The position numbers and the translations under genes were made by a program. Positions 1 through 64,000 of a stretch of 64,000 nucleotides of DNA are shown piece after piece (positions within the stretch are counted from its first letter, which is position 1; each line of letters opens with the position of its first letter). The stretch covers positions 1,408,001 through 1,472,000 of the forward strand of contig OY969811.1 in assembly GCA_963703315.1 (NCBI GenBank), in the 5' to 3' direction. Below the pieces are notes generated by a model that did no database searches, was not told the DNA's origin, and was given only the letters and a program-made list of their open reading frames with translations. This DNA comes from an uncultured cyanobacterium. Its GTDB lineage: Bacteria; Cyanobacteriota; Cyanobacteriia; Pseudanabaenales; Pseudanabaenaceae.

Positions 1-3
1 AGG

Positions 4-34
4 ATTGTTTCCCAGTCTTCGGCTGGGAAACAAT
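4..34. repeat. Palindromic core of family D element
   Basis: attgtttcccagtc-ttc-ggctgggaaacaat; same core as 22548-22642, 24203-24271 and 41787-41865. Confidence 0.75.
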
Positions 35-74
35 TAGATCGCGTAGATCGCGAAACGCCATATAGCTGTAAAAG

Positions 75-116
75 CCCATAAAGAAAGGAGGCTCAAATGC
101 CTCCTTTCTTTATGGG
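75..116. terminator. Hairpin downstream of psbU (terminator/REP-like)
   Basis: cccataaagaaaggaggc...gcctcctttctttatggg inverted repeat. Confidence 0.6.
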
Positions 117-190
117 TAGCGATATTTAGAGATCGCCATAATTCTATAGATTAATCGCAGGGAGAAGCCCCACTTTTAATCACAGACTAA

Positions 191-574
191 TTACAATCTG
201 TAGTTAGCGTTGTTGATACGCTCACGTCCTAGAGATTCATCAGGTTTTTTGAGGGAGAATTTATCAGCATTTGCTTTAAGCAGTTCTTTTTGAGCTTCAG
301 TCAATCCGTCAATGTTTAAAACATCGTTAAAGGATTTGTAAGGTGCATTTTCGATGATAATCCGTCCCAATGTGGGATATAAACCACGTACTTGCCGAAA
401 AGCGTTGATATTAGCGTTATTTAAATCAATCTTGCTATTATCTTGCGTATAAAAATTGGTGGGAGCTAAGTCTTCGGCAAATGCAGCGTTACTGCCAAAA
501 GAACCTAAAAAGCCAGTTGTCCAAATTGACGCGATCGCCACTAATAAAACAGAAAAGCGTATAAGTGCTTTCAT
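191..574 (-). CDS. psbU: Photosystem II 12 kDa extrinsic protein PsbU
   Basis: Signal peptide plus KIDLNNANI..F....GLYPTL...II..APY motif. Confidence 0.93.
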   Translation of the reverse strand: MKALIRFSVLLVAIASIWTTGFLGSFGSNAAFAEDLAPTNFYTQDNSKIDLNNANINAFRQVRGLYPTLGRIIIENAPYKSFNDVLNIDGLTEAQKELLKANADKFSLKKPDESLGRERINNANYRL

Positions 575-894
575 GCCTAAAATCTCTCTATGTAAAAAAA
601 TAATTTATTCACTTTCGAGATTAGCAGAAAAGTGGAAAACCCTAGCCTCACGTTACGCAAATCGAGAATATGTAAATAATTATCTCTATTTGTTAAATTA
701 TCTTAACAAATTCTCAAAAGGATTCCAAGTCAATCGAATTGGCTTGATGCCTTATGCTGTCATGATCCCAGTCTTGTATTTGAAATTTTAGGCGATCGCG
801 TAGGTTTAATTAACTATAAATAACTTGAGGGTCTGCAATTGGGCATAGGTACAATGACTGTCTAGAAATGGGTGGGTAATTACAACGGTTACTT

Positions 895-2496
895 TTGCAT
901 ATGTTAAGTCTCGAAAACTTCCCTTGGCTCACGTTTATCATCGCCTTTCCCATACTTATGTCCCTTGTAGTTGCCTTTGTGCCAGACAAAGGGGACGGCA
1001 AAACCATTCGTTGGTTTGCTTTGGTGGTAGGACTGATTGACTTTGCGGCGATCGCCTACGCTTTTTGTACGAAGTATGACTACAGCAACCCTGGTTTGCA
1101 ACTCGTCGAGAAATACTCATGGGTTCCCGACTTAGGGCTAAATTGGTCAGTGGGCGTAGATGGACTCTCGATGCCCTTGGTCTTGCTGACTGGATTTATC
1201 ACCACATTAGCAACCTTGGCAGCCTGGCCAGTCACACTTAAACCACGTTTATTTTATTTTTTATTGCTATCGATGTATGGCGCACAAATTGCTGTGTTTG
1301 CCGTACAGGATATGCTGCTATTTTTCCTAACATGGGAATTAGAGCTAATTCCCGTTTACCTATTGCTATCAATCTGGGGCGGGTACAAGCGTCTTTACGC
1401 TGCCACTAAGTTTATTTTGTATACAGCGATCGGTTCCCTGTTTATCCTTGTCGCAGGGCTAGCAATGGCTTTCTATGGCGATACAGTCTCCTTTGACATG
1501 ACTGTTCTTGCCAATAAAAACTATCCCCTCACCTTCCAGCTATTAGCCTACGGTGCATTCTTGATTTCCTACGGTGTCAAGTTGCCGATTTTCCCATTAC
1601 ATACATGGCTACCTGACGCTCACGGTGAAGCGACAGCACCTGTGCATATGTTACTGGCAGGAATTCTGTTAAAAATGGGTGGTTATGCCCTGATGCGGAT
1701 GAATGCAGGAATGTTGCCTGAAGCTCATGCTTACTTTGCCCCAATCTTGGTGATTTTGGGGATCGTGAATATTATTTATGCGGCGCTCACTTCCTTTGCC
1801 CAGCGCAGTCTTAAACGCAAAATCGCCTATTCGTCAATTTCTCACATGGGCTTTGTGCTGATTGGTTTAGCTTCATTTACCGATCTTGGTACTAGCGGCG
1901 CAATGTTGCAAATGATCTCGCACGGACTGATTGGCGCAAGCTTGTTCTTCCTAGTGGGTGCAACCTACGATCGCACCCATACGCTGATCCTTGATGAGAT
2001 GGGCGGAGTCGGTCAGCAAATGCCAAAGATATTTGCCATGTTTACGACCTGCTCCCTCGCCTCCCTCGCTTTACCGGGGATGAGTGGATTTGTTGCGGAA
2101 GTGATGATTTTTGTGGGCTTTGCGACTAGCGATGCCTATAGCGGCACATTCAAAGTCATTGCGATTTTGTTAATGGCTGTAGGTGTAATTTTAACGCCTG
2201 TATATTTGCTCTCGATGCTGCGGGAAATTTTCTACGGCAAAGAAAATACTGAACTTACGTCTCATCAAGATCTTGTGGATGCTGAACCTCGCGAAGTCTT
2301 CATCATCGCTTGTCTCTTGATCCCAATCATCGGTATTGGCTTCTATCCCAAAATCGTTACCCAAATTTACGACACAACTACGACTAAACTTGCTGGGGTA
2401 TTGCGTGACGCTGTACCCGTATTGGCAGATAAACGCGATAACAAGCGTTTGGCAAGCTTACAAGCTCAAGCTGCACCAAGTTTAATCAAGCAGTAG
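895..2496 (+). CDS. ndhD: NAD(P)H-quinone oxidoreductase subunit 4 (start likely 901)
   Basis: Multi-TM NuoM/NdhD motifs: [35 protein letters not shown]. Confidence 0.96.
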
Positions 2497-2523
2497 TGAA
2501 GTTTGTTAAACTTTCATGAATTG

Positions 2524-2569
2524 GGCTAAAAAAGAAAGGGAGCGTAAAGCGCTCCCTTTCTTTTTAGCC
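2524..2569. terminator. Bidirectional terminator-like hairpin between ndhD and ycf46
   Basis: A-tract, gaaagggagcg...cgctccctttc stem, T-tract, between convergent genes. Confidence 0.8.
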
Positions 2570-4060
2570 TCGAAACACATTTTGTCGAGAAGCTAATCTG
2601 GCTTTGCCTGAAGTTGCCCATTCTTGCAGAACTTGAATTTCCTGTTGAGCAGTTTGCGCCAATGGCACAATTTGGCTAGCCGCTTCGAGGATGTCATCGG
2701 TGGTGAAGTCCCGATTTTGACTGAAGCCAATGTGCATCGCTTCGATGATGCCCTGTTCGATTTCGGCTCCTGAAAAATCTGGAGTTTCGTAGGCAAGGCG
2801 ATCGATGTCGTAGGCGCGATTATTGTGGGGGCGGTACTTGTTTAAATGTACAGAGAAAATCTGCGATCGCTCTTCTTGGTTGGGCAAACCCACAAAAAAC
2901 ACCTCATCGAATCTACCTTTTCGCAATAGTTCGGGAGGTAAAGTCCGAATATTATTTGCAGTCGCCACCACAAATACAGGCGAAGTCTTTTCTGCCATCC
3001 ATGTGAGGAATGTACCAAATACGCGATTTGTCGTTCCTGAATCGCCACGACCTTCTAACCCTGAGAAAGCCTTATCAATTTCATCAATCCATAATACGCA
3101 GGGAGAGAGCGCTTCAGCTAGCTGAATCATTTGACGGGTGCGGGATTCACTCTCACCGACTAGTCCTGCAAACAGGCGACCAACATCGAGACGCAATAGG
3201 GGCAAATGCCAATGGTGCGAAATTGCTTTAGCCGTAAGAGATTTGCCTGTACCTTGAATTCCTGCTAATAGTAAGCCTCTGGGATGGGGTAAGCCATACT
3301 TACGGGCGCGATCGCTAAAGGCTCCACCGCGTCTTAATAACCATTCTTTGAGATTATCCAAGCCACCAATATCACTAATTTCTGTAGTTGATGGATAGAA
3401 TTCTAAAATTTGAGTTTGGCGAATACTTTGACGCTTTTCTTCAAGGATTAATTCCACGTCTTCAGGACGGAGGCGACCATTTTCGGCGATCGCTTTGGCT
3501 AATACCCGTCTAATGCGTTCTAGAGATAAGCCTTGTCCAGCCCGCACTAAATCATCGATCGCCTGTTTGTTTAATTGCAGATCATTAACTGAATTTGGAG
3601 AACTAGCGATTTGTTCAATTTCTATTTTTAATTCACTGGGATTTGGAAGTGGAAATTCTAGAATCGAGAAAAATTCACTGAGGCTATCGGGAATATTAAG
3701 CTGTGAGGCAAGTACAATAATATTCTGAGCTTCACTTTTGAGCTTGCGGGCTAAGTTTTTTAGCTTACGGGCGATCGCTACATCATCGAGAAAGCGATCG
3801 AAATCTCGCAATACAAACACTGCACCTTTGGGAATTTTATCCACAAATTCTAAAGCTTGGAGTGGATTACGTTTACCAGCACCCGCATCAGTGGGATTGG
3901 ACTGATAACCATCCACAAAATCCCAGATAAACACGCTACGTCCAAGGGATTTTGCCACGTTGCTAATCACGGCTTCGACCCGTTCCTCTTCGGCTGAAGG
4001 TATATAAATCAAGGGATAACGAGCGCGGAGGGTGAGATTTAAGTCAGCTTCAAAATTCAT
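2564..4060 (-). CDS. ycf46: Ycf46-family AAA+ ATPase
   Basis: LRARYPLIYI N-terminus, Walker A GIQGTGKS, Walker B WIDEIDK, LLRKGRFDE. Confidence 0.9.
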   Translation of the reverse strand: MNFEADLNLTLRARYPLIYIPSAEEERVEAVISNVAKSLGRSVFIWDFVDGYQSNPTDAGAGKRNPLQALEFVDKIPKGAVFVLRDFDRFLDDVAIARKLKNLARKLKSEAQNIIVLASQLNIPDSLSEFFSILEFPLPNPSELKIEIEQIASSPNSVNDLQLNKQAIDDLVRAGQGLSLERIRRVLAKAIAENGRLRPEDVELILEEKRQSIRQTQILEFYPSTTEISDIGGLDNLKEWLLRRGGAFSDRARKYGLPHPRGLLLAGIQGTGKSLTAKAISHHWHLPLLRLDVGRLFAGLVGESESRTRQMIQLAEALSPCVLWIDEIDKAFSGLEGRGDSGTTNRVFGTFLTWMAEKTSPVFVVATANNIRTLPPELLRKGRFDEVFFVGLPNQEERSQIFSVHLNKYRPHNNRAYDIDRLAYETPDFSGAEIEQGIIEAMHIGFSQNRDFTTDDILEAASQIVPLAQTAQQEIQVLQEWATSGKARLASRQNVFRG

Positions 4061-4295
4061 TGATCACTAAGCCGTGAGTAAAACGCTAGAATATCTACAG
4101 CCTATAATTTATAGCAAAATAGATGTTTAACATAGCAGCAACTATGAATAAGTTATAAAATAATCGAATTTTAAAAGATATTGCGTGCATTTAATGGGAC
4201 GAAAACGTGATATTCAGCAATATCCAAATAGGCAAAGGGCACTGGTCATTGAATTAGTGGTATGAGAAAATAGAGGCAGAGGAAAGGAGAAAGCT

Positions 4296-4700
4296 ATGGA
4301 ATGCCCCCACTGCCAGAGCCAAAAGATCATCAAAAATGGCAAACATCACCACCAAGATGGCAAAGCTATCCAGAACTATTTGTGTAAAGGATGCGGCAAG
4401 AGATTTAGTGAAAGGACAGGAACGCCAATGTCAAGGCTGAGAACACCAGCAAGTGTCGTATCCTTAGCGCTAAAGATGAGGAGTGAAGGGATGGGAATCA
4501 GAGCCAGTGGCAGAGTCCTCGAAAAATCCCATGTCAGCATCATGAGATGGGAGCAAAAATTGGCAACCCAGTCACAGCAATGGAGTCCAGATGCCCCAGC
4601 AGGAGGAGATATAACAGTCGAGGGAGATGAGGTTTACACTCGCGTAGGCGAGAACCTTCCCCCCCTCAAAGTCAAAAGGATGGACAGTGACATTCATTGA
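4296..4700 (+). CDS. IS1-family transposase, N-terminal part (Zn ribbon + HTH, InsA-like)
   Basis: CPHC...YLCKGC zinc ribbon, GMGIRASGRVL HTH, EGDEVYTRV first catalytic Asp. Confidence 0.88.
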   Translation: MECPHCQSQKIIKNGKHHHQDGKAIQNYLCKGCGKRFSERTGTPMSRLRTPASVVSLALKMRSEGMGIRASGRVLEKSHVSIMRWEQKLATQSQQWSPDAPAGGDITVEGDEVYTRVGENLPPLKVKRMDSDIH

Positions 4701-5292
4701 GCGTAAGAGTCGCTATTGGATTGAGGCAAGGGTAGGACTCAAAACCACTGAATTATTTACTAAAGCAACCAAAACAGCATGGCAATGGGCAAAGGCAAGT
4801 CAATACATCCGATGGTTTACCGATGGCGAAAGACGCTATGCCCAACAACTATGGCAAATGGCAAGTGTGCGCCTCAAATCCACTGAAGTAAGTCGTGAGT
4901 ATAGACATCGCAAGGTATGGCGACATGGCTTAGAAGTTGCGATCAAAATTAAAAGTTCACAGGGAAATCGTCGGGTCGAATGGCTCAAACCTGAGCATCC
5001 CTATACGGCTATTAGCGACAAGTGTGACATTCATGCCAATCACAATGAAGCTAACAACAGTGCTTTGAGAAGGAGATGTAGTGCTTATCGTCGCAGACAA
5101 AACCTATATGCGAAGAATACCGAAGGATTACAACGAGCAGTCACTGTGCAAAGATTAGTTCACAACTGGGTGAGACCTCATGTGGGCTTAGGGAAGAATA
5201 AGACTCCAGTTATGGCGATCGGGCTATATCATCGACCGCTTTCCATGCTGGAGTTGCTTTCACTACGAGGCTTTCACTCCCTCACGATTTAA
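4666..5292 (+). CDS. IS1-family transposase, C-terminal DDE part (reached by +1 frameshift)
   Basis: Frame opens SKSKGWTVTFIERKSRYW...WFTDGERRY...HANHNEANNSALRRRCSAYRRR. Confidence 0.85.
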   Translation, partial: SKSKGWTVTFIERKSRYWIEARVGLKTTELFTKATKTAWQWAKASQYIRWFTDGERRYAQQLWQMASVRLKSTEVSREYRHRKVWRHGLEVAIKIKSSQGNRRVEWLKPEHPYTAISDKCDIHANHNEANNSALRRRCSAYRRRQNLYAKNTEGLQRAVTVQRLVHNWVRPHVGLGKNKTPVMAIGLYHRPLSMLELLSLRGFHSLTI

Positions 5293-5771
5293 CTGACCAG
5301 TGCCTCGGTGGCAGGCATAGGATTATTAGCGGCAATTTCGCACCCTAGCATTTCTTCTAAACGTTGAATGGTCTCATTCTGCATACTGAGCATCTGTCGA
5401 AGTTCCGCAATTTCTCTATCCCTTAAACTATCAATTTTTTGATGTAGAGATTCAATTTCTTGCTCAGCTCTTGTATCCACATCTAGATCTTGCTTCGCTT
5501 TACCGCGATCAATCTCAGACTGACGATTTTGGCTCATCAAAATGAATGGAGTGGCATAGGCAGCTTGGAAACTTAGGGCAAGATTGAGAAGAATGAAAGG
5601 ATATTCATCCCAATGTTTAATCCAGCTAATGATATTTAAGACAATCCATAAACCTAGCAAAAAGCTTTGAATGAGGATAAATCGCCATGAGCCAACGGTT
5701 GCTGTGACAAGATCAGCAATGCGTTCTCCTCTTGAGGACTGAGAATGTTTGGGCTTAGCTGACTTGTCCAT
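5289..5771 (-). CDS. DUF1003 family membrane protein; 3' end runs into the IS
   Basis: VGSWRFI, YPFILLNLALSFQAAYATPFILMSQNRQ; stop codon lies inside the IS right end. Confidence 0.85.
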   Translation of the reverse strand: MDKSAKPKHSQSSRGERIADLVTATVGSWRFILIQSFLLGLWIVLNIISWIKHWDEYPFILLNLALSFQAAYATPFILMSQNRQSEIDRGKAKQDLDVDTRAEQEIESLHQKIDSLRDREIAELRQMLSMQNETIQRLEEMLGCEIAANNPMPATEALVS

Positions 5772-5842
5772 AGATAAAAGCGAGATCCTGTGCAAAATTG
5801 CACTGAATTTAGATATAGCTTAACACTTCAAAATTTAGTTCA

Positions 5843-5946
5843 TAAGTAGCTGGGCATAATTAAAAACCAGAACCAAAACCTATGGCGCACGCGCAGCGTG
5901 CGCCATAGGTTTTAGGGTTTTATATTTAATTGCGCCCAGCTACTTA
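5843..5946. repeat. Family A MITE/REP-like element (104 bp)
   Basis: Ends TAAGTAGCTGGGC/GCCCAGCTACTTA with central hairpin ggcgcacgc-gca-gcgtgcgcc; copies at 19704-19807 and 26763-26867, core at 28190-28223. Confidence 0.88.
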
Positions 5947-5980
5947 TAACAAAGAGGGAGCGTAGCACTTCCCTGTACTT

Positions 5981-6061
5981 AAAATCTAGAAGCTTGTGCC
6001 GATCTCGTAGCGATCGGCACAAGCTTCTAGATTTTGGGTTTTAACTATGCTGAGCTACTAA
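5981..6061. repeat. Family A' palindromic element (partial)
   Basis: aaaatctagaagcttgtgccgatc...gatcggcacaagcttctagatttt plus end ttaactatgctgagctact; related copy at 32902-32977. Confidence 0.75.
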
Positions 6062-6171
6062 GTGATAATTTCGGTTTGCGGTTATCCATACCCAAAGACA
6101 GAAAGCAAGATTAGACAAGAGTGTTACGATCGCTACAAGCCAACAAGAATATAACTATAGGGACAAAAATC

Positions 6172-6555
6172 ATGAGGTACTATACATTTGGTAATCTGCC
6201 CAACGGATCTGGAGGGGATGGCGATCGCTGGTCAGGTGTGCGTTTCTGGCTGACAACTTTACTCATTTTTTGGACATTTAGTACGATTGGTCTGGGTTGG
6301 CTAGTTAACTCCTTTTTTATCTTGATTGGTCTGATTACTTTTGTCCCTATCATCGGTTTTTTCGGTTTTCAATGGTGGTTAAAGCGCAGCATCGTCACTG
6401 CTGATTGCCCTATATGCGATACAACTTTTACAGCCTCTAAAGCTACCCAATTTCAATGTCCTAACTGTGGCGAACCTTTACAAGAACAACAAAAGAAATT
6501 TGTGCGGATTACACCACCTGGCACAATTGATATTGATGTCCAAGTTGTTGATTGA
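6172..6555 (+). CDS. Conserved cyanobacterial membrane protein with C-terminal zinc ribbon
   Basis: Two TM segments, CPIC...CPNCGEPL, PPGTIDIDV tail. Confidence 0.75.
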   Translation: MRYYTFGNLPNGSGGDGDRWSGVRFWLTTLLIFWTFSTIGLGWLVNSFFILIGLITFVPIIGFFGFQWWLKRSIVTADCPICDTTFTASKATQFQCPNCGEPLQEQQKKFVRITPPGTIDIDVQVVD

Positions 6556-6561
6556 TGTAGC

Positions 6562-6616
6562 TCAAACCCAGAAGAGAATTGCGGCGCTAAGCGCCGCAAT
6601 TCTCTTCTGGGTTTGA
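6562..6616. repeat. Perfect palindrome, family B core
   Basis: tcaaacccagaagagaattgcggcgc-taa-gcgccgcaattctcttctgggtttga. Confidence 0.85.
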
Positions 6617-6704
6617 ATTTAGAGCTATCCCCGTAGGATGTGTCTCTCAATTATGTATAAAATACTGTTAGCTTTATATTTAGCGTTCAGCATAGGATGT
6701 CACC

Positions 6705-7154
6705 ATGCCATTGATTGCCACCGATAAAATTGTCAAAGACCTTGAAAAAGCAGGTGCTTTAGCGATGCAAGTTCCGCCTGAAGGTGGTTCTGAAGGTCGC
6801 TACCAACTACGCCTTAAAAATGCAGGCTATGAAATTCTCTTTATTACTGCGCGGGGTCTTGGTGATGTGAATAGTTACCTCACAGGTGTTCATGGTGTGC
6901 GTCCCTCACACCTCGGCAAAACCGAGATTCGCACCTATTTTATTCCTCCTGCCATCCAATTTCGACTTAATGCTTTACCTCCAAAGTCTAAGGGTCTAGT
7001 TGTATGGCTGATCGAAGGTAAATATTTATCAAAGGAAGAGCTAGAGACTCTCAGCCAAATCCCCGATCGCGATCCGCGTGTCAAAATTGTGATCGAGACT
7101 GGTAGCGATCGCAAAATTACTTGGCAACCACTCAAACAAGCAGTTGCCGCTTAG
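6705..7154 (+). CDS. ndhN: NAD(P)H-quinone oxidoreductase subunit N
   Basis: LEKAGALA..PPEGG.EGRY..RL...GY, ITARGLGD, HGVRPSHLGK. Confidence 0.93.
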   Translation: MPLIATDKIVKDLEKAGALAMQVPPEGGSEGRYQLRLKNAGYEILFITARGLGDVNSYLTGVHGVRPSHLGKTEIRTYFIPPAIQFRLNALPPKSKGLVVWLIEGKYLSKEELETLSQIPDRDPRVKIVIETGSDRKITWQPLKQAVAA

Positions 7155-7185
7155 CAAAAAAGAGTCGCTTCGCGACTCTTTTTTG
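7155..7185. terminator. Terminator-like hairpin after ndhN
   Basis: caaaaaagagtcgc-ttc-gcgactcttttttg followed by a T-tract. Confidence 0.75.
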
Positions 7186-7231
7186 TTTTTGATAAAATAA
7201 TTGAGCAGAATGTGAAATTAAAGGTAAAGAA

Positions 7232-7486
7232 ATGAGAGCAGTAGAAGTCACAGGAACTATTGACAAACAAGGGCATTTATTACTCGATCATCCCCTTGCC
7301 GTTGATATGCCAAGTCCAGTGCGTGTGATTGTGTTATTTCCTGAATCTGTACAAGAGCTTGCAGATGATCCCGATGACACACCAATTGAGGAAATTAAAG
7401 CTAGTCTAAAGAGAGCATTTCAGCAAGCAAAGGCAGGACAGCGGATTCCTCTTTCACAAATGTGGGATGGTATCGATGCAGAATAA
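7232..7486 (+). CDS. Putative type II TA antitoxin (RelN-like), apparently orphan
   Basis: MRAVEVTGTID..G.L.LD.PL...VRVIVL and ASLKRAFQQAKAGQRIPLSQMW resemble cyanobacterial antitoxins that precede RelE/ParE toxins. Confidence 0.65.
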   Translation: MRAVEVTGTIDKQGHLLLDHPLAVDMPSPVRVIVLFPESVQELADDPDDTPIEEIKASLKRAFQQAKAGQRIPLSQMWDGIDAE

Positions 7487-7492
7487 TCTAAT

Positions 7493-8833
7493 TTATGGTT
7501 TTACTTTTGCGTCTGGTAGTTTCACAAAGATGCGATCGCCGACTTTTGCACCGCTTAAAATTTGAGTTTGGTTTTCCACAGTTGTACCAATCGTCACAGG
7601 ACGGAACTGAGGCTTGCCTTTTTCATCAGCGATCAATAAACCTGTTTTACCTTCTTGCGTGACGATCGCCACTGTTGGCACAACAAGAGCATTATCAATT
7701 CTTTGACCAATAAATCGCAAGTCAGTATTCATGCCCGACTGCAATTTATCTTTGCCAGTTTCTAAAGCTACCCGCACCTGAAACGATGTCACATTCTGCT
7801 CAATAATTGCTTCAGGTGCAATTAGTCTAACCTTGCCTTTAAAGACTTCAGAGGGGAAAGCATCGGCAATAATTTCTACTTCTTGCCCAATCTTAATTTG
7901 GGAAATATCTACTTCAGGAACTTTAGCGATGATCTCTAAACCATTGGCGATCGCCACAATCGAAGTCGATGTTGATGAATTGGTAGCTGAAGCTGTCGTT
8001 GTTGGTGTGACAAAGGCTCCCGCATTGGCATATTTCTGAGTGATAATTCCCGCAAAGGGAGCGCGAATAATTGTATCTTCGATTTGGACTTCGATAATCC
8101 TGATCCCTGCGATCGCTTGGGCAAGCTGAGCTTCTGCTTGGGCAATATCTTCAGGACGGCTACCATTACGGGACTGCTCAAATTGACGGGTTGCCTCCGC
8201 CAGATTTGCTTCAGCAGTGAGTAAATCTGCTTGAGTACTGCGATCATCGGTTAAAACTTCATCTAGGCGATCGCGAGAAATTGCTCCCTCAGTTTGTAAA
8301 TTACGAAAGCGTGATGTTCTTACATTAGTTAAAGCTAAACGCGATCGGGCTGCTTCTAATCGACCTCGTGCCGACTCAATCCTCGCTTGAGCCGCCGCAA
8401 TATCTTCAGGACGGTTACCATTGCGGAGTCTAGCTAAATTAGCTTCACTAGCCGCCGCCGCCGCTTGTGCTTGATAAAGTTGGGGGATCAGGTTCGCATT
8501 GTCCATTCTGGCAATCACCTGTCCCTTATTGACTCGTGTTCCTTGCTCAACTAATAGCTCAACCAACTTTCCTGCTTGTTTGGGGCTAAGGTTAACGGTC
8601 TCAATTGGTACAACCGAACCACTAGACTTGATTTTGATCGGTAAAGACTTGGATTCAACTAATGTAGTTTTATCATTAACTAATTCTGAACCTTGATTAG
8701 AGCTAGTCACAACTCTAAAGATGGTAAATCCACCACCTAGAAGAACAACGAGCAAAACCACAATCAACCAAGGCTTCTGCCCAATACTCTTGAGCTTGTT
8801 TTTGTCTTGTTTTGGGGAAATAGTAGTTTGCAT
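7493..8833 (-). CDS. Efflux periplasmic adaptor (HlyD/MFP family)
   Basis: N-terminal TM, lipoyl half-motifs, coiled coil, IRAPFAGII, ALVVPTVAI. Confidence 0.9.
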   Translation of the reverse strand: MQTTISPKQDKNKLKSIGQKPWLIVVLLVVLLGGGFTIFRVVTSSNQGSELVNDKTTLVESKSLPIKIKSSGSVVPIETVNLSPKQAGKLVELLVEQGTRVNKGQVIARMDNANLIPQLYQAQAAAAASEANLARLRNGNRPEDIAAAQARIESARGRLEAARSRLALTNVRTSRFRNLQTEGAISRDRLDEVLTDDRSTQADLLTAEANLAEATRQFEQSRNGSRPEDIAQAEAQLAQAIAGIRIIEVQIEDTIIRAPFAGIITQKYANAGAFVTPTTTASATNSSTSTSIVAIANGLEIIAKVPEVDISQIKIGQEVEIIADAFPSEVFKGKVRLIAPEAIIEQNVTSFQVRVALETGKDKLQSGMNTDLRFIGQRIDNALVVPTVAIVTQEGKTGLLIADEKGKPQFRPVTIGTTVENQTQILSGAKVGDRIFVKLPDAKVKP

Positions 8834-8974
8834 CGAAATTAAGCCTGACAAAGCTGACAGTGTAAAATATTAAGCTTTATTTATATTAATTTATGAGATA
8901 ACGGCTTAATTTACATCACCCCGCAGCATCAATTATAAAAAGTAGAGGTTGCTTAGTATCAACTACTTTGCAGA

Positions 8975-9090
8975 TATAGCAAAGCAAGTTTTGCTTAAGA
9001 CATAAAACCCAAGAAATGAGTGGCGGCGCTTCGCGCCGCCACTCATTTCTTGGGTTTTGGTTTGTACTAGCTAACTCTTACTTTGCTATA
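8975..9090. repeat. Family B MITE-like element (116 bp)
   Basis: Ends TATAGCAAAG/CTTTGCTATA with perfect 26-bp inner stem 9004-9058 and TTC loop. Confidence 0.88.
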
Positions 9091-9196
9091 TTACAGCTTT
9101 TGGCTATAACTCACCGCCATCAAAAAACGGTATATTAGCAAAAGTAGGAACTACAAGAGACGCAAAATACTAATCAATTTACTGCACAATTCATAA

Positions 9197-10231
9197 TTGG
9201 GGGTTAATAGCCTTGTGAGTCAACCTGTCACAACTTGGGATGAAAAGCCACACATCGTACTTCATGGATCTAAAGATGCAGTGCAGATTCCTCTTGTGAA
9301 TGCGTATTCTTGGACATTAGGACGCGGCTCAGAAAATGACATTCCCCTGTCTGATAAATGTGCATCACGTAACCACGCTATGTTTCAGCTTGTGGGAGAG
9401 AATAATTACTTTCTGATCGATTTGGGTAGTCGCAATGGGTCATTTGTCAATGGACGGCGAGTAACCATTCCTGTCAGTTTAAAAAATGGCGATCGCATTA
9501 CCCTCGGTGAAACTAACCTAGAGTTTTACTGTCCCGAAGTTTCCACTGCTCCCGATATCAACACATCTCCCAATGAAGAAAATACTGATGCGGCGGCAAC
9601 AGCAATGTTGCATAAACGGCAATTGATCACGGTGTTAGTAGTTGATATCCGCGACTTTACCAAACTGACTCAACAAATGGATGAACATCTTCTCTCTGAG
9701 GCGATCGGGACATGGTTCCGCCGTGCTGGAGAGATTATCGATCGCTATGGCAGTTGGGTAGACAAATATATTGGCGATGCGGTGATGACGGTGTGGATTC
9801 ATGAGGCTGGCAAAGGTTCTGATACTGTCGCCACCCAAGATATGCTCAAAGTCTATCGCGCCCTGTATGAGCTATACACAATGAGCAATGAACTCAATCA
9901 ACAATTTGAATTACCATTTCAATTGCGTGTTGGTGCAGGCATCAATACAGGCTATGCAATGGTTGGTCAAATGGGAACGAGTGAGCATCCAGACTACACG
10001 GCGCTCGGCGATACGGTTAATGCTGCATTTAGATTAGAGTCATCGACTAAGCCGCTAGGACTAGATGTAGCGATCGGTTCTGCTACCTATAGTCACACTC
10101 CCTATGCTGCGGTTTTACTGCCCCTCAAGCAATATTCTGTAGATTTAAAAGGCTATAGCGCTCCCACAATTACCTATGCAGGAACTTTTAGCGAACTAGG
10201 AACATACATCAAGAAATTAGATGCTGAATGA
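9197..10231 (+). CDS. FHA-domain class III adenylate cyclase
   Basis: FHA motifs LGRG..ND, SRNHA, DLGSRNG; cyclase motifs VDIRDFT, DKYIGDAVM, DYTALGDTVNAAFRLES (Lys/Asp favour ATP). Confidence 0.9.
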   Translation: MGVNSLVSQPVTTWDEKPHIVLHGSKDAVQIPLVNAYSWTLGRGSENDIPLSDKCASRNHAMFQLVGENNYFLIDLGSRNGSFVNGRRVTIPVSLKNGDRITLGETNLEFYCPEVSTAPDINTSPNEENTDAAATAMLHKRQLITVLVVDIRDFTKLTQQMDEHLLSEAIGTWFRRAGEIIDRYGSWVDKYIGDAVMTVWIHEAGKGSDTVATQDMLKVYRALYELYTMSNELNQQFELPFQLRVGAGINTGYAMVGQMGTSEHPDYTALGDTVNAAFRLESSTKPLGLDVAIGSATYSHTPYAAVLLPLKQYSVDLKGYSAPTITYAGTFSELGTYIKKLDAE

Positions 10232-10267
10232 TTTTGTGGCGCGGCTTCGCCGCGCCACAAAATCATT
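10227..10267. repeat. Perfect palindrome / bidirectional terminator between convergent genes
   Basis: aatgattttgtggcgcggc-ttc-gccgcgccacaaaatcatt. Confidence 0.8.
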
Positions 10268-13200
10268 TATGTTACTGGGCTTACCTTGAGATTACTTTGT
10301 AAATAATCATGCAGCCATTTATTTCCTTGAGCAACTAGATTAGAGAGATTGAGATCCCATAGACCAATAGAGTTACTACTATGTCCAGATGCAAATCCAC
10401 GACCATCAGGTCGGAAGCAAAGGGCGATCGGTGTGCTATCTGGGCATAAAAGGGTTTGTAATTCCTTGCCATCAATACTCCAGAGCTTGATGGTGTTATC
10501 ACTACTTCCTGAAATAATACTGCGTCCATCAGGGCTAAAAATGCCTGTCCATACACCTCCATCATGACCTCTAAAGGTCTGCAATATATGTCCCTCAAGG
10601 TTCCATAACTTGAGTGTGCCATCACCACTACCCGACAAAATATACTGCCCATCAGGACTAAAGCACGTACTCCAAACTGCGCCACGATGACCGCGTAGGG
10701 TTTGAAGTTCTGTACCATCAATACTCCATAGCTTGATGCTATCATCACCACTACCAGAGACAAATCTTTGACCATCAGGACTAAAATGCACCGCCCAAAC
10801 CGTTGATTTATGTCCTTTCAGGGTCGCTAATTCTGTACCATCAATGTGCCAGAGTCTAATCGATTTATCACTGCTACCAGAGATAAATTTCTGTCCATCG
10901 GGGCTGAAAGCTACTGCCCAAACTGCGGTGCTATGTCCTGTAAAAGTCCGTATCAGTTGATGAGAATTTTCCTTGATTGACCATAAGGAAATTGCACTAT
11001 CGCCACTACCGACTAATAGATGATGACCATCTGGACTAAAGCTGACACTAAGAATGTCTTGTTCACCTATGATCGCTTGCAGTTCATTACCTCGGAGATC
11101 CCAGATTTTGATTTGATCATCAATACTGCCTGAAGCAAGGATTTGACCATCGGGACTAAAGGCAACGGTACGCACCGCCGCGCTATGCCCCTCTAAGGTT
11201 TGCTGTGATCTATGGTCAATCTGCCACTGGCGCACCGTGCAATCGAGACTTGCGGAGAGTAGAGTTTTACCATCAGGGCTAAAGCTGACAGAACGAACGG
11301 GATCACTATGTCCCTTAAAGATTTGGAGTTCTTTGCCATTCAAGTTCCAGAGCTTGATATTTTTATCGGCACTACCTGATGCTAATGTATTGCCATCGGG
11401 ACTAAAACTGATACTGCGAATTGCACTGGAGTGAGCTTGAATGGAGAATATTTCTTCGATTTTGATTGCACTTTCAGAAATAGCCAATTCAGAAATAGCC
11501 AATTCTGAGGACTGAGATTCAGAATCTGCAATCAATTTCTCAATTTGCCAAAGCTTGAGAATATTATCACCACTACCTGACGCGATTAATTTCCCATTAG
11601 GGCTAATGCTGATACTCCGAATATCGGCGGTATGTCCCTTGATATCTTTGAGGAGATTGCCATCAAGATCCCAAATTTTAATAGTTTTGTCAGCACCACC
11701 TGAAATAATCCATTCACCATCAGGACTAAATAGGACAGCCCGCACATCGCCACGATGTCCACTGATGGTCAGCATTTCTGTGCCATCACGAGGCCAGAGT
11801 TTAATGGTCTGATCGGCACTGCCTGAAGCAATTATTTCGCCATTGGGACTAAATCTTGCCGTCCAAACAGCACCAGTATGACCTAAAAAGGTATGGAGGC
11901 GATCGCCACTCAGATTCCAGATTGAGATCGTCTTATCGCTACTGCTAGAGAGGATTGTCTGTCCATCGGGGCTAAACGATGCACTCCGAATAGGTGCAGT
12001 ATGTCCAACGAACTGTACTATTTCGGAGCCGTCACGTTGCCAAAGTTTAATAAGATTGTCTAATCCACCTGTGATAATTGTCGAACCATCAGGACTGAAT
12101 TCAGCACTCCATACACCTTCTAGGTGCGCTTGGATACGATATTTTTCTTTGATCTCGTAGATCGCTCGATAAATTGTGCTGGCTAACTGGAGGCAATTTT
12201 CACTAGAGATAAATTCGATTTCGGGTAGCCAATCTTGGGCTACGTCCATTGCTTTAACTAGCTCATCTAGATCGATGAGGTTCTTATCGATTAGACCGTT
12301 GAGATAGAGGCTATCCGCGATCGCCTGTGAGTTTTTGAATAAACTTTCTAATTGACGGACAGTTTGACGTAGTTCTCCTTGAGTTTTTTCGAGTTCTTTT
12401 TGCAGCTTTTGGATTTCTGGTGCTTGAGATTTGCGAATTACTACGGCTAGATAGTCATGCACTAACTGACAGCGATCGTTAGCATTTTCAGGAATTAATA
12501 CTACTAGTCCTGAACCAATCAAGATTTTGAGGACGAGTTCTATTTGGTTGCTTTCAATTTCCGTATCACTTTCCAGACTTTGAATTGGATCAATCTCTAC
12601 ATCAAATTTTGTGCCTAGTTCACTTTGTTTACGGACTTCATTATCGAGATGATGGAGACCGCGCTCTAGATCTGCATAGGTTTTGAGTGGTCTAGTTCCC
12701 TTTTCATCAGTCAACAAGTATAGGATCAAGTTGGTCAAGCGATAATTCTCTTTGCCACAATCACCAACTACATTATCTAAATATCTTTGGACAAGGGTTT
12801 CCTTGGGATTGTCACCTAATTTTTTATATTGCTGGATCGTGCTGATGCGATCGTGTTGTAATTGCGCTCCGACAATCTGCAACTCGATTGGGCGTACTTC
12901 ATCTTGCTCATTTTTTAAATCTTCTACTAAAATATCGATTAATTGCGGTTCTAAATAAAATTGCGCTCTTTCTGTCAATGTCTCAATAGTTGAATGTGCG
13001 GCAACCTTAGAGAAATTACCCAATTGATAAAGAACATTTTTACTGAGAATGTCATTATCGATCGCACTCATCCCTTTAACTTGATTGCCTTCTAATAGGT
13101 AATGAATATAATCTTCACGTAAAGATAAGACAACTTTGATCGATGACAAGTTTTGAAAATCACTAAGTAAACTACCCAGAAATTCAAAGAATCTTAGACG

Positions 13201-15216
13201 CTTGCTCAGATCATGTTGATAAACAAAGAAAAATTCTTCAAATTGGTCAAAGATTAAAACTGTCCGCAGGTTATGGGATTCATTCCAGCGCAATTGCTCA
13301 ACTAGGCGATCGAGCAGAATGTCCTTATTTAGTTCATCACAGTAGTTGAAATCGTTGAGAGGAGATGCGTTGAGACGTAGTGCTTGCAATCCATTGATCA
13401 AAAGTTGAAGCAGATCTTGTTCCCAATTTGTATAGACGCGAATAGAGATAGGAATTACATCACGCCCACTAAAAGAAGATTGCTGTAAAGCTGGTACTAA
13501 TCCTGCATTTATGAAGGAACTTTTACCGACCCCCGAATTGCCATGCAGCACAATCAGCTTGTAACGAGGCTCACCAATGCGTTTAGTTAATTCATCTAGA
13601 TCTTGCTTTCTTCCTGAAGCATGGATTTCTGGTGAGATGATAAACTTTTCTTTCTCACTAAAACTAGAATGCTCTTCTAAACAAGATTGCAACTGTCCTG
13701 CCCCCAGAAAAGCGCGATAGCCATAACGTTGCTCGATCGCGAGTCTCTCTTGTTTCGTCTGAAATGCTTCTAAATATTGTCCGCGATCGAAATATAAATC
13801 ACGCAGTGTATTTAAAAGCCGAATATACATTCGTGGATGTCCACAATGATCGCGTTTTTTCGCTTCGATCAAGTTCTCTAGTGCTTCGTCTTGATTGCCT
13901 ATTTTGATTTGCGCTTCTGCTAAATAGCACAAATATAGACCGTATAGCCAATGTACGGTTGTCGGTGCATCAGCTAGCAAAGCGATCGCCTGTTTAGCAT
14001 GGACTTTGGCAGTTTCCCATTCACCTTCTTCAAGGGCAACCTCCGCGAGAAATCCATAATCAGCCGCAATGTCACCATCATTACCATGATCTTGATGGAT
14101 TGTTAACGCCTGTTGCGAGAGTTCTCGGAGTTCTGACCAAGCTTGTAGGTGATGTAAAGTCCGTTGCAACTGCAAGTAGCAATGGGTCATCAAATCAGGG
14201 CGATTAGCCCTTTTAAAGCAAGCTAAGCTATGGATGAATAGCTTCTCCACTGCGTGCCAGTTTTCTTCATGGGAATGTTTTTCTTGTTTGGTGAGGTGAA
14301 AACGCCGCCGTCCAATTTGATAGAGTAGCAAACCTTGTCGCTCTTCATTTTGGACTGACTGCCAATACCGATAACTTGATTTCAGATACGATAGAGATTG
14401 ATGAAAGTCTCTCGCATTCATACCGCGAATAAAATCTAAACTCGCTTGCAAAGATGGCGCGATCTCCCGACCTTGATAGCGAAGATCGCGCAATGCGACA
14501 TTTAGTTCTGAAAAATAAATGCCTCCTAGATGGGCAATGCGTCCTAGGGTATGGCGGGGATCGATCAGGTTGGCGCTGAGTGCAAGATGAAATAGAGATT
14601 CAGTTCCTAATGTCAGTGATTCAATTAAATCATCACTAGCGATCGCAAATTCAATCGTGGTTGTCCAACTTTCAAAGTCAGGCGCAATCCTAATTAAGCG
14701 TTTTAAAAGATCATCATTAATCCATAAAACGATTGGGAAGAGACAATTTTTGCGAAATTCTTCGCGAATTTGATTTAATCCCTTGATTAAAGCGTCAACA
14801 TTTTCGGCATTCTCTAAGCCAGTCACCATCACCGCAGGTAAGTTCCCTTCTCTTATGGCGGGAGTCGATAATTGGATAGCATGATAAATTGACGTAGTTT
14901 TAGAATCTAAGCGCACTTGGCGGATTTTCGTTTCTGAAATTTCAGTCAGCCTAGCGATCGCGCGATCGCGGAGATTCGCATAATTACAACGAGCCAACAA
15001 GAGGGTAAAAGTGCCATCGTAGATATCTAGTAGCAAAGACAGTTCTTGCAGTGCATCTTCCAGTTCAGGAGAAATGTTAAAAGAATTGACTAGCTCGCTT
15101 TGGTAGATATCTAGTTGTGATGTCAGTTGCTGAAGCGCCTGTTCCACTTCAATGGAAATATTGTAACTAGTTGTATCTTCGTCTCGTGAATAATTGATGC
15201 GAGGATTCTCAGACAT
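10267..15216 (-). CDS. NLR-like protein: degenerate STAND-like N-terminus, TPR-like helices, STAND NTPase, 14 WD40 repeats
   Basis: Walker A GNSGVGKS, Walker B VLIFDQFEE, PIELQIVG, LVHDYL; 14 GH..V....FSPDG-type repeats counted. Confidence 0.88.
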   Translation of the reverse strand: MSENPRINYSRDEDTTSYNISIEVEQALQQLTSQLDIYQSELVNSFNISPELEDALQELSLLLDIYDGTFTLLLARCNYANLRDRAIARLTEISETKIRQVRLDSKTTSIYHAIQLSTPAIREGNLPAVMVTGLENAENVDALIKGLNQIREEFRKNCLFPIVLWINDDLLKRLIRIAPDFESWTTTIEFAIASDDLIESLTLGTESLFHLALSANLIDPRHTLGRIAHLGGIYFSELNVALRDLRYQGREIAPSLQASLDFIRGMNARDFHQSLSYLKSSYRYWQSVQNEERQGLLLYQIGRRRFHLTKQEKHSHEENWHAVEKLFIHSLACFKRANRPDLMTHCYLQLQRTLHHLQAWSELRELSQQALTIHQDHGNDGDIAADYGFLAEVALEEGEWETAKVHAKQAIALLADAPTTVHWLYGLYLCYLAEAQIKIGNQDEALENLIEAKKRDHCGHPRMYIRLLNTLRDLYFDRGQYLEAFQTKQERLAIEQRYGYRAFLGAGQLQSCLEEHSSFSEKEKFIISPEIHASGRKQDLDELTKRIGEPRYKLIVLHGNSGVGKSSFINAGLVPALQQSSFSGRDVIPISIRVYTNWEQDLLQLLINGLQALRLNASPLNDFNYCDELNKDILLDRLVEQLRWNESHNLRTVLIFDQFEEFFFVYQHDLSKRLRFFEFLGSLLSDFQNLSSIKVVLSLREDYIHYLLEGNQVKGMSAIDNDILSKNVLYQLGNFSKVAAHSTIETLTERAQFYLEPQLIDILVEDLKNEQDEVRPIELQIVGAQLQHDRISTIQQYKKLGDNPKETLVQRYLDNVVGDCGKENYRLTNLILYLLTDEKGTRPLKTYADLERGLHHLDNEVRKQSELGTKFDVEIDPIQSLESDTEIESNQIELVLKILIGSGLVVLIPENANDRCQLVHDYLAVVIRKSQAPEIQKLQKELEKTQGELRQTVRQLESLFKNSQAIADSLYLNGLIDKNLIDLDELVKAMDVAQDWLPEIEFISSENCLQLASTIYRAIYEIKEKYRIQAHLEGVWSAEFSPDGSTIITGGLDNLIKLWQRDGSEIVQFVGHTAPIRSASFSPDGQTILSSSSDKTISIWNLSGDRLHTFLGHTGAVWTARFSPNGEIIASGSADQTIKLWPRDGTEMLTISGHRGDVRAVLFSPDGEWIISGGADKTIKIWDLDGNLLKDIKGHTADIRSISISPNGKLIASGSGDNILKLWQIEKLIADSESQSSELAISELAISESAIKIEEIFSIQAHSSAIRSISFSPDGNTLASGSADKNIKLWNLNGKELQIFKGHSDPVRSVSFSPDGKTLLSASLDCTVRQWQIDHRSQQTLEGHSAAVRTVAFSPDGQILASGSIDDQIKIWDLRGNELQAIIGEQDILSVSFSPDGHHLLVGSGDSAISLWSIKENSHQLIRTFTGHSTAVWAVAFSPDGQKFISGSSDKSIRLWHIDGTELATLKGHKSTVWAVHFSPDGQRFVSGSGDDSIKLWSIDGTELQTLRGHRGAVWSTCFSPDGQYILSGSGDGTLKLWNLEGHILQTFRGHDGGVWTGIFSPDGRSIISGSSDNTIKLWSIDGKELQTLLCPDSTPIALCFRPDGRGFASGHSSNSIGLWDLNLSNLVAQGNKWLHDYLQSNLKVSPVT

Positions 15217-15270
15217 AGATGTTTGATCTCTTTAAATATTTCAATCCTGAAGCATGGAGCCTTAAAGGAT

Positions 15271-16629
15271 CTAAGTTGTAGCAAACTCTTGAGCAGTAAC
15301 CAGTACAGGATTTACTTCAAACCAAGAACCGTCATCATCTTGATATTCATAGACATACATACTTCTAATTAAAGTTTGATAGCCAGTATCACCCACCACC
15401 TTCTTTGTAGTATTCACCTGTCGCAATAGCCTCCATTCATCGTCATCAATGGAGAGAACTAATTCATTACGACGTTTGCGAATAGTATCTTCTAAGACTT
15501 CGATGGTAATTGGTAGACCGCGCTGTTTACGGAGCGCATCATTTAAAAGTCGCATAATGTTGCGAACATGACCACCGCTAGCAAAACAGAGGCGATCTAG
15601 TGTATTAACACTGTCAAAGACTTCATTAATAGCACCCAAACGCTCAATAGGAGTGCTATCGGGCATGACTCGCGACAAAATCATTTGACGTAAAAGTGCA
15701 ATTCCTTCTTCATGGGTTGAGCCATCACGTTGCACTACAGGAACCATTGGCAAAACAATTGGGTCAGTCATAAACCGAGCCGTGAGTGTGCCGTAATCCC
15801 TAGAAAATCTCAGGGCGAGGGGCATCGTATACACTACGTGACATTGTAATTTACGCAGTTGCTCAGCGCGATCGACAAATAAATATTCAGTCTGTGGTCT
15901 GCCCCAAGGTTTGGGTGAGTCATCGACGCGATCGAGGTTATCCACAATTACCACAATGCCTTCTTTGCCGATTTTTTTGAGATCAGCGATTCCAGGCAGC
16001 AAAATTTCTTGATTAATTAAATCGAGCAAGCCATTGGTTTTTGGCTCCATATAGCCGCGTAACTTGCTCCGCATATCAGGACTGTCTTTAGTTTTGGCAG
16101 ACAGTTTGCCAATTCCTAGGGAGAGAGAAAATTCGCCACTGGTACTAGCTTCGATTTTGCCAACGCCAGGGACATCGGCTTCGGCAGAGAGTTCGATCTC
16201 GGTTTGTAAGATTTTAACTGCCCCGTTGAGCATGGCGCGAAATCCTTTGGCTTCGGTTTTGACCTTTACTGCTTCCAAGCTTTCTACTACGCGCCGCGCG
16301 ATCGCCAATAAAATATCACTGAGATCCACATCACCCATTTCCATGTCTTGACTAGACTCAAAGTACACGACATGAAAGCCTTCAGCCTCAAGTTGTTGTT
16401 TGAGTTGCAATATTTCTGTAGATTTGCCACAACCAATATGTCCAGTAAATAGCTGACAAGTTGGTTGCCCGTCAGAAAACAGCGAAATATTATCTTTTAA
16501 ATCTTCGACTACTTTGCCACCACGTACAGTCGAAAAGTCAATATAGTACTTTTTGTCTTCAGCACTATCCGCAAGCAGAGTTTTACTTGGATCAGTCGCT
16601 TTAAAAAATTTCTTGTAATCTACAGCCAT
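15271..16629 (-). CDS. P-loop ATPase, partner of the downstream STAND-WD40 gene
   Basis: Walker A GHIGCGKS, Walker B VVIVDNLDR, SGGHVR; co-oriented, 54 bp upstream of the WD40 gene. Confidence 0.85.
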   Translation of the reverse strand: MAVDYKKFFKATDPSKTLLADSAEDKKYYIDFSTVRGGKVVEDLKDNISLFSDGQPTCQLFTGHIGCGKSTEILQLKQQLEAEGFHVVYFESSQDMEMGDVDLSDILLAIARRVVESLEAVKVKTEAKGFRAMLNGAVKILQTEIELSAEADVPGVGKIEASTSGEFSLSLGIGKLSAKTKDSPDMRSKLRGYMEPKTNGLLDLINQEILLPGIADLKKIGKEGIVVIVDNLDRVDDSPKPWGRPQTEYLFVDRAEQLRKLQCHVVYTMPLALRFSRDYGTLTARFMTDPIVLPMVPVVQRDGSTHEEGIALLRQMILSRVMPDSTPIERLGAINEVFDSVNTLDRLCFASGGHVRNIMRLLNDALRKQRGLPITIEVLEDTIRKRRNELVLSIDDDEWRLLRQVNTTKKVVGDTGYQTLIRSMYVYEYQDDDGSWFEVNPVLVTAQEFATT

Positions 16630-16718
16630 AAGTCACGCAATCCCTCTTTAGGTATGGATATTATATGGAATTTTTAGGAGTTTGAAAACCCAATTCTGTG
16701 ATGCGATTCTTAAAAATG

Positions 16719-16852
16719 CAAAAGGAAGTTGCGGCACTTTGCGCCGCAACTTCCTTTTGGACTTTTAAGTTTACTCCTTTCCCACCAAAGAAATAAGCAT
16801 ATAAAACCAAGAAATAGCTGTGCGCGGCTTCGCCGCGCACAGCTATTTCTTG
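16719..16852. repeat. Two palindromic elements
   Basis: caaaaggaagttgcggcac-ttt-gcgccgcaacttccttttg and caagaaatagctgtgcgcggc-ttc-gccgcgcacagctatttcttg. Confidence 0.8.
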
Positions 16853-16867
16853 ACTGGCTGGCGATAG

Positions 16868-17641
16868 CTAGCTAACTTTAGGAGCAGCGATTAGTAAAAT
16901 CTTTTCCATTAGGAATGGAAAGAGACGATGACACCATACGGCGAGATGACTTTGCCAACCGACAAGAATTTCAGGGGCTTCGCGATCTAGTCCTGCAATC
17001 AAGGCTTTGGCAACTTGCTTAGGAGTCATCAGAGCCACCCAGCGAAACCACTCTAGATCTTGTGCCATGTCAGTATCAGTGAGGGATGGAAGTAATGCTG
17101 ATACCTTGATGTTGTAGGCAGCTAACTCACCACGCAAAGCTTGAGTGAAGCCCACGATCGCAAATTTAGTAGCCGAATAGGTTGCCATCGTCGGCGCGGC
17201 AACTTTACCCATAAGACTGGAGACATTGACAATTCTGCCTTGTCGCTGAACTGCCATGCGCCGCGCTACCATCCTAGTGATCGCATACATACCAAGCAGA
17301 TTGACTTCGATTTCGGATTGCACATCCTGAAAGCGCGATCGCAAAAATGAGGATTGATGCGCCACACCTGCACAGTTAATCAAGATGTCAATGGGACCAA
17401 AATCTCGCCATACTTGAGCGATCGCAATATTCACCTCAATAGTTTGCGATAAATCTAGAGGTAAACTCACCGCTTCTATTCCTAAAGCTTCCACTTCTGA
17501 AGCAACAGAATTTAAACGCTCAAGATCGCGTGCTACTAAAATCAAGCACCTTACACCCTGTTGTGCTAGCTCTAAAGCGATCGCCCGACCAATACCCCGC
17601 GAGGCTCCAGTAATTAGAGCCGTTTTTCCACGAACATTCAT
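16868..17641 (-). CDS. SDR family NAD(P)-dependent oxidoreductase
   Basis: TGASRGIG, NCAG, NVSS, YSATK; GGAGG RBS. Confidence 0.93.
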   Translation of the reverse strand: MNVRGKTALITGASRGIGRAIALELAQQGVRCLILVARDLERLNSVASEVEALGIEAVSLPLDLSQTIEVNIAIAQVWRDFGPIDILINCAGVAHQSSFLRSRFQDVQSEIEVNLLGMYAITRMVARRMAVQRQGRIVNVSSLMGKVAAPTMATYSATKFAIVGFTQALRGELAAYNIKVSALLPSLTDTDMAQDLEWFRWVALMTPKQVAKALIAGLDREAPEILVGWQSHLAVWCHRLFPFLMEKILLIAAPKVS

Positions 17642-17722
17642 AAAACCTCCAATAGTGAGGTCTCACTGTTTTTACTATTTGCGATGAACGTAAGTTTTGT
17701 AGCCTATGCCGCGTACTAAAAC

Positions 17723-17829
17723 TTACACCAAAACCAAAAACGGCATTTCCACTTTTAGTTTTGAAAACCCCTATTGGTTTTAAGTTTCAGTTTACAAAAG
17801 TGTTTTCACACTTTCGTGAACCAGTATTA
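17723..17829. repeat. Family C element, degenerate inverted copy
   Basis: Aligns along its length to the reverse complement of 26866-26972. Confidence 0.7.
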
Positions 17830-17955
17830 CGCAAAGTAAATTCTGTGAGACAGTAAATAATTTGTTGATCAGCAACTGATGACTAAACTCGTATATGCGT
17901 TGATTTTAAAAGTTTTGTTTAGTCATAGCTCTAACAACGGTCTAGCAATCGATGA

Positions 17956-17988
17956 TTAATCTTTCCCGCTCATTCCTAGTTCTGTCAT
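17956..17988 (-). CDS. Candidate 10-aa leader peptide/uORF MTELGMSGKD
   Basis: Perfect SD AAGGAGGT (17995-18002) 6 nt before the ATG; lies downstream of an NtcA-type promoter. Confidence 0.4.
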   Translation of the reverse strand: MTELGMSGKD

Positions 17989-18063
17989 GCCGTTACCTCC
18001 TTTAGGAAACATGGTCTATGCAGTAATAAAGGAAAATTGATACAGACTTTTAACATGGATAAG

Positions 18064-18106
18064 ACCTTACATCTGTTTTCAAAATATGTAAAGTATTATT
18101 AAATAC
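18064..18106 (-). promoter_or_regulatory. Putative NtcA-activated promoter
   Basis: GTA-N8-TAC (18093-18106), then 23 nt, then -10-like TAAGGT (18064-18069) on the minus strand. Confidence 0.6.
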
Positions 18107-18322
18107 ATTCTCAATCTCTTTCGATAGAATTGTGAATAGAGTAATTGAAGATGACAATTCTTTCCCTGTCTATCTTCCAAGCTCTTATTGATTCTAAATC
18201 CAAGAAATAGTTAACATAAAACCAAGGTCAAAAATAGGTCAAAAGAATTACTCCTATAGACATAAAAATAGAATCTATTGAAAAATTACAGTTTTTAATT
18301 TGCGATTTTCCTTGGTTCTAGA

Positions 18323-18453
18323 ACAATGTAAATTTTGCTTAGGACATGAAAATCCAAAAGATTAATAGCGATGCGAAGCGGTGCTATTAATCTTTTGCAA
18401 AAGCCTTAAAGTCTATAGCGCACGCTTAGCGTGCGCTATAGACTTTAAGGCTT
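18323..18453. repeat. Partial family B element plus second palindrome
   Basis: ttttgcttaggacat...caaaagattaatagc..gcgaagc..gctattaatcttttg; aaagccttaaagtctatagcgcacgc-tta-gcgtgcgctatagactttaaggcttt. Confidence 0.8.
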
Positions 18454-18466
18454 TATACCGAGACAC

Positions 18467-19588
18467 TTATAAACTATCTGCTGAAGGCAAAATAACTGTA
18501 AACTGTGTCCCCATATTCACTTCACTTTGGACTGTGATCTTGCCATGATGGGCTTCTACAGCTTGCTTGACTATATATAAACCCATACCCAGCCCTTTAA
18601 CATTGCCGACATTCTCAGCTCTTAAAAATGGCAAAAATAGATTGTTTAAGTATTCGTTAGGGATGCCAATACCATGATCTCTAATATTAAGAATTAATTG
18701 CTGTGAATCACAAGTTAAGTCTACATCAATAGTCCCACCTTCATAGGAGTATTTGATGGCATTAGAAACTAAATTCATAAATATATGCCAGAGCAACTTT
18801 TTGTCAAGTTTTAATTTTTTGGATTTGCCATGACTATCAAAATTGATACGACATTTACAGGAACTTTCTTCTGATTGAAAACTTTCTGCGAGTTGCTGAC
18901 AATAAGCCTTTGCATCTATATTTTCAGGATGAAATGGGAATTTGCCAGACTCGGAACAAGCAATAAACTTAACCTCTTCCAGTAACCAATTAATATCTTT
19001 AATAGCCGATTGTATCGAAGCAAGATTTTTAGCTCTACTTTCTTTAGTAAGTTGATCTTCAAAGTTTTGTAATTTCCAAATCAACAGTCTAATTACTGAC
19101 ATTGGCGTTGAAAATTCATGGGATGCCATAGCCAGTAGTCGAGATTTTAAAATATGCAATTCTTTTTCTTTTTCTAAGGCTTCTTGCAATATTTTTTCTT
19201 CTTGATGCTTTTTGAGAGCCACCATGATTGCCATATTCACTTCAGCATATCTCAGTGGTTTTGTGAGATATCCATAGGGAGAAGTAGCGATCGCCTGTTC
19301 TAAAGTCTCAGGATCGCTAAAAGCAGTGAGATAAATTACAGGAATTGACGCTATTTTGTGAATCTCAGTTGTGGCAGTGATGCCACTATCTAAGCCGCGT
19401 AATTTAATATCCATCAAGATGATGTCTGGAAGGTGGCGATATATAGAGGCGATCGCACCATCACTACTATCAACTATTTCGATAACCCTATAGCCCAGAT
19501 CTGATAGAACATCTGAGAGGGCATTTGCTGTTACCAGTTCATCTTCTACAATCAAGACATCAGCGATCGTACTAGTCTTCACTGTCAT
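18467..19588 (-). CDS. Hybrid response regulator / histidine kinase
   Basis: Receiver VLIVEDE...DIILMDIKL...GYLTKP; H-box SHEFSTP; NLVSNAIKYS, DHGIGI, GLGMGL. Confidence 0.92.
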   Translation of the reverse strand: MTVKTSTIADVLIVEDELVTANALSDVLSDLGYRVIEIVDSSDGAIASIYRHLPDIILMDIKLRGLDSGITATTEIHKIASIPVIYLTAFSDPETLEQAIATSPYGYLTKPLRYAEVNMAIMVALKKHQEEKILQEALEKEKELHILKSRLLAMASHEFSTPMSVIRLLIWKLQNFEDQLTKESRAKNLASIQSAIKDINWLLEEVKFIACSESGKFPFHPENIDAKAYCQQLAESFQSEESSCKCRINFDSHGKSKKLKLDKKLLWHIFMNLVSNAIKYSYEGGTIDVDLTCDSQQLILNIRDHGIGIPNEYLNNLFLPFLRAENVGNVKGLGMGLYIVKQAVEAHHGKITVQSEVNMGTQFTVILPSADSL

Positions 19589-19703
19589 ATTTTTGTTTCG
19601 TCTCTATTGCAACTAGGCTAAGCAGATCTTACGAGCTGCTTATTTGCTTATTATTTAATTATACAATTACTATATAAAATTCAGAAAATTAGATGTGTTT
19701 ATA

Positions 19704-19917
19704 CAAGTAGCTGAGCGCAATTAAATATAAAACACAAAAACCTGTGGCGCACGCTGCGCGTGCGCCACAGGTTTTTGATCTGGTTTTTAATTATACCCAG
19801 CTCCTTAGCTCTCGCCAGTTTTGTTAAGACCCCCCCCAAGAAGTGAGTTGCGGTGCAAAGCGCCGCAACTCACTTCTTGGGGGGGCGCGTCCCTTACAGC
19901 ACCAATGGCTGTAGCTA
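19704..19917. repeat. Family A element (19704-19807) abutting family B element (19806-19917)
   Basis: Near-identical to 5843-5946 (inverted); second element tagc...gcta with stem aagaagtgagttgcggtgc-aaa-gcgccgcaactcacttctt. Confidence 0.85.
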
Positions 19918-20026
19918 AATTTTCTAAAAAGCTATTTATTGATCGCCTTGACGCGATATGATAGTAGATCCTTGCTTCTAAATCAATTTAATAGAAGCCA
20001 ACTACTGCCCGTAAGGAAGAAATTAA

Positions 20027-20395
20027 ATGACAGTTAAGCGTTTGTACGAAACCATGTATATTCTGCGTCCCGATCTGCCCGATCAGGAAGCGGATGCAGC
20101 GATCGCCAAATATCAAGACTTTTTAGTACAACAAGAGTCTGAAGATATCACAATTCAACATCGTGGTAGACGCAGACTAGCCTACGACATTAAAGGACAT
20201 CGTGAAGGGATTTACATCCAAGTAAATTACACTGCAACTCCTAAAACCATCGAAAGCTTAGAAAAATCATTCCGCCTCGGTGATGATGTGATTCGTTACC
20301 TAACAGTTAAGCTTGAGCCAGAAGCTGTTGAAGAAAGTGAAGAGGCTATTCCTGATGCTGAAGCACCTGTAGAAGAAGTAGCTGCTGCTGAGTAA
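20027..20395 (+). CDS. rpsF: 30S ribosomal protein S6
   Basis: [19 protein letters not shown]....EGIY, DDVIRYL. Confidence 0.97.
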
Positions 20396-20402
20396 AATCT
20401 CA

Positions 20403-20484
20403 AAAATAAAAAAACCTTGCTTAAGCAAGGTTTTTTTATTTCCTAAATAATAAAAGCACGGCGCGAAGCGCCGTGCTTTTATTT
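20403..20484. terminator. Two hairpins between rpsF and hli
   Basis: aaaaaaaccttgc-ttaa-gcaaggttttttt and aataaaagcacggcgc-gaa-gcgccgtgcttttatt. Confidence 0.75.
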
Positions 20485-20491
20485 AAAAGAT

Positions 20492-20644
20492 TTATAGGAT
20501 GCCCCAGAAGTGTAGTACGCCTTGACCACTAATTAATTCGATTGCTAATGCTGATACAAAGCCGATCATTGCTAGGCGACCATTCCAGTTTTCAGCGCCA
20601 GAAGTGAAACCCCAATTCCATACGTTACGGTTTTCGTCAGACAT
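20492..20644 (-). CDS. hli: High-light-inducible protein (Hli/SCP), 50 aa, not in the ORF track
   Basis: My translation: [50 protein letters not shown], with the CAB-like [11 protein letters not shown] motif. Confidence 0.95.
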
Positions 20645-20768
20645 AATCGATTTACCTTGTTAATTGCTTTACATTTAGAAATGTAACAGATAGCTTAAGT
20701 TTTCGCAATCTTTCTTTACGTTTTCCGTCTTTGGACAGACTCCAGCGCTTTGTGCTGATTGGAAACCC

Positions 20769-20817
20769 AAAGAAATTTTTGAAAGCGCGGCGAAGCCGCG
20801 CTTTCAAAAATTTCTTT
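20769..20817. repeat. Perfect palindrome
   Basis: aaagaaatttttgaaagcgcggc-gaa-gccgcgctttcaaaaatttcttt. Confidence 0.8.
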
Positions 20818-20936
20818 AATATAGGCTGTAATTCTATGAATGAGTAGAATCTCTGTAATTTAGGTGCGATCGCTAATCAATTGGGTAGAATCCAAAGGAC
20901 ATTCACTCAATAATCTAAGCAAAAGTAGAATTAACT

Positions 20937-22472
20937 ATGCGAAAAATATGGATTCGACTTCTAGCTGGCTGTTTGGCTGTCCTAGTTAATCTGACAACAA
21001 CGGGTACAGTATGGGCAGCTAGTTACAAGAAGAGTAACGATCCCCAATTTCAGGGTGTACCACTTCAGTGTTTCGTGTCACTGGCAGATGCAGATAAATC
21101 TCCTGAATCTAAGTTTGCTGCCTATGGCGAAATCGCAAGTAAATACTTCGACTTACAGCGTCCTGATCAAGCAAAGAAAGTTCTCGAAAAAAGTTTGAGT
21201 GCTGCCAATCTGATTGAGACTCCATCCCTCAAAGCTTTTGCACTGTTAGATACGGCTGGTCGCTTTACCAAGGCTTCGCAGTCTAAGTTAGCTGTAGATG
21301 CTCTCGATAATGCCCTCACAATTGTCCAAGATCTCCCCGATCCTGTAGACAGAGTTTTTGCAAATATCAAAATTGCTCAAGCCTATAGTGAGGCTGGTAA
21401 AAAAGATAAGGCTCAAAACTTACTTGCTGATGCCACAAAATCTACGCCTGAAATTATCAATCCCTATGTCCGATCGCGGGCTTTTGCAGCGATCGCCAAT
21501 GTCTATACTGAAATCGGTGATGACTTCAATTCTGAAACTGCGATTTCAGCAGCAACCGACTTATTGCCGATGATTGACGAACCTAATGCTAGAGCTAGAG
21601 CTAGAGTTGAGATTACAGGTAGTTATGCACAGGCGGGTAACCATTCCAAATCGGTAGCTTCGCTGTCATCGGCTTTTCAAGAGTTTGATGCCATTCGGGA
21701 TGGAGCGATCGCCTCTGCAAAAGACGCTGACCAAAAAGCTAATTCCACTGCCAAGACTGGCAAGGCGAAGTTGCTAAACAAGAATGCTGCTAAGGAAGAA
21801 AAAGCAGTAACAGATCCTAAGACAGATCCCAAGATTGTTGAACAAACAGCGAGTGCTAATGCAGAAATCTTAAAGACGCGATCGCTATTTTTAGTTGCTA
21901 ATCAATATTTAGTGTCCAAGCAATATGACAAGGCACTCGAAGTAATTGGCAACCTTGACAATAAATCCGTTGATAAAAGTGTAGGGATTGCCAATGTCGC
22001 AATCGCCTATGTCAAGGACAAAAAAAACGATGAAGCCATCAAACTATTTGATCAGAGCTTGCAAGGGCTAAGTACAGTTGCGCCTTCAATTGATGTCTTT
22101 ACTTTGCTAGTCGAAGTCGGTCGTCAATACCAAACGATTAAATCGCCTGAACTCGCTCATAAAGCTTGGGAAAAAGCTTTAGAGATCGCTCAGAATTTAC
22201 CTCAGCCAGTTGATCGTCTTTTTGCACTCAATATTATTGCTAGTAACTATGGTGAATTTGGATTAACCGAAAAAGTACCAGCAATCCTCCAAGAAAGCAT
22301 GGCGATCGCCAAAACTGCTCCCGATCCTAATATTCGCTCCAGAGCCTACTCGGACATTAGCAGCACCTATTGGGCGATCGGTCAGCGCGATCAAGCCAAA
22401 GAAATTGCTCAAAACATCGAAAATCCCATCGAAAAAGAACAACTAGGTAAATTATTTACTTGTGCTAGTTAA
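20937..22472 (+). CDS. Secreted TPR-like repeat protein
   Basis: Signal peptide and ~40-aa Ala-rich helical repeats. Confidence 0.75.
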   Translation: MRKIWIRLLAGCLAVLVNLTTTGTVWAASYKKSNDPQFQGVPLQCFVSLADADKSPESKFAAYGEIASKYFDLQRPDQAKKVLEKSLSAANLIETPSLKAFALLDTAGRFTKASQSKLAVDALDNALTIVQDLPDPVDRVFANIKIAQAYSEAGKKDKAQNLLADATKSTPEIINPYVRSRAFAAIANVYTEIGDDFNSETAISAATDLLPMIDEPNARARARVEITGSYAQAGNHSKSVASLSSAFQEFDAIRDGAIASAKDADQKANSTAKTGKAKLLNKNAAKEEKAVTDPKTDPKIVEQTASANAEILKTRSLFLVANQYLVSKQYDKALEVIGNLDNKSVDKSVGIANVAIAYVKDKKNDEAIKLFDQSLQGLSTVAPSIDVFTLLVEVGRQYQTIKSPELAHKAWEKALEIAQNLPQPVDRLFALNIIASNYGEFGLTEKVPAILQESMAIAKTAPDPNIRSRAYSDISSTYWAIGQRDQAKEIAQNIENPIEKEQLGKLFTCAS

Positions 22473-22547
22473 TCAAAAAAGCCTCGCAATGCGAGGCTTT
22501 TTAATAAATAATTCAGGTTGACTGACAAAATATTCTAGTATTTTTAA

Positions 22548-22642
22548 TATAGCGATCGCCAATCTTGTGAAATACGGGATTGTTTCCCCGCCTTTGGCGG
22601 AGAAACAATCCTTTGTAACTCGCTTGCTTGAAAAGCGCTATA
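22548..22642. repeat. Family D element
   Basis: TATAGCG...CGCTATA ends; core ggattgtttccccgcc-ttt-ggcggagaaacaatcc. Confidence 0.8.
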
Positions 22643-22669
22643 TAAAAGTAATTATTCTAGAAAAATATT

Positions 22670-23116
22670 ATGGCTAATTCTTCACAAACAGAATGGTTAT
22701 TTCCCTCAATCACCAATAAAGAAAAAGCAAAACAAGTTGCCAGACAAGGCACTTGGGCTGCGGTCATAGTTGCTCTGATCACATCAGTTCTAACTGTGAT
22801 AGTTATTTCTCAAAATCCTGCATTACCCTCTGACAATTTGCCTAAACTTGATGCTTGGGCATTTTGGGATGTGGGAATTTTTGTGGCGATCGCTTGGGGG
22901 ATCTACAAAATGTCACGAGTAGCAGCCGTAGCAGGGTTGGTGATATATATTGCTGAACAAGTTTTGATTCGAGTTAGTAATCCTAAACTAGCAACCAATG
23001 GTATTTTCGTTACTGTTTTTATTGTTATAGCCTTTATTAATGGCATACGTGGAACCTTTGCTTATCATAGTCTGCCACCCAGTAATACCAATATTGATCC
23101 CAATCCAGAATCTTAG
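22670..23116 (+). CDS. Hypothetical membrane protein (~4 TM)
   Basis: Hydrophobic segments; GIYKMSRVAAV and FINGIRGTFAYH. Confidence 0.7.
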   Translation: MANSSQTEWLFPSITNKEKAKQVARQGTWAAVIVALITSVLTVIVISQNPALPSDNLPKLDAWAFWDVGIFVAIAWGIYKMSRVAAVAGLVIYIAEQVLIRVSNPKLATNGIFVTVFIVIAFINGIRGTFAYHSLPPSNTNIDPNPES

Positions 23117-23619
23117 TTTTGATTATCTGATAACTGTATGGAAGTGAGAGCTGCCCAGCGTTTATCTAAAGGAGATTCCAAATTTATACTTGTATCGGTC
23201 AAGTCAAGGGCAGGTGCATCTGGGGCGATCTTGGGATAGGGAATCGCTAACAGTAACTGCTCGTACAACCATGCCGCAGGATCAAAATAGCCATTAGGAG
23301 ACAAGGACTCGACTAAATCTCCTGTTTCTATTTCTCTTTCTTTGGGATATTCGCTTTCTGGTAATGGCTCGGCTAGACAGATCATTTCCGAGGTATCGAT
23401 CGCCAATCGATAGTTAAACTGCACCAAAGTGCGATCGCAAGTCAAAGTAATAATCGTCGAAGCTTTGGCGCTAACTTCTAGAAAGGAGCCAACATGATGC
23501 ACAGATATAAAACCTTGCACAGGTGTAAGCGTTTCTAGCCCCTCAATAAATTCTTTAAACTCAAAAGATTCCGTTGCTTCCACGGCTCTAGCAATTTGGG
23601 GGATATATAACTTTTCCAT
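23113..23619 (-). CDS. YceD/DUF177 family protein
   Basis: TLTCDRTL, WLYEQLLLAIP, LDKRWAAL; conserved position after jag. Confidence 0.88.
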   Translation of the reverse strand: MEKLYIPQIARAVEATESFEFKEFIEGLETLTPVQGFISVHHVGSFLEVSAKASTIITLTCDRTLVQFNYRLAIDTSEMICLAEPLPESEYPKEREIETGDLVESLSPNGYFDPAAWLYEQLLLAIPYPKIAPDAPALDLTDTSINLESPLDKRWAALTSIQLSDNQN

Positions 23620-24149
23620 TAGCTCTGCACCAATTTAACAATCAAGTGACGATTTGGTTCTCTTCCCTGACTCTGGGTTTCGATATCGGGGAAACTTTCT
23701 AAAAACTGATGAATGTATCGGCGATCGGCTGATGAAAGCTGTTTTAGGGCAACTTCAGTCTTAGTTTCGCGTACTTGCTGCATCGCTTGTTCGGCTAAGG
23801 AGTTTAAATTGGCTAGATATTCGGAGCGATAGCCATTTAACTCCACAGTATAAAAATTATAGTTTTTGCGATCGGTTTCCAAAGGATTAATATCTGAGGA
23901 AATGTGGTTATTCAGAAGCGTATTCGCCAGATATTGAAGTGAGTCAATTACTACGCCATCTTGACCAATCAGTCTTTGAATTTGTTGTTCTTGTAACCCA
24001 TTCGTACTAATTTCTAACCAATAATTCTGAGAATTATCAGCAATTTGTTCTGGAGATGATTCTCCAAGCGTGGTATTCACCGAAGCTGCATAACCCATCA
24101 AGCCTAAAAGCTCCTGAAGCCAGTTTGCACTTGCTGAAGTATCTTCCAT
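23619..24149 (-). CDS. jag: Jag/KhpB-like R3H RNA-binding protein
   Basis: LIGQDG..IDSLQYLAN, LSSADRRYIH (R3H), SQGREPNRHL. Confidence 0.88.
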   Translation of the reverse strand: MEDTSASANWLQELLGLMGYAASVNTTLGESSPEQIADNSQNYWLEISTNGLQEQQIQRLIGQDGVVIDSLQYLANTLLNNHISSDINPLETDRKNYNFYTVELNGYRSEYLANLNSLAEQAMQQVRETKTEVALKQLSSADRRYIHQFLESFPDIETQSQGREPNRHLIVKLVQS

Positions 24150-24202
24150 AAACAATACTTTCCCATTCAAGATTGGTTTTAAATACTTCTTAACTTAGAT
24201 GC

Positions 24203-24271
24203 TATAGCGTTTCACAGTCTAGTAAAGTATGGGATTGTTTCTCCGCCTTCGCTAGACTGTGAAATGCTATA
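24203..24271. repeat. Rearranged family D element
   Basis: tatagcgtttcacagtctag...ctagactgtgaaatgctata; the inner hairpin has lost its right arm. Confidence 0.75.
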
Positions 24272-24338
24272 AGCCTGCTTACTTGCATAAACTAAATTTA
24301 GTTAATTTAAATTTAAAGGGCGCGTCGCGCCCTTTAAA

Positions 24339-25640
24339 TTAATTCTTTTTCTTCTTCTTTGACGAATTTGGTTCAAAAGGTAAAGCCGATTTTGTCGGCG
24401 ACTTACCATCTTTTTCTTGATTGTCTACTACAGTTGTCTTTTTCGCTTTAGCATCAAAGGGAATTTTGCTAGATTCGGACTTACTGGGTGTAATGGACTT
24501 GGTTTCTGTTTTCGCTTTACCAGAGTCAGTAACACCTGATGAGACTGTAACTAGCTTTTGGAGATTTTCGGGTAGAGGCTCCTTAGCGACAATAAAGGCT
24601 TGCAAAGTCTGGAAGATGTTAGCAATCAACATATACAGCATCACACCTGATGGCAAGGGGAAGAATAAAAACATCCCAGAGAAAATAATTGGTGTGAGCT
24701 TGTTCATCGTGTCTTGCTGTGAAGACTCAGGACTGGGGTTACTAGGTTTAGGAGTAGATCCACCAGAGATATTTTGGTTGGCATAAAGGCTCACACCAAA
24801 ACCAAGCACCATGATCACGATATCCCAGTTAATGCTGCCATCAGCATTAGTTACACCAGTCTTACCAAGTGCCTTAATAAATAAGAAACCTTTGTTGGAG
24901 GCTAAACCTGGTACGGTTGCTTGAACGGTAACATCACCAGCTTGTTTGGCGACTACAGTACCGTCGTCGAGTACTTCAGCAAACTCTTGTCCTTTGGTAA
25001 TTTTCCAATGAGGAGCTAGTTCGGCATCAGGATATTCGGTAGCTAGGGATTGGAAATCTTGACCTTGAGCAGTTTGTAGAACAATTTTTGATTGTTCGCC
25101 AATCGCCAAGCTTGTACCGTTTACCGCAGTGGCAAGAACTGGATAATGCACGCGATCGGCAAAGTAAACGTTTTGGCTAGGCGAGGTAAAAGGTTGGTGG
25201 ATAATTTGCGCCTGATTTTCCGCAGGAGCAGCAATTTGGAAGTTTAAAGAGTAATTAATATCAGCAAAGGGTGATCCCCTTAGAGTTGCAAACAAAGCAA
25301 AGAGAATTGGTAATTGCACGACCGCAGGTAGGCATCCCGATAGGGGATTACCAAATTCTTTGAAGTTTGCCGAGTTTACTTTGGCTAGCTCCTCTTGCTG
25401 TTTGGCAGGATCGCTTTTGTAACGCTCTTGTACTTCCTTGATTCTTTGTTGCATCACGGGGTTAGCGATCTTCATACGACGCATACTGCGAAGCTGATTA
25501 GCACTAACGGGGAACAACGCAAAACGTACAACCAACGTCAAGGCAATAATTGCCAATCCATAGCTCGGCACGATGCCGTAGAAAAAATCTAGGAAAGGCA
25601 ACATTATGTTGTTGGAAAGAAAACCTACACCGAAATCCAT
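24339..25640 (-). CDS. yidC: Membrane protein insertase YidC
   Basis: SYGLAIIALTLVVR, GCLP.VVQLPILFAL, FFPLPSGV.LY. Confidence 0.96.
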   Translation of the reverse strand: MDFGVGFLSNNIMLPFLDFFYGIVPSYGLAIIALTLVVRFALFPVSANQLRSMRRMKIANPVMQQRIKEVQERYKSDPAKQQEELAKVNSANFKEFGNPLSGCLPAVVQLPILFALFATLRGSPFADINYSLNFQIAAPAENQAQIIHQPFTSPSQNVYFADRVHYPVLATAVNGTSLAIGEQSKIVLQTAQGQDFQSLATEYPDAELAPHWKITKGQEFAEVLDDGTVVAKQAGDVTVQATVPGLASNKGFLFIKALGKTGVTNADGSINWDIVIMVLGFGVSLYANQNISGGSTPKPSNPSPESSQQDTMNKLTPIIFSGMFLFFPLPSGVMLYMLIANIFQTLQAFIVAKEPLPENLQKLVTVSSGVTDSGKAKTETKSITPSKSESSKIPFDAKAKKTTVVDNQEKDGKSPTKSALPFEPNSSKKKKKN

Positions 25641-25740
25641 TTTCTACTTTACTGTTGAGTTTGCATCTAAATGATTATTGATCACTTATTAAAATTAGGA
25701 TCGCCCAAGATTTGAGCTTCTAGGGCGATCCTGAAATATT

Positions 25741-26139
25741 TTAGGCTTTGCTACCGATCGCACCGCTTCTGTCTTGTGCTTTCAGGCTCAGCTTTGATTC
25801 GATATATTCGTATGTTTCACGAAAATTAGGCAGAGACTTTAATTCAAGGCGAGAACCATCTTTGAGGGTCAGCACCATGTCACCCCAACTGCCTAAACCA
25901 CGCGGAACCGTGACGATTTTGGAAATTTCCGCATATACGATGTCTGTGCGGGTTTGACCTCTCCAACCACCTGTGACGGTAATGCGTCGATTGGTGATGC
26001 GATAGCGTACCCATAACGCTCTTGCGATCGCGGCAATGCCAAAAGGAATTGTGATCACAAAAATACTCATCAGCAAGCTAATAATTAGATCGCCGATGTG
26101 AGGTGCGCCTTCGTAATAAACTTCCTCATTAACTGCCAT
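25741..26139 (-). CDS. PH-domain (bPH_2-like) membrane protein of the cyanobacterial rnpA-yidC operon
   Basis: YYEGAPHIGDL, RYRITNRRI; conserved synteny. Confidence 0.85.
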   Translation of the reverse strand: MAVNEEVYYEGAPHIGDLIISLLMSIFVITIPFGIAAIARALWVRYRITNRRITVTGGWRGQTRTDIVYAEISKIVTVPRGLGSWGDMVLTLKDGSRLELKSLPNFRETYEYIESKLSLKAQDRSGAIGSKA

Positions 26140-26479
26140 GCAAAACCTTCGCCTTTGCTAATAAATTCTTGATGTCATCACAAAGTTGCTGATAACTTGG
26201 TTTGCTCTCGGAAGCAATAACTGTTACAACAATTTGCAATCCACCTTTTAATTGTGACAGAAGTTGACGAAAAATTGCGCGAAGTTGACGTTTAAATCGA
26301 TTACGGCTTACCGCCAACTTGCTTACTTTTTTGCTAACAACGATACCAATTTGGGTGAATTCAGCATTACTATCAACAACAATCCTCAGATTTAAGTATT
26401 TGCCTCGATAGCGATCGCCATGGGCATATACCTTTGCAAAGTCCTCTCGCCGTCGCAGACGGTTTTGATTGGGAAGCAC
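26129..26479 (-). CDS. rnpA: Ribonuclease P protein component
   Basis: NRLRRREDF, GIVVSKKVSK.AV.RNRFKRQLR. Confidence 0.95.
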   Translation of the reverse strand: MLPNQNRLRRREDFAKVYAHGDRYRGKYLNLRIVVDSNAEFTQIGIVVSKKVSKLAVSRNRFKRQLRAIFRQLLSQLKGGLQIVVTVIASESKPSYQQLCDDIKNLLAKAKVLHGS

Positions 26480-26539
26480 TAGAAAATTAACAAGTACAAG
26501 TTAAGTACGAATAGGTTTGTGAATTAAATCTGATTAAGC

Positions 26540-26680
26540 TTATACGGTTGTTAAGCGAACTCTGCCTCTGCTGCGGCGAGCTTTGATTACGCGGCGACCT
26601 GTGGGAGATTCCATTCTGGCGCGAAATCCAGAGGTGCGCTTCTTTTTGCGGACACTACCGCGTAGGGTACGTTTTGTCAT
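26540..26680 (-). CDS. rpmH: 50S ribosomal protein L34, not in the ORF track
   Basis: My translation: [46 protein letters not shown]. Confidence 0.97.
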
Positions 26681-26762
26681 AACCGTTACTTACTTACTTT
26701 CAAAAGGTGTCATTTTTTCACAGGCTTTCGATTATAACACCTGTGTTTAGCGATTTGTTAAC

Positions 26763-26867
26763 TAAGTAGCTGATCGCAATTAAATATAAAATCTCAAAAC
26801 CTGTGGCGCACGCTGTGCGTGCGCCACAGGTTTTGGATCTGTTTTTTTATATATGCCCAGCTACTTA
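26763..26867. repeat. Family A element
   Basis: TAAGTAGCTG...CAGCTACTTA ends with central cctgtggcgcac..gtgcgccacagg hairpin. Confidence 0.88.
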
Positions 26868-26972
26868 ATACCAATTCACGAAAATGTGACAACACTTTTG
26901 TGAATTGAAAACCAAACCCAGTAAGGGTTTTTAAAACTAAAAATGGCGTAGCCATTTTTAGTTTTGGTATTA
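26866..26972. repeat. Family C MITE-like element (107 bp, two internal hairpins)
   Basis: TAATACCAA...TTGGTATTA ends; near-identical copy at 48973-49079. Confidence 0.88.
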
Positions 26973-27103
26973 GTTGGCTTTGAGATCAACCAATTTCAAA
27001 TTCAAGCAATAGGTGATTATCGGCTATGACCATCTCATCGCAATCACCTATATCTAGCTATACCCTATAATCTTAGGGGTAACTATTTATGGTTTGGATC
27101 TAG

Positions 27104-28186
27104 GTGGCACTTAAGTTTAAATTTGCGATCGCCTCCGATTTGCACATTGCATTGCCCCACACAATTTGGCAACATCCTGCGCGATTTCATCTAGTTGAGT
27201 ACAGCATCCCTGCATTTGAAGAAGTGCTGTCACAACTTGCTACCCTAGATTTAGACTTTCTGCTTTTACCAGGGGATCTCACACAGCATGGCGAAACCGA
27301 AAATCATCAATGGCTATCAAAACGACTAGCGCAACTTCCCTATCCTGTGTATGTGATCGCAGGAAACCATGATGTGCCTAAATTAGAACTCTTCGATAAA
27401 TTTACACCTCACTATACCAAGTTTGGCTTTGAGTCGGGAATTAGCGAACCTTGTAAACTCTATTATGAGTGTGAAGTATTACCTCATGTGCGTTTAATTG
27501 GATTGAACTCAAATCAATTTGATGCTGATGGTCAGCAAATTGGCTGGATCGATGAAGAGCAGTTAGTTTGGTTGCAATCGATTCTGGACAATCAAGATTA
27601 TGAATTAAATCTAGTGACGATTCATCATAATGTGTTGGAACATATGCATGATCAGTCACGCAATGCCCTCGGAAAGCGCTATATGCTTGGTAATGCTGAG
27701 CAATTGTGCGAAATTTTACATCAGGCAAAGGTGAAGCTCATTTTCACGGGGCATCTGCACGTGCAGGATATCGCCTATAGCGATCGCTATGATCTATATG
27801 ACATTACTACAGGCTCACTGGTTAGTTATCCCCATCCCTACCGCGTTCTCAATTACATTTCTGACGCATCAGGAGATCGCTTAGAAATTGAGTCTTTTCG
27901 AGTCAAATCAATTCCTGAACAAGACGATTTATTACAGTTCTCGCGAGAATGGATGGGCGATCGCTCACATCCCTTTGTCTTAAGATTGCTGACCCATCCA
28001 CCTCTGAACTTACCCCTCGAAATAGCTGAAACCTTAACTCCTGAACTGCGCTATTTTTGGGCATATATTGCTGATGGTGATGCTAAATTTGAGTTTCCCA
28101 ATTTTCCGTTAGAAGCGAAGGAATATTTTGAAGCATTTAGCGATATTTCTCCCAAAGATAATCAGATTACGCTAGTTTTTAAATAA
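27104..28186 (+). CDS. Calcineurin-like metallophosphoesterase
   Basis: SDLH, GDLT, GNHD, HH and GHLH motifs. Confidence 0.92.
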   Translation: MALKFKFAIASDLHIALPHTIWQHPARFHLVEYSIPAFEEVLSQLATLDLDFLLLPGDLTQHGETENHQWLSKRLAQLPYPVYVIAGNHDVPKLELFDKFTPHYTKFGFESGISEPCKLYYECEVLPHVRLIGLNSNQFDADGQQIGWIDEEQLVWLQSILDNQDYELNLVTIHHNVLEHMHDQSRNALGKRYMLGNAEQLCEILHQAKVKLIFTGHLHVQDIAYSDRYDLYDITTGSLVSYPHPYRVLNYISDASGDRLEIESFRVKSIPEQDDLLQFSREWMGDRSHPFVLRLLTHPPLNLPLEIAETLTPELRYFWAYIADGDAKFEFPNFPLEAKEYFEAFSDISPKDNQITLVFK

Positions 28187-28189
28187 GGG

Positions 28190-28286
28190 TTGTGGCGCAC
28201 GTTGCGCGTGCGCCACAGGTTTTAATCTCATTTTAACAAAAGCCGACCTCAGCTATAGCTGAGGTCGGCTTTTGTTAAAATGAGAA
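28190..28286. repeat. Family A core plus long perfect palindrome
   Basis: tgtggcgcacg..cgtgcgccaca; tctcattttaacaaaagccgacctcagc-tata-gctgaggtcggcttttgttaaaatgaga. Confidence 0.8.
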
Positions 28287-28305
28287 TTAATATTTGGACA
28301 AAATC

Positions 28306-29295
28306 ATGTCAGATGAGATCGCCGACTCTGCTAGTAAAAAGGCTAGTAGAAATGCTATTAGAAATATTGTAATTATTGGCTCAGGTCCTGCAGGTTATAC
28401 TGCCGCAATTTACGCTGGACGCGCTAGTCTCCATCCCTTAGTATTTGAAGGTTTCCAAAAGGGTGGTATTCCAGGGGGACAATTAATGACCACAACGGAA
28501 GTGGAGAACTTTCCCGGATTTCCTATTGGCGTAATGGGTCCCCAATTAATGAGCTACATGAAAGAACAAGCAACTAATTGTGGCGCAGAGTTAGTCATGG
28601 AAGATGTGATTGCTGTTGATTTTAGCGATCGCCCCTTTACTGTGCGATCGCAGTCCCATACAATCCAAGCCCATAGCGTGATCATTGCCACAGGTGCGAC
28701 GGCAAAAAGACTAAATTTGCCCAGTGAATCGAAGTATTGGAATCGGGGGATTTCCGCCTGTGCAATATGTGACGGTGCTGCTGCCATCTTTCGGGGTGTG
28801 GAATTAGCAGTAGTCGGAGGTGGAGATACGGCGGCTGAGGAAGCAATTTTCCTAACTAAATATGGCTCGAAGGTGCATTTATTAGTAAGAGGCGATCGCC
28901 TCAGAGCCAGCAAAGTGATGCAAGATCGACTCTTAAAGCATCCCAAAATTACTGTACATTGGCATTCAATTCCCCTTGATGTTTATGGTGAAGAAATTGT
29001 TAAAGGAGTAAAGATTCGTGATCTAGTGACCAATACAGAGGTTGATTTATCGGTGGGGGGATTATTTTATGCGATCGGGCATACGCCGAATACAGATTTA
29101 TTTGCAGGACAGATAGAACTGGATCAGACTGGTTACATCATCACGAAGGGAAAATCGACAGTAACAAATATCGAAGGTGTCTATGCCTGTGGTGATGTCC
29201 AAGATCATGAATATCGCCAAGCAGTTACGGCGGCAGGGACAGGATGTATGGCGGCTCTCGAAGCTGAGCGTTGGCTTTCGGCAAAAATGCCATAG
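28306..29295 (+). CDS. trxB: Thioredoxin reductase
   Basis: [45 protein letters not shown]. Confidence 0.95.
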
Positions 29296-29322
29296 AAGCC
29301 GCGCTTTGCGCGGCTTCTATGG
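29290..29322. terminator. Palindrome between convergent trxB and trpB
   Basis: ccatagaagccgcgc-ttt-gcgcggcttctatgg. Confidence 0.75.
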
Positions 29323-29325
29323 AGA

Positions 29326-30561
29326 TTAGAGATTCAGGTATTGAATTACAGTATTCACATCCTTATCACCACGCCCAGAGCAGTTAATGATGATGCGCTG
29401 ATCGGATGTTAGTTGTGGACAGAGGGTTTCTAGATAGGCGATCGCATGGGATGTTTCCAAAGCAGGAATAATTCCTTCTAAACGAGATAAACGTTGGAAA
29501 GCTTCAAGCGCTTCTTGATCGGTGACGCTGTAATATTCCGCACGACCGAGATCCTTGAGATAGCTATGTTCGGGTCCCACCCCAGGGTAGTCTAAACCAG
29601 CGCTAATGGAATGTGCTTCTTGTACTTGTCCTTGTTCATCTTGCAAGAGATAGCTCATCGCACCATGCAGTACACCCACGCGCCCCAGAGTCAAGGTAGC
29701 CGCGTGGAATTCGGTATTTGTACCTTTACCTGCGGCTTCCACCCCAATCAAACGAACGGTCGGTTCATCCACAAACTCATGGAATAAGCCCATCGCGTTC
29801 GAGCCACCACCAACACAAGCCAGCAGAATATCAGGTAATCCGCCCCATTTCTCTTGGCTCTGACGACGGCTTTCTTTGCCAATTACGGCATGGAAATCGC
29901 GCACAATCATGGGATAGGGATGGGGACCAGCAACGGAACCAAGGATGTAATGGGTATCGACTACATTAGTTACCCAGTCACGAATTGCCTCAGAGGTGGC
30001 ATCCTTGAGCGTACCTGTACCTGACTCAACGGGACGCACTTCTGCACCCATGAGCTTCATACGGAAGACATTGAGGGATTGACGCTCCATGTCCTGTACG
30101 CCCATGTAGATTACGCAATCTAGCCCAAAGCGAGCGCATACGGTGGCAGTAGCAACACCATGCTGTCCTGCACCAGTCTCAGCGATGACGCGCTTTTTAC
30201 CCATGCGAATCGCCAGCAGGACTTGAGCCAAGGCATTATTAATTTTGTGAGCGCCTGTATGATTGAGGTCTTCACGCTTGAGATAAATCTGAGCCGTGCC
30301 ATAATGCTGTGTCAATCGCTCCGCAAAGTAGAGGGGGCTAGGTCTGCCCACATAGTCCCGCAAATAGCCATCTAGCTCGTTGTTAAAATCTGGATCATTT
30401 TTGTAATGGTAAAAGGCAGATTCTAGCTCCGTGAGAGCGCTCATGAGGGTTTCAGGGACATATTTGCCGCCAAAGATACCAAACCGTCCTAAAGCATCAG
30501 GACGATTGGTGGGCGTGGAAGGAGTGGAGTTAGTTTTAGGAGCGATCGGCGTTGTGGTCAT
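29326..30561 (-). CDS. trpB: Tryptophan synthase beta chain
   Basis: [40 protein letters not shown]. Confidence 0.98.
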
Positions 30562-30683
30562 TACGGTGAGTCTTGACTGATGAATTAACTACTATTAAAT
30601 CTTGGTTGGTGCGCTGGTGACACTGTAGCTAGGATAACAAATTTTAAAACCTCCAAATGACATTACTATTTGGAGGTTTGGTA

Positions 30684-32684
30684 TTATTTCTCTTGATAAT
30701 TTGGAAGACTATCGACTTTTGTAGCTTTTGCTTCTTTATTTTGATTCCAAAGCAACATTCCTAATACACCGTCTAGTAAACCACCGCCGCGATCGCCGCC
30801 GCCATTGACTGCCACATCGGGGACAACCCGTACATTGCGATCGCCGATGGTTTGCATTAATTGCAGCGCAACGTATGAGTTACCACCGAGGGCATCGACA
30901 CCAGCGCGATAGGCATCGGCTTTTGCTTCACCCGTAACCCGAATTGCCTCTGCTTCACCGCTTGCCTCTTTGACTTTGGCACTAGCTTGTAATTCGGCAA
31001 TCCGCACACCCTGTTCTGCCGTGACGACTTCTCTTTGGATATCGGCTAGAGAAGTTTCGCGAACTAGTTCTTGACGCTGAGTTTGGGAGATGCGTTGGAC
31101 TTCGTAGGTTTTACGTTGTTCCTCAGCAATTTTGCGATCGGTGAGGGTTTGCATTAAACTCTCAGGTGGATCGATTTGACCGAGCAAAGTATCGACTGCT
31201 TGGACATCATAGGAGTGCATGGCATTACGAATAAATTCGGCAGCTTCGGCTTGGCGATCGCTACGAGCGATCAAGAAATCTAGAACTGTATAAGCCTGTG
31301 CAGAGTTGCGGAAGTAATTACCAACAGTGGGACGGAGAACATGATCAACGAGATTTTGCATCGAACCCACTCGCGAAATGACTCTAGGGGCATCCAGCGA
31401 GCCTACATGAATGATTTGGGCTACTTCTAAATTGAAAGCAAATCCATCGATAGATCGTACATTTAAAGCTCTAAGTTTAGAATCGTAACCGTGAGTTTCC
31501 GTGCGATCGCTAAAGTTCAGCACAATATTTGTCGTGGGAACTAATTCCACTTTCATAATATGTGTATTTAATGGATGTTTGCCGGGATAAAGCGGCTCAA
31601 TCCATACGCCTTTATCGCCTACATTTACCAAATGCCCGTGCGTAAAGAGAGCGCCACTGACATCATCTTGTGCGCCACCAACAAAGGAGATTACCACGCC
31701 GACATAGCCAATGGGAATCTCGGTCATTTTCACCTGTTCAATTTGGGCAAACCAAGGATTAATATTCCATGAACCCGATAGAATGACCTGCTCCTGTAAA
31801 CCACGACGACCGCCGCCATTAATAAATAATTGAGCATTTTGGAAATTATCATGTTCAGGAATAATCGCTCCAGCGATCGCCCCTGATTCAATAGGAATTC
31901 CATCTAATGTAGTGACAATGCCTACTTTCTCTGTCGCCACTGAATAGAGTTTTAACTCCGCAGGTGACATCCCATTTTGAGCTGCATTTGCCGAAGTCAC
32001 AATTGAGAACAAAGCCGTATTAATACGATAGGTTCCTGCGGTTAAAATACCGATCTGTCTACCTTTTTCACCACCAGCTAAGAGAAACTGCCTCGCATTT
32101 TGAAAGTTGTCGCAGGGAACGGTTTTGCCCAGAATGCGATCGGGGGGAATCGATTTGCCATCATTGGCAATTATTAATCCAATTTCACCTTGGGGAATGA
32201 CAACGACAGATTCTTTGCGAATCCCATATTGCCAAGGATAATAGCCAAAATACCAACCAGGGGCGAGGGTGTCGGCTTGGTATCCTGCTTCACCATTGAG
32301 GGCAACCAGTTGTCCTGGGGGTAAATCACCGCGAAATGAGAATTTCTTAACAACGATGCCAACTTCACGTTCACCAATGACGATCAGCCCTAAAATCCAT
32401 CCTACCTGTGGCAAAAATATAAATACAATTACCACACCACCAATTATCCAGACCCATAAGGGCAAGTTCAGATCGCCAGCTTGCATTACTTGCACAGACG
32501 GCGATCGCATTTGAGTAGTATCTTTTTGAGAAATTTGCTGAGCGATCGCTGTTTGATTACCACTGATCGCAGGTAATGCAACAGTTCCCAGCATGGCGAT
32601 CGCTGCACCTGAAACCAGCGATCGCTGCCAAAGGTTCTTGCCAAAGTTTTGACAAATATCCTGAATACTAACTAGCTTTTTCAC
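30684..32684 (-). CDS. SPFH/flotillin family membrane scaffold protein
   Basis: TM followed by repeated GEAGYQADTL/GEKGRQ/GRRGLQEQV modules, band-7 domain and AE-rich coil. Confidence 0.85.
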   Translation of the reverse strand: MKKLVSIQDICQNFGKNLWQRSLVSGAAIAMLGTVALPAISGNQTAIAQQISQKDTTQMRSPSVQVMQAGDLNLPLWVWIIGGVVIVFIFLPQVGWILGLIVIGEREVGIVVKKFSFRGDLPPGQLVALNGEAGYQADTLAPGWYFGYYPWQYGIRKESVVVIPQGEIGLIIANDGKSIPPDRILGKTVPCDNFQNARQFLLAGGEKGRQIGILTAGTYRINTALFSIVTSANAAQNGMSPAELKLYSVATEKVGIVTTLDGIPIESGAIAGAIIPEHDNFQNAQLFINGGGRRGLQEQVILSGSWNINPWFAQIEQVKMTEIPIGYVGVVISFVGGAQDDVSGALFTHGHLVNVGDKGVWIEPLYPGKHPLNTHIMKVELVPTTNIVLNFSDRTETHGYDSKLRALNVRSIDGFAFNLEVAQIIHVGSLDAPRVISRVGSMQNLVDHVLRPTVGNYFRNSAQAYTVLDFLIARSDRQAEAAEFIRNAMHSYDVQAVDTLLGQIDPPESLMQTLTDRKIAEEQRKTYEVQRISQTQRQELVRETSLADIQREVVTAEQGVRIAELQASAKVKEASGEAEAIRVTGEAKADAYRAGVDALGGNSYVALQLMQTIGDRNVRVVPDVAVNGGGDRGGGLLDGVLGMLLWNQNKEAKATKVDSLPNYQEK

Positions 32685-32783
32685 GGGTAAAACCCCACTT
32701 TCAGAACTGCTGCTAATTTAGCGCAGTTGTTAGAAAATTCTCAAAATTTACTAAGAAAATTAATAACCAACCTGTAGCAATAC

Positions 32784-32900
32784 TGTAGCAATGTTAAGTT
32801 TTGCTTAGGACATAAAAGCCGAAAGATTGATAGCGGCGCTTCGCGCCGCTATCAATCTTTCGGCTTTTGATCTGCCTTAACTCACTCAAGCATTGCTATA
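32784..32900. repeat. Family B element
   Basis: tagcaatg...cattgctata ends; perfect 26-bp stem 32814-32868. Confidence 0.88.
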
Positions 32901-32901
32901 T

Positions 32902-32977
32902 TAAGTAGCTCAGCATAGTTAAACCCCAAAACCAGAGCTTGTGCCGCCCGCTACGCGGGCGGCACAAGCTTCTAGAT
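32902..32977. repeat. Family A' element (partial), abutting family B
   Basis: taagtagctcagcatagttaaa...agcttgtgccgcccgc-tac-gcgggcggcacaagct. Confidence 0.78.
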
Positions 32978-33014
32978 TAATGAAGGTGGCATAGAGTACA
33001 AACTTCATTAATTT

Positions 33015-34334
33015 TTAAAGAGAGTTCCACCGTTCGGCTGCCGAGGCGATCGCCTTATTGCTAGGCTTCTCCTTGAGCATGGCAAGCTGTAACTCCTCAT
33101 AAATAATCTTACGCAGCTTCTCAATATCTTTGGCTGGAGGAATTAGTACTTCTGATTGAGACAGTTGCGAGGCACTGATTACTCTAGCGCGATCAAGAAG
33201 TGGTGCATTTTTAGCGGCTTCGGTGAAATAGCGATCGCTTACACTCTTAACTGTTGAAGGCAATGAGTTCTCAATCTTGGAAAAGGTAAGTTGATTATCG
33301 GCATTAGTTAAATAGAGCGCAAACTTGACAGCGAGAGCTTGATTGGTGGATATAGTTGGTACAGAGACATTCATCACTGCTGCACTCTTTTTGCCCGTTG
33401 AGCCTGTAATTTGTGCGCCCACATCAGTGACCTTCGCTACCTCTGGTGCATTGAGGGCAATTGTTTTCAGAAACTGAGGGCCAGTCAATAAAATTGCTAA
33501 TTCTCCTGCTTGGTAAAGTTCTATCGCCTTGCGATGTCCTTCCGTCAAGATTTCGCGGGGAATCAATTGCTTCTCAAATAGATTTACCCAATAGTCAAAG
33601 GCAGCTTTACCCGTAGCATCATTAAAAGCGGCTTTGCCATTAGCATCCAGCAACTTCATCCCCATCTGTACCATTGCTTCGAGAACTTGTCCCCCATCCA
33701 TCGTTAGCAAGAAAGCATATTTACCTGTCTTCGCCTTAATCTGCTCGGAAACCTTGGTGAGTTCTTCAAAAGTTTTCGGTGGTTTGGCAGGATCTAGACC
33801 TGCTTTTTCAAATAGCGATCGGTTATAAATGGTGATGTCTGTGGCAACATACCAAGGTAGCCCAAAAGTCGTATTATCCAGTTGATTGGCTTTCCAAATA
33901 TTGGGGAAATAGCTAGCCTGATCAGTTGCTGAGATAGTAGTACCCATATCCACTAGGGCTTTTTTTTCGGCAAGTTTTGACGCGAATTGAGGATTAAGAT
34001 TCACCACATCAGGAGCAGTTTTGGCAGCTACAGAACTCAAAATCTTAGTTTCCATCTCTCCCCAAGGAATATCCACCCATTCCACTTCTGCGGTTGGGTT
34101 CTCTTTGACAAATCCTACAATTAAATCCGTCATATATTTATCAAATTGCGGTTTTAATTGCATTGTCCAAAAGACAATTTTGCTCTTGCCTGAAGCTGGA
34201 GATTGCGTAGTTTGCGCTCCACAGGCTCCGAGCAGAAACAGGGTGGAAAGTCCAATAAACTTACGACGATTAAGGTTTGAGAAGAGATTAGGTGACATAT
34301 CAAAAATACTAACTTGAGCTTGATTATATAGCAA
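33015..34334 (-). CDS. Sugar ABC transporter substrate-binding lipoprotein (start likely 34298)
   Basis: RRKF Tat-like motif plus LGAC lipobox, FWTMQLKPQF, APDVVNLNP. Confidence 0.88.
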   Translation of the reverse strand: MLYNQAQVSIFDMSPNLFSNLNRRKFIGLSTLFLLGACGAQTTQSPASGKSKIVFWTMQLKPQFDKYMTDLIVGFVKENPTAEVEWVDIPWGEMETKILSSVAAKTAPDVVNLNPQFASKLAEKKALVDMGTTISATDQASYFPNIWKANQLDNTTFGLPWYVATDITIYNRSLFEKAGLDPAKPPKTFEELTKVSEQIKAKTGKYAFLLTMDGGQVLEAMVQMGMKLLDANGKAAFNDATGKAAFDYWVNLFEKQLIPREILTEGHRKAIELYQAGELAILLTGPQFLKTIALNAPEVAKVTDVGAQITGSTGKKSAAVMNVSVPTISTNQALAVKFALYLTNADNQLTFSKIENSLPSTVKSVSDRYFTEAAKNAPLLDRARVISASQLSQSEVLIPPAKDIEKLRKIIYEELQLAMLKEKPSNKAIASAAERWNSL

Positions 34335-34407
34335 ATTAGAAAGTGATTCTACTTTGCTATGCTAGTAATAGCGATCGCTAATATTCGCGTCAACCAAACC
34401 TAAACCG

Positions 34408-34965
34408 ATGAGTAATCCTGTAACTGTAGAAGATATTTACGAGCTTTTTCGCATTTCTCAGCAAGAAGCTGATCGCCGCGCTGCCGAAGCCGATCGCCGC
34501 ATGGAAAAACTAGAGCGCACTGTAGAAAATACGAATCGTGCGGTTAATGCCTTGACTACACGCTGGGGAAGGTTTGTTGAAGAATTGGTACGTCCTGCGG
34601 TTGTACGCTTGTTTCGGGCTAAGGGGATTAATGTCACTCGTACTTTTTTGAGAATGCGTTCTGAGTCCAAAAATCTACCGATGGAGATAGATGTATTTGG
34701 TGTAAATGGAATGAGTGCGATCGCTGTGGAATGTAAGTCGCGTTTGTCTACAGATGATGTTGATCAGATGTGCGAACGACTCAGCAATCTCAAGAATGCT
34801 TTTCCAGAGTATAACAACTATCGTGTTTTTGGTGCTGTTGCGGGAATAGAGGTCGATGATAATGTTGGTCGCTATGCTTATCAGAAGGGGCTATATGTGA
34901 TTAAGCCATCGGGTGACACTGTTGAGATTGTCAATGATGAGAAATTTCAGGCGATCGCGTGGTAG
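34408..34965 (+). CDS. Coiled-coil + PD-(D/E)XK nuclease-like protein (DUF3782-like)
   Basis: RWGRFVEELV.P, EIDV...AVECKS, YAYQKGLYVI. Confidence 0.75.
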   Translation: MSNPVTVEDIYELFRISQQEADRRAAEADRRMEKLERTVENTNRAVNALTTRWGRFVEELVRPAVVRLFRAKGINVTRTFLRMRSESKNLPMEIDVFGVNGMSAIAVECKSRLSTDDVDQMCERLSNLKNAFPEYNNYRVFGAVAGIEVDDNVGRYAYQKGLYVIKPSGDTVEIVNDEKFQAIAW

Positions 34966-35054
34966 TTGGGTGCAAACCAAAAAAAATGTGGCATAAGCTG
35001 CGCGTATGCCACATTTTTTGCGGATGGCAGCGTGAGCCGACATCCTAAACTATT

Positions 35055-35990
35055 TTATTTAACTTCTGCAAGTAAATTCGCGAGACGTGGATATTTGGAA
35101 ACTAGACCAAAGGTTTCAGGAGAGACAACATCATAGGTAAAGTGGCGCTGAGCAATACAGAAGCGATCCCATGCAGCAACTTCAATGCGAAATAATTTGA
35201 TGATCATATTTACTAAAAATGGAGTCAGTTCAAACTGCCAACCAACTTTTAAGTTCAAAAATTCACAGAACTGTGTAATCAAATCCTGAGTGGTGAGGCG
35301 CTGCATTCCTAAAACTAAACGGGCTGGAGATTGGGGAACTGATGTTGCAGTAAGCAGATGGGTCACAATTTGAGCAATATCGATCGCATGGACAAAATGG
35401 AAACTTCCATCAGCTTTTAAAAATCTAGCGTAGGGAATATATTTGAGAATATCCTTAAGTCCTCTGGATAGATGGGAATAGGGCTTGTCCACCGCACCAC
35501 CAAAAACGAGGGTGGGAAATACAGTAATTAGGCGATCGCGAATGATGGAATTCTCTAATGTTTCTAGACAAGCGTGTTTAGAAGCGATGTATGCTGTGCC
35601 GACTGTGCCTGCTTCAGGAATGATTTGATTATGAGAATCGAGAATGCTGGCAGTAGAGAAGTAGATCGCCCGTTCGCAGATTGCGGGATCAAGGGAAGAG
35701 AATAATTCGATGGTTTTATCGCGATTGACCACAAAGGCTTCTTCTCCTCCCCAACCTGCGGCAGTACTGACGACAAATTCCATCGTGCGAAGTAAATCTT
35801 TGTGATTACCAATATTCTGCATCGAGTCTTCGATAATATGTACGTTGGGGCGATCGCTTAGATCTACTTGCAACTTGCGGCGATCGCGTACTAGTAAATA
35901 TAAATCGTAATCAGTCTTTGCTAAAAGCTCCTCGATTAAATAATGACCAACACAACCACTCGCACCCGTAATAAAAACTTTCTTTGGCAT
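35055..35990 (-). CDS. NAD-dependent epimerase/dehydratase family protein
   Basis: ITGASGCVG, YFSTAS, YIASK. Confidence 0.88.
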   Translation of the reverse strand: MPKKVFITGASGCVGHYLIEELLAKTDYDLYLLVRDRRKLQVDLSDRPNVHIIEDSMQNIGNHKDLLRTMEFVVSTAAGWGGEEAFVVNRDKTIELFSSLDPAICERAIYFSTASILDSHNQIIPEAGTVGTAYIASKHACLETLENSIIRDRLITVFPTLVFGGAVDKPYSHLSRGLKDILKYIPYARFLKADGSFHFVHAIDIAQIVTHLLTATSVPQSPARLVLGMQRLTTQDLITQFCEFLNLKVGWQFELTPFLVNMIIKLFRIEVAAWDRFCIAQRHFTYDVVSPETFGLVSKYPRLANLLAEVK

Positions 35991-36040
35991 TCTTTTAATA
36001 ACTTTGAATAAGTCCTAATTTTATGCTTTTTCGGTATCCA

Positions 36041-36102
36041 TATAGCAATCCTAAATGGTTTGTGGTTTTCATTTTGCCGTAGGCAAAATGAAAACCACTA
36101 TA
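36041..36102. repeat. TATAGC-ended palindromic element overlapping the stop codon of the peptidase gene
   Basis: tatagcaatcc...gtggttttcattttgcc-gta-ggcaaaatgaaaaccac-tata. Confidence 0.7.
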
Positions 36103-36928
36103 AATGTCTCGGGTCAAGGCGATAGTATCTCTGTAAGAGTTCGTAAAGAGCTTGATGTTTCTGATTTAGTTGATGGGGCTTCTCAAAAAAAGTCTCTGTT
36201 GCCACCGCAAAAAACTCCGCAGGGTTTGTTGTTCCATAACTATCCATTACCGTTTTTTTACCATTTTCGACGCGATCGCATAGTTGCAAATATTCCGCCG
36301 ACATCACCTGCTTCCATACCTCATAATCTAGTGTTCTCGCTAAAATTGGCACACCTTCCGCTTGTCCATCCTCTTGATCAAGCTGATGCGCGAACTCATG
36401 CAGCACTACATTATGTCCATCTTCCCAATTGTGAATATCCTGCTGTACCTGTTCCCAAGAGAGAACTAATTGATCCCTTGTCCATGATTCTCCTAGTCTG
36501 GCAACGCGCCGTTCTTCCACCACATAGCTGTTCATCACCATCTCATTCACAATATAAGCAGTGGGATAAACCAGAATTGATCGTAAATTAGGAAAGTAGG
36601 TTTTGCGATCGCCAAATAACAACAAACAAGCGATCGCGGCGATCGTGACTTTGATCTCTTCCGTAATTTGCAATCCTAGACAGCCAATAAATTGTTTCTC
36701 CTTCAAAAACACTTGAACATAGCCTTGCAATTCTTTTTGTTGTTCAGAAGTAAGAGAACTATAAATAGAAAGATTGCTTTCGATAATGCTTAACCATGAC
36801 TTTGGAAATTGCTGAGCCATGAGGCGATCGCGTTGCCACTTCACAAAAAATGGATAGCACAAAATTCCTATGGCGATCGCACTGATCCCAATAGAAAAGA
36901 TAATTGCTACAACATTTGGAGGAATCAC
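36098..36928 (-). CDS. MtfA/peptidase M90 family zinc metallopeptidase
   Basis: ILVYP, LGESW, GHNVVLHEFAHQLD, YGTTNPAEFFAVATE.FFEKP; start set at the GTG because the ORF-track start lies in a repeat. Confidence 0.9.
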   Translation of the reverse strand: MIPPNVVAIIFSIGISAIAIGILCYPFFVKWQRDRLMAQQFPKSWLSIIESNLSIYSSLTSEQQKELQGYVQVFLKEKQFIGCLGLQITEEIKVTIAAIACLLLFGDRKTYFPNLRSILVYPTAYIVNEMVMNSYVVEERRVARLGESWTRDQLVLSWEQVQQDIHNWEDGHNVVLHEFAHQLDQEDGQAEGVPILARTLDYEVWKQVMSAEYLQLCDRVENGKKTVMDSYGTTNPAEFFAVATETFFEKPHQLNQKHQALYELLQRYYRLDPRHL

Positions 36929-36946
36929 TGAGGTGAAATTAGTTGA

Positions 36947-37011
36947 AAAATAAAGAACCAATTCTTTGTGGCGCGGCGTAGCCGCGCCACAAAGAATTGG
37001 TTCTTTATTTT
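36947..37011. repeat. Perfect 31-bp-arm palindrome
   Basis: aaaataaagaaccaattctttgtggcgcggc-gta-gccgcgccacaaagaattggttctttatttt. Confidence 0.85.
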
Positions 37012-37105
37012 ACTGCAAGTCACTAGGTATTGACGACGACAAGCATTTATTAACTAAAAGATTTATCGTGGGAATCTCACACAAAATGAAGTAACATCGC
37101 TTAGA

Positions 37106-38485
37106 ATGACTTTAGAAAACTCAACATTTGCCCTCACACCTATGAAAGCTATTTGGATGTTAGCGGCGATCACAGGCTTATCAGTTGGAACCATTGGCTG
37201 TGGTGCAGCTAAGGATGCGACTCAAGCCCAGACGCAGAGCCAAAAACCTGCTACAGCCGTAGATGTGGCGATCGCCAAGTTTGATTCTCTCCAAGCTGAG
37301 ACAGAGTACACAGGCACAACTGCACCAATAAGGGAAGTGTCGGTAAAATCCCGACTGGAAGGGCGTTTGCTCGATTTGAATGTAGATGTTGGCGATCGCG
37401 TCGAAGCAGGACAAGCAATCGCCCAATTGGATGATGCAGTTCTATCTGCAACTGTGCTACAGGCAGAAGCAGAGGTTGCGGCAAGGGAAGCGGAAGTCTC
37501 ACAAGCGAGTGCGGCAGTGGGGAATGCTCGCTCTCAAGTAGAACGAGCCAGACTAGAATATCAACAAGCACAAGCTGATGCGAATCGCTTCACCCAATTG
37601 GCTAAAGATGGAGCTGTATCTTCTCAAACTGCGGAGACTGCCATCACTCGTGCGCGAACTGCCGAGCAATCATTGCGATCGGCTGAGCAGCAAGTCAGTC
37701 TTCAGCAACAAACGGTGGGAGCAAGTTCACAGAGAGTTTTAGCTCAAGAAGCGATTAGATTAAGGGAACAGGAGCGTCAATCCTACACTACGATTACTGC
37801 ACCGATTAGTGGGGTGGTGTTGGAGCGTGTGAGTGAAACGGGCAATCTTCTATTCGCAGGAAATGACGTTATAAAATTAGGTGATTTTAGTCAAGTTAAA
37901 GTAATTGTGCTGATTTCAGAATTAGAAATTAGCAAAGTTCGTTTAAATCAATCGGTTGATGTGCGATTTGATACATTCCCAAATCAAAAGTTTACAGGAA
38001 CAGTGAGACGGATTTCACCAGTAGCTGATCCCGTAGCCCGTCTCATTCCTGTAGAAGTGGTAGTCCCTAACCGTGACAACAAATTGGGGAGTGGTCAGCT
38101 AGCAAGAGTGCAGTTTTCAAGTAGTCAGTCTCGCCAGATTGTGATTGCCGAAACTGCACTAGAAGTAGCAGGACGACCGACTCAAGCACCTAAAGATGCA
38201 AATACCCAGACAAATCAACAAGCAAAGCCGAAAACTGATACTAAGTCTAGTGCTAATGCTAGTGACAGGGGGAAGCCCAAAACTGGCACAGTTTTTGTGA
38301 TTACGGGCGATCAGAAAGAACCAAAAGTGTCAGCGCGTAAAATCACCCTTGGCGATCGCCGTGATGGCAAAGTTGTGATTCTTTCTGGTTTAAAGGAAGG
38401 CGATCGCATTGTGGTTAGGAGTGGCGGCAAGTTACAGGATGGTGATGCTGTCAAGCTCAGTGTGTTATCGGAATCTTCTAAATAA
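37106..38485 (+). CDS. RND efflux periplasmic adaptor subunit
   Basis: Lipobox-like IGC, VDVGDRV..GQ, ITAPISGVV, ISPVADP. Confidence 0.9.
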   Translation: MTLENSTFALTPMKAIWMLAAITGLSVGTIGCGAAKDATQAQTQSQKPATAVDVAIAKFDSLQAETEYTGTTAPIREVSVKSRLEGRLLDLNVDVGDRVEAGQAIAQLDDAVLSATVLQAEAEVAAREAEVSQASAAVGNARSQVERARLEYQQAQADANRFTQLAKDGAVSSQTAETAITRARTAEQSLRSAEQQVSLQQQTVGASSQRVLAQEAIRLREQERQSYTTITAPISGVVLERVSETGNLLFAGNDVIKLGDFSQVKVIVLISELEISKVRLNQSVDVRFDTFPNQKFTGTVRRISPVADPVARLIPVEVVVPNRDNKLGSGQLARVQFSSSQSRQIVIAETALEVAGRPTQAPKDANTQTNQQAKPKTDTKSSANASDRGKPKTGTVFVITGDQKEPKVSARKITLGDRRDGKVVILSGLKEGDRIVVRSGGKLQDGDAVKLSVLSESSK

Positions 38486-38546
38486 AGATGTAAGGTGCTT
38501 TGCGCCTTACATCTTTACTTTTTTTAATTATTTTTAAGAGGTAACT

Positions 38547-41500
38547 ATGAGCAACCAAAACTCGTCCAGTCCGAAGCCGACAGGATTTAGTATTAGCGCC
38601 ACAGCCATTCGCCGCCACATCGGTACGCTGATGCTAACGATCGCTATCTTTGTCATGGGCGCATTTTATGTGACACGGTTACAAGTGGATTTGCTGCCAT
38701 CGATTGTTTATCCCCGTATCGGAGTACAGATTGATGTGCCAGGGGTTTCTCCAGAGGTCGCCATTACCGAAGTCACTAAACCTCTAGAAGAAGCTTTAGC
38801 ACTTACCGAAGGTGTTAACCAGCTTTTTTCGCGTACTCGCGAAGGACAGGTGCGAGTCGATTTGTTCTTTGAAGCAGGTAGTGATGTTGATCAGGCTCTT
38901 AATGACACTGTGGCTAGTTTCAACCGTGGTCGGAGCCTGCTACCTGATGTCGTCGAGAATGAAAGAATTTTTAAATTTGATCCATCCCAATTTCCAATCT
39001 ATGAGTTTGCGCTCACATCGCCTTCTTTGTCATTGCCAGAGTTGCGACTATTTGCGGATGAGGAGTTGGGGCGTGAGCTAGCGATCGTGCCTGGGGTCGC
39101 AGGTGTTGACGTAGTTGGTGGGGTCAGGGAAGAAGTTCAGGTTAATCTCGATCTGCCACGATTACAATCAGCAGGTGTGAGCGTTAATGAAGTTTTGAAC
39201 GCATTGCGCGATCGCAATATTGATATTTCAGGTGGGCGGTTACGCAATGGTGCGGTGGAGCCACTGACTCGGGCGATCGGTAAGTTTAAAGACGCTAAAG
39301 AACTGGAAAATTTATCCTTTGTTGTCAGCAATCCATCGGCTACCACCCAGTCTAGGCAAGTCTATTTGCGCGACTTTGCGGAAATTATTGATAGCACGGA
39401 AGAACAACGGGTTTTCACTACTTTAAATGGACAGGAAGCGGTGCGGTTGCTCATCACTAAGCAGCCTGACGCGAATACGATTGAGGTCGTCGATCGCGTC
39501 AAGGAAAAAATTGCCAACCTTCAGGAAAATGGCTTGATTCCCAGCGATGCTGAGGTAACCGCCACCCTTGACGAGTCAAGATTAATCAGGGCTTCGGTTG
39601 CCAACGTGGCTTGGTCAGGGATTATTGGTTCGGGCTTGGCAGCGATCGCTGTGTTTTTATTTCTAGGCTCATTACGTCAGACTTTAATTATCACCCTTGC
39701 CATTCCCTTAGCAACCCTTGCGGCGATCATCTGTATGGGGATTTTTGGTTTCTCTCTCAACCTGTTCAGTTTAGGTGGACTAGCGCTCGGTGTCGGGATT
39801 GTCGTGGATAACTCGATTGTGATGTTAGAGAACATTACAATCGGCATTGAGAAGATCCGTAAGCGCAATGGTGGTGAAGCTGATTTTGACGACATTATCA
39901 ATCAATCACAGGATAGCAGTGCCGAAATTGAATCAGCCCTAATTGCTTCTACCAGCACCAACCTTGTCGTAATTTTTCCATTCTTATTGCTAGGTGGATT
40001 TCTATCACTGCTATTCAATCAACTAATTCTTACCATTAGCTTTGCCGTAGCGGCTTCAATCGTGATTGCGGTAACTGTTGTACCAATGATGGCTTCGCGA
40101 CTATTGGCAATCCCTTGGTCGAGCCGTTTAAATGAATCTTGGTTTATGGTCGGATTTGAGCGTCGTTTTGCGGCAGCTACTCTGGGCTATGCAGGATTTT
40201 TAGCAAGGATTGTTCAATATCGTCTTTTGGTCATAGTTGCTCTATTCGCGATCCTTGGGGGGGAGGCTTTCTGATGGCGCGTCAACTTCCTCAAGAAATC
40301 ATCCCTCAAGTCAAAACAGGTGATGTCAACGTCAATGCTCAATTCCCCGCAGGTACGACCCTTGCTGAGAACATTAAGGTGATGGCGCTAGTTGACGAAA
40401 TTCTAATTAAGCAGCCTGAAACAGCCTACTCATTCGCTACTATTGGCGGCGGCTCCTTTGGCAATAACGTTACTTCTAATCCCTTGCGTAGTGGTAGTAC
40501 GGTTACACTCAATCCAAATGCTGACCTGACGGGCTTTGTGAGTCGCGTCAATCGAGAAATTGCTAAGCTAAATCTAGCAGGAGTAAGAGTGAGGGTTAAC
40601 CCCGGACAAGTGCGCGGGATTATTGTCAACAATTCCCCTGTACCTAGAACCGATATTGATGTCGTTTTGCAAGGTAGTAATCCAGATATATTGACGCAAG
40701 CAGGTACAGAAGTGCTTAGTGCCTTAGAGAAGTCAGTCAAAGGCGCAACCTTCCGCCCTGATACTGATGCCCGTCAGCCCGAAATCCAAATTATTCCTGA
40801 TTGGGAACGTCTACAAGCCCTAGGACTTTCTACGCAAGCGATCGGCTCCACTCTGCAAACTGCGATTACAGGTTCAGTCCCCACACAGTTACAACGGGGC
40901 GATCGCCTTGTTGATGTGCGCGTGCAGCTTGATCCTGAGTTACGCAAAAACTCTTCGCAATTGCAGCAAGTCCCCCTATTTGTCAGCAATAATCGCCCAG
41001 TCCGCCTCGCTGATGTGGCTACCTTGAGCGAAGGTCGCGCCCCCGGGGAAATTCAACGGATTAATCAACGCCAAGTATATCTACTGCTCGGTAGTGTGGA
41101 GCGCGGCGCAAGTCTGAGTGATGCCCTCAAGCAAACTGAACAGGCGATCGCGGAAGTTGACCTGCCCGATGGTGTCACCATATTACCGAGTTCTGCCAAA
41201 GCGGCTAATGACAACCTTTCTGGAGCCTTTGGAGTATTAGGCGTACTTGCCTCATTCCTCGTATTTGTGGTGATGGCGGTGCAGTACAATTCATTGCTTG
41301 ATCCTTTGGTGATCATGCTGACAATTCCCCTTGCACTGGCTGGAGGTATTGTGGGGCTATACGTCACCAATAGCTCGATCAATGTGATGGTAGTAATCGG
41401 CGTAATTCTGCTAATTGGGATTGTGGTTAACAATGCGATCGTGCTGGTGGAACTGGCGAATCAATTACGTGAGGAGCAGAAATGTAGTCGGATACAAGCG

Positions 41501-41770
41501 ATGTTGCAAGCTGCACCTACCCGTTTACGTCCGATCTTGATGACTACGATTACCACAGTAGTTGGCGCATTTCCGCTAGCCCTTGGCGGCGGCGATGGTG
41601 GTGAGTTTTTACAGCCCCTTGGAATTGTCATTTTTTCTGGATTAGCCCTTGCCACAGTCCTGACCTTATTCCTAATTCCCTGCTCCTATGTACTGATGCA
41701 TGAATTGAGTTGGTCTAGTTTGAGTAAGCTATTGCGATTAAAACCATCTGTCAGGACTCAGAGCCGATAA
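38547..41770 (+). pseudogene. RND efflux permease (AcrB family) split by a frameshift at the G7 run 40257-40263
   Basis: ORFs 38547-40274 and 40274-41770 are the N- and C-halves (GIVVDNSIV; GIVVNNAIVLVE, RLRPILMTT); adding one G fuses them. Confidence 0.85.
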
Positions 41771-41777
41771 ATTTTAA

Positions 41778-41928
41778 ATAGCGAGTTATGGCATTTTTCA
41801 GTCTAGTGAAGTACGAGTTTGTTTCCCCGCCTTCGGCGGGGAAACAAACTCGTACTTCGGCTATATGGCGCTTCGCGCCACAACTCGTCTTCTGGGTTTA
41901 TTTCCTAACAAGACTGGCGACCGCTATA
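41778..41928. repeat. Family B element (inverted) with a nested family D element at 41787-41865
   Basis: Host hairpin arm cgagtTA|tggcgc is interrupted by an insert flanked by duplicated TA (or TATGGC). Confidence 0.8.
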
Positions 41929-41957
41929 CTAAACATTCAGCCTTCAAGCTCTAATTT

Positions 41958-42164
41958 ATGTCACCCGATTATATAAAAGCTCAACTAATCTTGCTTATTT
42001 CCATCGTTGCAGCGATCGCCTTTGTTGGCTGCATTTACGAAATATCCTATGGCGCACCAGACTTTGGTTTTGCAACTACTTGGACAATTTTGCTAATCAG
42101 CTTACCTGTAGGTGTCTATAGCTTTGTTAAGGCAGTTAGCTTAGCCAGAAAATCGATGAACTAA
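41958..42164 (+). CDS. Small two-TM hypothetical protein
   Basis: 68-aa hydrophobic ORF with ATG start, followed by a terminator. Confidence 0.7.
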   Translation: MSPDYIKAQLILLISIVAAIAFVGCIYEISYGAPDFGFATTWTILLISLPVGVYSFVKAVSLARKSMN

Positions 42165-42199
42165 AAAAAGCACCTCCCATTGGGAGGTGCTTTTTTTTA
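42162..42199. terminator. Bidirectional terminator
   Basis: aaaaaaagcacctccc-att-gggaggtgcttttttt between convergent genes. Confidence 0.85.
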
Positions 42200-43297
42200 A
42201 AAGCCCATTACCTTAGCAACACTAGTAATGTCTGGGGCGATACCTTTATGTAACTTAGCCTCAGCACAGGCGATCGCAGTGTCTGGATCTTTAATACCGT
42301 TGCCCGTTAGTACACAAACAATCGTTGCTCCTGAAGGAATTTGATCGCTAACCTTGAGTAAACCAGCAACCGACGCAGCGCTGGCAGGTTCACAGAATAC
42401 GCCTTCTTCACCTGCCAAGAATTTGTAGGCTGCCAAAATTTCGACATCAGTGACACTATTAAACTCACCACCGCTTTCTTCACGGACTTTGAGGGCTTTC
42501 TGCCAATTCGCAGGATTACCGATTCTGATGGCAGTCGCGATCGTTTCAGGTTTCTCGAAAATTTGACCTGTGACTAGTGGAGCCGAACCTGCGGCTTGGA
42601 AACCCATCATGCGAGGAAGTTTTTTAGATTTACCTAACGCATAATATTGCGAGAAACCCATCCAGTAGGCGGTGATATTACCTGCATTGCCCATCGGAAT
42701 GCAGAGCCAGTCTGGAGCATCACCGATCGCCTCAACTAGTTCAAAGGCGGCTGTTTTTTGACCTTCCAGACGGTAAGGATTGACAGAATTAACCAAGGTG
42801 ATCGGGAATTTCTCAGACATTTCCCGCACAATTTGTAGCGCTTGGTCGAAGTTGCCATCGATCGCAATTACCTCTGCACCATAGATTAAGGCTTGGCTCA
42901 ATTTACCGAGGGCAATCTTGCCATCAGGAATTAAAACAAAAGCTTTCAAGCCACCACGTTTAGCATAGGCTGCTGCTGCTGCTGAGGTGTTACCTGTACT
43001 TGCACAAATTACAGCATGAGATCCCGCTTCCTTAGCTTTAGAGATCGCCATCGTCATGCCGCGATCTTTAAAGCTGCCTGTGGGATTGAGTCCGTCATAT
43101 TTGAGCAAGACTTTGATATTACGCCCTAGCTTTTCACTAAGAGCAAGGGCAGGGATTAGTGGCGTATTGCCCTCATGCAAAGTGACAATCGGAGTTTGGT
43201 CGGTAACTGGCAAATAATCGGCATAGCGACATATCAGTCCAGTCCAACCATTGGGAACTGTAGAGGCAGGGTAAAGATCGAGACGAGTATCAATCAC
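42197..43297 (-). CDS. thrC: Threonine synthase
   Basis: [41 protein letters not shown]. Confidence 0.96.
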
Positions 43298-43537
43298 GCT
43301 TTCTTCTGGCTAAAAAAATTTATAAATTACCGAATCTAGTCTAGCCCTATCCAAACTGTAAAACCTATTCTGAGTCTAGGTTTTTGTCTTTTCAAAAGTG
43401 CGATCGCGCTTTTGAAATTTGATAGCAGCTAACAAGCATAAGCTTATATATTACTGCAAATAGTTACTGCCATAGCTACGACTATAGACCATCTGATCAT
43501 GGTCATCAGTCATCATAATGTTTGGGTGACCATTTTT

Positions 43538-44380
43538 TTAGGGTTGATATTCTGGTTTTTCATGTTCCACTACAAACACATTGGAATAAAGATGAGCCAC
43601 AATCTCTTGCCCTTGTTGAGTAAGTGATAAATAGTACAAAGCATCTTTGACAAAGGGATATACGCTTGTCCAGTAAAACTTAGGATAGTTGCGGCGTAAA
43701 TCTCCTGGATGTGCATATCCGAGTGCGGCATTTACTCCAGTTTCTTCAAACTCATAAAATAAAGCCCCTATTTTTTTTAGATAACGGGGATCGCTGAGTT
43801 GCCCGATCAAATCTGCCGATCGCACCAAGCCCGCAAAATGCATCGTATCTTGATGGTCGCCAGTTTTAGGCACAGGAAATCTGGTGAGTTCAATATTGCG
43901 GCAAATTTTCTCTGCCTTAATTAAAGAATGATTAGCAAAGCGTTGATTGACAAATAGTTTGGCGCGATCGACATGGTAGGGAGTTAGTCCTGCATCCGAA
44001 GCCCCTGGGGGTAACTCCACCATCGCTTCGCCAATCCCAGTGGCATATTTACCATTGCCATCCTGAAGGCATACACCTTTGACATAGCCAATATCATGAC
44101 AAACTAAGGAAATAATAAAATGCAACCAATCTTCAGGAGAAACTCGCCCTTCACGAATATGCTTACCCCGTAAAATCTCCTGCCCAACCAAAGTTACCAA
44201 GATCGTATGTTCAACATTGTGGTAGAGCGCATCACTATTGGCAATATTTTCCAGAGCCATGTTGCCAGCCCAACCAATAATGTCTTCATAATCGTGGAGA
44301 TAACCGCCATAGGTGCGGCGATATCCTAGCTTTAGTTGCTCAACAAAATTCTTAATCAGAAGCTCGGTTGCATTAAACAT
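43538..44380 (-). CDS. HD-domain metalloprotein (Npun_R2479-like)
   Basis: ALYHNVEHT, CHDIGY, HVDR, ADLIGQL.DPRY. Confidence 0.85.
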   Translation of the reverse strand: MFNATELLIKNFVEQLKLGYRRTYGGYLHDYEDIIGWAGNMALENIANSDALYHNVEHTILVTLVGQEILRGKHIREGRVSPEDWLHFIISLVCHDIGYVKGVCLQDGNGKYATGIGEAMVELPPGASDAGLTPYHVDRAKLFVNQRFANHSLIKAEKICRNIELTRFPVPKTGDHQDTMHFAGLVRSADLIGQLSDPRYLKKIGALFYEFEETGVNAALGYAHPGDLRRNYPKFYWTSVYPFVKDALYYLSLTQQGQEIVAHLYSNVFVVEHEKPEYQP

Positions 44381-44538
44381 ATATTTTGGTATGCCTATCT
44401 AAAGCTAAAACTTATTTTCAATAATAAGGCTAACTTTTGGTTTTAAGGCGATCGCTAATCAAGTTTCAGCGATTCTCATTGTAGAAATCAGTTTTAAATC
44501 TTAGACCTGTTATGTATGTTTGTGTCGGTGTTTCTGAA

Positions 44539-46155
44539 CTAACGATGTCTACCTAATGTAGTTATATATAAAACTGCTTCATCACTAGGAATGCCAAGCA
44601 CCTCATTGACTAGATCATCAAAGAAACCTGCAATTCCACTTACGCCTAAACCTAAACCGATCGCTGCTAGATTGAGACGTTGCCCTAGATGACCAGCATC
44701 CATGTGCAAATAGCGATATACGCGATCGCCATATTTAGCAACGGCTCGTTTGAGGTCAGCAGTATGGAAAATGACTGCTCCTGCATCGCGTCCTAGTTCT
44801 TGACCGAGACAGAGATAATGGAGTTCATCACGAAAGTTTTTAAAGCGGATTTGGCGTAACTCTTGCGATTTAGGAGCGTAATAGTAACAACCTTCCTCTA
44901 GCCCTTCTACACCTGTAACGGCGATAAAGGTTTCAATCAAACTGAGATCGAAGTATTCAGGATGTCCATCGATACCTTGGTCGGCATAGTGTTGTGGTTG
45001 ATAGGTAAAGTCGAGAATTGCTTTAAGTTCGGCTAACTCTAGGTTTGCGCCACTATATTCACGAGTCGATCGCCGTTGCAAGATCGTATTTTCTAGTAGT
45101 TCTAGATCATCACCCCAATGAATACTTGCAGTGACAGTACTAACTTTGGTGCAGAAAGGGAAGTTATATTTATCGATATCTTGATTGGGAACTTGATCAG
45201 GATTGGCTGACTCTTGGCTATCTATCTGTTGCCAAAGCTTTGGCATATTTGGCTTTTCACTAATTTGTGTAGACTGATGCAAATATCCTAATAGTTCACC
45301 ATCAGGAAGTTTCGGATAGCTAGTCGTAGTTACCGAAGGTAAAGCCGTCATCAATCCTCTTGTGTCCATATTTGATGATCGATGCATGGGCAATCGTGAT
45401 TCTTGTCCTCTGCCAATACGCTCCTCATCTTGGAGATCGAGAATTGGCACGATCGCGATCGCTCCTTCCACTTGTTTATCTAAAAAGAGCAGTTCATTCA
45501 CCGCTTCATCGGCAAAGCCTCCGATCAGAGAAGCTTGATAATCCTCAATGGAACTTGCTAAATCGATATTACCGAGCAAATGCCCTGTGTCCAGAAAAAT
45601 GCGGCGATAAGCCCGATCTTGATAGCGCCATGCGGATCGATAAAATACGGAAGTAATAGCGATCGCCATGCGGGTATTTTGTAGAGCAGGATGACCGAAA
45701 CAAGCTTTTTGTAAGCCTCCCCAAACATTTTGATCTTGCCAAAAATGAATCAAGCTATGAGTTTTGACTTGATAGTTATAAATTCCTGCGGACAAAAGTG
45801 GTGTACCTGCGGAAATTAGATATAACTCGGCAGGATATAAGCCCCCTGCGGAAGGTGCAGACCGCAAGTAAAACGCTTCACCTGTGACCGTTGGTACTCG
45901 TGCCGTCAACCCATAACTACAAAATAGCAACCGTGAGAGCCGCCGCCACCGACTCGCCAACAACCCATCGCGATCGGATTGAATATCTTCAGTCAGATAG
46001 GGCTTGAGGTCATAGATCGTGCCAATTTTATAGTCCTTATATGGGGAGGGCTGGGCGCTCCAGTCTAAGCTCTGACTCTTACTCGCAATAGTCTCAGGCA
46101 CATACTTAGTGCGCTCGTGGTAATGTTCTGCGAAGGAAAGTTGGGCTTCAGGCAT
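44539..46155 (-). CDS. SagB/ThcOx-family double nitroreductase-domain oxidoreductase
   Basis: HYHERTKY, RSAPSAGGLYP, RAYRRIFLDTGH, RRSTR, YRYLHMDAGHLGQ; the ORF-track 5' extension crosses a repeat. Confidence 0.9.
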   Translation of the reverse strand: MPEAQLSFAEHYHERTKYVPETIASKSQSLDWSAQPSPYKDYKIGTIYDLKPYLTEDIQSDRDGLLASRWRRLSRLLFCSYGLTARVPTVTGEAFYLRSAPSAGGLYPAELYLISAGTPLLSAGIYNYQVKTHSLIHFWQDQNVWGGLQKACFGHPALQNTRMAIAITSVFYRSAWRYQDRAYRRIFLDTGHLLGNIDLASSIEDYQASLIGGFADEAVNELLFLDKQVEGAIAIVPILDLQDEERIGRGQESRLPMHRSSNMDTRGLMTALPSVTTTSYPKLPDGELLGYLHQSTQISEKPNMPKLWQQIDSQESANPDQVPNQDIDKYNFPFCTKVSTVTASIHWGDDLELLENTILQRRSTREYSGANLELAELKAILDFTYQPQHYADQGIDGHPEYFDLSLIETFIAVTGVEGLEEGCYYYAPKSQELRQIRFKNFRDELHYLCLGQELGRDAGAVIFHTADLKRAVAKYGDRVYRYLHMDAGHLGQRLNLAAIGLGLGVSGIAGFFDDLVNEVLGIPSDEAVLYITTLGRHR

Positions 46156-46181
46156 GGCTTTGCAAATAGTCAGCAGGTAAA

Positions 46182-46270
46182 TATAGCGATCGCCAGTTTT
46201 GATAACCAGAAGACGAGTGGCGGCGCTTTGCGCCGCCACTCGTTTCCAAATACAGATGGCGGCGGCTATA
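46182..46270. repeat. Family B element (internally shortened)
   Basis: TATAGC...GCTATA ends; acgagtggcggcgc-ttt-gcgccgccactcgt. Confidence 0.8.
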
Positions 46271-46486
46271 AGTCTGATGTTACAGCAGTTTTTGATCAAA
46301 AGAACCGCCTGAGATTTTTAAAAAGCATTGCTTTGTAACGCTTTTTAAAAATCTCAGGTGCTAGGACTGAGAAAATAGATCAAAACTGCGATCGCATCAA
46401 TCATCAATTCGCTTATGATAGAAAGGTTGTCAAAAATTTTCTAATCAAAAGTCAGGAAATTCTCATATTAGTACAGGGATAACATC

Positions 46487-46663
46487 ATGGCAGTACCCAA
46501 GAAACGCACTTCTAAATCTAAGCGTGATATTCGCAAAGCCGTATGGAAACATAAAGCCGCAGTGCAAGCTCAAAAAGCAATCTCGTTAGGTAAGTCCATA
46601 CTCTCAGGCAAAAACGATGGTTTTGTCTATCCATTGGCACAAGAAACCGAAGACGAAGAATAA
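46487..46663 (+). CDS. rpmF: 50S ribosomal protein L32, not in the ORF track
   Basis: My translation: [58 protein letters not shown]. Confidence 0.97.
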
Positions 46664-46673
46664 TCGTTTCCCC

Positions 46674-46708
46674 AAAAAAAGAGAGAGGCAAAGCCTCTCT
46701 CTTTTTTT
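46674..46708. terminator. Bidirectional terminator
   Basis: aaaaaaagagagaggc-aaa-gcctctctcttttttt. Confidence 0.85.
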
Positions 46709-47126
46709 ATGATTGTTTTGCCAAACTTTCTTTGATACAAGCACCAATCTGGGTGTCGATTCGTAAAATGTGACTTACCAACCATTCACATAGCTCATCA
46801 TAGATTTTTTTAGCAATTTCTTCGCTGGCATTACTCTGACGATACTGGTCGTGCAGTTTGCCAAAGGTCTCAATAAATTTTTTATGCGCTTCTTGATTGA
46901 CACCTGCCATTGGGCAGCTATGTTTTGCTGCACAGGTTTCTTCATTGCCAAAATGCCACTCAGCATAGAACTTGAGAAATACTAATAGTTTTTTAATCGC
47001 ATTTGCGCCATTCCCCTTTTCGATCGCCTCGCCAATTTCGTTAGTAGCCGCAATCAATTCCTTGTGTTGCGTGTCAATCATGGGGACACCTGTACTCAAA
47101 GAATCACTCCACTCAAATCTTTTCAT
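46707..47126 (-). CDS. Single-domain bacteriohemerythrin
   Basis: W...LSTGV..ID.QHKEL, HFGNEE, WLVSHILRID. Confidence 0.88.
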   Translation of the reverse strand: MKRFEWSDSLSTGVPMIDTQHKELIAATNEIGEAIEKGNGANAIKKLLVFLKFYAEWHFGNEETCAAKHSCPMAGVNQEAHKKFIETFGKLHDQYRQSNASEEIAKKIYDELCEWLVSHILRIDTQIGACIKESLAKQS

Positions 47127-47322
47127 ATCATTTCTCTCAATGCGTTATGGGTGCAAGATAGTGGTGGCGTGGTGCGTCACCATTATCTTGGTTGTTTTGC
47201 GTTGCTATATATCAATTGTCTGACTAATAAATTTGAGATAGGGAAAAAGTAATATAAATTTAATCTAAAACCTCGATCTTAAAAATAAACGTGAAGCGAA
47301 GCCTCACGTTTGATTTTTAGGA

Positions 47323-47958
47323 TTAACTCAACATAGTGGCGGCTAACTTCCATAGTTGATGACCAATCCCTAAACCAATCACACAAGGAATTGTGAGTAT
47401 CATAATTGCTGTAAGAGATTTACGCTTTTGCTTAATCAAAGATTCACCAACCAAGGCGATCGCGGTAATACCAAGCCACACCATGATCGATAGAACAATG
47501 AAATAGAACTTAATCCTGATTAAAAATACTAGTCCCCCCACAATCAAAAAACCACTGACTAGATAGCTCCATTTCATTAGCTCATAGTCAGCCAATGCGG
47601 TAAGAGTAGGCAATAGTGCCGCAATCACAAAGCCAGCGATCGCCAGATTATAGTGCGATCGGATCGTTAATAATACTGATAAAAAATAGCCGATACAGGT
47701 ATAGCTGACAGCGATCACTACTAGCCATAGCCATAAAGGGTTTTGCTTTTTTACAGAGTCTTTTAGCTGAGATACACGAAACTTAGGAATGCTAAATTTT
47801 GGTGCTTTCCAACTGGGCTTAAAGCGCGGAAGGTTGAAAAACTTTGCTCTTTTCGATAATTTTGATCTTGACGAGTCAGAGTTTGAGAAACCATTGGGAG
47901 CTTGTGATGTATCCGTTGGAGGTTGTTGGTTTTCTGATTCGTCAAGATCCTCAGCCAT
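47323..47958 (-). CDS. Hypothetical membrane protein
   Basis: Polar/basic N-terminus followed by ~5 hydrophobic segments. Confidence 0.7.
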   Translation of the reverse strand: MAEDLDESENQQPPTDTSQAPNGFSNSDSSRSKLSKRAKFFNLPRFKPSWKAPKFSIPKFRVSQLKDSVKKQNPLWLWLVVIAVSYTCIGYFLSVLLTIRSHYNLAIAGFVIAALLPTLTALADYELMKWSYLVSGFLIVGGLVFLIRIKFYFIVLSIMVWLGITAIALVGESLIKQKRKSLTAIMILTIPCVIGLGIGHQLWKLAATMLS

Positions 47959-47973
47959 ATTTTTTACCTATAT

Positions 47974-48843
47974 TTAAAGTGCAGTTTCTGAGGCAACGAT
48001 CATTGAGCCAACGCCGCTATTCGTGAAAATTTCTAGTAACAGTGAATGCGGTACTCGTCCATCGACAATATGTGCCGCTTTCACACCTTGAGCTAGCGAT
48101 CGCACACAGCACTGCACTTTAGGAATCATCCCACCACTAACTACATTTTCATTCATCAGTTCTCTAGCTTTGCTGATCGTTAGACTGCGATAGAGAGTAC
48201 TAGGATCTTTGTAATTATGCAGAATTCCTGCAATGTCAGTGAGCAAAATCAATTTTTCGGCTCCTAATGCCGCCGCAAGCTCACCTGCGACCGTATCAGC
48301 ATTGATGTTGTAGGATTGCCCAGTTTCATCGGTTGCCACACTGGACACGACAGGGATATGTCCTGCTTCGAGCAAGGTGGAGAGCAGACCAATATTAATG
48401 CCACTGACTTCACCGACAAAGCCGATCGCGTCATTACCCTGTGGACGAGCGCGGATCAAGTTGCCATCTTTACCACATAGTCCCACACCAGAACCACCCG
48501 CAAGGTTAATCATTTCCACGATTTGCTTATTGACGCGCCCTACTAACACCATTTCCACGACTTCCATCGTCTCAGCATCGGTGACCCGCAAACCATCGAT
48601 GAACTGTGGTTTGATATTGAGCTTAGTCAGCCATGTATTGATTTCGGGACCACCACCATGTACTAGCACAGGGCGCAATCCCATAAATGACATCGTAACA
48701 ACATCACGGATCACGTCCTGTCGCAGGTTTTCTTCTTTCATCGCTGCGCCGCCATATTTGACGACAATGGTTCGCCCTGCAAATTGCTGCATATATGGCA
48801 GAGCTTCACTGAGAACCTGAACGCGATCGCTGTCTGTTAGCAT
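47974..48843 (-). CDS. argB: Acetylglutamate kinase
   Basis: [35 protein letters not shown]. Confidence 0.97.
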
Positions 48844-48972
48844 TTAACGCCTCGACTACTTAAAAAAATACTTTGATTAACCTTACAACCTCAATTACCC
48901 CCATAGACAAGCTAATTAAGCTTTTTATTAATATTCGATAACTTTCACGAAAGACAGAAGACTGAGTAATCC

Positions 48973-49079
48973 TTATACCAATTCACAAAAGTGTGCCAAC
49001 ACTTTTGTGAATTAAAAACCAAACCCAGTAAAGGTTTTCAAAACTAAAAATGGCGTAGCCATTTTTAGTTTTGGTATTA
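48973..49079. repeat. Family C element
   Basis: Near-identical to 26866-26972; its terminal TTA is the stop codon of the HNH gene. Confidence 0.88.
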
Positions 49080-49328
49080 CTCGCTGTATAGTCTGCGGAA
49101 ACGGGGATCGATTTTATCGCTTTTGATTTGATTGCAGGTAAAGCAGAGGGTTTGCAGGTTGCTAAGGTCGTTGCTGCCGCCTTTGGCTAAGGGGTGAATA
49201 TGATCGATGACTAGGCTTTTGGCGGTAAGGTCGATTTTGCGGCAACTTTGACATTGATAGTTATTGCGATCGAAGACATATTTTCTCACTTCGGGTGGGA
49301 TGTTAATACGTTGTGTTTTGTCTGCCAT
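49077..49328 (-). CDS. Small HNH endonuclease
   Basis: CQSC...IDHIHPLAKGGSN.LSNLQTLC..CN..K. Confidence 0.92.
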   Translation of the reverse strand: MADKTQRINIPPEVRKYVFDRNNYQCQSCRKIDLTAKSLVIDHIHPLAKGGSNDLSNLQTLCFTCNQIKSDKIDPRFRRLYSE

Positions 49329-49336
49329 AGATTGAG

Positions 49337-49822
49337 CTAGTCAGGTTGAGGATAAAAGTCTAAATCTAGTATTTCGAGAATACTAAAAGGACAAGCGACT
49401 GGAAAAGTTGCTAATGCTAAGTTTGTCTCTACCATTGCCTCCCGTAGAGCGCGTTGATAGGTTTTGTTTATCCATTCGCGATCACTAAGAAATCGTCGCA
49501 AACTGGGGCTTTCTTCTAAATATTCATCGATATTCAACCGTTCGCGATTGATGGTGATTTTCCAGCTATGGCTTTGGCGATCGCTTTGATATTTCCATTT
49601 GAGCAAGTGCATTAATATTAATCTCAATGAGCTTTGCAAGGAGTGTTGTTGACTTTTGCCCAAGTCTGCTATTTCCTCTATTAGATTTTCTAAATCTATA
49701 TCTTGCCATTGCTGCGATCGCAAAAGTTCTACGGTTTCTTCTGCCCAAGCCAAAAAATCGCTATTATACAAATCTCGTTTTTTAGTTGGAGTTAATAGAT
49801 CCATTGTTTTGCTCTCAATCAA
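49337..49822 (-). CDS. DUF29 family protein
   Basis: LY..DF..W, D.ENLIEEI..LG, HLLKW.YQ, SW..TI..ER, SPSL, FP..CPF. Confidence 0.9.
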   Translation of the reverse strand: MIESKTMDLLTPTKKRDLYNSDFLAWAEETVELLRSQQWQDIDLENLIEEIADLGKSQQHSLQSSLRLILMHLLKWKYQSDRQSHSWKITINRERLNIDEYLEESPSLRRFLSDREWINKTYQRALREAMVETNLALATFPVACPFSILEILDLDFYPQPD

Positions 49823-49837
49823 GCTTGACTAAAAATA

Positions 49838-50218
49838 TTATAATTCCGCAATCTTACGAATTTCATCTAATGGACTATCAAAATTTTCAACAATTTCTTC
49901 TGTAGATGACTCATCAGGAATAAATTGCAATTCTATTTTTAGTCTAATCTTTCCCAGTCGCCAACCCCTTTGATTGGTTGTCATCACACGACATGGAATA
50001 CCCTCTTCAAATTTTTTTAAGAACTCATCAGTTAAACTTATTAATCTCAGAATACCTTTTTTGAATTCATTAAATTCAAAAGTCTTAGAAATACTAAATC
50101 TGTTTTTAATAGCAGAAAGACAAATGCTATACTCTTCATCCTCAGTAAAAGAAATAACATCATCTAAACTTAAATTCTCTATTTTGTTACTCATAAAATT
50201 TAACTCTATATAAAACAT
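49838..50218 (-). CDS. KGK-domain protein (copy 3; alternative start 50194)
   Basis: EGIPCRVM....GWRLGKIRL....FIPDE...SPLDEIR. Confidence 0.82.
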   Translation of the reverse strand: MFYIELNFMSNKIENLSLDDVISFTEDEEYSICLSAIKNRFSISKTFEFNEFKKGILRLISLTDEFLKKFEEGIPCRVMTTNQRGWRLGKIRLKIELQFIPDESSTEEIVENFDSPLDEIRKIAEL

Positions 50219-50580
50219 TAAATACTAGTGTTACGAATTTCATCCAATGGACTTTCAGAAGAGAATAGAGTTTGATGATTTTCAGTTTTACTTACTTCAT
50301 CAGGAATAAATTTTAAACTTAATTTGACTTTACCCTTCATCCAACCCTGTCTCCGAGGTGTCATCATTTGGCAAGGAATACCTTCTTTGATCATTGGTTT
50401 AACATCATCCAGAAAATTTATTTTCTCAATTAGAGCGTTAATAAAAGTATCTGATCGAAATAAAGTGGAAATCTCTAATGTGTTTATTATATCTTCAATA
50501 AAAACTACAATTTTCTTGTCTTGATCCTCTTCAAAAGAAAGAACATCATCTGATTGAACAATCTCACTTTTTTCTGTCAT
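50218..50580 (-). CDS. KGK-domain protein (copy 2)
   Basis: EGIPCQMM....GWMKGKVKL...FIPDE...SPLDEIR. Confidence 0.85.
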   Translation of the reverse strand: MTEKSEIVQSDDVLSFEEDQDKKIVVFIEDIINTLEISTLFRSDTFINALIEKINFLDDVKPMIKEGIPCQMMTPRRQGWMKGKVKLSLKFIPDEVSKTENHQTLFSSESPLDEIRNTSI

Positions 50581-50639
50581 GTTTTTTATCTACTTAAATA
50601 ATTTTAGAATTCCTAAAGCATTTGTTGAAGCAATATTAC

Positions 50640-50984
50640 TTACTCAACATTATTGCGGATCTCATCTAGTAAGCTGTTAGAGTTATTATTAGATGAGTGT
50701 AAAATCTGATTATCCTCATTCTCTCTTTGGGTTTCATCGGCAATAAAATGCAACCCTAACTTCACTTTTCCTGATACCCAACCTTTTTGGCGAGTTGTCA
50801 TTACCCGACAAGAAATACCTTCTTTTAAAAGGCGTTTAGGATCAGATAAAGATTCTATCAAATTTCCCACTTTAAACAAGTAGGAGATATCCATAGCATT
50901 TATTAAATCCTCAATGGCTTTGTCTCCAGATTCATTAATTTCTACAACATCATCAGATTGTAAAAGCTCAAAGTCTTCTTGCAT
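50640..50984 (-). CDS. KGK-domain protein (copy 1)
   Basis: EGISCRVM....GWVSGKVKL...FIADE...LLDEIR. Confidence 0.82.
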   Translation of the reverse strand: MQEDFELLQSDDVVEINESGDKAIEDLINAMDISYLFKVGNLIESLSDPKRLLKEGISCRVMTTRQKGWVSGKVKLGLHFIADETQRENEDNQILHSSNNNSNSLLDEIRNNVE

Positions 50985-51068
50985 ATACTTATTATTAAAA
51001 ACTTAATTCTACATTTTGATAATTGTATCTTACAGTTATTGTATATTTGACAAAAATTATAATCTATA

Positions 51069-51290
51069 TTAAATATATACGCTTAAACGATGCTCACGAT
51101 CAGCAGCAAATATTAAACAAGCTCTAATATCTTCTTTTGTCAATTCTGGGAAATCGTCTATAATCTCATCCTGCGACATTCCAGATGCTAACCATCCCAA
51201 GACATCATAGACAGTGATCCGCATTCGGCGAATACAAGGCTTTCCGCCACGCTTATCTGGTTCAATAGTAATAACATTTTGGAAACTCAT
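51069..51290 (-). CDS. DUF433 family protein (antitoxin-like HTH), no adjacent PIN toxin
   Basis: P.KRGGKPCIR.MRITV.DVL..LA.GMS..EI..DFPELT.EDI. Confidence 0.9.
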   Translation of the reverse strand: MSFQNVITIEPDKRGGKPCIRRMRITVYDVLGWLASGMSQDEIIDDFPELTKEDIRACLIFAADREHRLSVYI

Positions 51291-51373
51291 AGATCTATCT
51301 TCCTAAATTAAGAATTATTATATCAAACAATAATTTACTGCTTAACATAATAACTCCTAACTTGAAATTAACT

Positions 51374-53851
51374 TTAATTTCCTGAATCGATCGCCTCATC
51401 CACAATAAAAGATTCAGCATCAATTACATCAGTAATAACTGTGGGAATTAATAAATCAGTCTCGCTGATGATTGGTAGATTCTTGCGTGATAAATCTAAT
51501 ACTTCTAAACATTGATTAATGCCAGAAACTGCCTCATTGTAAATAGCAATATTTTTCTCTACAGCAACTTGTAAACTACGATTTTTGTCGAGCTTTACCT
51601 GTGCCTCCTTCTCCAAAGTTTGCGCCAAATAATCACGAGCATTGTCGTATTGCTGCAAAATTGCATTCGATTGTTTTTCTACACTTGTTAGCAAATGTGT
51701 ACTCAAAGTTTGATTAATTGATTGACGGAAAGTACGAATAATCGTGTCCTTTACCTTCAACTCAAAATCAAGCTTTAACAACTGCCGAATTGCTGGCTCA
51801 GCCTCGATCATGCTCTGATAGTCATAGCCACGACAGGCTTGCTGCAAGGTTTGACGCAATTGGTAGATTGAGTTTGTCCCCTCTGCATAAAACTCTGGAC
51901 GTTCGCGCACATAGCGATCGCATTCTGTTCTGGCTTCATTGACCAAGGCATCAGTTGCTGTGATTGCCAGCTTTTCTAGCCTCGCCTCAATGCCGCCATC
52001 GTTACCCAATAGGCGATAAAGTTCCCGATAATATTCCGTTTTCTTGATCGACTCGATCAAATTCTGGAAGAAATTTTCCACAATCCTTTGCGAATTCTCC
52101 ACCAACACATCTTCTAGCTCATTGGCTAAATAGTAGAAACCTTCCGCCAAAATCCCCATCACAGGCACAACGGAATTGCGGCGGTGACTGGCTTGGGCGC
52201 GTTGATGCACATCGGCAACCGAGAAATAGCCAATCAACTCATCCAAACGCCGCACCATGTTCTCTTTGAGCTTGCGATAGTCAGCTTCCAATGCTTGATT
52301 CTTATTGCTTGCCACCGCATCATTTAGCTCTTGAGCAATATGTTCGCGGAGGCGATCACCTATTTGTTTGAGGTCATGACCGAGCTTCTGTAACTCCTGC
52401 AACTTGATCGCAGCAATATCGCGGGGTTGACTTTCGAGCTTGTGCCACGAATCCAGATAGGACTGACGCAGGGCAATACAAATGGGCTGCAAGTCATCAG
52501 CAAGATCGGCAAATAGCAAGGGGCGCTTCTCATTGGTGAGATAATTGGTAATTGCGTTGCGAAACTCCTCAATGCCGCTATCCTTAATCAGTTGATTGAT
52601 TACATCCGTTCCCAACTTGTCAAGTAAGCGCACATACTTTTCATTCTTAATGCTGGTTTTCAAAACGTTGGGAGGAATCTCAAATTTGTCAGGATTGAGC
52701 TTGCCAGAGACAAGACAATAGCTGTTGAATTCATTCACAAATTGCGGCGTATCCTCTTCACCACCTACAGATTTGACGCTTTCCGCAAAGATAGAATCTA
52801 GACCAAAGCGATCGCCAATACTGGTATTTCTAATTTGACTGCCATAAAATCCCAACAATCCACTGGTTTTATAGATTCTCGAAGTATTGCGAAATTGGCT
52901 CGAAATCGTTTGATTGAGACGCTGGAGCAATTGACTATTCATCCAAGTCTCATCAATGCGATTGAACACATAAAATACGCGATCGCGAATTCCTGCGTTA
53001 CTTTGAATCTTCTCACTGAGTTCCGTTTCCTCAGAAGTCAGTTCTCCAGATGAGGCGGTTTTCAGTACAAACACAACTGCGGAAGTGTCAGGATTTTCAA
53101 TTTTCTGGAAGGTTAAAGCGGCATCTTTTTTGACAGGGGCATCAATTCCGGGGGTGTCAATGATCACATTGCCATCTTGCAACAGAGGATGATTGCAATA
53201 ATATTCCACTCGTTTGAGAACTGCACTATTGGCTCCCCGTCTGGCATAGTCAGCCGCTTTCTTGAGATTGTCAAAACCAAACTGTTCCATCGAATAGGTA
53301 GAATTAGCCACCGAACTAATGCGATCGCGATTATTGATAAAACCTTCAATCAAGAGATTCAACGCATCCGCATCTTTGGCACGTTTCGATTTGCTCTTGC
53401 CTCCCTCCTGCTCGATTACCGCAAGAGTTTGAGTTTGCAACTGTTTCAGCGCATCGATTTGATTGATATTAGTCGGTGCGACCTGTCCGATTAATTGCGA
53501 TAGGGCTTGAATCTGTTCGCGCACTTCCACTTCATTCAGGAAGGTCAAGACCACACGCTCTTCACCAGCTTTAGCAAAGGCAATTTTGCATTCTGTCCCC
53601 GTAGCGTGTCCCTCAGCGCTGTAAAGTAATTCCCGTTCTAATAGCGCGTTAATCAACATCGATTTACCCGCACTAAAAGCCCCCGCAAACACAATCTCAA
53701 AGGTCGGCGCGATCGCCTTTCTTAATGAAGACTGGACAATACTGCCATCCTGTTGCGATCGCAGGGTTGGCTCCTGTTGCAAAAGTTGTAAAATCGCTTC
53801 AACTTGTGACTGTAAATCTTGACATTGTGGAAAAAGAGTTGGCAAAGTCAT
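51374..53851 (-). CDS. Dynamin-like GTPase
   Basis: G1 GAFSAGKS, G2-like HATGT, G3 DTPG, G4 NRID, long helical C-terminus. Confidence 0.88.
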   Translation of the reverse strand: MTLPTLFPQCQDLQSQVEAILQLLQQEPTLRSQQDGSIVQSSLRKAIAPTFEIVFAGAFSAGKSMLINALLERELLYSAEGHATGTECKIAFAKAGEERVVLTFLNEVEVREQIQALSQLIGQVAPTNINQIDALKQLQTQTLAVIEQEGGKSKSKRAKDADALNLLIEGFINNRDRISSVANSTYSMEQFGFDNLKKAADYARRGANSAVLKRVEYYCNHPLLQDGNVIIDTPGIDAPVKKDAALTFQKIENPDTSAVVFVLKTASSGELTSEETELSEKIQSNAGIRDRVFYVFNRIDETWMNSQLLQRLNQTISSQFRNTSRIYKTSGLLGFYGSQIRNTSIGDRFGLDSIFAESVKSVGGEEDTPQFVNEFNSYCLVSGKLNPDKFEIPPNVLKTSIKNEKYVRLLDKLGTDVINQLIKDSGIEEFRNAITNYLTNEKRPLLFADLADDLQPICIALRQSYLDSWHKLESQPRDIAAIKLQELQKLGHDLKQIGDRLREHIAQELNDAVASNKNQALEADYRKLKENMVRRLDELIGYFSVADVHQRAQASHRRNSVVPVMGILAEGFYYLANELEDVLVENSQRIVENFFQNLIESIKKTEYYRELYRLLGNDGGIEARLEKLAITATDALVNEARTECDRYVRERPEFYAEGTNSIYQLRQTLQQACRGYDYQSMIEAEPAIRQLLKLDFELKVKDTIIRTFRQSINQTLSTHLLTSVEKQSNAILQQYDNARDYLAQTLEKEAQVKLDKNRSLQVAVEKNIAIYNEAVSGINQCLEVLDLSRKNLPIISETDLLIPTVITDVIDAESFIVDEAIDSGN

Positions 53852-53947
53852 GCAAGTTAATCCTTGATTTTTTTAGAAATTTGATGCTTTGTCATGAATA
53901 TATCATTAATATATCGCTCATAAAATATAAAGCTGTCAAATTCTAGG

Positions 53948-53967
53948 CAAGGGGCTTAAGCCCCTTG
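53948..53967. repeat. Short perfect palindrome (small dispersed repeat-like)
   Basis: caaggggcttaagccccttg. Confidence 0.6.
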
Positions 53968-53978
53968 TTTTCAGGTTG

Positions 53979-55139
53979 CTAGATACCTGCGATCGCCATT
54001 TCAAACGCTTGACAAACAGAAGAAATTGAGAACTTGGTTTGGGCTTGGATATAGGCAGTCTCCACCATTTTTTGAGTTGCTTCGCGATCGCTAAAAATCT
54101 GCTGCATCGCTGCCGCCAGTAATTGTGGATCGTTGGGAGGAACTAATAAACCTGTAACTCGATGTTCGATAATTTCACTAGTACCGCCGCCAATAGTAGC
54201 GATCGCAGGTCTTTTGGATAATTGCGCCTCTACAATGACGCGCCCAAAGGGTTCGGGAGCAGTGGAACAATGGGCGATCGCGTCACAGGCTTTCATTAAA
54301 GCAGGGATATCTTGACGAAAGCCGAGCCAATGTACGCGCCCCTTGAGACTTTCTTGGGCAGCAATATTTTTCAATTTCTCGGTATATTCCGCTTCACCGA
54401 ATAGAGCATCACCGACTAGTAATACATGGACATCAGGGAGTTGACTCGCTGCCTCTAACAAAATATGTTGACCCTTCCAATAGGATAGACGGCTAAACAT
54501 TCCTATCAAGGGGCGATCGCGGGGAATGCCTAACTCTTCTCGCAAAGTTTTTTGATTGTCATTAATCTGATCAAACTTGGCACTATCAAATCCGTTATAG
54601 ACCATGCGTAATAAGCGGTGATTCCCCCCTGCGGCAATAAATGCGTCTCCTGTAGCCTGTGAATTCACAATTACTCGCGTGGCACACCAATTAGCCAATG
54701 TAACGGCGATTTTGCGGTTAGTGGCGCTAAAAATATCGGAGGTTAAGATATCGTGTAAATGCCAAACTACAGGCGCACCACCCAATAATCTGGCGATCGC
54801 CAACACCACAAATCCCTTTTGATTATTGGCATGAATCAAATCGAAGTCTTTGCTTTTGTTTGCAACTTGTTTACCCAGTCGCCAGAGATCACCAATAGAT
54901 TTCAGCGATGCTAATCCACTCGATACTTTGACATCAGCAAGCGATCGCGATGCTCCTAAAACTTCGACCTTTACGCCTAGATCTTCTAGTCGATTTTTTA
55001 AGATGCCATCAGTTAGTAATACCACTTGACTCGTATCGCGATAGGCATGGGCAAAATCGAGCAGACAAAGTTCGCCACCACCTAAAACTGCGGTATAGCT
55101 CACAAATAAAATTTTCTTTGTATTTTTCTTTGTATTCAT
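53979..55139 (-). CDS. Glycosyltransferase family 4
   Basis: LGGGE, RLSYWKG, LGFRQD, EPFGRVIVEA. Confidence 0.92.
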   Translation of the reverse strand: MNTKKNTKKILFVSYTAVLGGGELCLLDFAHAYRDTSQVVLLTDGILKNRLEDLGVKVEVLGASRSLADVKVSSGLASLKSIGDLWRLGKQVANKSKDFDLIHANNQKGFVVLAIARLLGGAPVVWHLHDILTSDIFSATNRKIAVTLANWCATRVIVNSQATGDAFIAAGGNHRLLRMVYNGFDSAKFDQINDNQKTLREELGIPRDRPLIGMFSRLSYWKGQHILLEAASQLPDVHVLLVGDALFGEAEYTEKLKNIAAQESLKGRVHWLGFRQDIPALMKACDAIAHCSTAPEPFGRVIVEAQLSKRPAIATIGGGTSEIIEHRVTGLLVPPNDPQLLAAAMQQIFSDREATQKMVETAYIQAQTKFSISSVCQAFEMAIAGI

Positions 55140-55172
55140 GTCTGGTAGTGTAATCAACTTTGAGTAATTCTT

Positions 55173-55232
55173 TCTAAACAAACTCTAAAGGAAGAATCTT
55201 CACCATGCTACAAGGATGGATTCAGATTAGGA
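55173..55232 (+). pseudogene. Relic copy of the kdpA promoter box and first codons
   Basis: 17-bp match to 58516-58532 and 22-bp match to 58693-58714; encodes MLQGWIQI, as does kdpA. Confidence 0.8.
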
Positions 55233-55330
55233 TAATGAATGGGCTAAAACTGGCAAACGAAATCCAAAAATTGTACTTTAAAATCAATCCCTTTGCGATC
55301 GCGCAGATTCTTGAAGCATAGTAACACCTG

Positions 55331-55438
55331 TATGGTTTCTGGGATGGCTAGATATAGAATGCGTTTTGGATCTTCTAATTTTAGGGCTAGGCGGTAGTTG
55401 AGGCATTGACCAAGTACTGTATGAAGTTCAGAATTTGT
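55331..55438 (-). pseudogene. xisH-family gene fragment
   Basis: My translation TNSELHTVLGQCLNYRLALKLEDPKRILYLAIPETI matches the XisH ..EFHTALGQF.NYR.AL....P.R.LYLA.P motif as I recall it. Confidence 0.7.
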
Positions 55439-55472
55439 TTTATAATGAAAGGTGAGGTTATGCAGTGAAAAG

Positions 55473-55709
55473 ATGACGCTAAATAATTTGTTGGAAATAA
55501 AAGGAATTATCCATCGCGATCCTGAAATTATGAGTGGAGTCCCTGTTTTTAAGGGAACTCGTGTTCCTTTGAAAACACTTTTTGACTATCTTGAAGGCGA
55601 TGATGGATTAGCTGAGTTTATTAATGACTTTCCGTATCTCAAGACTCAAACTATGAAGGTTTTAGAAAATGCGGCTAAGTTATTAATCGCTCAGGAACGT
55701 GCTGCTTGA
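55473..55709 (+). CDS. DUF433 family antitoxin-like protein
   Basis: DPEIMSG.PVF.GTRVP..TLFDYLE. Confidence 0.88.
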   Translation: MTLNNLLEIKGIIHRDPEIMSGVPVFKGTRVPLKTLFDYLEGDDGLAEFINDFPYLKTQTMKVLENAAKLLIAQERAA

Positions 55710-56068
55710 TGTTGATATTAATGGACGAAAATCTACTGAGTAAAAAGCTTAAACAGCCTTTTTTAAGGAGCGGTTTTGATGTTTACAATGTTGATGATAT
55801 GGGATGGCGAGGATTTAAGGATAAAGAAATTCTCGATTTGGCTGAGAAATATCCCTTCGACATTTTTATTACGGCTGACAAAAATCTGCGGTATCAGCAA
55901 AATTTGATTGATAAAGCCTTGAGAATCGTGATTTTAGATACTCGTAGCACTCGCCCTGATTATTTATTGCCGATGATGGAAAAAATCAATAATTTTGTCT
56001 TATCTTTGTCAATTGGAGAAGTAGTATCTATCAACGATGTGGGCGAGATTAAGCGAGATTTTCTGTAA
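55706..56068 (+). CDS. DUF5615/PIN-like putative toxin
   Basis: ILMDENL, GW.G.KD..IL..A, FITADKNLRYQQNL; overlaps the DUF433 stop. Confidence 0.82.
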   Translation: MMLILMDENLLSKKLKQPFLRSGFDVYNVDDMGWRGFKDKEILDLAEKYPFDIFITADKNLRYQQNLIDKALRIVILDTRSTRPDYLLPMMEKINNFVLSLSIGEVVSINDVGEIKRDFL

Positions 56069-56214
56069 TTGTTTTTTAAGATAGGCGATCACATTTTACG
56101 CAAAACAATACTTTTACTGAGATTTATCCCTTTGTGATCGCGCTAATTCTTGCAGGGTGAAAAATCTGCTAAATAAAAATTACAATCAAATTTACACTAT
56201 TCAATTTTAAACTT

Positions 56215-57822
56215 ATGAACTTAGAAGTTGGAAACTTATTAAATAGTCGCTACGAAATTGTAGAAGAATTAAAAGTAGGTGGAATTGGTAAAATTTTTTT
56301 GGCTAAAGATTACTTAAGATTTGATAAGCGCTGCGTGGTGAAACAGTTTATATATGAATATTTTGATGGCAAGCAGGAAATAAGAGAACTATTTCAAGAA
56401 GAAGCAAGAATTCTTTTAAAACTTGAAAACTACTCACAGACACCCAATTTACTTGCCTATATTCACGAAAAAGATTGTATGGTGCAAGAATTAATTCATG
56501 GTCAAAATCTTGAAGACGAACTGAGACAGGATGGTAAATTCAGCGAACAAAAAGTTTTAGACCTGCTTGCTGAAATATTACCTGTATTAGAGTTTGTACA
56601 TAATCAAGGTATTATTCATAAAGATATTAAGCCATCTAACGTTATGAGGAAAGAACCAAGTGGCAAGCTAGTATTACTTGATTTTGGTATTTCTAAAAGA
56701 CTATATGAAAATCAAATAAATTCAACTATTGAAGACAAAAATAACAAGCTTGCGACTCAAAAAAACTATAGCTTTCCAGATGGAACTGGAGGTTATCAAG
56801 CACCAGATCGTCATTCCTCTTTTTCTAGCGATCTCTATTCGCTGGGAGCTACTTGTGTTCAACTGCTAACTGGAATACCCCCAGAGGATCTACAGATTCT
56901 TTATGCTGATTCATGGATAGACATTGTTAAGGCGAATATTTCAGATAACACCTATAAAATTATTGAAAAATTATTGGCAACTAATCCACTAGACCGTTTC
57001 CAGACAGCCCAAGATGCTATTCGGGAGCTTGAAAATATAGAGTATATAAAACGCAAGAATAACGTTAGTCTTTCAACATCATTACTATCTTCTCCTGTTA
57101 ATCACTACAAATTTCAAGCAATTAACACTCTAGCTGAATTAAGTGAGGATGCACAAATAGCCATTCCCCATCTTATTAAGTTACTCAAATCCCAAGATTA
57201 TCAGATAAATTCAGGTGCATTGAGTACTTTAGTGAAAATTGGCTCAGAGGCAGTTTTACCTCTTGTAGATCTACTCGAAGAGCAAAGAGTAGATCTACGA
57301 AAAAATGCGATTTGTGCATTAGAAGGAATTGGGAAAGATGCTTTAGCTGCAACATCTAAAATAATTGAATTACTAGAAGATCCAGAAGGTGAAATTCGCT
57401 GGTATGCAACTATTGCAATAGGTAAGATAGGTTCGTCAGCGAAGAAAGCAATTCCTTCTCTTATTAAAAGACTTAGAGATGAGAAAGCTGGTGTTCGAGC
57501 ATACGCAGCATGGGCGTTAGGAAAAATAGGAATAGAAGCCAAAGATGCTTTACCAATAATGCTTGAAACATTAAGGGATGAAAAAAATGAACATTCATTT
57601 TTGGCAGTATTAGAGGCACTTGAAGTGATTGGTTATGACATCACTTCAATTAATATTAGTTATGAGAATGATGGAACAACAAAAAATGCAAAAGAGCATA
57701 TTACATATCAGAGAGAAGAACAACGTAAAGATTTAGAAACAAAAAAAATGGGTGGGGGTATCGTGATAAACCAGCGACGACCACTTAGCGCCAATACTCC
57801 TCCGCAGAAAACTGATTTGTAG
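56215..57822 (+). CDS. Ser/Thr protein kinase with C-terminal HEAT repeats
   Basis: GGIGKIFLA, CVVKQF, IIHKDIKPSN, LLDFG, DLYSLG; repeats such as AIPSLIKRLRD...VRAYAAWALGKIG. Confidence 0.88.
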   Translation: MNLEVGNLLNSRYEIVEELKVGGIGKIFLAKDYLRFDKRCVVKQFIYEYFDGKQEIRELFQEEARILLKLENYSQTPNLLAYIHEKDCMVQELIHGQNLEDELRQDGKFSEQKVLDLLAEILPVLEFVHNQGIIHKDIKPSNVMRKEPSGKLVLLDFGISKRLYENQINSTIEDKNNKLATQKNYSFPDGTGGYQAPDRHSSFSSDLYSLGATCVQLLTGIPPEDLQILYADSWIDIVKANISDNTYKIIEKLLATNPLDRFQTAQDAIRELENIEYIKRKNNVSLSTSLLSSPVNHYKFQAINTLAELSEDAQIAIPHLIKLLKSQDYQINSGALSTLVKIGSEAVLPLVDLLEEQRVDLRKNAICALEGIGKDALAATSKIIELLEDPEGEIRWYATIAIGKIGSSAKKAIPSLIKRLRDEKAGVRAYAAWALGKIGIEAKDALPIMLETLRDEKNEHSFLAVLEALEVIGYDITSINISYENDGTTKNAKEHITYQREEQRKDLETKKMGGGIVINQRRPLSANTPPQKTDL

Positions 57823-57849
57823 GATATATATTTTTTGCATTTTAAGATT

Positions 57850-58380
57850 TCAAATCAAAGTAAATCCTTCGGGAATATGTTCGATCGCATTGGCAACTGC
57901 ATCAAGATAATCGTCAAACTCCATTCCATGCGCCTTAGCAAACAACCTCAGCGTATCCGCCTTAGTGCTACCCTCACCCTTCTCAATGCGACTGACTTGG
58001 CGCTCTGATAAGCCGATAATATCTGACTGACGCAGTTTATATTTTTTGCGTAAAGTCGCGATCGCCTTGCCAAACACTTGATCGTGAGTTGACTTGAGAG
58101 CATCAAATTTTTGCTTCCATTTAGGATCGGTTACATAACGGAAAGCATCAAGATCGAGATGAATATCTGCACTTTCCCAATAAAGATAACTACCATCATC
58201 AGCGATCGCAAAGTTGCTACGTTCGCTGGTGGGAATACGCTTTAAAGCTGGTAATGAAGAAAAGGGAACTTCAAATTTTTCCATGCTACAACTAAACACC
58301 AACAAGCGATCGTCAATCACAGTTGCTTCAGCAATTAATTGTTCCTGCGCTTCCATAGTTGAGGTAATAGTATTTTGCAT
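57850..58380 (-). CDS. DUF2442-like + XRE-HTH protein, possibly 5'-truncated
   Basis: IADDGSYLYW...DIHLDLD and C-terminal LRQSDI.GLSERQVSRIEKG HTH. Confidence 0.7.
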   Translation of the reverse strand: MQNTITSTMEAQEQLIAEATVIDDRLLVFSCSMEKFEVPFSSLPALKRIPTSERSNFAIADDGSYLYWESADIHLDLDAFRYVTDPKWKQKFDALKSTHDQVFGKAIATLRKKYKLRQSDIIGLSERQVSRIEKGEGSTKADTLRLFAKAHGMEFDDYLDAVANAIEHIPEGFTLI

Positions 58381-58515
58381 AATTTTATGATTTAGGCGAT
58401 CAAATATTTATAGGCAACTATTTGAGATATTAGCCAATTATATATGAACAGAAAATTTTCGTATGGAATCTAGCTGACAAAAGTGATATTGCTTCCTTAA
58501 AATGAGCGATCTCCA

Positions 58516-58544
58516 TCTAAACAAACTCTAAACACAGTCTAAAC
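58516..58544 (+). promoter_or_regulatory. Three TCTAAAC direct repeats at 11-bp period upstream of kdpA (putative regulator site)
   Basis: TCTAAAC starts at 58516, 58527 and 58538; a fourth at 58594. Confidence 0.55.
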
Positions 58545-58697
58545 GGATCGATTTTCTTAGGTGTAGAACCTAGATGTTAGTAAGGAAGAACTTTCTAAAC
58601 GCAAAGATATACCTTGTCAAGGGGAAAAAATGGATCGATGATTTGAGGGTTAGGAGCATATTCCCAACACTTCATCGATCGCAAGAGAAGAATCACC

Positions 58698-60404
58698 ATG
58701 CTACAAGGATGGATACAGATAGGAATTACGCTGGTGCTGATTGTGGCGATCGCCCCGATCCTTGGCAGCTACATCGCACGGGTGTTTCTAGGACAAAAGA
58801 CAATATTAGATTCATTTTTAAATCCATTGGAGAGTTTAATTTTTAACCTCAGTGGAATTAATACGGCAAGGCAAGAATCAAGCCAAATGACAGGATGGCA
58901 GTATGCTCGCGCTGTTTTACTGAGCAATCTTGCTATGGCAATCCTGATGTTCTTGCTGCTAATGTTTCAGGGGATATTGCCCTTTAACGTTACGAATCTA
59001 AGCGCTCCTAGTTGGGATTTAGCGTTACATACAACGATTTCGTTTATCACGAATACTAATCAACAGCATTACTCTGGCGAAACTGCTCTGAGTTATTCCA
59101 CGCAGATATTTGGGATTGCTTTCTTGATGTTTACTTCCGCAGCGACTGGACTTGCAGTAGGAATTGCTTTTATTCGTGGTTTAAGCGGTAGATCTTTGGG
59201 TAATTTCTATGTGGATCTAACCAAAGCTATTACCCGCATTCTTTTACCAATTAGTATCATTGGTGCTGTTATATTTATCGCCGCAGGGGTTCCTGAGACT
59301 CTGTCAGCACCCGTTATTGTGCCGACTTTAGAAGATCCAAATATCAGTCAGGCGATCGCGATCGGACCAGTGGCACATTTCGAGATAATCAAGCAACTCG
59401 GTGAAAATGGCGGTGGTTTTTTTGGAGTCAATTCGGCTCATCCCTTTGAGAATCCTAACGGCTTCACGAATCTGATTCAGATTTTGACGATGATTTCAAT
59501 TCCAACCGCTCTAATTTTTACCTATGGAGAAATAGCGAACAGTCGCAAGCAAGCATGGCTGATATTTGGGATGGTGTTCATTCTTTATGTTGCCTTTATT
59601 GTCGTGGTAGGAATTGGGGAATATCAGGGTAACCCTCTTGTCAATACATTACTTAGCTCACAGAGTCCAAATCTAGAAGGGAAAGAAGTGCGCTTTGGTT
59701 GGGCGCAATCGGCTTTATTTGCAGTAACGACAACGGGAACGATGACGGGAGCTATTAACTCCATGCATGATTCCCTGATGCCCAGTGGTGGCTTTATTAC
59801 ATTGTCAAATATGTTTCTCCAAATCATTTGGGGTGGACAGGGAACAGGCACTGCTTACCTATTCGCCTACTCGATTTTGGCGGTATTTGTCACTGGCTTA
59901 ATGGTTGGTCGCACTCCTGAATTTCTGGGACGCAAGATCGAGAAGAATGAAGTGGTTTTGACTAGTTTCTTAATCTTATTAATTCATCCCATTTTTATTC
60001 TTATTCCCAGTGCGATCGCCTTAGCATTCCCAGATCAATTAGCAGGCATCAGCAATTCAGGATTTCATGGACTTTCGCAGGTGGTTTATGAATATGCTTC
60101 GGCAGCAGCAAATAATGGCTCTGGCTTTGAAGGTTTAGGCGACAACACACTTTGGTGGAATCTCAGTACTTCCGTTAGCTTACTAGGAGGTCGTTATGTG
60201 CCAATTATTGCTTTACTGTTATTAGCCGATGGAATGTCTCGTAAACAGCCAGTCGCCATGACCACAGGCACACTTCGCACTGATACTGTTCTATTTACTA
60301 GCGTTACCGCAGGCGTAATTTTGGTGATGGGTGCATTAACCTTCTTTCCCGTACTTGCCCTAGGTCCTGTTGCCGAAGCATTTCTGATTGCTAGAGGTGG
60401 CTAA
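58698..60404 (+). CDS. kdpA: K+-transporting ATPase subunit A
   Basis: [55 protein letters not shown]. Confidence 0.97.
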
Positions 60405-60444
60405 AAAGGGATTGGAACGAATTAACAGTAATTTTTAAAACTCT

Positions 60445-62538
60445 ATGAATAACACTCCATCATCTTCTAAAAAACGAGAACTTGGCAGTACTCGTGATTC
60501 CCGTAGACATACGCCAAAAGTGTCAATGACGGGACTTTATCAACGCGCTGTTCGTGATGCCTTCCGTAAACTAAATCCCAAGATTGCGGTGCGAAATCCT
60601 GTCATGTTTATGGTTTGGGTCGGTACGATTGTGACCTTGCTAGTTACGCTCGATCCCAATCTCTTCGGTAATGTGCAAGGTGATCCCAATCAAGAACGGA
60701 TTCTCAATGGAGCAATTACCGTAATTCTCTTTTTGACGGTAGTATTCGCCAACTTTGCGGAGGCGATCGCTGAGGGACGTGGTAAAGCTCAGGCTGACTC
60801 ATTACGCACTACGCGATCGGATACGATCGCCCGTAAAATGTTACCCGATGGTTCGATTGAGCCAACTAGCTCCACAGAATTGCGGCGGGGCGACTTAATC
60901 AAAGTAGCGATCTGGGAAATGATTCCTGCGGATGGAGAGGTGATTGCGGGACTAGCATCAGTCGATGAGTCAGCGATCACAGGTGAATCGGCTCCCGTTC
61001 TCAAACAACCAGGGACAGATATTGCTAGCTCGGTTACAGGTGGCACTCGCGTAGTTTCCGATGAATTGACGATCAAGATTTCGGCTGATCCCGGACAGGG
61101 ATTCATTGATCGCATGATTGCCCTTGTAGAAGGAGCCGAACGCACAAAAACGCCTAATGAGATTGCTTTAACGGTGCTGCTAACGGTGCTGACTCAAGTA
61201 TTTCTAATTGTGGTCGCCACGATGACCCCGATCTCTAACTATGTGAATACCCCCACCACCATTGCAATTTTAATCTCTCTCTTAGTTGCTCTGATTCCCA
61301 CCACGATTGGGGGATTGCTGAGTGCGATCGGCATTGCAGGCATGGATCGCGTCGCCCAGTTTAATGTGATTGCCACATCAGGTCGTGCTGTCGAAGCTTG
61401 CGGTGATATTAATACCCTCGTTCTCGACAAAACAGGCACAATTACCCTCGGCAATCGCTTAGCCGATGAATTTATCCCTGTCAATGGGCATTCTCTTGCA
61501 GAAGTTGCCACGGTTGCCCTCGCAGCCAGTATCTTTGATGAAACTCCAGAAGGACGATCAATTGTCCAGCTAGCTGAACAGTTAGGGGCGATCGCTAATT
61601 TTGATCGAACCCAAGCCAAAGGTATTGATTTCTCGGCTCGTACTCGCATGAGTGGCACAGATTTACCTGATAGTATTGAAGTTCGCAAAGGTGCTGTGGA
61701 TGCGATTCGTGGTTTTGTGCGATCGCGATCAGGTGAAGTACCTGAAGAATTTGAAACTGCATACGAGAAAGTCTCAAGGCTCGGTGGTACTCCTTTGGGA
61801 ATCTGTCAGGGCGGCGATCTTTATGGGGTAATTTATCTCAAGGATATTGTCAAATCAGGACTGCGAGAGAGATTCGATCAACTACGGCGGATGGGTGTAC
61901 GCACAATCATGCTCACGGGTGACAACCAAATTACTGCCTCCGTAATTGCCGAAGAAGCAGGAGTTGATGACTTCATCGCTGAGGCAACCCCCGAAGACAA
62001 AATCGAAGTTATTCGTCGAGAACAGTCTCAGGGTAAATTAGTCGCCATGACAGGCGATGGCACAAATGATGCGCCTGCATTGGCTCAAGCAAATGTTGGT
62101 GTTGCCATGAACTCAGGTACACAAGCCGCTAAGGAAGCTGCGAATATGGTGGATTTGGATAGCGATCCGACTAAGCTAATTGACTTAGTAGCGATCGGTA
62201 AACAATTGCTGATTACTCGCGGCGCATTGACCACCTTCTCGATCGCCAATGACATCGCTAAGTACTTTGCAATCATTCCGACGATCTTTGCCACATCAGG
62301 TATTGGTGCATTAAATATTATGGGTTTAAAAAGTCCCCAATCCGCAATTCTTTCGGCATTAATTTACAACGCTCTGATTATTCCTGCCCTAATTCCCCTT
62401 GCTCTCAAAGGTGTAAAATTCCGTCCTCTCACCGCCGATCAGCTACTACAGCGTAATATTCTGCTGTATGGGCTAGGCGGCGTAATCGCTCCATTTATTG
62501 CCATTAAATTAATTGATGTTTTACTACCCATCACTTGA
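60445..62538 (+). CDS. kdpB: K+-transporting ATPase subunit B
   Basis: [33 protein letters not shown]. Confidence 0.98.
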
Positions 62539-62541
62539 ACC

Positions 62542-62733
62542 ATGAAAAAGACATATCCCAAATATCTATTCTTTGCCCTCTGCCTTAACCTAATTGTGGC
62601 TCCCGCAGTCTATGCCGCCAATGCTGAAAGCTTCACCAAATTCCAAGCCTATGCGCTAGGACTCTTAGCAATTGTCACCTTCGCCTTCTCCATCTATCTA
62701 TTTGTCGTCATGTTTCAACCAGAGAAGTTCTAA
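62542..62733 (+). CDS. Small Kdp subunit (KdpG/KdpF-like)
   Basis: Two hydrophobic segments ending IYLFVVMFQPEKF (KdpF-like PEKF tail), located between kdpB and kdpC. Confidence 0.8.
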   Translation: MKKTYPKYLFFALCLNLIVAPAVYAANAESFTKFQAYALGLLAIVTFAFSIYLFVVMFQPEKF

Positions 62734-62737
62734 ATCT

Positions 62738-63328
62738 ATGAATGAAATTATTAAAGCTATTCGTGCCACTCTTGTGCTTTGGGTACTCGTTGCCGTCATC
62801 TATCCCTTGGGAATGTTAGCGATCGCGCAGTTACCATTTCTCTCTTATCAAGCCAATGGCAGCCTCATCCGTAATGCTCAAGGGCAAGTTGTCGGCTCAG
62901 CTCTGATTGGACAACCATTTACAAGCGATCGCTATTTCAACAGCCGCCCCAGCACCACAAACTACAGCACCGCCGATCCGAAAGCGGATACAGCGAATAT
63001 TCTCAAAACGGGTGTTTCAGGTGCAAGCAACCTCGCGCCAAGCAATCCTGATTTGCTGAAGAGAGTTAAAACGGATATATCTAAACTCCAACAATCAGGA
63101 ATCTCAGCAACTGGTGATCTGATCTATACTTCTGGTTCTAGCCTTGACCCACATATCAGCCCTGAATCCGCAAAAGCGCAAGTTGCCAGAATTGCTCAAG
63201 TCCGCAAAGTTGAACCTAGCCAACTCGAAAAGTTAATCGATCAAAATAGCGATCGCCGTTTTCTCGGTATCTTTGGCGAAGATGGCGTAAATGTCTTGAA
63301 GTTAAATTTAGCTTTAGATGCTTTATGA
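62738..63328 (+). CDS. kdpC: K+-transporting ATPase subunit C
   Basis: QANGSL, GSALIGQ.F...YF.SRPS, SGASNL.PSN, SGSSLDPHIS, VNVLKLNLALD. Confidence 0.96.
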   Translation: MNEIIKAIRATLVLWVLVAVIYPLGMLAIAQLPFLSYQANGSLIRNAQGQVVGSALIGQPFTSDRYFNSRPSTTNYSTADPKADTANILKTGVSGASNLAPSNPDLLKRVKTDISKLQQSGISATGDLIYTSGSSLDPHISPESAKAQVARIAQVRKVEPSQLEKLIDQNSDRRFLGIFGEDGVNVLKLNLALDAL

Positions 63329-64000
63329 TTAAAACCCATCGGCGAGGCAAGCATAAAATCTTTATTGGCATGAGTCCGGGGGTTGGCAAAACCTATCGAA
63401 TGCTGGAGGAAGGGCATCGACTACGTGCTGAAGGCATTGATGTTGTGATTGGTTTACTCGAAACTCATAATCGTGCTGAAACTGCCGAAAAAGCGATCGG
63501 CTTAGAACTAGTTCCCCGTCAACAGATTAACTGGGAATCGGTCATCCTTACAGAAATGGATACGGAGGCGATTCTCAAACGTCAACCACAACTCGCTCTA
63601 GTCGATGAATTAGCGCATACTAACGTCCCCAATGCTGAACGAGAAAAGCGCTATCAAGATGTAGAAATTCTCCTAGAAGCAGGAATTGATGTTTATTCCA
63701 CTGTGAATATTCAACATATCGAAAGCCTCAATGACACCGTAGCAAAGATTACGGGTGTGATTGTGCGGGAGCGCATACCCGATCGCGTTTTAGAAGATGC
63801 CGATGAAGTAGTAGTGGTTGATGTCACACCTGAAACCCTACAAGAACGTCTACGGGATGGCAAAATCTATGCTCCAGAAAAGATTGATCAATCTTTAAAC
63901 AACTTTTTTCAGCGTCGCCATTTGATTGCTTTGCGAGAACTTGCGCTGCGGGAAATTGCAGATAACATCGAGGATGATCTCGAATCCCATGAACAGTCAG
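63325..64000 (+). CDS. kdpD: KdpD sensor N-terminal domain (runs off the window; not in the ORF track)
   Basis: ATGA overlap with kdpC; MIKTHRRGKHKIFIGMSPGVGKTYRML, LVDELAHTN, VNIQHIESLND. Confidence 0.93.
   Translation, partial: MIKTHRRGKHKIFIGMSPGVGKTYRMLEEGHRLRAEGIDVVIGLLETHNRAETAEKAIGLELVPRQQINWESVILTEMDTEAILKRQPQLALVDELAHTNVPNAEREKRYQDVEILLEAGIDVYSTVNIQHIESLNDTVAKITGVIVRERIPDRVLEDADEVVVVDVTPETLQERLRDGKIYAPEKIDQSLNNFFQRRHLIALRELALREIADNIEDDLESHEQS

Follow-up and report, generated by a model that had tools for sequence, protein, structure and literature searches.

Conserved linkage of a SynDLP-type dynamin-like GTPase, a variable KGK array and a small HNH protein

Judged from sequence and gene order across genomes, a dynamin-like GTPase, a variable array of small KGK proteins and a terminal HNH protein form a conserved module, one locus of which lies in the 64,000-nucleotide stretch of cyanobacterial DNA analysed here (the window). 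Our preferred reading, to which we give a probability of about 40%, is that this vertically inherited module may be a membrane-tethered predicted nuclease with variable sensors, that is, a conditional surveillance machine.

The original prediction had described seven co-oriented, closely spaced genes, including an 825-aa GTPase and an 83-aa HNH, and open reading frames and Pfam agree with it. All seven ORFs were confirmed on the minus strand, each protein exceeds the curated cut-off of its Pfam family, and the gaps from the GTPase to the HNH measure 83, 84, 59, -1, 15 and 8 nt. The locus comprises:

51374..53851, minus strand: SynDLP-type (KGK-clade) dynamin-like GTPase, 825 aa, the core (Pfam Dynamin_N, 8e-17)
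51069..51290, minus strand: DUF433 protein, 73 aa (Pfam DUF433, 4e-26)
50640..50984, minus strand: KGK1, 114 aa, pI 4.6, variable cassette (Pfam KGK, 1.4e-10)
50218..50580, minus strand: KGK2, 120 aa, pI 4.7, variable cassette (Pfam KGK, 6.5e-15)
49838..50218, minus strand: KGK3, 126 aa, pI 4.7, variable cassette (Pfam KGK, 2.9e-16)
49337..49822, minus strand: DUF29 protein, 161 aa (Pfam DUF29, 1.7e-47)
49077..49328, minus strand: minimal zinc-binding HNH protein (predicted nuclease), 83 aa, pI 9.2 (Pfam HNH_5, 4.4e-17)
53897..53905, minus strand: candidate extended -10 element TGnTATATT, 54 nt upstream of the GTPase start
53979-55181: group-1 glycosyltransferase, flanking the seven-gene set
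47974-48843: the other flanking gene, named argB in the original prediction

The GTPase and its HNH partner

Over residues 6-806 the GTPase matches PDB 7zw6 (Slr0869) with a phmmer E of 6e-295, and we assign it on this similarity as the ortholog of SynDLP (Slr0869) of Synechocystis sp. PCC 6803. The extended P-loop GxxxxGKS/TxL/INALL/I, defined earlier (PMC5827413), is present as GAFSAGKSMLINALL, as are the other G motifs, and G57, G62-K63-S64, T84, D232, P234-G235, N297 and D300 are invariant across 78 GTPase homologs. Of these homologs, 70 retain C10 and 72 retain C781; both align with SynDLP cysteines, C777 being named in passages of the SynDLP paper (PMC10104851), and they occupy what we take as the positions of the two conserved BSE-disulfide cysteines, the bond itself being predicted. 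The association of the GTPase with KGK genes has been published as the 'KGK clade' (PMC5827413), and in the supplement to that work 3 of 19 KGK-clade rows have an HNH nuclease entered as the downstream gene; beyond this table entry, we found no discussion of the small conserved HNH in the papers searched. Since the GTPase is a SynDLP ortholog with solved structures (PDB 7zw6, 9em7-9em9) and its link to KGK is published, the operon is not undescribed, as had been proposed. The GTPase is single-copy, its tree tracks families (20 changes, minimum possible 19), and its inheritance reads as vertical. None of the 120 near-length GTPase homologs listed carries an HNH or KGK domain.

The window HNH contains both CxxC pairs and the Asp-His, Asn and Asn/His positions of an active HNH nuclease, residues with catalytic and metal roles. 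Of 149 aligned homologs, 148-149 retain C26, C29, D42, H43, N57, C62, C65 and N66, and the closest solved relative is 5h0m (E 2e-10). It is a predicted nuclease with an intact motif.

Across 251 genomes, 75 had both GTPase and HNH, 10 the GTPase only, 8 the HNH only and 158 neither, counts that are inflated by shared ancestry as kin are not independent. The two genes were linked in 55 of the 75 genomes, and outside the window's genus in 52 of 60. Within the genus, the HNH was kept in all 34 genomes with an intact GTPase, adjacent in 15 and apart in 19; the genes lie apart in many Nostoc as well. A GTPase match was found elsewhere in 39 of the 41 genomes whose HNH locus showed none. Where KGKs were gone (loci L044, L056, L095 and L163), the HNH directly followed the GTPase. 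An intact small HNH was missing from 10 GTPase genomes, seven of them from one family, which includes arrays of 5-7 KGKs. In a GTPase-less genome (G013) the HNH match is interrupted by an in-frame stop, in another (G243) a GTPase remnant full of stops adjoins the HNH, and two more (G076, G251) retain KGK-HNH without the GTPase; these cases look like signs of joint decay. The HNH is thus best read as a true third member of the GTPase and KGK module and a partner of the GTPase.

Structure modelling weakly predicts direct binding. The modelled GTPase-HNH complex scored 0.37 (best of 3 controls 0.00), which falls in a range termed more often wrong than right unless the complex is likely beforehand; at least 98% of contacts agreed between runs and the partner pLDDT was at least 81. 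Of 157 solved pairs, 116 attained this mark, as did 2 of 215 mismatched pairs, but at scores of 0.60 or below by just 18 of the 157 solved pairs and both mismatched ones.

The KGK cassette and interval cargo

A neighbourhood survey, which the original prediction had called for, revealed dynamin, KGK and terminal HNH genes linked across other genomes with varying KGK copy number. The array was rightly predicted to be the variable part: loci hold 0-7 copies, 13 of 54 linked loci hold none, and at one locus (L035) a tandem KGK form of 38% identity replaces the KGKs alongside a 95%-identical GTPase. In the window, KGK1 is 50% identical to KGK2 and 39% to KGK3; with the KGK that comes first at each of two other loci (L118, L140) it shares 61% identity. 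Met9 of KGK3 aligns with the starts of KGK1 and KGK2 and is probably its true start. Positional KGK orthologs showed dN/dS of 0.16-0.41 versus 0.04-0.12 for the GTPase, with no KGK value above 1. A C-terminal SPLDEIR-type tail occurs in 128 of 163 KGKs and also on 9 of 107 GTPases. The block is AT-rich as described (30.4% GC versus 42.2% for the genome; 30% or less in 0.4% of equal-sized genome segments). The reported HIP1 contrast holds in its counts, none in the KGK block and six in the GTPase gene, but not in its weight: 16% of equal-sized segments also lack the octamer, and the GTPase density (2.4 per kb) differs little from the 1.8 per kb averaged over the genome.

KGKs also occur without the GTPase, and ccsA and/or tilS adjoin them in 9 of the 20 such loci fetched. 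The AlphaFold2 model of KGK2 (pLDDT 80, pTM 0.60) and a natural tandem fusion had no Foldseek match in PDB or VIA-wide, nor had the monomer in BFVD; the best structural match was a weak one to the GYF domain 3fma (Z 3.5, rmsd 3.0, 55 aligned). Sequence profile comparison with PDB gave no match, and the ESM Atlas returned KGK clusters alone; these results favour neither a novel fold nor a known one. KGK was matched in none of 50,697 phage records; against IMG/VR one query found nothing and another a single marginal match (E 7e-4).

DUF433 and DUF29 are likely passengers, as had been suggested. Of the 54 linked loci, two have DUF433 between GTPase and HNH and one, the window itself, has DUF29 there; the window's genome holds 14 and 19 further tblastn matches, respectively. 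At locus L038, DUF433 is followed by DUF5615, and a complete DUF433-DUF5615 pair, which we take to be of the toxin-antitoxin type with DUF5615 as the PIN partner, lies at 55452-56068 of the window. The window locus has the DUF433 gene in common with such pairs but not the PIN gene, and because the latter is missing, this DUF433 is likely an orphan antitoxin that lost its partner. The stretch between GTPase and HNH collects TacAT, HicAB, ParE-like, PemK, Uma2 and a HaeIII-type restriction pair.

Upstream motifs and regulation

The motif GGGAAnnCT precedes 16 of 107 GTPase genes, the 16 coming from 8 families, at a distance of 41-76 nt (shuffle mean 0.66), with none further upstream and none on the reverse strand of these 107 regions. 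It matches the published SigJ J-Box (GGGaAtacT-type) and is a candidate SigJ-type promoter motif, a new lead. It is absent before the window GTPase and in the window's genus, and none was found before 20 GTPase genes fetched from mostly Nostoc genomes. Fourteen of the 107 regions, exclusively from the window's genus, carry TGnTATATT, a pattern chosen after viewing the data, between -51 and -55 (shuffle mean 0.77). A promoter and terminator scan stayed at chance level.

In N. punctiforme all three dynamin-annotated genes, of uncertain clade, belong to the SigJ regulon. Two N. punctiforme genes were rejected as sources of expression data for this clade. The SigJ-dependent, J-Box-bearing Npun_F0558 represents a different type of dynamin: at 8 loci with its promoter motif, the 1.5 kb that follow code for another protein, which tblastn does not match to the window GTPase. 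Npun_R2726, at the syntenic place, cannot be the 2.4-kb gene, because only 1926 nt separate its start site from the one of the convergent Npun_F2725; its promoter differs too. The syntenic stand-alone HNH, Npun_F6302, shows low, flat expression during hormogonium development. As to co-transcription, the public runs are contigs of relatives, and the two RNA-labelled ones are uninformative records of 85-111 kb that give neither strand nor level; the gap in their cover over KGK1-2 carries no weight.

In a table of PMC4759255, slr0868-slr0871 and ssr1473 are 4-16-fold higher in a lexA mutant of Synechocystis, and pilins are among the genes changed in that mutant. LexA/SOS control was rejected here: LexA (PF01726) had no match in the window's genome, and a LexA box, canonical or loose, occurred in 0 of 108 GTPase upstream regions.

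Proposed function and comparison with known systems

Because the HNH with its intact motif stays with the GTPase and their binding is weakly predicted, the trio is likely one membrane-tethered DNA-cutting unit, possibly directed against phage. In our preferred reading, inner membranes would carry a dynamin oligomer, which likely binds the HNH and would gate its predicted nuclease activity; the KGKs would serve as variable sensors or adaptors that dock via the shared C-terminal tail, and phage or other incoming DNA would be the trigger. Direct binding, nuclease activity, KGK role and trigger share the tentative standing of that reading; gene identities, linkage, co-retention after separation, catalytic residues, KGK turnover and passengers were computed directly.

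Housekeeping or developmental membrane remodelling (thylakoid or cytoplasmic repair, motile hormogonia), with the HNH-fold protein and the KGKs as regulatory accessories restraining oligomerisation or futile GTP hydrolysis, is somewhat unlikely. It draws on SynDLP: passages of PMC10104851 describe its oligomers, GTP hydrolysis, binding to anionic (thylakoid) lipids and fusion of liposomes, and the authors expect accessory proteins curbing futile GTP hydrolysis. Vertical inheritance, housekeeping flanks, the J-Box-like motif of the 16 GTPase genes and the three SigJ-regulon genes of uncertain clade also suit it. However, remodelling leaves unexplained why His43, Asp42 and Asn66 are retained and why KGKs expand to 7 and are swapped between close relatives, and the J-Box is absent from the window's genus and the mostly Nostoc set.

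The module, for which the original prediction proposed anti-phage defence, fits poorly with a typical mobile defence system, because the GTPase is vertically inherited and single-copy, its flanks are mostly housekeeping genes, it had no plasmid match and some lineages lack KGK or HNH. The flanks are mostly housekeeping, with PADLOC matches in 8 of 114 (7 generic; an uncontrolled count), and the defence-island or mobile location with horizontal spread that generally marks defence was not found. A chromosomal, vertically inherited immune machine, in which a membrane dynamin polymer directly carries and activates the HNH, swappable KGKs give threat specificity and SigJ induces the module at piliation in many lineages, is rather unlikely; there, SigJ would switch it on once piliated cells face phage and foreign DNA.

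We consider improbable a role in DNA processing tied to pili, natural competence or membrane chromosome handling, with the dynamin placing the HNH where it would nick DNA that comes in or is trapped. The J-Box-like motif, dprA in the N. punctiforme SigJ regulon, a comEC-like gene that rises in hormogonia, the lexA-mutant response and the automatic JGI label 'replication fork clamp-binding protein CrfC' on many GTPase homologs point this way, but 73 named flanking proteins include no competence or pilus cluster and one weak PilW-like TPR match, LexA and its canonical box are missing as above, and no GTPase turned up in 166 of 251 genomes. Least probable is that GTPase and KGK are the sole unit and ancestry holds an independent HNH nearby: its separation in the genus and in Nostoc, its absence from 10 GTPase genomes and the inflated co-occurrence would agree, but linkage persists across many families despite unrelated flanks, the HNH follows the GTPase once KGKs are lost, losses coincide inside one genus and the complex model adds weak support.

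For SynDLP, structures and in-vitro activities are known; the conserved HNH and the swappable KGK cassette are candidate accessory proteins and, with the SigJ-type promoter motif, open its role in the cell to direct tests in a laboratory strain. If true, a dynamin-gated nuclease would couple membrane remodelling to DNA cutting in an unusual way.

Among known systems, Septu (PtuA ATPase and PtuB HNH) and similar ones are NTPase-gated nucleases. Septu likewise has an NTPase adjoining an HNH, an analogy of working only (PtuB matches weak, the best 4.5e-5), but its NTPase is an ABC ATPase rather than a dynamin, and PtuA had no match among the seven proteins. The window HNH has 83 aa versus 206-227 for PtuB profiles, its matches are confined to the HNH core, and the window system is vertically inherited. 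Eleos, like Bacillus DynA a dynamin-type anti-phage system, has LeoA together with LeoB/LeoC, dynamin-domain genes of a single operon. It shares the dynamin family, with weak N-terminal matches (LeoA 2e-9, over residues 24-73 only; LeoBC 8e-6), whereas the window locus has one GTPase and no LeoA plus LeoB/C set. Bacillus DynA is of the same family (weak N-terminal match, 39 bits, against an NCBIfam cut-off of 1600 bits) but is two-headed, with ~1190 aa versus 825. Unlike Eleos and DynA, the window system has KGK and HNH partners. Closest are SynDLP and the KGK clade, which share full-length similarity, the G motifs, both disulfide-position cysteines and downstream KGK genes; the stalk loop reads HPRN in SynDLP but HRRN in the window GTPase (R in 23 of 78 homologs), and the window locus differs in its three KGKs and its DUF433 and DUF29 inserts. 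The window locus adds a further member to an already described clade.

The seven-gene block and its KGK cassette

The seven-gene minus-strand block proposed by the original prediction is present at 49077-53851 as described, and Pfam domains above cut-off were assigned to all seven proteins:

51374-53851 (-), 825-aa dynamin-like GTPase of the SynDLP type (Dynamin_N)
51069-51290 (-), DUF433
50640-50984 (-), KGK1 (KGK)
50218-50580 (-), KGK2 (KGK)
49838-50218 (-), KGK3 (KGK)
49337-49822 (-), DUF29
49077-49328 (-), 83-aa minimal zinc-binding nuclease homolog (HNH)

Compared with equal-sized windows across the 4.57-Mb genome, the KGK block is AT-rich, as claimed (30.4% GC; only 0.4% of windows reach 30% or less). 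It also lacks HIP1 sites as stated, but so do 16% of the windows, and the supposed HIP1 richness of the GTPase gene did not hold, its density being about average.

A variable KGK array had been predicted, and copy number ranged from 0 to 7 across 54 linked loci, each from a different genome: none in 13, one in 16, two in seven, three in ten, four in four, five in three and seven in one. The three KGKs of the window have positional orthologs in two homologous loci, L118 and L140 (50-68% identity, dN/dS 0.16-0.41). In L035 the GTPase is 95% identical to that of the window, yet the KGK is tandem-fused and only 38% identical. Judged from such comparisons, KGK is the variable part of the module. 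Median pI is 4.9 for KGKs (acidic) and 9.4 for HNHs (basic). Often the final KGK gene runs into the start of the HNH gene or ends right next to it. An LD-x-(I/L)R tail ends 128/163 KGKs and, within a single family, 9/107 of the GTPases themselves. Tandem fusions retain one tail, which hints that KGKs may act as dimers.

DUF433 and DUF29 were rightly suspected to be passengers. Both have many paralogs in the genome, and they separate GTPase and HNH in 2/54 and 1/54 linked loci, respectively (6/97 and 2/97 in a wider, partly redundant set). Other strains carry TacAT, HicAB, ParE-like, PemK, Uma2, DUF2252 or a HaeIII-type restriction pair there; thus, the interval collects cargo. In three Phormidium loci (L200, L201, L210) the insert comprises a gene of 152 aa plus a protein of 924 aa that contains a ParA-like P-loop stretch; at the cut-offs applied, Pfam and PADLOC matched neither.

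KGK genes also occur away from the GTPase. Nine of the 20 such loci fetched adjoin ccsA and/or tilS (L220-L222, L225, L232-L235, L239), which may explain why the GTPase occurs in just 4 and 11 genomes of two families that have KGK in 22/22. In 3/20, a short KGK directly follows an HTH-type gene (Pfam HTH_3 in 2/3) in mobile-looking DNA with phage- or integrative-element-like surroundings (L229:3513-3833, L230:3636-3932, L231:3530-3778); these KGKs cluster in the KGK tree.

Contigs of two sequencing runs from one study (X2, X3) join across 50262-50568, most of KGK2, indicating a close relative without that copy. The HNH-argB interval holds a multi-copy intergenic repeat (48972-49079); in 4/4 runs contig depth there is very high and loose ends are numerous. 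A perfect 8-bp inverted repeat (53948-53967), possibly a terminator, lies past the glycosyltransferase stop and ahead of the GTPase promoter region. AT-rich DNA beyond the glycosyltransferase encodes a complete DUF433-DUF5615 pair (55452-56068), a Ser/Thr kinase with HEAT repeats (56215-57822) and a DUF2442-HTH fusion (57850-58380).

The HNH as a member of the module

Among 251 class genomes, the GTPase was matched in 85 (E <=1e-50) and the HNH in 83 (E <=1.7e-14; weaker rows and one match lying in a 376-aa frame were left out). Both occurred in 75, the GTPase only in 10, the HNH only in 8 and neither in 158, kin not being independent. In 55/75 genomes with both, the HNH lies no more than 3.2 kb downstream of the GTPase and shares its strand, in line with the predicted linkage; 12 of the 20 unlinked cases belong to the window's genus. 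There, the GTPase is intact in 34 of 42 genomes, each of which also has the HNH (adjacent in 15), and the five genomes without HNH lack an intact GTPase. HNH loci showing no GTPase, from 41 mostly Nostoc genomes, have a GTPase match elsewhere in 39/41, and several HNH-only cases look like relics. The HNH cysteines and D42, H43, N57 and N66 are retained in 148-149/149 aligned rows, and dN/dS is 0.04-0.15 where measurable (dS near saturation). Among named relatives, those nearest to the HNH come from Pseudanabaena (80-82%), so the host probably belongs to this genus. Ten GTPase genomes without an intact small HNH (seven from one family, one retaining half the gene) speak against an obligatory role.

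A modelled GTPase-HNH complex scored 0.37 (best control 0.00), with contact agreement of at least 98% and partner pLDDT of at least 81. This mark was reached by 116/157 solved and 2/215 mismatched pairs; both of the latter, but just 18 of the former, did so at <=0.60, so the model lends weak support to a complex. By distribution and conservation, the HNH is a genuine third member of the GTPase module.

Upstream motifs and expression

We take ssr1473 to be part of the slr0868-slr0871 operon. In the accessible part of PMC4759255, all these genes rise 4-16-fold in a Synechocystis lexA mutant, which fits co-regulation. No LexA match was found in the window's genome.

The motif GGGAAnnCT, first noticed in our data and then matched to the J-Box in the accessible part of PMC6495340, lies 41-76 nt upstream of 16/107 GTPase genes from eight families (controls: 0 further upstream, 0 reversed, 0.66 shuffled). 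It was found neither in 20 further loci of mostly Nostoc genomes nor in the window's genus, where TGnTATATT replaces it. A short palindrome of the GTAA-nn-TTAC type occurs in 20/107 upstream regions (shuffle mean 0.36), mostly at 69-85 nt and largely in heterocyst-forming genera (including loci L066, L089, L167, L173, L182 and L202).

According to the supplement of PMC6495340, as far as accessible, the three dynamin-annotated N. punctiforme genes (Npun_F0558, Npun_R6512, Npun_R6513, including the model BDLP) are assigned to the SigJ regulon and rise about 40-85-fold in hormogonia; the accessible main text is silent on dynamin. We discarded these data as evidence for the KGK clade, which they do not cover; the syntenic HNH showed no induction there.

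Possible function and relation to SynDLP

The GTPase tree (FastTree, 82 rows) tracks family labels with 20 changes (minimum 19, shuffled mean 54.7). PADLOC matched 8/114 flanking proteins from 36 loci at 1e-15 (no control set), seven generically (ABC ATPase, sigma factor, helicase, partial PycTIR match) and one DndB-like. An NCBIfam scan of 73 of the 114 returned mostly metabolic or unnamed proteins. The GTPase had no plasmid match. The proposed defence or conflict operon is therefore not a typical mobile defence island. Nevertheless, a cassette that changes fast and is swappable, conservation of the nuclease motif, non-essentiality and a patchy distribution favour a conflict role over pure housekeeping.

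The likeliest mechanism, to which we assign a probability of about 0.4, is a membrane-tethered nuclease: the GTPase would gate the HNH, KGKs would be exchangeable sensors, and incoming DNA or phage would be the target. Regulated membrane remodelling is a less probable but serious competitor. DNA processing in competence or chromosome handling seems unlikely. An HNH acting independently of the GTPase is more doubtful still.

The operon cannot be called undescribed. Its GTPase matches Slr0869 (SynDLP, PDB 7zw6) over residues 6-806 (E 6e-295); among 78 homologs the G motifs are invariant and both disulfide-position cysteines mostly retained. A second SynDLP-like paralog (G305:C86:8160-10148, in a compared genome) is 47% identical in a 941-aa open frame. 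The locus belongs to the KGK clade, which the accessible part of PMC5827413 defines by a downstream KGK gene. A supplementary table of that paper gives a downstream 'HNH nuclease' in 3/19 rows and a 'restriction endonuclease' in one, and in the accessible literature on SynDLP, the KGK domain and dynamin-like defence we did not see the HNH link discussed; this partnership is under-described. SynDLP itself, in the accessible part of PMC10104851, forms oligomers, hydrolyses GTP, binds anionic lipids, fuses liposomes and is non-essential; its in-vivo role is left open there, with the repair of membranes following stress, by phage or otherwise, as the suggestion.
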